Shown one piece after another: positions 1 through 43,884 of a DNA stretch of 43,884 nucleotides. This DNA comes from a virus (taxonomy: Duplodnaviria; Caudoviricetes), in IMG/VR virus record IMGVR_UViG_3300032373_001161, positions 1 through 43,884 of that record; one strand, given 5' to 3'. A model generated the notes under the pieces. That model had not been told where the DNA came from and made no database searches. It worked only from the letters and a program-made list of their open reading frames with translations. Position 1 is the first letter of the stretch, and each line of letters starts with the position of its first letter. Position numbers and translations under genes: made by a program.

Positions 1-3000
1 TTAATTTCCCAAAACCTGTTCTCTTTCCCGATCCTCGATCTGAGTGAGAGTCCTGCTCAACATCGACCGACGTTCGAACCGGAGACGGACAGAGCCGCGT
101 CCAACCATTGTAAATCTGTTGCGTGTGGTCTCGCCCATTGGGTTGGGAAGCTCTAGAACGCACCACTTGTTGGGCGAGAAAACATATGGGACATAGAGGA
201 TGCGATAGCGCCGGCGGCCATCCTTCGATGCGCCACTGGCGATACGGAGTTCATTGGCGGTCAACTCAAATTCGCCGCTGTCTTCCAGAGATGACTTGAC
301 CTCATACAACCAGTCCGCCTGAGGTGTCTTGAGCAGAAAGTCATAGCCTGCCGAATCGTCACCTTCGTCACCGCCGAAAAACTGTGCGCGGTTCTCTGAT
401 ATCCAGCACGTTTCATCGACGAAATCACTGTGGCGTCGGCACAGAAACTGAAAAGCAAGCCACTCGCTTGCCAGGCCCATCGCCTGTCGCTGTGCATCGG
501 TCGGTTGCTGACCACGCCGGCGCTTACCGCCACCCTTGCCGCCAGCACTCGACCCGTAACCGGGCTGCTCTGGGTTCTGGAACTCGACCAGCCGAGTCCG
601 CTGACGGCTTCGTTCAAACCAGGTCTCGTCTTTTGAGAGCCAGGCTGTGGCGATCTCTTGAAGACTCTCGGCGAACATTGGGTCGCCTGTGTCGAGCGAG
701 TTGCCGGCAAACTCAATGCTACGCCGAGCGATCTCCCGTTGTTGCCGCTCACGCTCGCGCCGCTTTTCCTCTTCCTCAACCTCATTCTTGTCGAGCCCCA
801 ATGCTTTCTCATCGAGCGTCTCGGGCATGCCGATCGGCCAGCAAGCGGCTCGTCGGCAGAGGGCCGGGATGCTCTCTGCCTTAACTGCCTCGAAGTCCAG
901 AAGCCCCTTGTTCTCCAGGTGCCGGACAACCGCCTGTACCTCGGCTTGGGTCCACGGCTCGGGCAATGATACGTCGCTCTGCCGGCACCAGACCCGTAGT
1001 ACCGGTAATGCAACCGCTGCAACCCCGCGCACCACCTTGCGGTTCGCCTCAACGAGCCGGTTCAGTGGTGGCAACTTGACCGACACATCATCCCCAAAGG
1101 TGTCGGCGAGAAGTGCCGAGACGTGCGCCTCAACAAGCTCCATCTCCAGTGTCTCCCGCGTCAGAACCCACTCCGCGTTGAAAGCGAGGAAACCTAAGCT
1201 CTTGCGTTCAACGTAGTTTGTGAGGTCATTGCCTTTTTGGAAGTCGGCGGCATGGTGTCGCCTCAGCCGTTCTATGATAGCAGGGCGTAGGCGTGCCAGA
1301 TGCGCGTCGTATAACTGTCGTAGATCCGCTTCGTTGGACAGCGTTGGTTCGCCTAGCTTCAACAAAACACGATTGAACCTCTCGTAGTCCAGTTCCAGAT
1401 CCCTGCGCAACTCGGTGCGGTTTGCAGCCTGCTCGCAGGCCTCAATCAATCTCTCCGGCCCATACTCCATGCCGGTCAAATGAAGCTGGAGCCACTTGCG
1501 TACGTCGAATCTTGCCCCGGCCCGGTCCACGTCGCGCTGAAGTTGCAGCGATAGTTCGATGTCACCGTAGTAGGCCGCCACTGGAAGCAGCAAATGCAGG
1601 ATATGCTCAAGATCAGTCCGCAGCGAAGCCCGATGGTCGTGTACTGTCTGGACATCGCAATCAAGCGCACGTGCTAGCGCCTCGTCGCTTGGTGCATCCA
1701 AGGCATCGGATGCTCGATAAAGGGCAAGTTGTGAGAGCAACAGCCTAGGCGACCTCAGCCTACTGTCTATCAGGCGCGAAAGCCCACCGGACAGCGGACC
1801 CGCCAACGTCATCCAGTCGAGCGATAGGTTGTGGGTCAGAATCAGGGTCGGTAACGTTTCATGCTCAAAGGCATACCACCCCAGATGTTCGGACGGAGAC
1901 ACCTCTTCGTCATCGACAACCAGAGTCATCGCCTCGCACCGCCGAACCCTGATGGTCCGTATCCGGCGATCGATCGTCGAGCTTTGGATGCCACGCTCAA
2001 GCTGTTCCCCACGGATCTCATGCCCGATAACTATGACCTCCGGGAGCCAATCCAGTCCTTGCGAGGTCAAAAGTGCGTCGTTGGAGCGTGGAACGAATGG
2101 CTCACCGTCCACAAGAAGTTGCACGCCTATGCCGTCCAGACGGCGAGGCATGAAGGCGCCAGTCTCTTCGAGCAAGGCGGCTATCCGGTCAGTCGGCGTT
2201 GAGCCGACTTCCAGAACCGGCTGCCCGGCCGCAGACAATATTCGCGCCTCAAACCTTTGAGCATCCTCCGTGACGATAACATCAGCGGGCGCTTCCGGCG
2301 CACCGCAATGGACATCAAGCTGGCCGCGTCGCGTGACGATCAATTCCAGGTCAGGCGGAAGCGAGGTGCCGGTCTCCACAACGTCTTGCCACGCGCGTCG
2401 GTACTCATTTCGCGCCGTCGGGCGTTCGTTTGACGCGAGGCTCGTTGCAACGCTTGCCAAGTGGCGAAGTCGAGCAACGGCTGTTTCCTGACTTTGCCAA
2501 TCGCGCAGTCCCAAGGCTTCACCAAAAGCAAGTTCTACCAACTCGCCGCCTTCGGAGAAGTCCGCCACCGTTTCGGGTACGCGGTCTATGAACCTTGGCG
2601 GCCCCCCGCGACGCACTCGGGATGCCCAACACTCTCTGGGATCTCTAAAGGCTATGCCGTCTTGCGTGCTCGCCGCTATCCAAGCTTTGGCCCGGAGGAA
2701 GGTCGCCAGCGGGGTCGGTAGTATTTGCCGATCCCATTCACGCTCGGAACGCCCAAAGCGACCGACCTCGAATTGAAAGTAACGTATGCCGTGGGATTTC
2801 AAATGCTCGAAGATAAGAGCGCACAGAGCCTCTCTTGCACTTTCCGGCAATGTCTCATGTTCAATCTGGCCCGGTAAGCGCCAAGCCTCTCCCTCCATCC
2901 GGTAGTCCTCGGTATAGGGGTGATTGAATGAAACGCGCTCTACTTCGGCACACCAAGCTTCGTCAAGTCCTTCGGCGGATTTTCCGTGTCTCAGGACGCC

Positions 3001-5358
3001 ATCCCACAAATAGGTCGGCGAGCCCTTGCGCGTCATCCGGGCCGCTACGGGCCGCAGTCCGTCGGCCACGCCAATGAGATCGAGGAAACGTGCCCAGTGC
3101 CGCTTGGCATCCTGAACTGCCACGGGCCAATCCTGTTGTCCGACCAACATGAGATCACGCGCGCGCCGGCAGTCTGCCGATACCTCTGCCGCCTCCACTA
3201 GGTAGTTTTCCAATGTTCTGCCGACCGGTGTCCATGATGACGAAAACACAGCGCGACTTGCCAGTTGCCAGCCCGAGAGCGTTGGCACTTGAAGCTCCGC
3301 CTCATGTAGTTCATCATCCACGCGCGCGCTCGCCGCGCGCCACACCTGAAACGCCCAAAGAAGCGCCTCTTGCCGCCGCTTACTATTCGCCTTCGTCCCA
3401 AGAGCGGACTTGAGGCCGGCCAAGGCTTCAACCGGGTCGTATTCTCGCACCAGACCCGCTTCGATAAGGGCATCCAGTGTCTCGCGTTTGAGTGTGATTC
3501 TCTCATCGAGAAAACGGTATCGGCGGGCCAACGTTGCGGGCGGCAGCGGCACTCCTGCCTTCTTCCGTTTGCCCTTTGGTACGTCACGCCGGACATACAC
3601 GCCGGCCCGTGCTGTTTCGTCATGGCCACCGGCCGGCCTTAGCTTTCCTGATCGGTCGAGGAGAATCTCTTTGCCGTCCAATAGCTCCAGCACCGCGCCA
3701 GAGGCATCAAAGACCCTAGGGAGATCGTTGTAGAAGCTTGACCAGGTTCGTGCTGCCGACTTGCGGCTCAGCAGTGAGCGGGCGAACGCCTCCGACCAGT
3801 CCGCCAGTTGTCCGCTGGATGGTGTGAGTGATCGAAACGTACGACGGGCTACCTCTCTGAGACGCTCTATTCGCCGGGTATCAAGGTCTTTTGAGACCAG
3901 TCGGGCTCCCACATGCCTCGCGACGTCCCTGTCCTTCAGCACCGCGAAACTGCCCTCCGGCCAAATACTGACTTGAGAAATGCTTGCCCATTCCTTGCTG
4001 CCCCGTTCGGCAATGACCGGGATGACCGGCGCATCGCGCAGGGCGCTGTCGATCTCCTTCAGTGCGCCATCGAGCTTGCCGGCATGTTCCCCCGTCCAGG
4101 CGAACAGGTCGAATACCGCTTGCGGCGTTATCGGTAACTCATGCTCGACAATGGATAGAGCGGCTGCGGCACATGCCTCCGCTGCCGCTTCTATCAATGT
4201 TTTGTTTAGAGGCAGGTCGAGGTCAGCAGCACGCCGGTCAATGTCCGTAAAGAAGGGCGCGTCGAGGTATCCGATCAACGGCGCGTCTGCCTCTTCACCC
4301 ATTGGAAGAAAATTGTAGAGGCGGCCATTCGTCACCGCAGCTGTGGACAGGCCAACGGCCACCGAAACCTCCGGCTGCCCTTTCCAGTCAAGCCAGCGCT
4401 TAAGTTGAGGGACAGACGGGATGCTGCTTTCGATAGCCGCGCGCACCCGCTCCTTATCAACCTCGCGGCGCACCACCAGGAACCGGCGGCCTTCGCCTAC
4501 ATCCACTTCGTAGATTGCGCTGCCTTGAAGCTTCGGTATGACGCCTAATGACTTATGGCGCCGATGCAGACGCCGCCGGTAGGGGGGGTGGTTTGGCCGC
4601 TCGACATCGATCCGGACCTCAACAATGCGGTCCAGGAACAATAGAAGCGGCACATCAAGGTCGGCGAGCGTTTTGACCTGCTCGCACGCCAACGCCACCG
4701 CCTCAGCTGTCCGTAGCGGCGCGACAATAACCGTCGCATAGCCACGGCGGGCAAACGAGATTATCTCTTCGGGCTGCTCGTTCAGCGGTCTTGGGACAAG
4801 GTATCGCGGAATGGTTCTCGCCACTTCGCTACGCGTCGAAGCGTCAACGCCGTAAGACTGCAGGACGGATTCAATCTCAGGTGTGGAGGCAAAGCGAAAA
4901 CAATAACCGTTGAACCTGTTCGGTTTCTCCTTCCCTTGCTGTGAGAATATCCGTGCGTCATTGGTCAGCGCCTCAATGCTCCTGAAACCGAGCCCCTTAT
5001 TTCCAATGCCTTCGCCAATTTCCTTGGCGCTGATCGCCAGGTTCCTGATGGCCTCCACATCTTCCTTTCGGAATCCGTTGCCATCATTTGCGATGTAGAG
5101 CTCGCCATCGTTGTCTGATCGGATGACCAGTCTGATTGCGATTCGGCCCTCGTCACCCGACTCATGAGCGTCATGGGCGTTCTGAATCAACTCAAACAGA
5201 ACCCGATCGCCGTACTCGGTGCCGATAACCTCGTTCAGATTTTGGAGGCTCTCGTAGACCTTTAGGCTGCGTCGCTGCGCGTCAACGGCATGCTCCAGTA
5301 CCGCCCGGACTTGCCTCTCCAGATCCTCGGCAGGCCGCCCAGAAATCACGTCATTCAT
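1..5358 (-). CDS. Large sacsin/NOV-like GHKL ATPase with C-terminal DUF3883 (PD-(D/E)XK-like) domain; candidate anti-phage protein
   Basis: N-terminal GHKL motifs FELIQNAHDA, NDGNGF and IGNKGLGFRS. C-terminal AGYDFLL...YEVKSS...FELTANE typical of DUF3883. Complete ORF; ATGA overlap with the upstream gene. Confidence 0.8.
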   Translation of the reverse strand: MNDVISGRPAEDLERQVRAVLEHAVDAQRRSLKVYESLQNLNEVIGTEYGDRVLFELIQNAHDAHESGDEGRIAIRLVIRSDNDGELYIANDGNGFRKEDVEAIRNLAISAKEIGEGIGNKGLGFRSIEALTNDARIFSQQGKEKPNRFNGYCFRFASTPEIESVLQSYGVDASTRSEVARTIPRYLVPRPLNEQPEEIISFARRGYATVIVAPLRTAEAVALACEQVKTLADLDVPLLLFLDRIVEVRIDVERPNHPPYRRRLHRRHKSLGVIPKLQGSAIYEVDVGEGRRFLVVRREVDKERVRAAIESSIPSVPQLKRWLDWKGQPEVSVAVGLSTAAVTNGRLYNFLPMGEEADAPLIGYLDAPFFTDIDRRAADLDLPLNKTLIEAAAEACAAAALSIVEHELPITPQAVFDLFAWTGEHAGKLDGALKEIDSALRDAPVIPVIAERGSKEWASISQVSIWPEGSFAVLKDRDVARHVGARLVSKDLDTRRIERLREVARRTFRSLTPSSGQLADWSEAFARSLLSRKSAARTWSSFYNDLPRVFDASGAVLELLDGKEILLDRSGKLRPAGGHDETARAGVYVRRDVPKGKRKKAGVPLPPATLARRYRFLDERITLKRETLDALIEAGLVREYDPVEALAGLKSALGTKANSKRRQEALLWAFQVWRAASARVDDELHEAELQVPTLSGWQLASRAVFSSSWTPVGRTLENYLVEAAEVSADCRRARDLMLVGQQDWPVAVQDAKRHWARFLDLIGVADGLRPVAARMTRKGSPTYLWDGVLRHGKSAEGLDEAWCAEVERVSFNHPYTEDYRMEGEAWRLPGQIEHETLPESAREALCALIFEHLKSHGIRYFQFEVGRFGRSEREWDRQILPTPLATFLRAKAWIAASTQDGIAFRDPRECWASRVRRGGPPRFIDRVPETVADFSEGGELVELAFGEALGLRDWQSQETAVARLRHLASVATSLASNERPTARNEYRRAWQDVVETGTSLPPDLELIVTRRGQLDVHCGAPEAPADVIVTEDAQRFEARILSAAGQPVLEVGSTPTDRIAALLEETGAFMPRRLDGIGVQLLVDGEPFVPRSNDALLTSQGLDWLPEVIVIGHEIRGEQLERGIQSSTIDRRIRTIRVRRCEAMTLVVDDEEVSPSEHLGWYAFEHETLPTLILTHNLSLDWMTLAGPLSGGLSRLIDSRLRSPRLLLSQLALYRASDALDAPSDEALARALDCDVQTVHDHRASLRTDLEHILHLLLPVAAYYGDIELSLQLQRDVDRAGARFDVRKWLQLHLTGMEYGPERLIEACEQAANRTELRRDLELDYERFNRVLLKLGEPTLSNEADLRQLYDAHLARLRPAIIERLRRHHAADFQKGNDLTNYVERKSLGFLAFNAEWVLTRETLEMELVEAHVSALLADTFGDDVSVKLPPLNRLVEANRKVVRGVAAVALPVLRVWCRQSDVSLPEPWTQAEVQAVVRHLENKGLLDFEAVKAESIPALCRRAACWPIGMPETLDEKALGLDKNEVEEEEKRRERERQQREIARRSIEFAGNSLDTGDPMFAESLQEIATAWLSKDETWFERSRQRTRLVEFQNPEQPGYGSSAGGKGGGKRRRGQQPTDAQRQAMGLASEWLAFQFLCRRHSDFVDETCWISENRAQFFGGDEGDDSAGYDFLLKTPQADWLYEVKSSLEDSGEFELTANELRIASGASKDGRRRYRILYVPYVFSPNKWCVLELPNPMGETTRNRFTMVGRGSVRLRFERRSMLSRTLTQIEDREREQVLGN

Positions 5359-5867
5359 GGCCGCAAATTCCCTTCACCGGCCCCGTCTTTGCGTACAATT
5401 TCATTTGCCTGTTCAGGCCAAATCTGTTTCCCAATCTGCTTAAACTTGGAGACGGCCAAGGCGCCGCGCTCATTTCGTGCTTTGCTGCCGGGGGCGGTCA
5501 GCGCCTCGACGACCGCGCCACGCTCCGCTTCCCAGATCTCCAACGTTTCGAGCACCTCGTCCATCAAGACCAAAAGAACAGCGTCCCATTCATGGTCTAG
5601 TTTGATGGAACCGAGCCGTTGGCTTTTTCGGCGTCCGGCTGCGGAAATGGCGCGGGCCTTGATCTGGTAACGCACGCCGTACTCGTCAGTCGCGTCGTAT
5701 CCGGGAGCCCTCGCATCGGCGAGAGTGAGACCGAGAAGCCGTGCTGCTTCATATTCCCCGACCTCACCTGTAATGCCGAGCGGTTTCCCTGTCAGCCGAT
5801 AGTAGTCGATCGCCGCTTGCTTGGCTCTCGCGAGGATCTCGCTGATCGACGTCGTGATGTCGGTCAT
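5355..5867 (-). CDS. Small putative PD-(D/E)XK nuclease-like protein (DUF6998-like)
   Basis: GEVGEYEAA...PGYDATD...YQIKAR pattern. Start placed at ATG 5867, which overlaps the stop of the upstream peptidase (ATGA). Confidence 0.6.
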   Translation of the reverse strand: MTDITTSISEILARAKQAAIDYYRLTGKPLGITGEVGEYEAARLLGLTLADARAPGYDATDEYGVRYQIKARAISAAGRRKSQRLGSIKLDHEWDAVLLVLMDEVLETLEIWEAERGAVVEALTAPGSKARNERGALAVSKFKQIGKQIWPEQANEIVRKDGAGEGNLRP

Positions 5868-6781
5868 GACCGCGCGCCAGCGGTGAACTGATCGTAGGTG
5901 TCCCACTCCTTCGGCTCGTCAAGATTATCGCCCCACATCCGGTCCGGTGCATCGTTAGGATAGAGGAGCAGGGAGATCGACATTTCATTCCGTGGCGAGA
6001 AGACGGTCATCTCGTGGACCTCCTCGCCTCCCAGCCAAACGCCTTTTGCGTGAATAACGCCCGTGGTGTTATCAATCGACATATCCTGGCGTGCGGCGAG
6101 CGAATTTTCGGGCAAGGGCACGATCTGCTGGCGGGCGCGGTAGAAGACGCCCGATTTGATCAACGGCTGGCTCGACCAGGCCCAGTCGATGAAGCCATTC
6201 TCGCCAATCACGATCATCGCCCGCTTATCGGTTATGCCGAGCCACTTGAGAATGGCGGCGGTGATGGAGACCTCATATTGGTCTGACAGGTGGCTCATGA
6301 GATCCATGGTGATGTCTTGGCCACGGATCTGGGCACGAAAGTCATCCAACGGCATCAGCAGATACGATGCGAAGGTGTTCGCTTGCGCTTCGACCTGCCC
6401 ACGCTCCGACCTCCAATCCAGCATGGCGCGGTTGCTGCACTGCAGCCCCCCTGGAGACAAGGTCCGGTGAAGCAGGTAGTGCCCCAATTCGTGGGCCAGG
6501 GTGAAGTTGATCCTGCCCTTCGATGTGATGGCGCTGTTATAGACGATGCCCCATTCGCCATTGCCGTCGGGATGCGGGATCAGCATGCCTTCGAAGTTTT
6601 TGGACATTTCCAGGCCCTCGACCATGGTGATCGGCGCCTCGGGGAAAACCTGCCTGGAGTAATCGGTCGCAATGGCGGCCACGTTGATGGGGAAGCGATC
6701 CAAGCCATGCACCTCATGGAACAGTTTGACGAGCTTGGTTAGGTGGATCGCCCATCCCTCTGGTGTGGTCGGAAGGTTCAC
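5864..6781 (-). CDS. ImmA/IrrE-family Zn metallopeptidase (CapP-like)
   Basis: RINFTLAHELGHYLLH (HExxH) and EAQANTFASYLLMP; long C-terminal extension as in IrrE/CapP. GTG start overlaps the HTH stop. Confidence 0.88.
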   Translation of the reverse strand: MNLPTTPEGWAIHLTKLVKLFHEVHGLDRFPINVAAIATDYSRQVFPEAPITMVEGLEMSKNFEGMLIPHPDGNGEWGIVYNSAITSKGRINFTLAHELGHYLLHRTLSPGGLQCSNRAMLDWRSERGQVEAQANTFASYLLMPLDDFRAQIRGQDITMDLMSHLSDQYEVSITAAILKWLGITDKRAMIVIGENGFIDWAWSSQPLIKSGVFYRARQQIVPLPENSLAARQDMSIDNTTGVIHAKGVWLGGEEVHEMTVFSPRNEMSISLLLYPNDAPDRMWGDNLDEPKEWDTYDQFTAGARS

Positions 6782-7098
6782 CGTTTTTTACCCCACGCCT
6801 CGACCATGTCTTCAATGCGTTTCTTATCATCGAGATCGAGCTTGCTGAACTTCCGAAAGAATGCCTCCCGTACGACTTTTTCATCGGGATCAGCCGATTC
6901 GTCGAGCAGATAGTCCGTTGTCACCTCCAGGGCCTGAGCGATTCGCGTTAGTTTTTCACCGGACGGCTTGCGGGTGTCTCGGTTTTCGAGTTCCCAGATG
7001 TAGCTCTTGCTGGATTCGGTGAGTTTGGCGAGCTTGTCGAGGGAATATCCCTTCTCCTGCCGGTGCCGCTTAATCTTCTCGCCCAGGGATGTCGTCAT
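6778..7098 (-). CDS. XRE-family HTH repressor (CapH-like)
   Basis: LGEKIKRHRQEKGYSLDKLA..SKSYIWELEN..PS HTH; C-terminal AFFRKF motif. Probable start ATG 7098. Confidence 0.9.
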   Translation of the reverse strand: MTTSLGEKIKRHRQEKGYSLDKLAKLTESSKSYIWELENRDTRKPSGEKLTRIAQALEVTTDYLLDESADPDEKVVREAFFRKFSKLDLDDKKRIEDMVEAWGKKR

Positions 7099-7125
7099 TT
7101 TTTTCCTACCCAATTAACAAAATGG

Positions 7126-7197
7126 TCTTGTTCGATATATAGCGAACAAGATCGTACTTGACAAGACATGTGCGCGTGTGTTCGATATACATCGAAC
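7126..7197. promoter_or_regulatory. Divergent promoter with two palindromic operators (GTTCG-N8-CGAAC) flanking a TTGACA -35 box
   Basis: TCTTGTTCG-ATATATAG-CGAACAAGA (7126-7151) and GTTCGAT-ATAC-ATCGAAC (7180-7197), cores 50 bp apart. TTGACA at 7158-7163. Confidence 0.8.
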
Positions 7198-7256
7198 GAC
7201 CACGTATCGCTAGATTTTGCGCTTGGTGGTCACCCTTCTGTCATAGGAGACCATCA

Positions 7257-8429
7257 ATGCCGTTTCTTAATCGTATGATCCGCAACACCTCTGTTCCCTC
7301 CCTTCGGGAGTTTTTCACTAGCCGTGCCGTCGATCTGCCGCCCGCCGTGAACTGGGCCGCGCCCGAGCAGGATGTTATTCAGTCCTTGCTGCGGGCGGTT
7401 GATGAAATGGACGATATGGCTCTGGCCCGGGTCGTGAACGACGCAGAGCGGGTCACCAACATGGTCGACGATGCAGGCCAGACAGCACTTTACAGTGTAA
7501 TCGAGGATCGTGCCCATTTGGACGACCTCGGCAACGCCCATGAACGGGTGCTGTGGATGTTTCGGAATGACCCGACCGGCTTCCTGCGGGCCGAAGAGGT
7601 CCGCTTCACCGACGAGCGGCGTCGTGGCCGCATGTGGGACGGCTTCATCGGGACGCCGAACGTCGCCTTGCAGCGGAATGCCGAAGCCGTGGCCGCATTC
7701 GAGAAGGCGGTTCGGGAGCGGTTCGCCTCGAACAACGTCCATATCGATATCTTCGACCGCCACCGGCCAATGTTTGATGGCGAGGACTGCGAACTGGTCC
7801 AGGTCGTGATCTACCGGGAGGGGCTTCCCGATGATGACCTTGCCTTCGATGAACACGGCAAGTTAACCCGTAGGCCTCGACGGCCCGTCTTCGAGGCGGC
7901 CATGACCTACGAGCCGGCAACCGGCGTCATTGAGGTCGTCGCCAGCGACAGAGAAAGCCGCGAGGACATGGTCCGGTTTCTGGCCCGTGATCTGCTCGGG
8001 ATCGAGTTCCGGGAGGAACGGCTGCCGTTCCGCCAGTACGATCTTTCGGTGTTGCTGCGACCCCACGATTTTTCCACCGATCCGGCGGACGGGATTGCCG
8101 CCGTCGAAGTCAAGTCATTGCGCCTGATGCCCATCGAGAGCGTTGGCGAGCGGTTGACGTTGGAATGCCTGCGCAAGGCCGACCGCTCGATCTGGGACAT
8201 GGCGCGGGAGCGTTTCGGCGGCGCCGATCCCCTTCAGGGCGGGTGGGTCGCCACCCAGGCCAAGCTGACCATCCGTTTCCATCCCACCGGCGGATCGCGG
8301 CGCACGCGCACTTTGCCCCTGACCATCACCATGCCACATGGCTGCAATCTCAAGGATCAGACCGAACGCGAGCAACTGATCGGGGAGAAGTATTTGCGGC
8401 TTTGGGGCATCCTGCGCGATGCCGGGTAA
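7257..8429 (+). CDS. Hypothetical early protein (390 aa)
   Basis: Long ORF; AGGAGA RBS at 7245-7250 before ATG 7257; no catalytic motif recognised. Confidence 0.8.
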   Translation: MPFLNRMIRNTSVPSLREFFTSRAVDLPPAVNWAAPEQDVIQSLLRAVDEMDDMALARVVNDAERVTNMVDDAGQTALYSVIEDRAHLDDLGNAHERVLWMFRNDPTGFLRAEEVRFTDERRRGRMWDGFIGTPNVALQRNAEAVAAFEKAVRERFASNNVHIDIFDRHRPMFDGEDCELVQVVIYREGLPDDDLAFDEHGKLTRRPRRPVFEAAMTYEPATGVIEVVASDRESREDMVRFLARDLLGIEFREERLPFRQYDLSVLLRPHDFSTDPADGIAAVEVKSLRLMPIESVGERLTLECLRKADRSIWDMARERFGGADPLQGGWVATQAKLTIRFHPTGGSRRTRTLPLTITMPHGCNLKDQTEREQLIGEKYLRLWGILRDAG

Positions 8430-9372
8430 CGGCTCCGGCCTCGAACCGACGGCCCTGGAGTTGTTGCTGAACGCCGTCGAGACGCCGGAAGCAGCCATCT
8501 CCGGGGGCGTGCTGGACGACTACCATGCCTCCGAGTCCGTTGCCCTGAAGGAGGCCGGGCTACTGAAACCGCATGGGCACGAGGCGGCGTCCGCATCGTT
8601 AGCCGATCACGACGACGTTCCCGTGACCTTGTCGTGGTCCGCCGAGGACGGGGGATTGGGATATTTCAGTCCGACCGCCGGCTGGGTCACCGTGGCGGAA
8701 GACAGAATCGCTCGCTTCCGGGTGGACTTCCCGGTTCTTCTCGCCCGGTTGATGGTTCAGGCAGATGTGTCATCCCGTTCCGGGCCGGCGCCGCTCGTTC
8801 CCGACCTGCTTTGGGAGATCGGCGACGTCCGTCTCGGCCGCCGGACCCAACGGGTGCCGATCTGGTTCGCCAGACGCATCCATGAACGGTCGGTGTGGCG
8901 GCAAATCAAGGATGTGGCGAAGGCGCGTCCGACATTCGGGTTGCGGGTGGTGCTGACCAGCACCCCGTCGCATCGCTTCCCGGATGAGGCAATCGCTGGT
9001 CACCTGCTGGTTGGCATCCGCGACGTGATCGATTTCGCTTCAGGGTTGGCCGTCCATCCGGACATCCTCGCCGCTCGCCTGGACGGTTCGCATCAACCGG
9101 ATGTCGAAGAGGCACTCTATCTCTCGCCGGATGGGAAGCAGTTGATAATAAACGGCGACGTCACCATCAGGTTCAGGTCCGCCTACCACATCGCGATCAT
9201 CCGCAAACTGGTCACGGGCTTCCGGGAAGGGAAGCGATTTACCGCCCGTGAACTCCTCGACCATGCCCAGTCGAATTCCGATACCCTCCGCCAGGCCTTC
9301 GGTGCCAAGAAGTGGGCCCAACTCGAACCTTATATTAAGACCCGCGACGGGCTCTGGGGCTTCGAACTCTAG
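8419..9372 (+). CDS. Hypothetical protein, possible C-terminal winged-helix DNA-binding domain
   Basis: 317-aa ORF overlapping the previous stop. C-terminus (IIRKLVTGF...FTARELLDHAQ...GLWGF) resembles a wHTH (inference). Confidence 0.7.
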   Translation: MPGNGSGLEPTALELLLNAVETPEAAISGGVLDDYHASESVALKEAGLLKPHGHEAASASLADHDDVPVTLSWSAEDGGLGYFSPTAGWVTVAEDRIARFRVDFPVLLARLMVQADVSSRSGPAPLVPDLLWEIGDVRLGRRTQRVPIWFARRIHERSVWRQIKDVAKARPTFGLRVVLTSTPSHRFPDEAIAGHLLVGIRDVIDFASGLAVHPDILAARLDGSHQPDVEEALYLSPDGKQLIINGDVTIRFRSAYHIAIIRKLVTGFREGKRFTARELLDHAQSNSDTLRQAFGAKKWAQLEPYIKTRDGLWGFEL

Positions 9373-9472
9373 GCGATTTTCTCTCCCTTTTTCTCCCGTT
9401 TGACCCCTCGGTTTTCTCTCTGATTTTGCGCGACTCTGCCTTCGGACGCAATGCAATCCGAAGGAGAGCGAA

Positions 9473-9682
9473 GTGACTATCAGACATCTCAACCAGACCG
9501 AATTGGCGGACCGGTGGAACATCAGCCACCGGACGCTAGAGCGTTGGCGGTGGACCGGTGAAGGACCCACCTTCCTGAAAATCGGCGGCCGAGTCGTGTA
9601 CCGCCTGGAAGACGTCGAGGCATTCGAGGCGGAACAGACGCGTAACAGCACCGCCGACAATCCCTTCGCGGCGTCGGTTTGA
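9473..9682 (+). CDS. Excisionase/AlpA-like HTH DNA-binding protein
   Basis: HLNQTELADRWNISHRTLERWRWTGEGPTFLKIGGRVVYRLEDVEAFE; AAGGAG RBS before the GTG start. Confidence 0.88.
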   Translation: MTIRHLNQTELADRWNISHRTLERWRWTGEGPTFLKIGGRVVYRLEDVEAFEAEQTRNSTADNPFAASV

Positions 9683-9693
9683 GGGGAGCGGTC

Positions 9694-10182
9694 ATGACCA
9701 TCCCCAATCACCCCACCCTGAACGACCTTCCCAACATGCCCATCGGCGACATCGCCGCCCTGCCGGCCGAGACCTTGGCCTTGCTACAAGACGAGGCCGA
9801 CGAGGCCCTGCGGTCCGCAAAAACGACCCGTGATTGGATCGGTGGAGCTCTGGCGCTCAAGTATGACACCGCCGCTGCAAAAGCCCGACAAGCTGGCGGC
9901 AAGGACACCGGCACGGTTCGCTTCGACGACGGCCCGGTGACCGTGGTCGCCGACCTGCCGAAGAAGATCGACTGGGACCAGACCCAACTGGCCGCCCTGG
10001 TCGAGCGCATCCGAGCCGAAGGCGACGATCCCGCCGAGTATGTCGACATCGCCATCAAGGTCCCCGAGCGGAAGTTTACCGCCTGGCCGAGCCACATCCG
10101 GTCGGCCTTCGAGGATGCCCGAACCGTGCGGGTCGGCAAACCCACCTTCCGACTTTCCCTGAACGATGAGGTGCAATCATGA
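9694..10182 (+). CDS. Hypothetical phage protein of the recombination module
   Basis: GGAG RBS before ATG 9694; coupled to downstream genes. Confidence 0.75.
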   Translation: MTIPNHPTLNDLPNMPIGDIAALPAETLALLQDEADEALRSAKTTRDWIGGALALKYDTAAAKARQAGGKDTGTVRFDDGPVTVVADLPKKIDWDQTQLAALVERIRAEGDDPAEYVDIAIKVPERKFTAWPSHIRSAFEDARTVRVGKPTFRLSLNDEVQS

Positions 10183-10478
10183 CCACCAAGACCAAGCTGG
10201 ACCGCTTGCGCGAGGACAACTGCTTCTTCGCTGATCTCCCCGAAACCATCCGCATCCCGCCACTGGGGCCGCGCCAGGACGAGGTCACCAAGCCCATCGA
10301 GACGGCGTCGATCGACGACATCGCCTTCGCCCAGTTGGCGCTGCAAGCCAAGTCTTCCGCACTTTATGCCGAGATCGACGCCTTGCGCCGCATCTACGAC
10401 ATAGCGCGCAAGAACGGCGCCCTAGGCGCCGACAACGCCATCGACGCCATTCCGGACACCAAGGGAGGTTCCAAATGA
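10179..10478 (+). CDS. Hypothetical protein
   Basis: ATGA overlaps at both ends; GAGGTG RBS. Confidence 0.7.
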   Translation: MTTKTKLDRLREDNCFFADLPETIRIPPLGPRQDEVTKPIETASIDDIAFAQLALQAKSSALYAEIDALRRIYDIARKNGALGADNAIDAIPDTKGGSK

Positions 10479-11359
10479 GTCTCCCCATCATTTCCGCCGA
10501 TGAACGGCTGGCCGAGCGGCGCGGCATCAAGGGCTGCATTTTCGGCAAGTCTGGAATCGGCAAGACGAGCCTGCTGTGGACGCTCGAGGCTGCCTCGACA
10601 TTGTTCATGGATCTGGAGGCCGGTGACTTGGCCATCGAGGGTTGGCCCGGCGACACCATCCGGCCACGCACTTGGGCCGAATGCCGGGACTTCGCGGTGT
10701 TCATCGGCGGCCCCAATCCGGCGCTCCGCGATGACCAAGTCTACAGCCAGGCGCATTTCGACGCCGTTTGCGAGAACTTCGGCGACCCGGCTGCGCTGGA
10801 TAAATACGAAACCGTGTTCATCGACAGCATTACGGTCGCCGGCCGCCTGTGTTTTCAGTGGGCGAAGGGCCAGCCACAGGCGGTTTCGGATCGTACCGGC
10901 AAGCCCGACATGCGCGGCGCCTACGGTCTGCACGGCCAGGAGATGATCGCCTGGCTGACCCACCTGCAGCACACCCGGAACAAGAACGTCTGGTTCGTCG
11001 GAATCCTCGACGAGAAGCTCGACGACTTCAATCGCCGGGTCTTCCTGCCCCAGATCGAAGGTTCCAAGACCGGCAACGAACTGCCCGGCATCGTCGACGA
11101 GGTCATCACCATGGCCGAGATCGGCGCCGGCGACGGAGAGCCCTATCGGGCCTTCGTCTGCCAGACGATCAACCCCCACGGCTACCCGGCGAAGGATCGC
11201 AGTGGTCGCCTCGAAATGATCGAAGAACCGCATCTCGGCCGCCTGATGGAAAAAATCGGCGGCCCCGTAAAACCGGCGAGCGAGAGGTTGGAGTTTGGTC
11301 GCCCCGCCCCTCAACCCGCCGATACCCCCGTCACCCAAGAAGATGAAGGAGCACACTAA
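10475..11359 (+). CDS. AAA_24-family ATPase (Sak4-like phage recombinase)
   Basis: Walker A GKSGIGKT, Walker B VFIDSIT, C-terminal AKDRSG; adjacent to an SSB-like gene. Confidence 0.82.
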   Translation: MSLPIISADERLAERRGIKGCIFGKSGIGKTSLLWTLEAASTLFMDLEAGDLAIEGWPGDTIRPRTWAECRDFAVFIGGPNPALRDDQVYSQAHFDAVCENFGDPAALDKYETVFIDSITVAGRLCFQWAKGQPQAVSDRTGKPDMRGAYGLHGQEMIAWLTHLQHTRNKNVWFVGILDEKLDDFNRRVFLPQIEGSKTGNELPGIVDEVITMAEIGAGDGEPYRAFVCQTINPHGYPAKDRSGRLEMIEEPHLGRLMEKIGGPVKPASERLEFGRPAPQPADTPVTQEDEGAH

Positions 11360-11361
11360 TC

Positions 11362-11979
11362 ATGAATGGTGCATGGAACGATTACAACGACGCGGAGTCC
11401 CAGAACTCCTATGACCTGATCCCCAAGGGCGCCATCGTGCCGGTCAGGATGACCATCAAGCCGGGTGGTTACGACGACCCCAGCCAGGGTTGGACCGGCG
11501 GCTACGCCACCCACAACGAGACCACCGGGTCGGTCTACCTGAACGCCGAGTTCGTCATCACCGAGGGAACGTTCGCCAAGCGCAAGGTCTGGAGCCTGAT
11601 CGGTCTCCTCAGTCTCAAGGGCCCCGAGTGGGGCAACATGGGGCGCTCGTTCGTGCGCGGCATCCTCAACTCGGCCCGCGGCCTGTCTGACAAGGACAAC
11701 TCGCCCGAGGCGCAGACGGCGCGGCGCATCAACGGGTTCGCCGATCTCGACGGCATCGAGTTCCTGGCCAAGATCGACGTCGGCAAGGACGCCAATGGCG
11801 ATGCCAAGAATGAAATCCGGTTCGCGGTCACGCCCAATCACAAGGACTGGAAGGCGTTCCAGGAAAACGGCGGCATCTGGAGGCCGGGCGTCGCCACCGC
11901 CGGCGCTTCCGCTTCGGCGCCCGCCACGACGGATGCACAGCCGACCGCCAATCCCAATCGTCCGACCTGGGCGCAATAG
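11362..11979 (+). CDS. Phage ssDNA-binding protein (DUF669-like)
   Basis: YDLIPKG...YLNAEFVITEG...RKVW...KNEI pattern with a flexible tail ending PTWAQ; follows the Sak4-like ATPase. Confidence 0.7.
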   Translation: MNGAWNDYNDAESQNSYDLIPKGAIVPVRMTIKPGGYDDPSQGWTGGYATHNETTGSVYLNAEFVITEGTFAKRKVWSLIGLLSLKGPEWGNMGRSFVRGILNSARGLSDKDNSPEAQTARRINGFADLDGIEFLAKIDVGKDANGDAKNEIRFAVTPNHKDWKAFQENGGIWRPGVATAGASASAPATTDAQPTANPNRPTWAQ

Positions 11980-11991
11980 GAGGGCTGAGCC

Positions 11992-13674
11992 ATGTTACTC
12001 CGTCCCCGCCAGAAGACCTTCGTCGAGCGCAGCGTCAACGCGCTCGATGAACACGGCAACACCCTTGGTGTGGCTCCGACCGGTGCCGGCAAGACGATCA
12101 TGCTTTCCGGCGTGGTCGGAAAGATGCTGGCCGGCAACGACGCCAGGGCCGGCGTGCTGGCGCATCGAGACGAACTGACGGCGCAGAACGTGCTCAAGTT
12201 CGCCAAGGTCAATCCGAACGTCAGCACCTCGATCGTGGACTCCCGCACCAAATCGTGGCGCGGGCGCACCACGTTCGCCATGGTGCCGACCCTGGCTCGT
12301 AAGGCGAACCTGGACGCCATGCCGGCGCTCGATTTGCTGGTCATCGACGAAGCCCACCATGTGGCCGCCGACAGTTATCGGCGAATCATCGACCGGGCCC
12401 GGGATGGCAATCCGGACGTCAAGGTGTTCGGCGTTACGGCGACCCCCAACCGAGGTGACAGGAAGGGCCTGCGGCCGGTGTTCTCCAACGTCGCCGACCA
12501 GATCAACATTGGCGAGTTGATCGGCTCCGGACATCTGGTTCCGCCGCGCACCTTCGTCATCGATGTCGGCGCTCAGGAGGCTCTGAAGAGCGTACGCAAG
12601 ACCGTCGACGACTTCGACATGAAGGCGGTCGACGCCATCATGAATACGGCGCCCATTACCGAAGCGGTGATCCGGCATTGGCGGGAGAAGGCGGGTGATC
12701 GCAAGACGGTGGTGTTTTGCTCTACCGTCGATCATGCCCGCAACGTCCGCGACGCCTTCGTTGCCGACGGCATCCATGCCGACATGATTTATGGAGACAT
12801 GCCGACGGCAGAGCGCCGCTCGGTGCTGCGGGCATTCGAGAAGGGTGACACCCAGGTCATCGTCAATGTGGCGGTGCTGACCGAAGGCTGGGATCATCAA
12901 CCGACCAGTTGCGTCATCCTGCTCAGGCCCTCGTCCTACAAATCGACCATGATCCAGATGGTCGGGCGGGGGCTGCGCACCGTCGACCCGAACGAGTTCC
13001 CCGGCATCGTCAAGACCGACTGCATCGTGCTGGACTTCGGCACCTCGTCTCTGCTGCACGGCTGCCTTGAACAGGACGTCAACCTGGACGGGCGGACCGG
13101 CGACGGCGAGGCCCCGACCAAGGACTGCCCGGAATGCGGCGCCATCGTTCCCTTAGGCCTCCGGGAATGCCCTCTTTGCGGCCACCTGTGGGAGATGTCC
13201 GGAGACGGCGATGGCGAGACGGTTCCGCTCACCGACTTTGTCATGTCGGAAATCGATCTGCTCAAGCGCTCCAGTTTCCGGTGGTGCGATCTGTTCGGCG
13301 ACGACGCGGCCCTGATCGCCAACGGCTTCAACGCCTGGGGCGGCATCTTCTTTTTGCATGGGCGTTGGCATGCCATCGGTGGGGCCAAGGGGCAGCGCGC
13401 CCGGCTCCTGGCCGTGGGCGAAAGGACCGTGTGCCTGGCGGCGGCCGACGACTGGCTCAACGAGAACGAGACCGACGAGAGCGCCCACAAGACCAAGCGC
13501 TGGTTGAACCAGTCGGCCACCGACAAACAGCTTCAGTATTTGCCCCCGGAATATCGCCAGGACTTCGGTCTGACCCGTTATCAGGCCTCGGCGCTGCTGA
13601 CCTTCACGTTCAACAAGGGTGCGATCACGAATCTGGTGACGTCGGCTTCCAACGATCAACGGAGGGCGGCATGA
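11992..13674 (+). CDS. SF2 DEAD/DEAH helicase with zinc ribbon (RadD/YejH-like)
   Basis: APTGAGKT, DEAHH, TATP, QMVGRGLR, CPEC..CPLC. Confidence 0.92.
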   Translation: MLLRPRQKTFVERSVNALDEHGNTLGVAPTGAGKTIMLSGVVGKMLAGNDARAGVLAHRDELTAQNVLKFAKVNPNVSTSIVDSRTKSWRGRTTFAMVPTLARKANLDAMPALDLLVIDEAHHVAADSYRRIIDRARDGNPDVKVFGVTATPNRGDRKGLRPVFSNVADQINIGELIGSGHLVPPRTFVIDVGAQEALKSVRKTVDDFDMKAVDAIMNTAPITEAVIRHWREKAGDRKTVVFCSTVDHARNVRDAFVADGIHADMIYGDMPTAERRSVLRAFEKGDTQVIVNVAVLTEGWDHQPTSCVILLRPSSYKSTMIQMVGRGLRTVDPNEFPGIVKTDCIVLDFGTSSLLHGCLEQDVNLDGRTGDGEAPTKDCPECGAIVPLGLRECPLCGHLWEMSGDGDGETVPLTDFVMSEIDLLKRSSFRWCDLFGDDAALIANGFNAWGGIFFLHGRWHAIGGAKGQRARLLAVGERTVCLAAADDWLNENETDESAHKTKRWLNQSATDKQLQYLPPEYRQDFGLTRYQASALLTFTFNKGAITNLVTSASNDQRRAA

Positions 13675-13677
13675 GCC

Positions 13678-14085
13678 ATGAAGACCATCTCCGAAACCGC
13701 CGCCGCGCGACTGCGGCTTTGGCATCCACGTGGTGCGCTCTGTGCCGTCTGTCGGCGTCCAACCCGTGGCTTTGGCTGGTTCGATCCTCGGTCCTCGAAA
13801 CGTCCGCGACGATCCCGTTGGTTCTGTTCCATGAATTGCCAAGGCTACTGGTCGCGTTTGGCGAAGGGAGGCTTGAGCATGGTTGATCTGACCGAGCAGG
13901 AACAGGCGGCAATCCGGGCGGCCATGAAACCGGTCGCCGAGATCATGGAGGAGATCGGCTGGCAGACCCGGCTGATCGACCTCTCCGGACCCCAGGTTCT
14001 CACCCTCATCGAGGTCGCCGTCGGCGGCTTTCAGGACGCCATGCTGGCCACGGCCAAGGGCGACGATACGGAGATCCCATTCTAA
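13678..14085 (+). CDS. Hypothetical Zn-finger protein (DUF6511-like)
   Basis: CAVC...FCSMNC; ends EIPF; TAATG coupling to the next gene. Confidence 0.65.
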   Translation: MKTISETAAARLRLWHPRGALCAVCRRPTRGFGWFDPRSSKRPRRSRWFCSMNCQGYWSRLAKGGLSMVDLTEQEQAAIRAAMKPVAEIMEEIGWQTRLIDLSGPQVLTLIEVAVGGFQDAMLATAKGDDTEIPF

Positions 14086-14846
14086 TGCTGGACTATAACC
14101 ACACCGCCAATATCGCCGATCAGGTGAATGCGCTGATCGACACGGCCCTCATCGCCGAGAACCATGCCCAACCATCCCGCCAGTATCTCGGAGGATCGCG
14201 TCTTGGCGTCGCCTGCGACCGGGCCCTGCAGTTCGAATATGCTCAGGCCCCGAAGGACGCCGGGCGGGATTTTGACGGGCAGACGCTCCGCATCTTCGCC
14301 GCCGGCCATCTGTTCGAGGATCTGGCCATCCGCTGGCTTCGTCTGGCCGGATTTGACCTCTACACCACCAGAGGCAACAAACCGGGTGGTGAGCAGTTCG
14401 GGTTTTCGGTCGCGGGCGGTCGCATTCGCGGCCATGTGGACGGCATCATCAATGCCGGTCCCGAGATGCCGGGATTTCCGGCGCTTTGGGAATGCAAGTC
14501 GCTTAACGCCAAGTCCTGGAACGACACGGTGAAGCGAGGCCTCGCGCTCTCCAAGCCGGTCTATGCGGCCCAGATCGCCGTCTACCAGGCTTACATGGAA
14601 GCGACGGTGCCCGGCATTTCGACGAACCCGGCGCTGTTCACCGCCATCAATAAGGATACGGCGGAACTTTATCACGAACTGGTGCCCTTCGACGGCGCCC
14701 TGGCCCAGCGCATGAGCGACAAGGGCGTGCGCGTCATCCAGGCGAGCGAGGCCGGTGAGTTGCTTCCCCGCATCGCCCAGTCCGCCGATTTCTTTGAATG
14801 CCGGTTCTGCTCCTGGTCCGACCGTTGCTGGAGGGAGAGTGCATGA
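14085..14846 (+). CDS. Cas4-like PD-(D/E)XK exonuclease
   Basis: YLGGSRLGVAC, GHVDG, WECKS, Y.AQ..VY, and C-terminal CRFC.W...C (four Cys, Fe-S type). Confidence 0.8.
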   Translation: MLDYNHTANIADQVNALIDTALIAENHAQPSRQYLGGSRLGVACDRALQFEYAQAPKDAGRDFDGQTLRIFAAGHLFEDLAIRWLRLAGFDLYTTRGNKPGGEQFGFSVAGGRIRGHVDGIINAGPEMPGFPALWECKSLNAKSWNDTVKRGLALSKPVYAAQIAVYQAYMEATVPGISTNPALFTAINKDTAELYHELVPFDGALAQRMSDKGVRVIQASEAGELLPRIAQSADFFECRFCSWSDRCWRESA

Positions 14847-17032
14847 GCGGGGATGTGATCGATCTGGACCGCTGGCGCGACTTCAATGACGCCGAACCCC
14901 AGCGTCTCGATGGCACCCGGCCCTGGGACGGCGCCGAAGCGACCCAAGACATCAAGGCGCGCATGCTCGCCAACATCCGGGGCGTGCTCTCCTACCTCTT
15001 GCCGGGCGGCGTGTTCCAGCGGGGAAAGTTCCTGGTCGGCGATATCTCTGGTAACCGTGGCGACAGCCTCACCGTCGAGTTGTCCGGTCCCAAGGCCGGC
15101 ATGTGGCACGACTTCGCCACCAAGGAGGGCGGCGACATCATCGGTCTGTGGGCGGCGGTGACCGGTCGGGACACCCGGACCGAGTTTCCGGCCATCATGG
15201 ACGACATCCGCGAATGGTTGGACGGCCGCAGCAGGACCCTTCATGACGACCGGGCGGACAAGGGCCAGGCTCCAAACACCAACAAGGCCCCTCCCTCCGA
15301 CGATCTCGGGCCGGTGACGGCCAAATGGGATTACCTGGACGAGGCAGGAGTTCTGCTGGCCTGCGTCTACCGCTACGACCCGCCCGGCGGGAAGCAGTTC
15401 CGCCCTTGGGACGTCCGCGCCCGCAAGATGAAGGCCCCGGACCCACGCCCGCTCTACAATCGGCCCGGCATCAAGGTTGCCGACGAGATTGTCCTGGTCG
15501 AAGGCGAGAAGGCGGCGGAAGCACTCATTCAACAGGGCGTCTCGGCCACCACGGCCATGTTCGGGGCCTCCGCTCCGGTCGCCAAGACCGACTGGTCGCC
15601 GCTTACGGCCAAGCGGCTGGTGATCTGGCCCGACAAGGACAGCGCCGGCTGGCGGTACGCGGAGGCAGCCGGCCAGGCCGCGCTGGAGGCGGGCGCCGTC
15701 TCCGTCGCGATCCTCATGCCGCCTGGCGACAAGCCCGACAAATGGGACGCGGCGGACGCGGTCGACGAGGGCATGGATGTCGCCGAATTCATCGCAACGG
15801 GGGAACGCCAAACAGTCCGTCCCGAGAAGAGGTCGCTCGATCTCAACGACTGGCACGCGACCCGCTATGCAGGCGATGCGCCCGAGCAGCGCTTCCTGGT
15901 CGAGGGATCGTTCCCCATGGGCGTGGTTTCGATCCTGGCTGCCATGGGCGACACCGGCAAGGGCATGATGACTCTCGACCTGGCGCTGTCGGTCGCCACC
16001 GGTCGTCCAGGATCGGTCTCGGTCTGTCCCGAACCCCTGGCTTTCGGCGGCGCGGTCCGAGAGTTCGGCGCCGCCGTCATTTTCACCGCCGAGGACGACC
16101 AGGGAGAAGTCCATCGCCGTCTGCAACGCCTCGATCCCGAGGAGCATCGACTCGAACAACCCGAACGCCTAATCGTCGTGCCCCTGCCCAACGCCGGCGG
16201 TCCCATTCCTCTGGTGGTGTCCGGCAAGGATGGCCCGGAGATCACGCCGCAGTTCCGGATGCTCCGCGATCAGATCCTGCGTCTTCGGGAACTGAAACTG
16301 GTGGTGTTCGACCCGCTGGCGTCGTTCATCCATGCCGACGTCACCTCCGACCCAGCGGCGGGCAGCTTCGCCACCGGCCTGTTGGCGAGCCTAGCCACCG
16401 AAACCGGCGCGGCGGTGATGGTTGCGCACCACATGCGCAAACCCCAGGGCAATCGCCCCATCTCATCGGTCGAACAAGCCCGCGACGCGGTGCGCGGCAC
16501 CAGCGCCATCGTCGATGGGGTGCGTATGGTCTACGCCCTCTGGCCGGCGCCCGAGGAGCATCAGGGCTATGTTTTAAAGGCGCTGGAAGAGCCCTTTTCC
16601 CGCAATGCCGTGTTTCAGGGCGCGGTGGTCAAGGCCAACGGTCCCGCCGACCGCACGATCCGAACCTTCCTGCGCGCAGACACAGGCCTTCTGATCGACG
16701 TCACACCGCGCCTTCGTGAACATCGCCGTCCGGTGCAGGATTTGATAGATGCGCTCGTCGCGGCGATCGCCCGCGCTGCGGAAAACGGCCATCCCTACAC
16801 CCACACCGGCGGAACGGGCATTTATCAGCAGCGTCACCGCCTGCCCACCGAGTTCCGGGAAATGGGCAGAAAGCGGATTCAGGACATGGCCCAGGAACTC
16901 CTCAACGACGGCGTTCTGGTTAAAGGCATGGCCTCTGGCTCGAAGGAAGACAAGTGGCTGGATGTCCCAACCGGGCCGTTCGCACGCGGTGTCGGAGAGT
17001 TCGTGCACGGCGCTGACGAGGGAGAAGATTGA
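14843..17032 (+). CDS. Primase-helicase (TOPRIM plus RepA/AAA_25 helicase)
   Basis: LVEGEK, WPDKD and WDAAD TOPRIM motifs; AMGDTGKG Walker A, VVFDPL Walker B, AHHMRK. ATG 14843 overlaps the previous stop. Confidence 0.85.
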   Translation: MSGDVIDLDRWRDFNDAEPQRLDGTRPWDGAEATQDIKARMLANIRGVLSYLLPGGVFQRGKFLVGDISGNRGDSLTVELSGPKAGMWHDFATKEGGDIIGLWAAVTGRDTRTEFPAIMDDIREWLDGRSRTLHDDRADKGQAPNTNKAPPSDDLGPVTAKWDYLDEAGVLLACVYRYDPPGGKQFRPWDVRARKMKAPDPRPLYNRPGIKVADEIVLVEGEKAAEALIQQGVSATTAMFGASAPVAKTDWSPLTAKRLVIWPDKDSAGWRYAEAAGQAALEAGAVSVAILMPPGDKPDKWDAADAVDEGMDVAEFIATGERQTVRPEKRSLDLNDWHATRYAGDAPEQRFLVEGSFPMGVVSILAAMGDTGKGMMTLDLALSVATGRPGSVSVCPEPLAFGGAVREFGAAVIFTAEDDQGEVHRRLQRLDPEEHRLEQPERLIVVPLPNAGGPIPLVVSGKDGPEITPQFRMLRDQILRLRELKLVVFDPLASFIHADVTSDPAAGSFATGLLASLATETGAAVMVAHHMRKPQGNRPISSVEQARDAVRGTSAIVDGVRMVYALWPAPEEHQGYVLKALEEPFSRNAVFQGAVVKANGPADRTIRTFLRADTGLLIDVTPRLREHRRPVQDLIDALVAAIARAAENGHPYTHTGGTGIYQQRHRLPTEFREMGRKRIQDMAQELLNDGVLVKGMASGSKEDKWLDVPTGPFARGVGEFVHGADEGED

Positions 17033-17046
17033 TGGCCCGATCAACT

Positions 17047-17351
17047 CCGTTGCCAACCGTTACCAGCCGTTGCCAAGCCCGTTTTGGCAACGTGTTTGCG
17101 TTGCCAATTACCACGTTGCCACTTGGTTACCAAATTTCTTTGGCAACGGAAAAATATGCACAACATCTTGAAAACATTGATGAAATCGGATCAGTCCCCG
17201 TTGCCAAGGCGCTCCGTTGCCAACCAGCAAAAACATCAATGATTTCAACGATTTCCACGTTGCCACCTCCCCCTAAAGGGGGAGGAGTGTGCTCGGCAAC
17301 ACACACTCCTCCCACCAGTGATTGGGTTTTCCATTGCCAGGCCGTTGCCAC
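17047..17351. repeat. Iteron-like array of about 11 CGTTGCCA(A) units in both orientations plus two hairpins; putative replication origin
   Basis: Direct copies at 17047, 17057 (variant), 17067, 17099, 17114, 17198, 17214, 17258, 17342; inverted copies at 17084 and 17140; AT-rich spacers; directly after the primase-helicase. Confidence 0.72.
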
Positions 17352-17393
17352 CCCCGACCCGATGACCAGAACTGATTTCCATGGAGAGCCGAT

Positions 17394-17924
17394 ATGACCG
17401 CGACCGTATTGATCGAACCACTGACCGACCCTCTGACCGACCTAGGGGAAGGACATCTTGTCGTCCTGGCCCTCGACCTCGGCACCAAATCCGGATGGGC
17501 GTTGCATGGTCATGACGGTCAGATCACCAGCGGTACCGTCGAGTTCAGAAACGACCGGTGGCAGGGTGGCGGAATGCGCTTCCTGCGGTTCAAGCGGTGG
17601 CTCACCGAGATCAAGCAGATGGCCGGTGGTCTGGACGCGGTGTTCGTCGAGGAAGTCCGCCGCCACGTCGGCGTCGATGCCGCCCATGCCTACGGGGGTT
17701 TTCTGGCCCACGTCACCGCCTGGTGCGAACACCACGAAATTCCCTACGAGGCCGTGCCCGTCGGCACCATCAAGCGCCACGCTACCGGCAAGGGCAACGC
17801 CAACAAGGACGCGGTGATCGCCGCCATGCGCGGCCGTGGATTTAATCCCGCCGACGACAACGAGGCCGACGCCTTGGCGTTGCTCTGCTGGGCCATGGAT
17901 CATCGCATGGGGGGGCTGTCATGA
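17394..17924 (+). CDS. RuvC-like Holliday junction resolvase
   Basis: VLALDLGTKSGWA, VFVEEV, ATGKGNANKD, DDNEADALAL. Confidence 0.82.
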   Translation: MTATVLIEPLTDPLTDLGEGHLVVLALDLGTKSGWALHGHDGQITSGTVEFRNDRWQGGGMRFLRFKRWLTEIKQMAGGLDAVFVEEVRRHVGVDAAHAYGGFLAHVTAWCEHHEIPYEAVPVGTIKRHATGKGNANKDAVIAAMRGRGFNPADDNEADALALLCWAMDHRMGGLS

Positions 17925-18115
17925 AGTGGCACCCGAAGGGCTACGGCGGCGAACGCCGGTCACCGGATCAGGTCAAGCGGGAAGGTTGGCGCGAACAGGG
18001 CGTGCTGGCCGTCTCCGTCGAGGACGAGCGTCTGACCTGGCCGGAACGGGAACTGGTTAAACAACTCGGAGAAAAACTCTACGGCAAGCTCCGGGAGGAA
18101 TCCCATGGGCGATAA
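17921..18115 (+). CDS. Small hypothetical protein
   Basis: 64-aa ORF overlapping both neighbours. Confidence 0.65.
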   Translation: MKWHPKGYGGERRSPDQVKREGWREQGVLAVSVEDERLTWPERELVKQLGEKLYGKLREESHGR

Positions 18116-18548
18116 GCGATGGACTCCCTCACTGGTGGAGGAACGGCTGGTGGAAGCCGCCGACGTGTTGAAGCGGCTGCCCGAGGAGCGGGTCCAGGGG
18201 TATTTCTCCGTCTGGCCCGAGGTCGTTCGCAGTGTCTATGACGCATTCGGCTGGCATGATCCGGTACTCAAGCGCCCCTGGCCGTCACCGTCGTCCATCG
18301 ACCGCATGGACGAGACGATGACCTGGCTCGGATGGTTGGAGCCGGACGTGGCGAAGATCGTCTGGTTTCGGGCGTCAGGAAGCCGCTGGAAATCCATCTG
18401 CGCAAAGGTCGGATTGCAGCGAACGGCGGTCCATCAGCGCTATCTTTTTGGCCATTGTGTCATTGCCTGGAGGCTTAATGGCCGGCGAGTTCCGCGTAAC
18501 CGTTCGCGGCGGCACGTGATTGCGATGGTCCAATCGGCGAAGGCGTGA
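18105..18548 (+). CDS. DUF6362-like HTH protein; putative late-gene regulator
   Basis: WTPSLVEERLVEAADVL...C-terminal sigma4-like HTH (WKSICAKVGLQRTAVHQRY); sits where lambda Q-type regulators sit, at the end of the early operon. Confidence 0.68.
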   Translation: MGDKRWTPSLVEERLVEAADVLKRLPEERVQGYFSVWPEVVRSVYDAFGWHDPVLKRPWPSPSSIDRMDETMTWLGWLEPDVAKIVWFRASGSRWKSICAKVGLQRTAVHQRYLFGHCVIAWRLNGRRVPRNRSRRHVIAMVQSAKA

Positions 18549-18698
18549 GTAGTGGATAGAAAGGTGTTCGGCGAACACTTTTCGCGCGGACAGAACCGGC
18601 CGAAATGGCTATGATTTTCGCTATCCTCAGGAGAGGCGCGCCCGGAACAGGGCGGCGCTTCAAAGCAAGGAATTCCATCGAATTTGTGAGTGAAAAAT

Positions 18699-18889
18699 GG
18701 TTCCTTCCCAAGCCAGAACGTATGCTGGCGGGCACAGCCCGACACTTTCCTAGTGACAACCTGAAAAAAGCCATTTCGTTTCGTTTCAAGCACGGCGGAA
18801 ATCCGCTGTAGGCCGTGCTGGGCATGGCTTGCTGCGTTTTCACCAAGGTTCGCCGAAACGAAATGCACCGCCGGGCCGTTTCGTTTCAA
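18699..18889 (+). other. Putative cos packaging site (cosQ/cosN/cosB-like)
   Basis: GGTTCCT (18699-18705), a GC-rich 12-mer GGCGGGCACAGC (18727-18738), then repeats CGTTTCGTTTCAA at 18777 and 18877 and an inverted CGAAACGAAATG at 18854. Confidence 0.55.
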
Positions 18890-18933
18890 ACCGAAATGCC
18901 CCCCGACCCAACAACCTTTTCGAAGAGACGACA

Positions 18934-20241
18934 GTGAGCGCTCAAATCATCAACATCGGCGACAAGATCGAGATGGTCGCCACCGGCGATCTGTCCTGCC
19001 ACCCGGACAATCCGCGCCGGGGAGACGTGGATGCGATCCGCACCAGCATCAGCGCCAACGGATTTTACGGGGCTCTCGTGGTACAACGTTCCTCGGGCCA
19101 CATCCTCGCCGGCAATCATCGTTTCATGGCGGCGCAGGCGGAAGGCCTCGCCAAGGTTCCGGTTATCTACGTGGACGCCAGCGACGAGGATGCCAAGGCC
19201 ATCCTGGTCGGCGACAACCGACTGTCCGATCTGGCCGAGAACGATCCGGCGTTGCTTGCCGCCTTGCTTCAGGCAATCCAGGCCCGAGAGCAGGGACTGA
19301 CCGGCACCGGATATTCCGATGACGACCTTGCCGAACTGCTGGCGGCGGGGATGGATGGGGATGAAGGTCTTGCGGGCGAGGACGAGGTTCCAGAACCTCC
19401 CGTTACTCCTGTTTCCAAAGTCGGCGATTTGTGGCTCCTTGGCGACCATCGTCTGCTTTGCGGCGACAGCACCAACGCGGTTGACGTCAAACGCCTGATG
19501 GACGGCGAGCGCGCCATCCTGTTCGCCACCGACCCACCGTATCTGGTCGACTACGACGGCACCAATCATCCGGGCTCGAAGAGCAAGCCGGTGGCCGACA
19601 GCAAGAACAAGGACTGGTCGGAAACCTACGGCGTTACCTGGGATGACTCGCGGCAAGGGCCTGAGCTCTATCAAGGGTTCATCAAGGCGGCGATCGCCGA
19701 GGCCATTGAGCCCAATGCCGCCTGGTACTGCTGGCACGCCAGCCGCCGCCAGGCCATGGTCGAGGCCGTTTGGGTCGAGATGGGCGCCTTCGTGCACCAG
19801 CAAATCATCTGGTCCAAGGACCGGCCGATCCTGACCCGCTCACATTATCTCTGGCAGCACGAACCCTGCCTGTTCGGCTGGATCAAAGGCAAGAAACCGC
19901 CACGGGTGTCGGAGGATTATCTCGGCACCATCTGGCAGATTGCCTCGCTCGAAGGCGAGGATCGGCCCGACCATCCGACGCCGAAACCACTGGATTGCTT
20001 CGCCATTCCGATGCGCCAGCACGTCAAGAAAGGCGGCCTGTGTTACGAGCCGTTTAGCGGATCTGGTTCGCAGATTGTTGCCGGTGAAAGCACCGGGCGC
20101 CGGGTCTTCGCTATGGAGATCAGCCCGGCCTATGTGGACGTGGCGATCCTGCGCTGGCAGAAAGCAACCGGCAAGGAAGCAACGCTGGACGGTAACGGCA
20201 GGACGTTTGACGAAGTCGAAGAGGGGAGGATCGCGGCATGA
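18934..20241 (+). CDS. ParB-domain / DNA N6-adenine or N4-cytosine methyltransferase fusion
   Basis: N-terminal HPDNPR..ILAGNHR (ParB/Srx), HRLLCGDST, catalytic DPPY, HPTPKP, SAM-binding EPFSGSGS (beta order). GTG start inferred. Confidence 0.9.
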   Translation: MSAQIINIGDKIEMVATGDLSCHPDNPRRGDVDAIRTSISANGFYGALVVQRSSGHILAGNHRFMAAQAEGLAKVPVIYVDASDEDAKAILVGDNRLSDLAENDPALLAALLQAIQAREQGLTGTGYSDDDLAELLAAGMDGDEGLAGEDEVPEPPVTPVSKVGDLWLLGDHRLLCGDSTNAVDVKRLMDGERAILFATDPPYLVDYDGTNHPGSKSKPVADSKNKDWSETYGVTWDDSRQGPELYQGFIKAAIAEAIEPNAAWYCWHASRRQAMVEAVWVEMGAFVHQQIIWSKDRPILTRSHYLWQHEPCLFGWIKGKKPPRVSEDYLGTIWQIASLEGEDRPDHPTPKPLDCFAIPMRQHVKKGGLCYEPFSGSGSQIVAGESTGRRVFAMEISPAYVDVAILRWQKATGKEATLDGNGRTFDEVEEGRIAA

Positions 20242-20465
20242 GGCAGTCGAGGCGAATGTCGTTGGCGGAATCATTGACCAACGTGGCGGTAGGATACGGT
20301 ATCGCAGTCGCGACACAGATTGCGGTGTTTCCGCTGTTCGGCCTGGAGGTGCGGCTATCCGACAATCTTGCCATGGGAGCGATTTTCACGGGCGTGTCGA
20401 TTTTACGCAGCTATTCCCTGCGCCGGCTGTTCGAAGCAATCCGGGTTCGCAAGGTCTGGATGTGA
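20238..20465 (+). CDS. Small membrane protein, two predicted TM helices
   Basis: MRQSRRMSLAESLTNVAVGYGIAV..., two hydrophobic stretches; ATGA overlap. Confidence 0.72.
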   Translation: MRQSRRMSLAESLTNVAVGYGIAVATQIAVFPLFGLEVRLSDNLAMGAIFTGVSILRSYSLRRLFEAIRVRKVWM

Positions 20466-20467
20466 CA

Positions 20468-20492
20468 CCGCCGCCCATGGAAGGGGCGGCGG
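20468..20492. terminator. GC hairpin between convergent genes
   Basis: CCGCCGCCC-N7-GGGCGGCGG; no clear U-tract. Confidence 0.45.
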
Positions 20493-20512
20493 CATCGGGT
20501 TCCCGACCGAGT

Positions 20513-20734
20513 TCAATTATTGGGCTGGCCGAAATAGACGTGGATCATCCGCTGGATGGTGTCGTCGTTGGTCTCGCCCGGCAGTCGTTCGTCCAGGAGC
20601 CGTTCATGGACGTCGTCCTCGACCGGAACGAGCCAATCGCCGTCCGCCATGCGTTTCGCCGTCGAACGGAACGGCAGGATGGCGGCTTCGGCGATGGCGC
20701 GGTAGGTTGTCTCGCTGACTTTGATGGTTTTCAT
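20513..20734 (-). CDS. Small hypothetical protein, possibly ribbon-helix-helix/antitoxin-like
   Basis: MKTIKVSETTYRAI... beta-strand then helix pattern, echoed later (VPVEDDVHERL); start 20734 or 20752. Confidence 0.5.
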   Translation of the reverse strand: MKTIKVSETTYRAIAEAAILPFRSTAKRMADGDWLVPVEDDVHERLLDERLPGETNDDTIQRMIHVYFGQPNN

Positions 20735-20748
20735 GGGCCTGCTCCCGA

Positions 20749-21189
20749 TCAACCTGCGATCCGATAGACGCGGCCTTTTCCGTCGACCTTCTCCGAGGTG
20801 ACGTTCAGGCCCAGCTTCTTTTTGAGCGCGCCGGCGATAGCGCCCCGCGCCGTATGGCTTTGCCAGCCGGTGGCCTCGACGATCTGGGCGATGGTGGCGC
20901 CTTGCGCGCGGCGCAGCATGTCGATCACGAGGGCCTGTTTGGTCCCCTTGCGCTGTTTGCCGTTCGGCGATGACTTTTTGTTTGGATTGGCTCCGACAGC
21001 CAGCAAACCCTCATCCGTGGCGATCAACACATCGCCCTCGTAACGGGCGAGCCCGGCTGAGATAAGAGCGTCGGCGACTTTCTTGATGGCGCCGCCCTTG
21101 AGACGATCCGGCCATCGGATGGCGCGGTCTTCGTAACGGGCGGCGATTTTCAGAACCGACTGCTGGGTGGCGGAGAGCTTTGTGGTCAT
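20749..21189 (-). CDS. DUF3489-family protein
   Basis: RKGTKQALVIDMLRR..GATIAQIVEATGWQSHTARGAIAGALKKKLGL..RVYRI; AGGAGG RBS before ATG 21189. Confidence 0.85.
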   Translation of the reverse strand: MTTKLSATQQSVLKIAARYEDRAIRWPDRLKGGAIKKVADALISAGLARYEGDVLIATDEGLLAVGANPNKKSSPNGKQRKGTKQALVIDMLRRAQGATIAQIVEATGWQSHTARGAIAGALKKKLGLNVTSEKVDGKGRVYRIAG

Positions 21190-21295
21190 GGTGGTTTCCT
21201 CCTGGTGGATCGGAGGCGCGGCCATCGCGCCTCTGCTACCACCCGGAGCCCCGCCGGGCTGAGCCGGTCGGGGTGGTGCGGGGGAGGCGCCCGTC

Positions 21296-21505
21296 TTATT
21301 CTGCGTGTTCGCCCTCTTGGAAGGCGGAGTCGGTGATGCGCTTCAGTAGCTCGACGTAGTGCTCCAGGGTGCCCACGTGGCCCCAGTTGATCTCGTCCGG
21401 GCTCCAGTTGAAGTGATCGCCGCTCAATTCCTGGAGACGGGCGAGCATGGCGTCGATCTGGCCCTTCTTGGCGATGAAGGCGTCGAGTGCTGATCCGTTT
21501 TTCAT
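21296..21505 (-). CDS. Small hypothetical phage protein (69 aa)
   Basis: MKNGSALDAFIAKKGQIDAMLARLQELSGDHF..PDEINWGHVG; GGAGG RBS; corresponds to the C-terminal part of listed ORF 21296..22333. Confidence 0.75.
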   Translation of the reverse strand: MKNGSALDAFIAKKGQIDAMLARLQELSGDHFNWSPDEINWGHVGTLEHYVELLKRITDSAFQEGEHAE

Positions 21506-21598
21506 GGCGTCCTCCGTTGGTTGGCGTGCGTCCATACACGCTCCACGGGCTCGGAACATCAAGTCTAATCGACTGTAATTACATGATAATTTGATGCC

Positions 21599-22177
21599 AT
21601 GTCCGACAACACCCAGCCCATCACGGTGATTGCCAGCCTGCTCGACATCTCCGAGCGCCGGGTACAGCAGCTGTCCCGGGCAGGGGTGATTCCGAAGGCG
21701 GCGCGGGGCCGTTACGAACTGATTGGTTCGGTCCGAGGCTACATCCGCCATCTGCGTGATCTGAACATCAAAGGCGAGAGAGGGACCGCTGATTACGGCA
21801 CCGAGCGCGCCCGCCTGGTGAAGGCCAAGGCCGACCTGGCGGAGATGGAAGCTTCCCAGATGCGTGGCGATCTGCTTCCCGCGCCTGACGTAACGGCGGC
21901 CTGGACGGAGATCGTGGCGCTGATGCGCGCACGGCTGCTGGTGCTGCCCGACAAGATCGCACCGGTGGTTCATGAAACGACAAGCCTCAACCAAGCAAGG
22001 GACGTCATCAAAAAGGCGGTCTACGAAATCCTCACGGAAATCGCCGCCACGGACGTCGAGATCACGCCTCGCTCTGACGGGGACGCCGGCGTTGAAGAAA
22101 GCGGTGACGACGGCGTGCAAGGTGGCGGCTCCGCCCCCGGACCTGACGGTAAGCCAGTGGGCGGACTGGAACCGTAG
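21599..22177 (+). CDS. Terminase small subunit (Nu1-like)
   Basis: N-terminal wHTH (IASLLDISERRVQQL), coiled coil ERARLVKAKADLAEME..RGDL; overlaps the large subunit as in lambda. Confidence 0.88.
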   Translation: MSDNTQPITVIASLLDISERRVQQLSRAGVIPKAARGRYELIGSVRGYIRHLRDLNIKGERGTADYGTERARLVKAKADLAEMEASQMRGDLLPAPDVTAAWTEIVALMRARLLVLPDKIAPVVHETTSLNQARDVIKKAVYEILTEIAATDVEITPRSDGDAGVEESGDDGVQGGGSAPGPDGKPVGGLEP

Positions 22178-23996
22178 GCTCAGTTCGGAGGCCAGCGCCG
22201 AGCCCGGACGGTGGGTGACGGACCGCGCCGAGTACCAGCGCGGCATCATGGACGCCATTTCCGACCCCACCGTGGAAACCGTGGTGGTCAAGACGTCGGC
22301 CCAGGTCGGCAAGACCGAGTGCATTCTTAACACCGTCGGCTACCACATCGACCAGGACCCGTCGCCGATCATGGTGGTGATGCCTACCGAGCGGGACGCC
22401 GAGACCTGGTCCAAGGACCGCTTCGCCCCCATGGCGCGGGACACGCCGTGTTTGCGGGGCAAGCTGTCGAACCCGAAGTCGCGGGACGGATCGAACAAGA
22501 TCCTGCACAAGAAATTCGCGGGCGGGCACCTGACCATCGTCGGCGCCAACGCGCCCTCTGGTCTGGCCATGCGCCCGATCCGCATCCTGCTGTGTGACGA
22601 GGTGGACCGTTACCCGGCCAGTGCCGGCGCCGAAGGCGATCCGGTCAACCTGGCCAAGAAACGTACCGTCACCTTCTGGAACCGCAAGATGGTGATGGTC
22701 TCGACCCCCACCATCAAGGGGGTGAGCCGGATCGATGCGGCGTGGGAGGAAAGCGACAAACGACGGTTCTGGGTTCCCTGTCCCGACTGCAGCGAACATC
22801 AGGTTTTGCACTGGGAGCAAGTCCGCTGGGACAAGGACGAGGCCGGCAAGCATCTGTCGGAGACCGCCCATTATGTTTGCGAACACTGCGGCTCGATTTG
22901 GAAGGACGCCACGCGGGGTGCGGCGGTTCGCTTGGGCGAATGGCGGGCGGAAAACCCGTTCACCGGGATTGCCGGGTTTCATCTGAACGAGATCTACTCG
23001 CCCTGGGTCAAGCTGGAGGAAATGGTTCGCACCTTCCTCTCGGCCAAAGAGCACGGTGAGGAGGCCATGAAGACTTTCGTCAACACCTCGTTGGGGGAAG
23101 TCTTCGAAATCCGGGGCGAGGCTCCGGAGTGGGAGCGCATCTACAACCGCCGTGAGGAATACCCCATCGGCACGGTGCCGGAGGGCGGGTTGTTTTTGAC
23201 CGCTGGCGCCGACGTGCAGCGCGACCGCATCGAAGTCGAGGTGGTGGCCTGGGGCCGTCACCGGGAAAGCTGGTCGGTCGATTATCGGGTTCTCCATGGC
23301 GATCCGGCCAAGGCCGGCGTCTGGAACAAGCTGGGCGCGATGCTGGAGGAACGGTTTCCGCATGCGGGGACCGGAGCCGGCATGGTCATCGAGCGCATGG
23401 CCGTCGATTCCGGCTACGCCACCCAGGAAGTTTACGCCTGGTCGCGGACGGCCCCGTTGGGGCGGGTGATGCCGATCAAGGGCGTCGACAAGAGTCGGTT
23501 TCCGATCCAGGGGCCGAGCGACGTCGAGGTCAGGATCGGCAAGCGCAAACGCAAGCGTGGAGCCAAGCTGTGGACGGTTTGCGGGCCGGTGTTCAAGGCC
23601 GAGCTTTACGGCGACCTGCGCAAGGATCCGCCGGAAGATGAGGAAGAATTTCCACCGGGATATTGTCATTTTCCCCGGTACGACCCGGAGTATTTCAAGC
23701 AGCTGACCGCCGAACAGGCCGTCACCCGGGTCAAGAAGAACGGTTTCGCCTTCATCGAATGGCAGAAGACGCGGGAGCGCAACGAGGCGCTCGACTGCCG
23801 CACATACGCCCGCGCGGCAGCCGAGTACGACCTGGTTCGCCTGACCGAGCGCGTGGCGCGGAACAAGGAACGCAAGCTGGAGGAAATCACGGTGGCGGAG
23901 ACGGACGTGGAACCCGAGGCCTCCGAGCCATCGGAAGAGCCCGGCGCGGGTTCCCGCTGGGCGGAACCGGTCCTGTCCGATGACCCTTGGCTTTGA
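21972..23996 (+). CDS. Terminase large subunit (lambda GpA family)
   Basis: SAQVGKT Walker A, LLCDEVDRY Walker B, STPT, GADVQ, RNEALDC. True start may be about 100 bp downstream. Confidence 0.95.
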   Translation: MKRQASTKQGTSSKRRSTKSSRKSPPRTSRSRLALTGTPALKKAVTTACKVAAPPPDLTVSQWADWNRRLSSEASAEPGRWVTDRAEYQRGIMDAISDPTVETVVVKTSAQVGKTECILNTVGYHIDQDPSPIMVVMPTERDAETWSKDRFAPMARDTPCLRGKLSNPKSRDGSNKILHKKFAGGHLTIVGANAPSGLAMRPIRILLCDEVDRYPASAGAEGDPVNLAKKRTVTFWNRKMVMVSTPTIKGVSRIDAAWEESDKRRFWVPCPDCSEHQVLHWEQVRWDKDEAGKHLSETAHYVCEHCGSIWKDATRGAAVRLGEWRAENPFTGIAGFHLNEIYSPWVKLEEMVRTFLSAKEHGEEAMKTFVNTSLGEVFEIRGEAPEWERIYNRREEYPIGTVPEGGLFLTAGADVQRDRIEVEVVAWGRHRESWSVDYRVLHGDPAKAGVWNKLGAMLEERFPHAGTGAGMVIERMAVDSGYATQEVYAWSRTAPLGRVMPIKGVDKSRFPIQGPSDVEVRIGKRKRKRGAKLWTVCGPVFKAELYGDLRKDPPEDEEEFPPGYCHFPRYDPEYFKQLTAEQAVTRVKKNGFAFIEWQKTRERNEALDCRTYARAAAEYDLVRLTERVARNKERKLEEITVAETDVEPEASEPSEEPGAGSRWAEPVLSDDPWL

Positions 23997-24035
23997 TTGG
24001 GGCTTTGATTGCGGCTCAAAACGGGGTTTTGAACG

Positions 24036-24263
24036 ATGACCGATCTGACCACATTGGAAACCCGGCTGACGGAGGCGGAAGCCGCCCTGCACCTGCTGGC
24101 CACGGGCGGCCAGCGCCAGACCGTGGATATCGGCGCCGGGGGGCGCGTCACCTACACGGCGGCCAACGTGGCCGACCTGCATCGTTATATCGCCGATCTC
24201 AAGAACCGGGTCGCCAAGCTCAAGGGACTACCCAGACGGGCTCCCATCTACATGGAATTTTAG
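24036..24263 (+). CDS. gpW-like head-tail joining protein
   Basis: AEAALHLLATG...VTYTAANVADLHRYIADLK; located between terminase and portal. Confidence 0.85.
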   Translation: MTDLTTLETRLTEAEAALHLLATGGQRQTVDIGAGGRVTYTAANVADLHRYIADLKNRVAKLKGLPRRAPIYMEF

Positions 24264-25799
24264 ATGCTTCACTATCTGCGTTCCTTCATCTCGCGGCCAA
24301 AAGCCGAGGCGGGAGCCCATCATGGCGCCTCATTGAGCGACCGGGAAACGGCCTCCTGGCTACCGTCGTTCGGCTCGGCGGATACGGATCTGCTGGACGA
24401 CCTGCCGCTGCTGCGCGCCCGCAACCGGGATCTCGCCATCAACAACGGCATCGCCTCGGGCGCGATCCAGACCATTACCGACAACGTGGTCGGCACCGGG
24501 TTTCGGCTGTCGGCCAAGCCCGATTACAGGGCTCTGGGTCGTGACAAAGCCTGGGCCGACGACTGGAGCAACCAAGTTGAGGCCTTGTGGCGAACCTGGG
24601 CCGAAGGAACGGACTGCGATGCCGGGCGGACGCTCAACTTCGCCGGCCTCACCCAGTTGGTGTTTCGCTCGGGGCTCCTGAACGGGGAAGCCCTGGCGCT
24701 GCCGTTGTGGTTGCCAGGTAACGGACCGTTCGCCACCCGCGTTCAGGTGATTGAGGCCGACCGGTTGTCGACGCCGCCGCACCGGAGTGATGGAAAGGGA
24801 ATGCGCGCCGGGATCGAGATTGATGCCTACGGCGCTCCGCTGGCCTATTGGATCAGGAAGAGCCATCCCGGCGATCATTTTGCCTGGATGGCCACCGTCG
24901 ACGACTGGCAGCGGGTTCCCGCTTTTACGCCCTGGGGCCGGCATCGGGTCATTCATGTCCACGATAAGGAACGTACTGGCCAGAGCCGGGGCAAGCCTCT
25001 GTTCTCGGCGGTGATGAAGCAGTTCCGCATGTTGGACAAATATCAGAGCAGCGAACTGCAGGCGGCCGTCATCAACGCCATGATCGCCGCCTTCATCGAA
25101 ACGCCGATGGACCAGGACAGCATCGTCGAGATGGTCGGCGGCGACACCGATCAATATCTGCAGGACCGCAACGCCTATATCAAGAACCGCGTCCGGCTCA
25201 AGGGCGGGGCGGTGATGCCGCTCTATCCGGGCGACAAGCTGTCGTCCTTCGCGCCATCACGTCCGGCGGACGGTTTTGCGCCCTTTGTCGAGGCCATGTC
25301 GCGGCATGTGGCGGCGGCGCTGCACATGCCCTACGAGCTTCTGCTTAAGGATTTCAGCAAGACCAATTACTCCAGCGCCCGGGCGGCGCTGCTGGAAGCC
25401 TGGCGGTTCTTCAACGGTCGTAGGCAATGGTTGTCGGCCCACTGGACACAGCCCGTCTTTGAACTCTGGCTCGAAGAGGCGGTGGACGCAGGGATGATCG
25501 ATGCCCCGGATTTCCATGAGCGCCGCCGCGCCTATACCCGGTCCCGCTGGATTGGGTCGGGACGGGGTTGGGTCGACCCGGTCAAGGAAGCGAAGGCTGC
25601 TCAGACCCGCATGGATATCGGGGTCTCGACCCTGGAGAACGAATGCGCCGAGCAGGGCCTCGACTGGGAAGAGGTGCTGGAGCAGCGGGCGCGGGAGCGC
25701 GAACGCATGGCGGAACTCGGCCTCTTGGACGCGGCGAATGTCGTGGCCGGGCAGCTGTTTGTCGAAGATCCGACCAATCTTGAGGACGCAAAATCATGA
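24264..25799 (+). CDS. Portal protein, lambda family
   Basis: RARNRDL..NN, VIEADRL, GQSRG.P, NYSSARAALLE, WVDPVKE. Confidence 0.95.
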   Translation: MLHYLRSFISRPKAEAGAHHGASLSDRETASWLPSFGSADTDLLDDLPLLRARNRDLAINNGIASGAIQTITDNVVGTGFRLSAKPDYRALGRDKAWADDWSNQVEALWRTWAEGTDCDAGRTLNFAGLTQLVFRSGLLNGEALALPLWLPGNGPFATRVQVIEADRLSTPPHRSDGKGMRAGIEIDAYGAPLAYWIRKSHPGDHFAWMATVDDWQRVPAFTPWGRHRVIHVHDKERTGQSRGKPLFSAVMKQFRMLDKYQSSELQAAVINAMIAAFIETPMDQDSIVEMVGGDTDQYLQDRNAYIKNRVRLKGGAVMPLYPGDKLSSFAPSRPADGFAPFVEAMSRHVAAALHMPYELLLKDFSKTNYSSARAALLEAWRFFNGRRQWLSAHWTQPVFELWLEEAVDAGMIDAPDFHERRRAYTRSRWIGSGRGWVDPVKEAKAAQTRMDIGVSTLENECAEQGLDWEEVLEQRARERERMAELGLLDAANVVAGQLFVEDPTNLEDAKS

Positions 25800-27112
25800 A
25801 ATATCCCCGTCTCTGGTCGCGGCTCTACAACACGCCGTTGGCCATCGGGTTCGACAAGCTGCGCGTCATCGAAGGGGTGTTTAGAAAGCATCTCGATGAG
25901 CCCCTGGCCGCCTTAACCCGACCGCCATCGAAAGGCCGGGCATCCTATGCCCTTTCCGACGGCGGCGTCGCGGTCATTCCGGTCCAAGGCACCCTGGTGC
26001 AGAGGTCCAGCGGTCTGGATGCGGAAAGCGGGCTGACCAGTTACGCCCGTATCGGTGCCGAGATGCGCGATGCCCTGGCCAACGCCGAAGTCCGCGCCAT
26101 CCTGATGGAGATCGACAGCCCGGGTGGCGAAGTGGCGGGCCTGTTCGACCTCGCGGACGCCATTTATCAGGCCCGGGAGGTCAAGCCGGTCTGGGCCATC
26201 GCCAACGAGAACGCCTATTCGGCGGCCTATGCCATCGCGTCCGCCGCCGAGCGGATCGTGTTGCCGCGCTCCGCTGGTGTTGGCTCCATCGGCGTGGTCG
26301 CCATGCATATGGACCAGAGCGCCAAGGACGCCAAGCAAGGTTACGTCTACACGCCGGTGTTCGCGGGTGATCGCAAGATCGACGGCAGTGAGCATTTCCC
26401 GCTGAGCGACGAGGCGAGGAACTCCCTCCAGGCGGAGGTGGACCGGCTTTATGGCCTGTTCGTTTCCACGGTGGCGCGCAACCGAAACATCAACCCTGAC
26501 GCCGTCCGCGCCACCGAGGCCGGATGGCTCAATCCCGGGGAGGCTGTCGCCGGCGGTTTCGCCGACGGCATCGCGACCTTCGCCGACACCCTGGCGGAAC
26601 TGGAACGGCGGGCGGCCCCGCCGAATGGAATCGTGGACGCGCGGGCCGCCGTGCGCCGAGTTTCAACCACGAGGAAAAGACAGATGGATGATCTGGAAAA
26701 TGCGGTGGCGGAAGCCTCCGATGAGACCCCCGATAAAAACCATGACACGCCGGTCGCCGACGCGCGGCCCGTGAACGAAGACGCCCTGCGCGAAGAAGGT
26801 CGCCAGCAAGGAAAAACGGCGGAGCGCGAACGCATTGCCGCCATTCTGGCCGCCCCCGAAGCCGATGGACGCGCCGACCTGGCCCGTTCCCTGGCGACGG
26901 AAACCGACCTGGATGCGGAGGCTGCGATCCGGGTGCTGTCGTCCGCGCCCGAACAGTCGAAGGGCGGAGCGGCACTGAGCGCGGCCATGGCGAACGTCCG
27001 GAACCCGGTCGTCGGGGCCGACGACCCGGAAACGCAAGAAGACGCCGATATCAAAGCCATGACGGCCCGGGCGCTGTCTTCCCTTGGCCATAACATCAAG
27101 AAAGGAGTCTGA
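25796..27112 (+). CDS. S49 prohead protease (gpC-like) with C-terminal scaffold region
   Basis: IDSPGGEV, AYSAAYAIAS, VGSIGV; low-complexity C-terminus containing ERERIAAIL. Confidence 0.92.
   Translation: MKYPRLWSRLYNTPLAIGFDKLRVIEGVFRKHLDEPLAALTRPPSKGRASYALSDGGVAVIPVQGTLVQRSSGLDAESGLTSYARIGAEMRDALANAEVRAILMEIDSPGGEVAGLFDLADAIYQAREVKPVWAIANENAYSAAYAIASAAERIVLPRSAGVGSIGVVAMHMDQSAKDAKQGYVYTPVFAGDRKIDGSEHFPLSDEARNSLQAEVDRLYGLFVSTVARNRNINPDAVRATEAGWLNPGEAVAGGFADGIATFADTLAELERRAAPPNGIVDARAAVRRVSTTRKRQMDDLENAVAEASDETPDKNHDTPVADARPVNEDALREEGRQQGKTAERERIAAILAAPEADGRADLARSLATETDLDAEAAIRVLSSAPEQSKGGAALSAAMANVRNPVVGADDPETQEDADIKAMTARALSSLGHNIKKGV
26684..27112 (+). CDS. Nested in-frame scaffold protein (Nu3-like)
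   Basis: In-frame ATG at 26684 preceded by GAGGA; same arrangement as lambda C/Nu3. Confidence 0.6.
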   Translation: MDDLENAVAEASDETPDKNHDTPVADARPVNEDALREEGRQQGKTAERERIAAILAAPEADGRADLARSLATETDLDAEAAIRVLSSAPEQSKGGAALSAAMANVRNPVVGADDPETQEDADIKAMTARALSSLGHNIKKGV

Positions 27113-27114
27113 TC

Positions 27115-27495
27115 ATGGCGCTACGAGATCCCAATTTCGGCAATGTCGATGCCTTCACCCAAGAGAACCTCATTGCCGGCGATTTTCCCCGTCACACCGA
27201 TACCGTGACCATCGCCGCCGGCGAGACCTTGGGCCTCGGCGCGGTGCTGGGCGAGATTACGGCCACGGGCGAGTTCAGGCTCTCGGTCGCCGCCGCCACC
27301 GACGGCTCCGAGGTGCCCATCGCCGTCCTCCAGGCCGACGTCGACGCCAGCGCCGCAGCCACCAAGGCCGCTGTCTGGTTCACCGGCTGCTTTAACGAGG
27401 ACGCCCTCGTCTTCGGGGCCGGCCACGACAAGACCACCGCCAAGCCGGGACTCAGGTCCCGGAGCATTTTCCTCAAACCTGTTGTGGGAGCTTAA
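27115..27495 (+). CDS. Head decoration protein (gpD-like)
   Basis: GAVLGEIT..DGSEVPIAVL..G.FNEDAL; located between protease and capsid. Confidence 0.88.
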   Translation: MALRDPNFGNVDAFTQENLIAGDFPRHTDTVTIAAGETLGLGAVLGEITATGEFRLSVAAATDGSEVPIAVLQADVDASAAATKAAVWFTGCFNEDALVFGAGHDKTTAKPGLRSRSIFLKPVVGA

Positions 27496-27499
27496 TACC

Positions 27500-28540
27500 A
27501 TGCCGATCAACGCTTATGACACGGGCCGGTTGGAGCGCGTTATCGAAGGAATCGTCGCCTCCAACGCCGAGCCGGTCCAGTTCCTGGCCCGGACCTTCTT
27601 CTCCACCGTATCGCGGTCCGACACGGAGGAGATTTTCTTCGACGTGGTCGACGGCAAGCCGCGCATCACCCCCTTCGTCTCGCCCCTGGTGGAAGGCAAG
27701 GTGGTGGCCCAGCGCGGTTACGAGACCAAGAGCTTCAAGCCCGCCTACCTCAAGGAAAAGCGGGTGGTCCGTCCCCAGCAGGGGCTCAAGCGCCGGCCGG
27801 GCGAGCCGATCATGGGCGCCATGTCGCCCGAGTCCCGCATTCAGGCCGCCGTCGCCGACAACCTGGCCGACATGCTCAAGATGCTGAACCGCCGCTTCGA
27901 GGTCATGGCGACGGAGGTGCTTAAAACCGGCAAGCAGGTGGTCTCCGGAGAAGGCTACGCCACCCAGGTGGTGGACTTCCAGCGCGACCCGACCCACACG
28001 GTGGCGCTCACCGGCGCTGCCCGCTGGGGTCAGGCAGGGGTCAGTCCCCTGGCCGATCTCCGCGCCTGGGCGATCACGGTGCGGACTAATTCGGGCCTCA
28101 GCCCGCGCACGGTGATCATGGAGGACAGCGCCTTCGAGGAGTTCCTCAAGGATGCGGACGTCAAGACCCTGTTCGATGTCCGGCGGGGCACCTCGATCGG
28201 GCTCTCGCTCGATCCCATCGTCGCCGACGAGAAGGCCGTCTATCGCGGCAACATCGGCAGTTTCGACATCTGGACCTACAACGACGTCTACGTGGACGAC
28301 GACGGCGTCGACCAGACGCTGCTGCCGACCGGCACTGTTTTGCTGGTCGCTCGCGAAGGTCTGGAAGGGGTACGCCACCACGGGGCCATCCTCGACGAGG
28401 CGGCGGGCATCCGCCCAGTCGAGTACTTCGTCAAATCCTGGTCCGAGAACGACCCGCCGGTGCGTTACATGCTGCTGCAGTCCTCGGCCCTGGTGGTACC
28501 CTATCGGGCCAACGCCAGCTTCTGCGCAACCGTATTGTAA
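27500..28540 (+). CDS. Major capsid protein (gpE family)
   Basis: ITPFVSP.VEGK, FKPAYLKEK, W...DP....LLQS; GGAG RBS before ATG 27500. Confidence 0.93.
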   Translation: MPINAYDTGRLERVIEGIVASNAEPVQFLARTFFSTVSRSDTEEIFFDVVDGKPRITPFVSPLVEGKVVAQRGYETKSFKPAYLKEKRVVRPQQGLKRRPGEPIMGAMSPESRIQAAVADNLADMLKMLNRRFEVMATEVLKTGKQVVSGEGYATQVVDFQRDPTHTVALTGAARWGQAGVSPLADLRAWAITVRTNSGLSPRTVIMEDSAFEEFLKDADVKTLFDVRRGTSIGLSLDPIVADEKAVYRGNIGSFDIWTYNDVYVDDDGVDQTLLPTGTVLLVAREGLEGVRHHGAILDEAAGIRPVEYFVKSWSENDPPVRYMLLQSSALVVPYRANASFCATVL

Positions 28541-28551
28541 GGAGCACGGTC

Positions 28552-28755
28552 ATGAAACTGAAAGCCAACGTCATGGTCGTCGCCGGGAAGAAGACCCATT
28601 CGCCCGGCGAGACCTTCGAGATCAACGAGGACGAGGGCCTGAGCCTCGTCGAGCGCAAGCTGGCCACGTTGGTCGAGGAGCAACCGGCAAAGAAAGGCGG
28701 CCAAAAAACAGGCATGTCCAAGCCTGACGCGGACGCGCCGAGCCAGGACGAATGA
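28552..28755 (+). CDS. Small head-associated protein (gpFI position)
   Basis: AAGGAG RBS; PGETFEI...LVERKLA; follows the capsid gene. Confidence 0.6.
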   Translation: MKLKANVMVVAGKKTHSPGETFEINEDEGLSLVERKLATLVEEQPAKKGGQKTGMSKPDADAPSQDE

Positions 28756-29069
28756 CCTTTGCCACCCTGGCCTCGGAGACACTCGATGTCACGTTCGCCG
28801 AGTTCGGCGTCGACGCCCTCTACACTCCGCAGGGTGGTGTTGCTGAGACCATCCGTGTGATCGCCACACGTCCCGACGAGATCGTCGGGTTCGGCGACAC
28901 CCGGGTTCACTCGGAAACCGCCCTGTTCGAGGCTCGGGCTTCGGAGGTGTCCCAGCCTCGCCCCGGCGATCTGCTTACCGTCGATGGCGCCGACCACATG
29001 ATCCAGGGCGAGCCGGAACGGCGCGATCCCCATCGGCTGGTCTGGGTATTGGACACAAGACCGGCATGA
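28752..29069 (+). CDS. Head-tail joining protein (gpFII-like)
   Basis: PRPGDLLTVDG motif; position; ATGA overlap. Confidence 0.72.
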   Translation: MTFATLASETLDVTFAEFGVDALYTPQGGVAETIRVIATRPDEIVGFGDTRVHSETALFEARASEVSQPRPGDLLTVDGADHMIQGEPERRDPHRLVWVLDTRPA

Positions 29070-29719
29070 AACTCGCCGCAACCATTACCGGTTCCATCCT
29101 GGCGGACATGGAAACCGAGGTGCGGAGCATATCCAAGGCCGTGACGGCTGGCGTCAAGGATGCGGGCCGGGGTCTCAAGGGAGATTTGCGCAAGCAGGTG
29201 GTTGCCGCAGGGCTCGGACCACGGTTGGCCCGGACATGGCGGGAGAAGATCTACCCGCGTGGAAAACCATCCATGCGCGCCGCCACCCTGGTCTGGTCCA
29301 AGGCGCCGCAGATCATCCGCATTTTCGACGAGGGCGCGGTGATCCGAAGCAAGTCCGGCCTCTGGCTGGCCATCCCGACGCCGGCGGCGCCCAAGCGTGG
29401 CGTCGGAGGAAAACGGATCAATCCGTCCAACTTCCCGGAGCACCGCTTCGGGCCGCTGCGGTTTGTCTACAGGGCGCGAGGTCCGTCGCTTCTGGTCGTC
29501 GACAGCGTGCGCATCAACAAGTCCGGTCGGGTCGGCCGCCGCGCCAAGGGCGGCGCCTATACAAAAACAGGCCGCATGAAGCAGGGCATAGCCACCGTGG
29601 TCATGTTCATCATGGTGCCGCAGGTGAGGCTCAAGAAGCGGCTGGACGTGAAGCGAGAGGCCAAGCGCTGGGAGGGGCGTCTCCCTGGGCTGATCAATAA
29701 ACACATGAGAACGGATTAG
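29066..29719 (+). CDS. Neck/tail completion protein (DUF6441, gpZ-like)
   Basis: Basic protein, WLAIPT and VPQVRLKKRLD; position. Confidence 0.68.
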   Translation: MKLAATITGSILADMETEVRSISKAVTAGVKDAGRGLKGDLRKQVVAAGLGPRLARTWREKIYPRGKPSMRAATLVWSKAPQIIRIFDEGAVIRSKSGLWLAIPTPAAPKRGVGGKRINPSNFPEHRFGPLRFVYRARGPSLLVVDSVRINKSGRVGRRAKGGAYTKTGRMKQGIATVVMFIMVPQVRLKKRLDVKREAKRWEGRLPGLINKHMRTD

Positions 29720-29722
29720 ACA

Positions 29723-30160
29723 TTGGCGAACAGTAAATCCGAACAGGTTCTTGAGGCGATTAAGGCGCTGCTTATGCCCGTGCCCAGCGCCAAGGTCGAG
29801 CGCAATTCGGCGGTGCCCGAGAAAATCCCCGCCGGCGGCTTGATTGTGCTGCGCGACGGCGATCCGGGCGAGCCGGACACGGCCTTGGGTGGGTTTGGCG
29901 GCGTTTATTACAGCCACGACGTGGAGATCGAACTCTATGTCGAGGAGGGCGACGCCATGGTCCGTGATGCCGCCTTCGATACTTTGGTGCAGGCGGTGGG
30001 CGCCGCATTGGAAACCGATCCCACCCTCGGCGGCCTCGCCTTCGGCATGACTTACGGTCGGCCCGAGATCGACACCGAGGCCGTGACCGGCGCGCCCGCC
30101 ATTAAGACCGGCACGATCACCGTGACCGTCGAGTACGAGACCACCAGCCTTTTGGGCTGA
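29723..30160 (+). CDS. Tail terminator protein (gpU-like)
   Basis: Acidic 145-aa protein with DPTLGGL motif, directly before the tail tube gene; TTG start. Confidence 0.7.
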   Translation: MANSKSEQVLEAIKALLMPVPSAKVERNSAVPEKIPAGGLIVLRDGDPGEPDTALGGFGGVYYSHDVEIELYVEEGDAMVRDAAFDTLVQAVGAALETDPTLGGLAFGMTYGRPEIDTEAVTGAPAIKTGTITVTVEYETTSLLG

Positions 30161-30189
30161 CTATTCACTTTATATATAGGAGACACCCA

Positions 30190-31140
30190 ATGTCCCGAGC
30201 CTATGGTTCGAGCGCAACGCTGCTGCTCAAACGGGAAGCCACCTATGGCGTCCCGCCAACCGGCAATTATATCCGCATGCCCTTCAACAGTTGCGCGCTT
30301 GGCAGCGAACAGGGCCTGATCGACGATCCGGTGCTGGGCCAGGGGCGCGATCCCCTTGCCCCCTTGCAGGATGTGATCAACGACGAAGGGGACATCACGG
30401 TTCCGATGGATCCCCGTTATCTGGGGATATGGCTGACGGGGTTATTCGGCGACCCGGCCTCCACGGATAATCTGGACGGCACCTTTGATCACGTATTCGC
30501 CTCGGGCTCGGATGTGTTGCCCAGCTATTCCATCGAGGTCGGCATGGGGCAGGTCCCGGCGTTTTTCATGCACGGGGGTGTGGTGCTGAACTCCATCGCC
30601 TTGGAATTCCAGCGCTCGGGCGCGGCGGCGGCGACCGTCAACGCCGTGGCTCAGGGGGAAAGTCGCAATGCTACGTCCCAGGGCGGAACGCCGGCGACCC
30701 TGGCGTTTTCGCGCATCAGCCAGTTCCAGGGCTCCATCACCAAAGCCGGGCAGCCGGTCGGCAACCTGACCTCCGGCTCGCTTACCTATTCTAACAATCT
30801 TGAGAAGATCGAGACCATCCGATCCGATGGTTTGATCGACGGGGCCGATCCGACAGTGGCGGCGCTCACCGGGCGCATCGACGTTCGCTTCGCCGACACT
30901 ACCCTGATCGACGCTGCTGCCGGCGGCACGCCGGTGGACCTGGAGTTTGGATACACCGTCGGCACGTCCAAGGTCCTGTTCACCGCTCATGAGGTCTACC
31001 TGCCCAAGCCGAAGCTGGTTGTCGATGGCCCCGGTGGTGTGCAGGCGAGCTTTGATTTTCAAGGGGCGAAGAACGATGCCGCCGGACGGATGCTGACGGT
31101 GACCCTCATCAACGATCTGGACGGGACGGTGTACCAATGA
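30190..31140 (+). CDS. Major tail tube protein
   Basis: AGGAGA RBS; E.TYG..P N-terminus, beta-rich 316 aa; position. Confidence 0.85.
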   Translation: MSRAYGSSATLLLKREATYGVPPTGNYIRMPFNSCALGSEQGLIDDPVLGQGRDPLAPLQDVINDEGDITVPMDPRYLGIWLTGLFGDPASTDNLDGTFDHVFASGSDVLPSYSIEVGMGQVPAFFMHGGVVLNSIALEFQRSGAAAATVNAVAQGESRNATSQGGTPATLAFSRISQFQGSITKAGQPVGNLTSGSLTYSNNLEKIETIRSDGLIDGADPTVAALTGRIDVRFADTTLIDAAAGGTPVDLEFGYTVGTSKVLFTAHEVYLPKPKLVVDGPGGVQASFDFQGAKNDAAGRMLTVTLINDLDGTVYQ

Positions 31141-31646
31141 TCTCCCTAAAACCTCGGACGGAGCCTTTTGACATCGAGCTTCCCTACGGCGTCACGGTCA
31201 CGGTGAAGCCTCTGACCACGGCCGGCATGGCGGTGGCCCAAGCGGCGGCGCGGCGGACGCTCGAAGCCATCGAAACCCAGGCCCGCGAGCGCAAGGAAGC
31301 TGGCCTGCCCCTGGATGGCCTGCCGGACCTGGATATCGAGGCCGAACGGGACGGCCTGTTCCAGGACCTGTTGTCCAAGGAACTGGCGTTCCGGCATATC
31401 GTCTCCTGGTCCGGCATCGAGGACGACCCGGAGATCACGCCAGAAAACGTCGCCGCCGCCCTATCGCTCTATCCGGTGGGCGAGCAGTTCCTGCAGAAGC
31501 TGACCCTGCAGCAGGTGCTGCTCAACGCCGCAAAAAACGCATCAGGGCTCTTTGCCAATGGCACTTCAAGCCAGGCGGAGGGCCCGGATACTGCCAAGGG
31601 TGCCGGGAAGACGGCGCGGCCTGCGCCAAAGGCGGCAAAGGCCTAG
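31137..31646 (+). CDS. Tail assembly chaperone (gpG-like)
   Basis: Between tube and tape measure; IVSWSGI motif; contains slippery A AAA AAC at 31532-31538. Confidence 0.8.
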   Translation: MISLKPRTEPFDIELPYGVTVTVKPLTTAGMAVAQAAARRTLEAIETQARERKEAGLPLDGLPDLDIEAERDGLFQDLLSKELAFRHIVSWSGIEDDPEITPENVAAALSLYPVGEQFLQKLTLQQVLLNAAKNASGLFANGTSSQAEGPDTAKGAGKTARPAPKAAKA

Positions 31647-31894
31647 CCGGGAGTCCGTGCCCTTACAACGACCACGCTTTGCGGTCTCTCGAAGAACACC
31701 AGGCCTGGGACCTGCTCATGGCCTGTCTTGGGCAACTGCGCCTGGCCCCATCGGGCCATGTGCTGGGCATCGATATGACCGCCGCCCTACACATTGCCGA
31801 GGCCAGAGGTTTTGAGGCGGGCGTCGTGTCCGTGCTCTTGGGCGCGGCGGAAACGGGAATGATCGAGGCGATGCAAGAGGACAAGACGGACTGA
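31532..31894 (+). CDS. -1 frameshift extension of the tail chaperone (gpGT-like)
   Basis: The -1 frame is open from the slippery site (KKRIRALCQWHF...CQGC...C...CPY) and joins listed ORF 31679..31894. Confidence 0.78.
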   Translation, partial: KKRIRALCQWHFKPGGGPGYCQGCREDGAACAKGGKGLAGSPCPYNDHALRSLEEHQAWDLLMACLGQLRLAPSGHVLGIDMTAALHIAEARGFEAGVVSVLLGAAETGMIEAMQEDKTD

Positions 31895-31897
31895 TCC

Positions 31898-34453
31898 ATG
31901 CCCAAAACCCAGAACACATATGCGATCCGCCTCACCGTAGACGGCGGCGGCAAGGTCAAGGCCGAATTGATGGACGTGGGCCGGACCGGCGACAAGTCCC
32001 TCAAGAAAATCGAAACGGCCAGCGGCAAGGCGTCGCGTGGGCTTTCCACTCTGGCCGGGCGGGCCAAGACGCTCAAGAGCGGCATCGGGATATTAAGCGG
32101 CGTGCTTGCCGGTGTCGCCTTGGCCGGGTTCACCCGGTCCCTCGTCATGCAGGCCGATGCCTACAAGGTCCTACAGACCCGGATCAAGACGGCGACCAAG
32201 GCCACCGGCGATTACGAGGCGGTCTCGCGGGCGCTGATGGCGTTGTCCAACGCCAACGGGGCTGCGCTCGAAAGCACCGTTGGGCTGTTTCAGAGCTTGG
32301 CGCGCTCGGCGCCGGAGCTTGGGGCCACCAACAAGCAGATCCTCGACCTCGTCGATGTGGTGCAAAAATTGGGCGTCATCGGCGGCGCCAGCACGTCCGC
32401 CATGAAGGCGGGGCTGTTGCAGTTCTCACAAGGGCTATCCGCCGGCGTGTTCCGGGCCGAGGAATTCAACAGCCTTCTGGAGAACATCCCCGAGGTGGCG
32501 GTCCGCATCGCCAAGGGGATGGGCGTGACGGTCGGTCAGCTTCGCCAGATGGTGCTGCAGGGTCGTGTGTTGTCGAATGATGTGTTCGAGGCCCTGGTCA
32601 AGCAGGCGCCGGAGATCGCCCGGGAGTTTGCCGACATCCCGCTTTCCATCGATCGGGCCACGGTCCAGTTGGACAATGCGTTTTCGGAACTGCTGGGAAC
32701 CCTGGACAGGGTCACCGGTACGAGTTCCATCGTTGCCGAGACCTTGAGCGGCGTCGCCTGGTCCATCCGGGCGGCATCGGACGGCATGAACATTCTCTAC
32801 GACGTCCTGACCGACAAGCGTCCCATTGACCAGAACATCAACACTCTCAAATGGGGCATCGAGGGCCTGAGCGAGGCCATCGCCGACCTAAACAGGCAGA
32901 TCGCCGAGAACGACGTCGGTTTTCTGGATGGTTTGTTCGGATCGGATATTGACGACCTGAAAGCCCGTCGCGCCGAGTTCGAGAAGATATTGAAGGAGCT
33001 GCAAGCCGCCCTGGACCAGAAATCCCGGATGGGCAAGGCGGAGAACACTGCGCCCAATGCCGGGATCGACATCAAGGCCGCCGAGGCTCGCGCCAAGAAT
33101 ATCGCCCGGATCGAGGCCAAGCTGCAGCAGCAGTTGTTCGCCCTGACTTACGAAGGCGCCGCCAAGATCCGCGCCGAATACGAACGGCTGGGCAAAGACA
33201 TAACGGCGTTATTGGCCCCGGACGGGAGCAACCGGTCCCAGGTGGATGCCTTGATGACCAAGGCGGCGGCCATCCGCGACGCCAAGCTGGCGCAATTGGC
33301 GGCCAAGGAACAGGAAGCGGCTAATCGGATCACGGAAGCCAACCGGAAGATCATCGAAGGGCTGCGGGCCGAGCATGACGCGCTGGCCATGACCGATCGC
33401 GCCAGGTTCGTCTCCCAGGCCCTGCGGCAGTTATCCGCCGAGGCGACCGATGCCGAGCGGGGCCAGGTGCGCGAACTGGCCGGCGCCCTGTTCGACGAGC
33501 AACAGGTCATCCTGGCCCGCAACAAGGCGGAACAGGAAGCCGCCAAGCTCAAGGAGAAGGGCCGCGCCCTCACGGAAAGTCTGCGGACGGCGGAGGAAGC
33601 CTACAAGGCAGAGATCGCGGACCTGAACCGGCTCCTGAACGAGGGGGCGATTGCCCAGGAGACCTTCGCTCGGGCCTCGGAAGAGGCCTATGACCGCATG
33701 CTGCGGGCCAGCCGGGACTGGTCGGCGGGCGTCATTCGGGCCTTGCGCGATTACGCCGACGAGGCGTCCAACGCCGCCAAGCAGTTTGAACAGGTCACGA
33801 CCCGGTCGTTGAAAGCCGGCGAGGATGCTTTCGTCCAGTGGGCGACGACCGGCAAGGTCAGCGCCACCGATCTGTTCAACACCATCGCCGAGGAGGCGCT
33901 TCGGGCCGCATACCGCATGGCGGTGATCAAACCGTTCAGCGGTTTCCTGGAGAACGTGTTCGGGGCCATTGGAAGCAGTCTGTTCAGCGGCGGCGGGGCT
34001 ATTCAAGACGCTGGCGGCGGGCCGGTCCAGATTGCCCATAGCGGTGGCGTTATCGGGATAGACCCTCTTGCCGCCCGTTTCGTCGATCCGGTGGTGTTCG
34101 ATTCCGCGCCACGGTTTCACTCCGGCGGTGTCGTCGGAAACGAAGTTCCCATCATCGCCAAGCGCGGCGAGACAGTGTTCACGCCGGGCCAAATGCGAGT
34201 GCTGGGCGCGGGCCTCGTTGGCGCAAGAATGGGGCAAAAACCGGAGGTCAAGGTTGTCGTCAACGTGGACAACCGGGCACCGGGAACGGAAGCCAAGGTT
34301 CAAACACGCCGGGACGGTAACGGCAACCTCGGTCTGGACATCGTGGTCGAGAAGGTCGAGGGACGGCTTTCGCGCAACATCGGGCGTGGTGAAGGCCTGG
34401 CCCCGACCCTGGAGCGCCGATATGGGCTCAACCCGGCGGCGGGGAGTTATTGA
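31898..34453 (+). CDS. Tail tape measure protein
   Basis: Tape-measure domain QFSQGLSAGVFRAEEFNSLLEN, long Ala-rich helical region, lambda-type C-terminus (DW..G...AL.DY; FHSGG..EVPIIAKRGE). Confidence 0.93.
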   Translation: MPKTQNTYAIRLTVDGGGKVKAELMDVGRTGDKSLKKIETASGKASRGLSTLAGRAKTLKSGIGILSGVLAGVALAGFTRSLVMQADAYKVLQTRIKTATKATGDYEAVSRALMALSNANGAALESTVGLFQSLARSAPELGATNKQILDLVDVVQKLGVIGGASTSAMKAGLLQFSQGLSAGVFRAEEFNSLLENIPEVAVRIAKGMGVTVGQLRQMVLQGRVLSNDVFEALVKQAPEIAREFADIPLSIDRATVQLDNAFSELLGTLDRVTGTSSIVAETLSGVAWSIRAASDGMNILYDVLTDKRPIDQNINTLKWGIEGLSEAIADLNRQIAENDVGFLDGLFGSDIDDLKARRAEFEKILKELQAALDQKSRMGKAENTAPNAGIDIKAAEARAKNIARIEAKLQQQLFALTYEGAAKIRAEYERLGKDITALLAPDGSNRSQVDALMTKAAAIRDAKLAQLAAKEQEAANRITEANRKIIEGLRAEHDALAMTDRARFVSQALRQLSAEATDAERGQVRELAGALFDEQQVILARNKAEQEAAKLKEKGRALTESLRTAEEAYKAEIADLNRLLNEGAIAQETFARASEEAYDRMLRASRDWSAGVIRALRDYADEASNAAKQFEQVTTRSLKAGEDAFVQWATTGKVSATDLFNTIAEEALRAAYRMAVIKPFSGFLENVFGAIGSSLFSGGGAIQDAGGGPVQIAHSGGVIGIDPLAARFVDPVVFDSAPRFHSGGVVGNEVPIIAKRGETVFTPGQMRVLGAGLVGARMGQKPEVKVVVNVDNRAPGTEAKVQTRRDGNGNLGLDIVVEKVEGRLSRNIGRGEGLAPTLERRYGLNPAAGSY

Positions 34454-34932
34454 TGGTTGTTTCCTGGCCGGTGACTTTGCCGCTGCCCACTATCGACGGC
34501 TACGGCGTCCATCCCGGCGAGGCGATTCTTCGCACAGAGATGGAGGCCGGTCCCGCCCGCCAGCGCCGCCGTTATACCCAGGTGCCGAGCCGGATATCGG
34601 TTCGCTGGATCCTGCGAAGGGATCAGTTTGCTCTGTTCGAGTCCTGGTATCGCTGGCACGCCAAGGAAGGCGGCGAATGGTTTGAGATCGAGCTTTTGGG
34701 CGGTATCGGGATGTCAATCCACGAGGCCCGGTTCACCCGTCCCTTCGATGCCCAGCCCCGGTCAGGGATCCTGTGGGAGGTCACCAGTGAACTGGAAATC
34801 CGTGAGCGGCCCGTTTTGACCGAGGATGCTTTGGCGATCGCGCTCGACAGCGATCTGGCCGACTTGTTTGCCACCGTTGATCGGCTGCATGGGCTGGTGA
34901 ACGTGACGTTGTTCGGCCCCTATTCCTGGTAG
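34453..34932 (+). CDS. Distal tail protein (gpM/Dit-like)
   Basis: WP.TLP.P, RTEMEAGPARQRRRYT, FESWY...GGEWF; follows the tape measure. Confidence 0.75.
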   Translation: MVVSWPVTLPLPTIDGYGVHPGEAILRTEMEAGPARQRRRYTQVPSRISVRWILRRDQFALFESWYRWHAKEGGEWFEIELLGGIGMSIHEARFTRPFDAQPRSGILWEVTSELEIRERPVLTEDALAIALDSDLADLFATVDRLHGLVNVTLFGPYSW

Positions 34933-34944
34933 GAGGAACTTTAT

Positions 34945-36150
34945 ATGACAATGCAGACCGACCTGCAGGCGGCCGTCGACAAGGCCACGGCTGCGAGCGC
35001 CAAGCTGCATGACGTCGTTCATGGCGATGCCGTTTCCACCGTTGCAACCGAGTCCGGACCGGTCAAGACGGTGGCCAAGGCGGTCGCCGACATCGAGGCC
35101 GATATCGATGCCAGCCGCACTGAACTCGACCAAAAGGTTACAGACGCTGCGGCCAGCGCCACCGCTGCGGAAACCGCGCGCACCGCATCGGAGATCGCCG
35201 AGGCAGCATCGAATACAGCCCGACTGGGTGCTGAAGCAGCGGAAACCGGAGCCGTTACCTCGGAGTCGAATGCCGATACCGCAAGGATCGCCGCCGAAAT
35301 AGCCCGCGATGCGGCGAACGTAAGTGCTGGTCAGGCCGCGACAAGCCAATCTGCGAGCGCCGTCTCGGAATCGGGTGCTGCCGCCAGTGCGGCCGCTGCC
35401 GCGACTTCCGAGACCAATGCCGGTGCGAGTGCCGGCGTCGCGACGACGAAAGCCACGGAAGCTTCGGCCAGCGCCGATGCCGCCGCCATTTCCGCGTCGG
35501 CGTCCGCCACCAGCGCCTCAGAGGCGAGCGGTGCCGCGGCATCCTTGAACCTTCCTACCGCTACGGGACAGGCTGGTCTGTATCTCCGCCAAAAGCAGGA
35601 CGAGACGGGTCTCGAATATGCCGAGGTCGACCTCGCTAGCCGTGTTTTGAAGAGCGGAGACACCATGTCCGGTGACCTGGCTCTGCCGAACCTGGTAGCG
35701 ACCGGCAGTGTTCGCTCGGGTGCCGTTGGCGATGATGGACGAGGCACCGGGTTTCAGATTGCCGACGGCACGGATATCGGCGAGCTCAACCGGGTCAGCC
35801 AATACTACGACGACCTTGTCGATAACTGCGCCGGCTATCTTCCGGGCGGGAACTGCAACAGCGACCCGCAGTGGACGCCGCCCAACGGGGATTGGTGGAC
35901 CTGGGGGTTGGGGTTTTCGCCCGGTAACCCCAGCGGTTTCGACTTCGCGGGCGGCCAGACGATCGGATACCAGCCGGTCTCGGTCGGCTTCGTGTTCGGC
36001 TCCTACAATCTTGCCGCCGACGAGATCGGAGGCGGGGAATATCGGCGAGATTACAACAACTGCAATTGCGGCAGCTTCAACTGCTACTCCAACTGCAATT
36101 GCAACTGCAACTGCGCGTGCGATTGCAACTGCGATTGCGGCGATGCCTGA
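34945..36150 (+). CDS. Tail-fibre-like protein with Ala/Ser/Thr stalk and Cys-rich C-terminus
   Basis: AGGAGG RBS; long AAASA..SETNA stalk like lambda Stf; fibre motif VLKSGDTMSGDL; ends NNCNCGSFNCYSNCNCNCNCACDCNCDCGDA. Confidence 0.8.
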   Translation: MTMQTDLQAAVDKATAASAKLHDVVHGDAVSTVATESGPVKTVAKAVADIEADIDASRTELDQKVTDAAASATAAETARTASEIAEAASNTARLGAEAAETGAVTSESNADTARIAAEIARDAANVSAGQAATSQSASAVSESGAAASAAAAATSETNAGASAGVATTKATEASASADAAAISASASATSASEASGAAASLNLPTATGQAGLYLRQKQDETGLEYAEVDLASRVLKSGDTMSGDLALPNLVATGSVRSGAVGDDGRGTGFQIADGTDIGELNRVSQYYDDLVDNCAGYLPGGNCNSDPQWTPPNGDWWTWGLGFSPGNPSGFDFAGGQTIGYQPVSVGFVFGSYNLAADEIGGGEYRRDYNNCNCGSFNCYSNCNCNCNCACDCNCDCGDA

Positions 36151-36159
36151 GGTGCGATC

Positions 36160-37047
36160 ATGATCCAGCCATTTACGCGACACTTCTTCGCGCTGTCGGT
36201 GCCGGTCCTCGTTCAGGTCATGAAGGCCCCGCGCAAGGTGACGCTCAGGACGTTTCGGGAAGCGGAGGGCGTCACGGCCAAGGAAAGCGGCAGTCGGGTC
36301 CTCAAGGGAGCCGGCGTGGCCGCTCGGCTGGTCGCTCAGTCAAGAGGCCGGGAGCAGGATTGGCGTGGACGGTTGATCGCCGGGCATCTGCTGCACGAAC
36401 GCTTCGACGGTCGTGCCTTCGAGTTTCTCGGTTCTTCGGTGCTCGACCTGGACGGCGCGCTCGGGCGTTCGGAATGGACCGATTACGGCAACTGGGTTTT
36501 TCCGTTGGATCGGGAGGGAACCCCAGGAACGCCGTTCAACCGATACATCGACAGCAAGGCATCACGTGTCCGCACACCCCGTCTGCTCGCCCTCAAGAAG
36601 ATCAACTGCGCGCTGCAGGTCTACGTACCCTTCGCCGCCGGCGATTTCGATGGCTGCAGCTTTAGCCTGACGCTCAATCCCGACTATGGCCTGATCGGCA
36701 ATCTCGATCCGGGCACGGAGACGACCTACGAGGAAGTGCTGAAGGGAGCGGGACAAGCGTTTCCGAAGCTCGGGCTTACAGGGCCGGACAACATACCAGC
36801 CGACGGCACCGTCTCTCTCACACTCGCCGTAACCGACTGGGCCGGGAACCCTGTCGCCGACGCAGCGCCGGAAGTGTTCCTGGAGAGCATTGGCGGGTAT
36901 CTGCCGCTGCAGCGAGCCGTTCCCACTGGTGGCGCAGCAGAGATCCGTGTCATGGCGCTCGGTCTTGTCGCCGGCGAAAGCATCCGCGTCAAGGCCGGTT
37001 TCCGCCATGTCTCTGGTCTCGCCGAGCACACCCTTGCTGTAATCTGA
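36160..37047 (+). CDS. Hypothetical protein with probable C-terminal Ig-like beta-sandwich
   Basis: GAGGTG RBS; C-terminal IPADGTVSLTLAVTDWAGNPV resembles bacterial Ig (Big_1-type) repeats; TGATG coupling to the first radical SAM gene. Confidence 0.65.
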   Translation: MIQPFTRHFFALSVPVLVQVMKAPRKVTLRTFREAEGVTAKESGSRVLKGAGVAARLVAQSRGREQDWRGRLIAGHLLHERFDGRAFEFLGSSVLDLDGALGRSEWTDYGNWVFPLDREGTPGTPFNRYIDSKASRVRTPRLLALKKINCALQVYVPFAAGDFDGCSFSLTLNPDYGLIGNLDPGTETTYEEVLKGAGQAFPKLGLTGPDNIPADGTVSLTLAVTDWAGNPVADAAPEVFLESIGGYLPLQRAVPTGGAAEIRVMALGLVAGESIRVKAGFRHVSGLAEHTLAVI

Positions 37048-38063
37048 TGCTGAATATTCATTTGGGCCATGCCTGCAACTTTCGTTGCGGCTATTGCCTG
37101 CAGACCACCCATGCCGACGGGGCGAGCGGCCGCCAGGCAGTCGATCCGTTCATCGAGCGTGTCGTTCCCTATGTCCAGGCGCAGGGCATCAGGGAGGTCG
37201 CCTATTGGGGCGGGGAGCCGCTGCTCTATTGGCGCCGTATCGAAGCCATCCATGAAGCCTTTCTCGATGCCGGGATCACGTTCGACTTCGTCAAGTTCGT
37301 CACTAACGGATCCTTGTTGACGGAGACGCATGTGGAACGCCTCAACGCGTGGGGCGCATTCGTCGTCGTTAGCCGCCATAACGGAGCGGGAGAGCCGCGC
37401 TGGGACCAGGTCGCGCACCTCAAACGCTCCAGTGTCTCGTTTCTGTTCCACCACGGCTCGCTCGTCGCCTGGCCCTGGTTCGAAGAACTGAAGGCGCTCG
37501 AGGATCGCTTCGGACGCCCATTCTGGCCCTATGCGCATTGGGTGCGGGCGACCGATGGGTGTGACCCGAGTTACTACCTGACCCATGACGACATCGATCG
37601 CCATGTTCCGCATCTCTGGGATCTCGCCAGGACGAGTTTGAATGGGCACCGACATGCCACGAGGGTATTCGCCGGTCACCTCAGGGACTGGCGAGCCACC
37701 CTGAACCAGGATGCGAGCGCACCGCCGCTTTGCCACAACGATCGACATCTGTCGGTCGATCTCGCGGGCGACCGGTACACCTGCCACCACAATGTCCGGC
37801 CCTTCGCATGCACGGGCGAGCTGTTCTCCGGCAGCGGGCCCAGAAACGAAGACGAGGAGAAGGCGCTGGCGCTGTCCCGGCGATGGATTGACAGCGCCAA
37901 CTGCCGCTCCTGCCCGATCCGGACCTGGTGCAGGGGCAATTGCCATCTCTCGAATACCCATGACGTCGACTGCCGGCTATCGAAAGAAAAGCACCGGGTG
38001 CTCGCCTGGCTCGATGCCCAGGAGCATGGCGCCAATGCACGCAATCTGATCGAGGTTTCCTGA
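37047..38063 (+). CDS. Radical SAM enzyme with SPASM domain (no N-terminal extension)
   Basis: CNFRCGYC, WGGEPLL, VTNGSLL; SPASM Cys pattern LC..DLAGDRYTC..CRSCPIRTWCRGNC..C. Confidence 0.93.
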   Translation: MLNIHLGHACNFRCGYCLQTTHADGASGRQAVDPFIERVVPYVQAQGIREVAYWGGEPLLYWRRIEAIHEAFLDAGITFDFVKFVTNGSLLTETHVERLNAWGAFVVVSRHNGAGEPRWDQVAHLKRSSVSFLFHHGSLVAWPWFEELKALEDRFGRPFWPYAHWVRATDGCDPSYYLTHDDIDRHVPHLWDLARTSLNGHRHATRVFAGHLRDWRATLNQDASAPPLCHNDRHLSVDLAGDRYTCHHNVRPFACTGELFSGSGPRNEDEEKALALSRRWIDSANCRSCPIRTWCRGNCHLSNTHDVDCRLSKEKHRVLAWLDAQEHGANARNLIEVS

Positions 38064-38066
38064 CAC

Positions 38067-39434
38067 ATGACCGACGAACTCGAATACCGGCTCGCGATGG
38101 CGGGCCGGAATGGATATCTGCGTCATCTGCTATATCGCCCGCATGTCTCCGCACTGGTCTGGGAAGACAGCGGCGAGCCGGTGAGCCTCGCAGCGGTCGG
38201 AATGGACTACGCCCGAGCGGATCGGGAATGGTCGAGAGCGTTCGCCGTCAGCCCGGACAACCCCGCGCCCAAGTCGCGCGAGGTGCGCGTGCTCAAGATC
38301 CAGATGGGTCTCAAGTGCAACTACGCCTGCGCCTATTGCAATCAGGCGAGCCATCCCCACGAGATCCAGGGCAACCTTGATGATGTCGAGGCGTTTCTCG
38401 GCAACCTGCCGACCTGGTTCGACGGCGCTGACGGGAAGGGTTTGCGGATCGAGTTCTGGGGTGGTGAGCCTTTCGTCTATTGGAAGGCGCTGAGAGCGCT
38501 CGGCGACAGTCTGCGGTCGGCCTATCCGCTGGCCGACTTCAACATCATCACCAACGGTTCGCTCATCGACGATGAGAAGATCGAGTGGCTGGACCGCCTA
38601 GGGTTCCACGTCGGAATCAGTCATGACGGACCCGGCCAGGCGACCTCTCGCGGCCCGGACCCGCTCGATGATCCGGTCAGATGCGCGGCTATCCGTAAGC
38701 TCTACGATCGGCTGTTTCCAAAGGGGCATATCGGTTTCAACTGCGTCGTGACGCGGGACTTTCGCTCGCTCGTGGCGGTGCGAGAGCATATCGGAGGGCG
38801 TCTCGGTATCGACCCGGGAGACGTTCCACTTTGCACGGAAGAGCTTCTCCTGCCCTACGATCTGGGCGGTCTCGGGCTGTCCCCTGGGAATGCCGATGAG
38901 CATGACGCGATCCTGCAGGAAGTCTGGTGGGAGGCGGTGACGGGCCGGTCCATGTCGGTCACCACGATCCGGCGCAAATGCGAGGACTTCTTCCGCTCGC
39001 TTAGCCAGGGCCGCCCCGCATCGACCCTTGGCCAGAAGTGCGGCATGGATCGCCCCGAGAACATCGCCGTCGATCTGAAAGGCAACGTGATAACCTGTCA
39101 GAATACCAGTGCCGGCACGCGGCACCGGATCGGTCACGTCGACGACTTCGAGAACATTCGCCTCGATACGGCGCATCACTGGTCGACGCGGGCCGAGTGT
39201 ACGAACTGCCCGGTCGTGCAGATATGCAAGGGAGCCTGCTTCTACCTTGAGGACGATCTCTGGCGGCAGGCCTGCGACAACAGCTTCACCTGGAATCTCG
39301 CCATGCTCGCCGTGTCGCTCTACTGGTTGACCCGCCTGGTGTTGGTCGAGATCGAGGGACCTGTGCTGCGACGGCCCGAACTTCCTCAGAAGATCCGAGT
39401 CATTCGCCAACCGGCCGAACAGACGGTGGTCTGA
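38067..39434 (+). CDS. Radical SAM enzyme with SPASM domain and about 75-aa N-terminal extension
   Basis: CNYACAYC, FWGGEPF, ITNGSL, ISHDGP; SPASM pattern KC..DLKGNVITC..CTNCPVVQICKGAC..C. Confidence 0.93.
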   Translation: MTDELEYRLAMAGRNGYLRHLLYRPHVSALVWEDSGEPVSLAAVGMDYARADREWSRAFAVSPDNPAPKSREVRVLKIQMGLKCNYACAYCNQASHPHEIQGNLDDVEAFLGNLPTWFDGADGKGLRIEFWGGEPFVYWKALRALGDSLRSAYPLADFNIITNGSLIDDEKIEWLDRLGFHVGISHDGPGQATSRGPDPLDDPVRCAAIRKLYDRLFPKGHIGFNCVVTRDFRSLVAVREHIGGRLGIDPGDVPLCTEELLLPYDLGGLGLSPGNADEHDAILQEVWWEAVTGRSMSVTTIRRKCEDFFRSLSQGRPASTLGQKCGMDRPENIAVDLKGNVITCQNTSAGTRHRIGHVDDFENIRLDTAHHWSTRAECTNCPVVQICKGACFYLEDDLWRQACDNSFTWNLAMLAVSLYWLTRLVLVEIEGPVLRRPELPQKIRVIRQPAEQTVV

Positions 39435-39440
39435 ACAGCC

Positions 39441-39983
39441 ATGCCCGATCCTTCGCTTTCCGCCGCGATCCGCGAAGCCTACGCCGCCGCGCCTTCCGAC
39501 GTGGTGATCCTGCATACCCTTGAACTCCGTCACCCTGCCTTCGTGGACGACGCCGGTAATCCTACTGCCATCCGCGTTGTGCGGGATCATGCCGACCTGA
39601 CGGCAAGGCTGGAGGCGGGTGCGCCTCTCGATGGTGGGGCCAAGGTGATGTTTATCGCCCTGGCCTTCGATCTGTCGCTTCCGCCGGTCGACACCGCGCC
39701 GGTGCCGGAGATCACGGTGACGCTGGACAATGTCTCCAGAGAGATCGTTCGCCACCTGGACGCTGCGGTGGCGACGCAGGACAAGATCGAGATTACATAC
39801 CGACCCTATCTCTCCAGCGATCTGGAAGGGCCGCAGATGGACCCGCCGATCACCCTGGTGCTGACCGAGGTCGAGGCCAACGCGCTCCAGGTCGCAGGCC
39901 GGGCGCGAATGCTTGACATCGGCAACAAGGCGTTTCCGTCGGAGACCTATACGGCGAAGCGGTTTCCGGGGTTGGCGAGATGA
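39441..39983 (+). CDS. Minor tail protein (DUF1833, gpL-like)
   Basis: AIREAYAAAP...HTLELRHP, TLDNVSREI, YRPYLSSDL..P, FP.ETY....FPGL. Confidence 0.8.
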   Translation: MPDPSLSAAIREAYAAAPSDVVILHTLELRHPAFVDDAGNPTAIRVVRDHADLTARLEAGAPLDGGAKVMFIALAFDLSLPPVDTAPVPEITVTLDNVSREIVRHLDAAVATQDKIEITYRPYLSSDLEGPQMDPPITLVLTEVEANALQVAGRARMLDIGNKAFPSETYTAKRFPGLAR

Positions 39984-40429
39984 CACATTGGGCTGAACGC
40001 TATATCGGCATTCCCTGGTCTACCACCGGGGAAGGGCCGGCAAGAGGCGAGGACGGCGGTACGCCGGACCGGGAAACATGGAGTTTTCATTGCTGGGCTT
40101 TCGTGCGCCATATCCAGGAGAAGCACTTCGGGAGGATCCTGCCGGGCATCCCCAATCCGGAGGACATTCTCTCCATCGCCAGGGACTTCCGTGATCACCC
40201 GGAACGGCGGCGTTGGGATCTGGTGAAAGTCCCAGCCGAAGGCGACTGCGTGCTCATGCGCCAGGCTCGCTATCCCATCCATGTCGGCGTGTGGCTCGAC
40301 GTGGATGCCAAGGGAAATGAGTGCGGTGTCCTCCATTGCTCCCAAGAGGCCGGGGTGGCGTTTCAATCCCTTACTTCACTGGCCATCAACGGCTGGCGAA
40401 CCGAAGGTTTTTACAGGTTTATCGGATAA
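39980..40429 (+). CDS. NlpC/P60 tail assembly protein (gpK-like)
   Basis: YIGIPW, FHCWAFV (catalytic Cys), HVGV, VLHC. Confidence 0.82.
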   Translation: MTHWAERYIGIPWSTTGEGPARGEDGGTPDRETWSFHCWAFVRHIQEKHFGRILPGIPNPEDILSIARDFRDHPERRRWDLVKVPAEGDCVLMRQARYPIHVGVWLDVDAKGNECGVLHCSQEAGVAFQSLTSLAINGWRTEGFYRFIG

Positions 40430-42750
40430 TGCGTGCCATCGTCGTCATGATGAACAACCCGTTCTGTCCGGAGCGGGGCCGGGAAGTGCTGCCCGTGGCG
40501 CGGCCGGTTTCCGTACGGGATTGGCTGGACAAACGAGAGATCGGGGAGTTTCAGCGACCGACCATCTGCCTTCATAACGGACAAGCCTTGCTGCGGGCCG
40601 ACTGGGATATCACGGTCATTAATGATGGTGATGTGGTGGCCTTCGTCGCCCTGCCTCGTGGTGGTGGCGGGGGCGGGGGCGGCAAAAACCCACTTAAGAC
40701 CGTCCTTTCCATCGCCTTGATGGTGGCGGCCCCGGGCTTGGGGGGCGCACTCGCAGGGTCATTAGGGCTCACCGGAAGCCTGTTCGCCGGGACCGCCTTC
40801 GAGATCGGCTGGGGCACGGTGCTGGGCGGCGTCATAACGCTTGCCGGGTCCGCCTTGATCAACGCTGTCATTCCTGCACCCAGGCCTTCGGTGGCGTCCA
40901 TGAGCTTCGGTTCTGTCGGCGCGCCGCCGGCGCCGAGCCCGACCTATTCCCTGTCGGCACAAGGCAACGAGGCGCGTCTCGGCCAGCCGATCCCGGTGCT
41001 CTATGGGCGCCACCTGATCTATCCGGACCTGGCCACCCAGCCCTATCAGGAGTTCGCGGGGGGCGACCAGTATCTCCATCAACTTCACGTCATTGGTCAG
41101 GGTGAATACGACCTGGAGCAATTGCGCATTGAGGACACACCCATCGCGTCCTTCGAAGAGGTGATTTACGAGGTTGTCGGTCCCGGCGGTTCCGTCACCC
41201 TGTTCGAGACCGACGTGATCACGGCGCCCGAGGTGGCAGGCCAGGAATTACTGAGCACCGGCGACGGCGGTGGGTTCGTCGGTCCGTTCGCAGTCAATCC
41301 GACCGCGACCCAGGCCGGAAATCTCGGCATTGACGCCATATTCCCGCGCGGTCTCTATTACGCCAATGACGCGGGTGGGCTGGATGCCCGCACAATAACC
41401 TGGGATGTGCAGGCCCGGACCATCGACGATGACGGTGTTGCTACCGGCGCCTGGGTTACGCTGGCCAGTGAGACCCATACGGCGGCGACCAATACCGCCA
41501 TCCGGCTCAGTTTCAAATACCCGGTCACGTCTGGACGTTACGAGGTCCAACTCCTACGCACCGACGCCAAAGACACATCTTCGCGTGCCGGACACGAACT
41601 ACGCTGGGGGGCGCTCCGGGCATATCTGGGGGGCACGCCGGACTTCGGCGACGTGACCCTACTGGCGGTTAAGATGCGGGCCACCGACAACCTGTCGCAG
41701 CGCTCGTCGCGCATGATCAACTGCATCGTCACCCGCAGGCTGTCCGTCTGGGACCCGATAACGGGATGGAGCGCGTCCGCGCCCACCCGGTCCATCGCCT
41801 GGGCTTTCGCCGACGCCTGCCGGGCAGCCTATGGCGCCAAGCTGGCTGACATCCGAATCGATCTCGCTGCTCTGCATGCGCTGGACCAGGTCTGGACGGC
41901 CAGGGGAGACGAGTTCAACGGCGTCTTCGACTCATCGATGACCGTGTGGGAGGCCTTGATCCGCATCACCCGCTGTGGCCGCGCCGTGCCGGTGCTGCAA
42001 GGGGGCATCGTGCGGATATTCCGGGATGCTGCTCAAACCCTGCCCATCGCCATGTTTGGCCCTCGCAATATCGTCAAGGGGTCCTTCAAGATTCAATACA
42101 TCATGCCCGGTGAGGAAACGGCCGACGCGGTGACCGTCGCCTTTTTCAATGCGCGGACCTGGAAGCAAGACGAAGTGACGGCGCAATTGGCCGACAGCGC
42201 CGCCGAGAAGCCGGCCAAGGTGACCCTGTTCGGCTGCACGGATGAGATCCAAGCCCAGCGGGAAGGCCTCTACATGGCCGCCGATAATCGCTATCGCCGC
42301 AAGCTGGTCTCCTGGTCAACGGAATTGGAGGGAATGATTCCGACCTATGGCGACCTGGTCGCCGTTACCCATGACATGCCCCACTGGGGCCAGGGTGGTG
42401 AGGTGGTTGATTGGGACGAGCAAGCGCAAGTGCTGACCCTCTCCGAACCTCTGACCTGGGAGGCAAACGCCGGCCATTACATCGCCCTTCGTCGCCGCGA
42501 CGGATCTCTCGCGGGGCCGTTCCTGGTGGAATCCGTGGTCGGCAATGACCGGCAGGTCCACCTCCTGGAGGCATTGGACATCACCCCCTACACAGACACG
42601 TCCGAAGAACGCACCCATTTTGCCTTCGGGGCGGGGGAGGCCTGGGGAACCAAGGCCCGGGTGATCGCCGTCAAGCCGCGTGGCGAAAATGTCGAAATCA
42701 CCGCCGTCGCCGAGGACAACGCCGTTCACACCGCCGATCTCGCAGCCTGA
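40429..42750 (+). CDS. Tail tip/host-specificity protein J with fused N-terminal gpI-like (ubiquitin-fold) part
   Basis: DGDVVAFVALPRGGGG, N.ARLGQPIPVLYG, TRSIAWA, GDLVAV; TAATG coupling, ATG 40429; 773 aa. Confidence 0.85.
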   Translation: MRAIVVMMNNPFCPERGREVLPVARPVSVRDWLDKREIGEFQRPTICLHNGQALLRADWDITVINDGDVVAFVALPRGGGGGGGGKNPLKTVLSIALMVAAPGLGGALAGSLGLTGSLFAGTAFEIGWGTVLGGVITLAGSALINAVIPAPRPSVASMSFGSVGAPPAPSPTYSLSAQGNEARLGQPIPVLYGRHLIYPDLATQPYQEFAGGDQYLHQLHVIGQGEYDLEQLRIEDTPIASFEEVIYEVVGPGGSVTLFETDVITAPEVAGQELLSTGDGGGFVGPFAVNPTATQAGNLGIDAIFPRGLYYANDAGGLDARTITWDVQARTIDDDGVATGAWVTLASETHTAATNTAIRLSFKYPVTSGRYEVQLLRTDAKDTSSRAGHELRWGALRAYLGGTPDFGDVTLLAVKMRATDNLSQRSSRMINCIVTRRLSVWDPITGWSASAPTRSIAWAFADACRAAYGAKLADIRIDLAALHALDQVWTARGDEFNGVFDSSMTVWEALIRITRCGRAVPVLQGGIVRIFRDAAQTLPIAMFGPRNIVKGSFKIQYIMPGEETADAVTVAFFNARTWKQDEVTAQLADSAAEKPAKVTLFGCTDEIQAQREGLYMAADNRYRRKLVSWSTELEGMIPTYGDLVAVTHDMPHWGQGGEVVDWDEQAQVLTLSEPLTWEANAGHYIALRRRDGSLAGPFLVESVVGNDRQVHLLEALDITPYTDTSEERTHFAFGAGEAWGTKARVIAVKPRGENVEITAVAEDNAVHTADLAA

Positions 42751-42778
42751 TTAACCCCCAAAACCAAGGAACCAGAAA

Positions 42779-43066
42779 ATGAACCGACCGTCCATGGAGG
42801 ACGGGCATGTGCTCATGCCCGAAGAGGAGTTCGAGGAACTCCTGGAACTGGCCGCCCAGCGCGGAGCCAAGAAAGCCCTCGCCAATGTTGGCCTTGTTGA
42901 TGAACACGCCGCCAATGACATCCGGGATCTCCGGTCCCTTTTGGGAGCGTTTCGCGTCGCCAAACACACCGCCTGGTCGACCGTTGTCAGGCTGATCACC
43001 ACCGGATTGATCCTGGCGCTCATGGCCGGTGTCGCCATCAAGCTCAAGCTCTTCGGGGGCCAGTGA
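42779..43066 (+). CDS. DUF6127-like membrane protein (putative holin/antiholin)
   Basis: AAQRGAKKALANVGL.D..AA.DIRDLRSLL plus a single C-terminal TM helix; directly upstream of the endolysin. Confidence 0.7.
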   Translation: MNRPSMEDGHVLMPEEEFEELLELAAQRGAKKALANVGLVDEHAANDIRDLRSLLGAFRVAKHTAWSTVVRLITTGLILALMAGVAIKLKLFGGQ

Positions 43067-43458
43067 TGCCGAGTTTTTCAGAAAAATCGATTTCCAAGCT
43101 CGCCACCTGTGATGCGCGCCTACAGCGGGTATTCCATGAGGTGGTCAGGAACTTCGACTGCACCATTCTCGAAGGCCATCGGGACAAGGAACGCCAGAAC
43201 CAGATGGTGGATGAGGGCAAGAGCCAGGTTCGCTGGCCGGACGGCAAGCACAACACCGTGCCGTCCATGGCGGTGGACGTGACGCCTTATCCCGTCGTCT
43301 GGGACGACCGGGAGCGCCAAACCCTGTTTGCCGGCTTCGTGCTGGCGACCGCCAAGGCCATCGGGATTGACCTTCGTTGGGGTGGTGATTGGGACCGCGA
43401 CACCGAGGTTCGGGACAATTCCTTCGATGACCTCGTCCACTTTGAAATCGTGGAGTGA
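43066..43458 (+). CDS. Endolysin, M15 peptidase (L-Ala-D-Glu peptidase-like)
   Basis: EGHR...RQ, KHN..PSMAVD, RWGGDW, D..HFE. Confidence 0.88.
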   Translation: MPSFSEKSISKLATCDARLQRVFHEVVRNFDCTILEGHRDKERQNQMVDEGKSQVRWPDGKHNTVPSMAVDVTPYPVVWDDRERQTLFAGFVLATAKAIGIDLRWGGDWDRDTEVRDNSFDDLVHFEIVE

Positions 43459-43461
43459 ACT

Positions 43462-43884
43462 ATGCTGAACAAGATATTCGGATCGATCATTGGTGGCGGG
43501 GTCGTCTCGGCTGCAGAGGGCGTCGCCAACATCATCGACCAGTTCGTCGAAACCGACGACGAAAAACGCGCCGCCGAGGTCATTAAAGCCAAGATGATGA
43601 TGAAGCCAAGTCTGGCTCAGATCGAACTCAACAAGATCGAGGCCGGGCACCGCTCAATCTTCGTCGCCGGCTGGCGTCCGTTTATTGGCTGGGTGTGCGG
43701 CTTTGCGCTGCTCTGGCACTTTATACTGTTCGATTTTCTGACCTGGATCACGGTGAACTACTTCCCCCATGTCACGGCGTTGCCGGAACTGACGGGCACC
43801 GAGACGCTTGTCACCGTGCTGCTCTCGCTGCTCGGCCTGGGAGCCATGCGGACGGCGGAGAAGTTTGGAGGGCGAGCCAAATAA
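43462..43884 (+). CDS. Holin (3TM/GTA-holin-like)
   Basis: FVAGWRPFIGWVCG and LLGLGAMRTAEK motifs; hydrophobic helices. Confidence 0.85.
   Translation: MLNKIFGSIIGGGVVSAAEGVANIIDQFVETDDEKRAAEVIKAKMMMKPSLAQIELNKIEAGHRSIFVAGWRPFIGWVCGFALLWHFILFDFLTWITVNYFPHVTALPELTGTETLVTVLLSLLGLGAMRTAEKFGGRAK

Follow-up and report, generated by a model that had tools for sequence, protein, structure and literature searches.

SPASM-type radical SAM enzymes bind extended single peptides. One such SPASM enzyme, QhpD, forms several Cys-carbon thioethers in a protein subunit (QhpC), and the spacing used by PapB is CX3D. In enteropeptin, the Cys sulfur is joined to the alpha-carbon of the preceding residue within MKG-O-C-PPS (PMC12395415, PMC13361665). 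In the NxxcB/NxxcA system, the Cys sulfur is bonded to an upstream Asn at its beta-carbon in the motif N-x-x-C (PMC13361665). In SPASM domains with seven Cys, the fourth position of Aux I is open to another ligand or Cys or to the substrate, and in TigE it is taken by Tyr (PMC10878394). Papers have listed phage radical SAM genes as auxiliary metabolic genes, as genes of antibiotic synthesis or as possible genes of DNA modification (the last in PMC11437467). The 'rSAM module' of the Thermus phages Cumys and phiMa has a DUF483 partner, and its authors propose DNA modification (PMC11437467). Pelagimyophages carry radical SAM cassettes in the host-recognition cluster, and the accessible text of that paper assigns no role to them (PMC7029224). 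A literature search, with most subscription papers, supplements and the primary papers on phages JWF and RSP15 outside its scope, found no description of radical-SAM modification of a phage fibre.

A four-gene cassette in a provirus

The window, which is the whole stretch of DNA that was analysed (43,884 bases), is one provirus record with an estimated completeness of 75%. Its head and tail genes are lambda-like, and the named close relatives of its fibre are labelled Rhodospirillales or Alphaproteobacteria. Four genes encoding the fibre, protein X, rSAM1 and rSAM2 form a cassette between two tail genes:

34450..34932, plus strand: conserved tail gene of PHROG 384, bordering the cassette on the left; "Dit-like" is a name by position
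34945..36150, plus strand: tail fibre gene, 401 aa (ORF translation), with weak PHROG tail/fibre matches over residues 28-211; N-terminal anchor and Ala-rich shaft at about residues 1-225, tip domain at 226-401
35824..35856, plus strand: two isolated Asn-Cys dipeptides, N294-C295 and N303-C304, invariant in the alignment
36019..36036, plus strand: DEIGGG motif, kept in the window's tip subfamily only and read as structural
36058..36147, plus strand: C-terminal Asn-Cys tract, residues 372-401
36091-36138, plus strand: uninterrupted (X-Cys)8 run inside the tract
36160..37047, plus strand: accessory protein X, 295 aa, with an N-terminal domain and an Ig-like domain (residues 202-295)
37047..38063, plus strand: rSAM1, second radical SAM/SPASM protein, 338 aa, lacking the N-terminal extension; optional
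38067..39434, plus strand: rSAM2, core radical SAM/SPASM enzyme, 455 aa, with an N-terminal extension of about 70 aa
39441..39983, plus strand: DUF1833 minor tail gene, bordering the cassette on the right, with NlpC/P60 and TipJ-like genes after it

Elsewhere in the window, a 1785-aa protein with weak sacsin/HATPase and NOV_C matches (1-5358, minus strand) is preceded by a DUF6998 gene (5355-5906, minus strand); both adjoin the repressor region and look like defence-type cargo.

The fibre has both a position in the tail module and a fibre-type anchor. Searches of the fibre and X found no family in Pfam and nothing above cut-off in NCBIfam, and tblastn of the tip against cultured phages gave no match. 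An AlphaFold2 model of the tip monomer (16 sequences) had a mean pLDDT of 35.5. The crowding of Cys at the C-terminus, from which the original prediction started, was confirmed. The first Cys is residue 295, leaving 294 residues without Cys (about 293 had been claimed), and 11 Cys lie in the last 29 residues. The 13 Cys are preceded by Asn in ten cases, Asp in two and Ala in one, so that N/D stands before 12 of 13, and DEIGGG is indeed present upstream of the tract. Among homologous fibre C-termini, the (X-Cys)n run was kept in 116 of 120 listed tip-domain proteins (the tip-region search gave 121 proteins; the figures refer to the 120 listed, query included), and the four without a run look truncated or chimeric. 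N294, C295, N303 and C304 are all invariant among 73 aligned sequences.

It had also been argued from the codons that selection acts on the protein rather than through DNA slippage. In the window, the X codons do vary (AAC, AAT, GAT, GCG), but all 13 Cys codons are TGC, so the window by itself is nearly uninformative on slippage. The codon mix across relatives bears the argument out. In 83 distinct rSAM-linked runs, TGC and TGT occur 275 and 240 times, AAC and AAT 201 and 134 times, and Ala uses all four codons; in 80 look-alike cellular runs without a nearby rSAM, the count is TGC 493 to TGT 84. The mean number of distinct hexamers per unit is 0.66 in the former and 0.24 in the latter. Slippage was rejected as the cause of tract conservation because third positions are mixed in the enzyme-linked runs; it probably varies the run length, which is 3 to 10 units in viral loci, without explaining conservation. 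Judged from codons and alignments, the tract is selected and conserved at the protein level.

Protein X gave an AF2 model with a mean pLDDT of 88.4. Its Ig-like domain is of the intimin/invasin Big_1 type (Z 12.3, rmsd 2.3 A over 91 residues), and its N-terminal domain had no PDB match among the matches listed. X has a homologue in phage RSP15 (HH probability 99.5) and 804 representative relatives at E<=0.001, some of which match the Ig part only. At some loci X is absent between tip and enzyme.

Both rSAMs have the CxxxCxxC cluster motif and a seven-Cys SPASM domain with the motif CX2CX5CX3C, and both score above the TIGR04085 cut-off of 27 (36.2 and 35). The ligands in rSAM2 are C84/88/91, and its seven SPASM Cys are 325, 344, 378, 381, 387, 391 and 403. 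The rSAM2 family is compact. Each of these ten Cys is present in at least 86 of 87 sequences, and the 87 show no conserved eighth SPASM Cys. The best named-family NCBIfam score of rSAM2 is 70 bits against a cut-off of 519, and the named thioether maturases (PapB, CteB/SCIFF, QhpD, CcpM) give 40-56 bits against cut-offs of 340-500 (PapB 56 against 340). As rSAM2 falls far short of the cut-off of every named family, its chemistry cannot be taken over from any of them. Its best PDB sequence matches are 8VPO (TigE, E 1e-11) and then 5WGG (CteB), and an anaerobic sulfatase maturase is among the weak ones. The seven SPASM Cys are compatible with thioether chemistry but are not diagnostic, because TigE also has seven yet makes cyclopropanes. 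Residues 1-75 of rSAM2 had no Pfam match; their best Atlas scores were 0.86 (unnamed) and 0.84 (PqqD in 11% of members), a weak lead to an RRE.

In a quick tree, rSAM1 forms a clade separate from rSAM2. It is missing from many loci, where its slot is filled by Fe/2OG-oxygenase-like or unnamed genes; weak 2OG-Fe(II) oxygenase matches were seen in 3 of 13 scanned replacements, and each of these scored below the cut-off or close to it. Because many cassettes lack rSAM1, we rejected an obligatory role for it and read it as optional tailoring.

Linkage of the tract to rSAM2 and its carrier proteins

We analysed the association of tract and enzyme from both sides. Starting from the enzyme, the run is present at 40 of 44 viral loci with rSAM2, and at the remaining four the sequence upstream of the match is short, about 240-750 bases. 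Starting from the repeat, 59 loci had an N-C frame and no less than 3.5 kb downstream; 51 of these have a same-strand rSAM gene, which reaches >=250 bits at 48. These 59 loci come from a viral pattern scan of 120 loci, of which 40 were left out (630 bases only); among the 80 with flanks, seven had no N-C frame of at least 30 aa and 14 had less than 3.5 kb downstream. The rSAM profile was built from loci of the present analysis, and CxxxCxxC is present in 122 of its 124 distinct matches. The N-C frames of the eight scored loci without rSAM are 32-51 aa long in seven cases and 112 aa in one, and we read them as chance repeats.

As a same-slot control, we took 141 loci with both flanking genes, which gave 71 non-identical related phage loci spanning the slot. 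Repeat and enzyme were both present at ten, neither at 61, and one alone at none. Locus L254 was scored by the script as enzyme-only (9/61/1), but its fibre does end NCNCNC and it was counted as both (10/61/0). The nominal Fisher p for this table is 2e-12; because the loci are related, independence is overstated in this value and in the other linkage counts. At least four different tip types occur in the ten slots with repeat and enzyme. The N-terminal anchor of the fibre is common to many enzyme-free relatives bearing other tips, and thus tip, X and enzyme act as a single cassette that can be exchanged. Lack of conservation of the repeat in homologues had been named among the outcomes that would speak against the original prediction; the repeat is conserved, and it is genetically tied to rSAM2 in both directions and in the same-slot control. 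As far as gene content can tell, the cassette is real and widespread and the pairing of enzyme and substrate is strongly indicated. It is very probable that the tract is a substrate of rSAM2 at all, whatever the reaction.

The cultured phages in which rSAM2 has a long match agree with this linkage. In Achromobacter phage JWF, gp28 contains NCNCDCNCNCS followed by a Hint domain. ORF048 of phage RSP15 has NTNCQCGN at its end, and in phage RP12 a frame that lacks annotation ends in NCNCNCAC. In this Ralstonia phage (NC_041911), the frame is about 64 aa long (L047:3834-4055, ending NCNCNCACTRGSL) and lies directly 5' of a gene for 295 aa and of three radical SAM genes.

Some occurrences of the pattern are of other kinds. 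On a 10.9-kb fragment (6% complete) without rSAM, which counts against the linkage, the N-C run is internal: the fragment encodes a 2086-aa DUF4815 protein (L080:1552-7812) whose NCNCACNCACDC run lies about 600 residues from the C-terminal end. Frames of about 130-200 aa at L053, L068, L086 and L099 show CxxCxx periodicity, end NCNCDCNC and have next to them two radical SAM genes that belong to other clades. In cellular genomes, a fibre-like ORF and rSAM2 were found at only 4 of 80 examined pattern loci (41 further loci were left out), and most of the others resemble (AACTGC)n microsatellites. The pattern is thus mostly noise in cellular genomes and is not diagnostic by itself. Such microsatellites are common among genome matches L308-L387, notably in Burkholderiales, Gemmatimonadaceae and Acidobacteriaceae.

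The run-bearing proteins range from about 100 to more than 700 aa. Among 19 carriers scanned, seven have collagen repeats, three a T7 fibre anchor, four a Hint domain (three below cut-off) and one an S74 chaperone domain, which begins just after the run; NCBIfam searches of nine other carriers and of RSP15's X gave no family. A long extension after the run is usually a self-cleaving domain (14 of 120 listed tip-family proteins, partly by inspection). From the collagen and T7 anchors together with the self-cleaving domains after the run, we infer a mature protein that ends at the run and is trimeric. The run likely forms the end of the mature trimeric fibre, and its location in the virion is predicted. 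Several carriers deserve mention. Hint-like domains are fused right after the run in P0076, P0081, P0086, P0090, P0097, P0098, P0137 and P0146-P0152 (14 of 120) and at L046:6712-8163. By inspection, these domains, including that of JWF gp28, keep Cys1 and extend beyond the place of the intein terminal Asn, which suggests N-terminal cleavage only. L038:3321-5562 encodes three tandem tip paralogues, one of which extends into an unnamed domain of about 160 aa starting GKIICT that had no Pfam match. At L264:5694-6179, on the same contig as L191 and in the same tail slot as the window cassette, a collagen Gly-Pro-Gln repeat almost abuts NCNCNC.

Possible chemistry of the Asn-Cys pairs

Cys residues outside the runs reveal a rule. 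Among 154 isolated Cys in 50 representatives, Asn stands at -1 in 125 (Asn background 10.8%), against 22 at -3, 28 at +1 and 23 at +3. In 22 control fibres from enzyme-free slots, Asn precedes only 4 of 144 Cys. The rule holds in five tip families unlinked by BLAST (88/94, 80/88, 41/41, 3/3 and 4/6); a sixth such family with isolated Cys, L114, is an exception (0/7). In the terminal run of 116 proteins, Asn occupies unit 1 in 114, unit 2 in 115 and unit 3 in 108, and from unit 4 onward X is a mixture of N, A, D and V (over all 780 run positions, N 511, A 130, D 111, V 12). A fibre at L044, beside the same enzyme family, ends in ACACACACNC. By these counts the conserved unit is the dipeptide Asn-Cys and not an NxxC or CxxxD spacing. 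The ladder of thioethers to Asn/Asp beta-carbons that had been foreseen throughout the tract is not supported, as distal units often have Ala or Val and only units 1-3 are nearly always Asn. Nor are the spacings of the enzymes invoked for it. NxxcB-type spacing is contradicted by the isolated Cys, with 22 of 154 at -3 against 125 at -1, and NxxC arises automatically inside any NCNC run; for PapB-type spacing, the i,i+4 partner within an alternating run is Cys.

We slightly favour the reading that rSAM2 staples X-Cys units by thioethers. The fibre chain would be made in the reducing cytoplasm, without disulfides, and rSAM2 would bind it before or during folding. The enzyme would take H from residue X of an X-Cys pair, and the X radical would couple to the Cys thiol, which the open iron of auxiliary cluster I would hold in place. 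A C-alpha linkage would give an enteropeptin-type six-membered ring and would account for the tolerance of Ala, Asp and Val; a C-beta linkage would give a seven-membered ring and would account for the Asn preference. rSAM1 in the window, or oxygenases at other loci, might add optional tailoring. Three chains would then assemble, Hint or S74 tails, where present, would cleave off, and the Ig-bearing X, by inference, would serve as an assembly helper or a tip cap. Stapling would thereby stiffen the tip of the predicted trimeric fibre. Given thioethers, links between adjacent residues of the same chain have about an even chance, and they are favoured because such enzymes bind extended single peptides. 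Links between staggered chains are a weaker prospect: a collagen-like stagger of one residue would also set Cys i beside residue i-1 of the neighbouring chain. Sequence cannot separate these two arrangements. Other spacings are unlikely.

The tract might instead be a substrate for a reaction other than thioether formation, such as epimerisation of every second residue (giving an alternating D/L backbone), Cys oxidation of a formylglycine- or thioamide-like kind, or a new fused Asn-Cys ring. The same linkage data fit this explanation, as does the absence of rSAM2 from any named family; strict alternation suits an alternating modification, and an anaerobic sulfatase maturase is among the weak PDB matches. 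However, Cys is the invariant member of each pair, several of the nearest neighbours in NCBIfam and PDB form thioethers, and with its number of SPASM Cys the enzyme has a site free for a thiol of the substrate. We regard it as improbable.

A metal core is rather less probable still. In the iron needle of T4 gp37, His-x-His motifs from three chains bind axial metal ions. Similarly, metals or Fe-S clusters could be held along the axis of the fibre by the Cys of three chains, with the enzyme helping to load them or acting on Asn or another residue. The CxC spacing would put all Cys on one strand face, the carriers look trimeric, and run lengths from 3 to 10 units could be those of a modular core. 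This would leave unexplained why the tract is absent from 61 of 61 enzyme-free loci and why Asn also precedes isolated Cys that lie far from the run, and no SPASM enzyme is known to us to load a client with metal.

Virion proteins rich in Cys can become oxidised once outside the cell, so disulfides could form after lysis with the enzyme as a cassette hitch-hiker. Against this stand the linkage, which runs both ways and extends over unrelated carriers and types of phage (JWF, RSP15 and RP12 among them), and the fully conserved cluster ligands of rSAM2, which make it very improbable. Least credible is the release of the C-terminal ~37 residues as a RiPP by double-glycine processing at the Gly run, as had been suggested: in the window's subfamily GG is kept (G362 invariant and G363 at least 90% in the aligned tip subfamily; in 76 of 116 proteins GG lies no more than 30 residues from the run), but it is not found in other tip families, some subfamily members have EVGF, EVGY or ELLG, self-cleaving domains come after the run and not before it, the site is near the C-terminus (residues 362-363 of 401) of a 401-aa fibre rather than in a short leader-bearing, protease-released precursor, and a PF03412 (C39) peptidase search of the provirus record (75% complete) found none, with a control search positive in 7 of 14 genomes.

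If the thioether reading is true, radical-SAM maturation would act on a virion structural protein, for which our literature search found no precedent, and chemistry of the antibiotic-peptide type would be applied to a protein of the virus particle. It would give phage radical SAM genes a job, would mean that the structure of a receptor-binding tip is not derivable from sequence alone, and would provide an enzyme stapling Asn-Cys pairs on many different protein scaffolds. More broadly, and as a tentative proposal only, many unrelated tailed phages may make the fibre end a non-standard polymer: a radical SAM enzyme would turn Asn-Cys pairs into backbone heterocycles or inter-chain cross-links, and the host-contacting tip would be built by virus-encoded RiPP-type chemistry and not by folding alone. 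Since JWF is a cultured carrier of the cassette, a direct test is feasible.

Comparison with described radical SAM systems

The Cumys/phiMa module resembles the window cassette in being phage-borne and in combining a radical SAM gene with partner genes, and there is a weak match over 25% of the length of rSAM2; a link to a fibre or to Cys repeats is not mentioned in the accessible text of that paper (PMC11437467). The cyclopropyl synthases TigE and TvgB share with rSAM2 a seven-Cys SPASM enzyme and a repeated motif, and 8VPO is its best PDB match. As far as the available descriptions go, they target Ile/Val and have a GYW motif, whereas rSAM2 lacks GYW and its repeats are Cys-based.

Like QhpD and the ranthipeptide maturases CteB and PapB, which form several Cys-carbon thioethers, rSAM2 is a SPASM enzyme, and the CteB structure 5WGG is its second PDB match. 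It differs from them in scoring 41-56 bits against cut-offs of 340-453 and in lacking a quinohemoprotein or SCIFF context, and the CX3D spacing of PapB is unavailable in an alternating run. With NxxcB/NxxcA, as described in the accessible text, the cassette shares a radical SAM enzyme and Cys with an upstream Asn, the thioether being predicted here; Asn is enriched at -1 and not at -3, and the substrate is not a leader-core peptide. The KGR-family sactipeptide enteropeptin shares the residue-Cys order, O-C there and X-Cys here. Enteropeptin, in the accessible accounts, is a short peptide that is exported and has a single ring, on N-methylornithine, whereas the window would present as many as 13 units, with a preference for Asn and a predicted linkage, in a virion-type protein of 401 aa.
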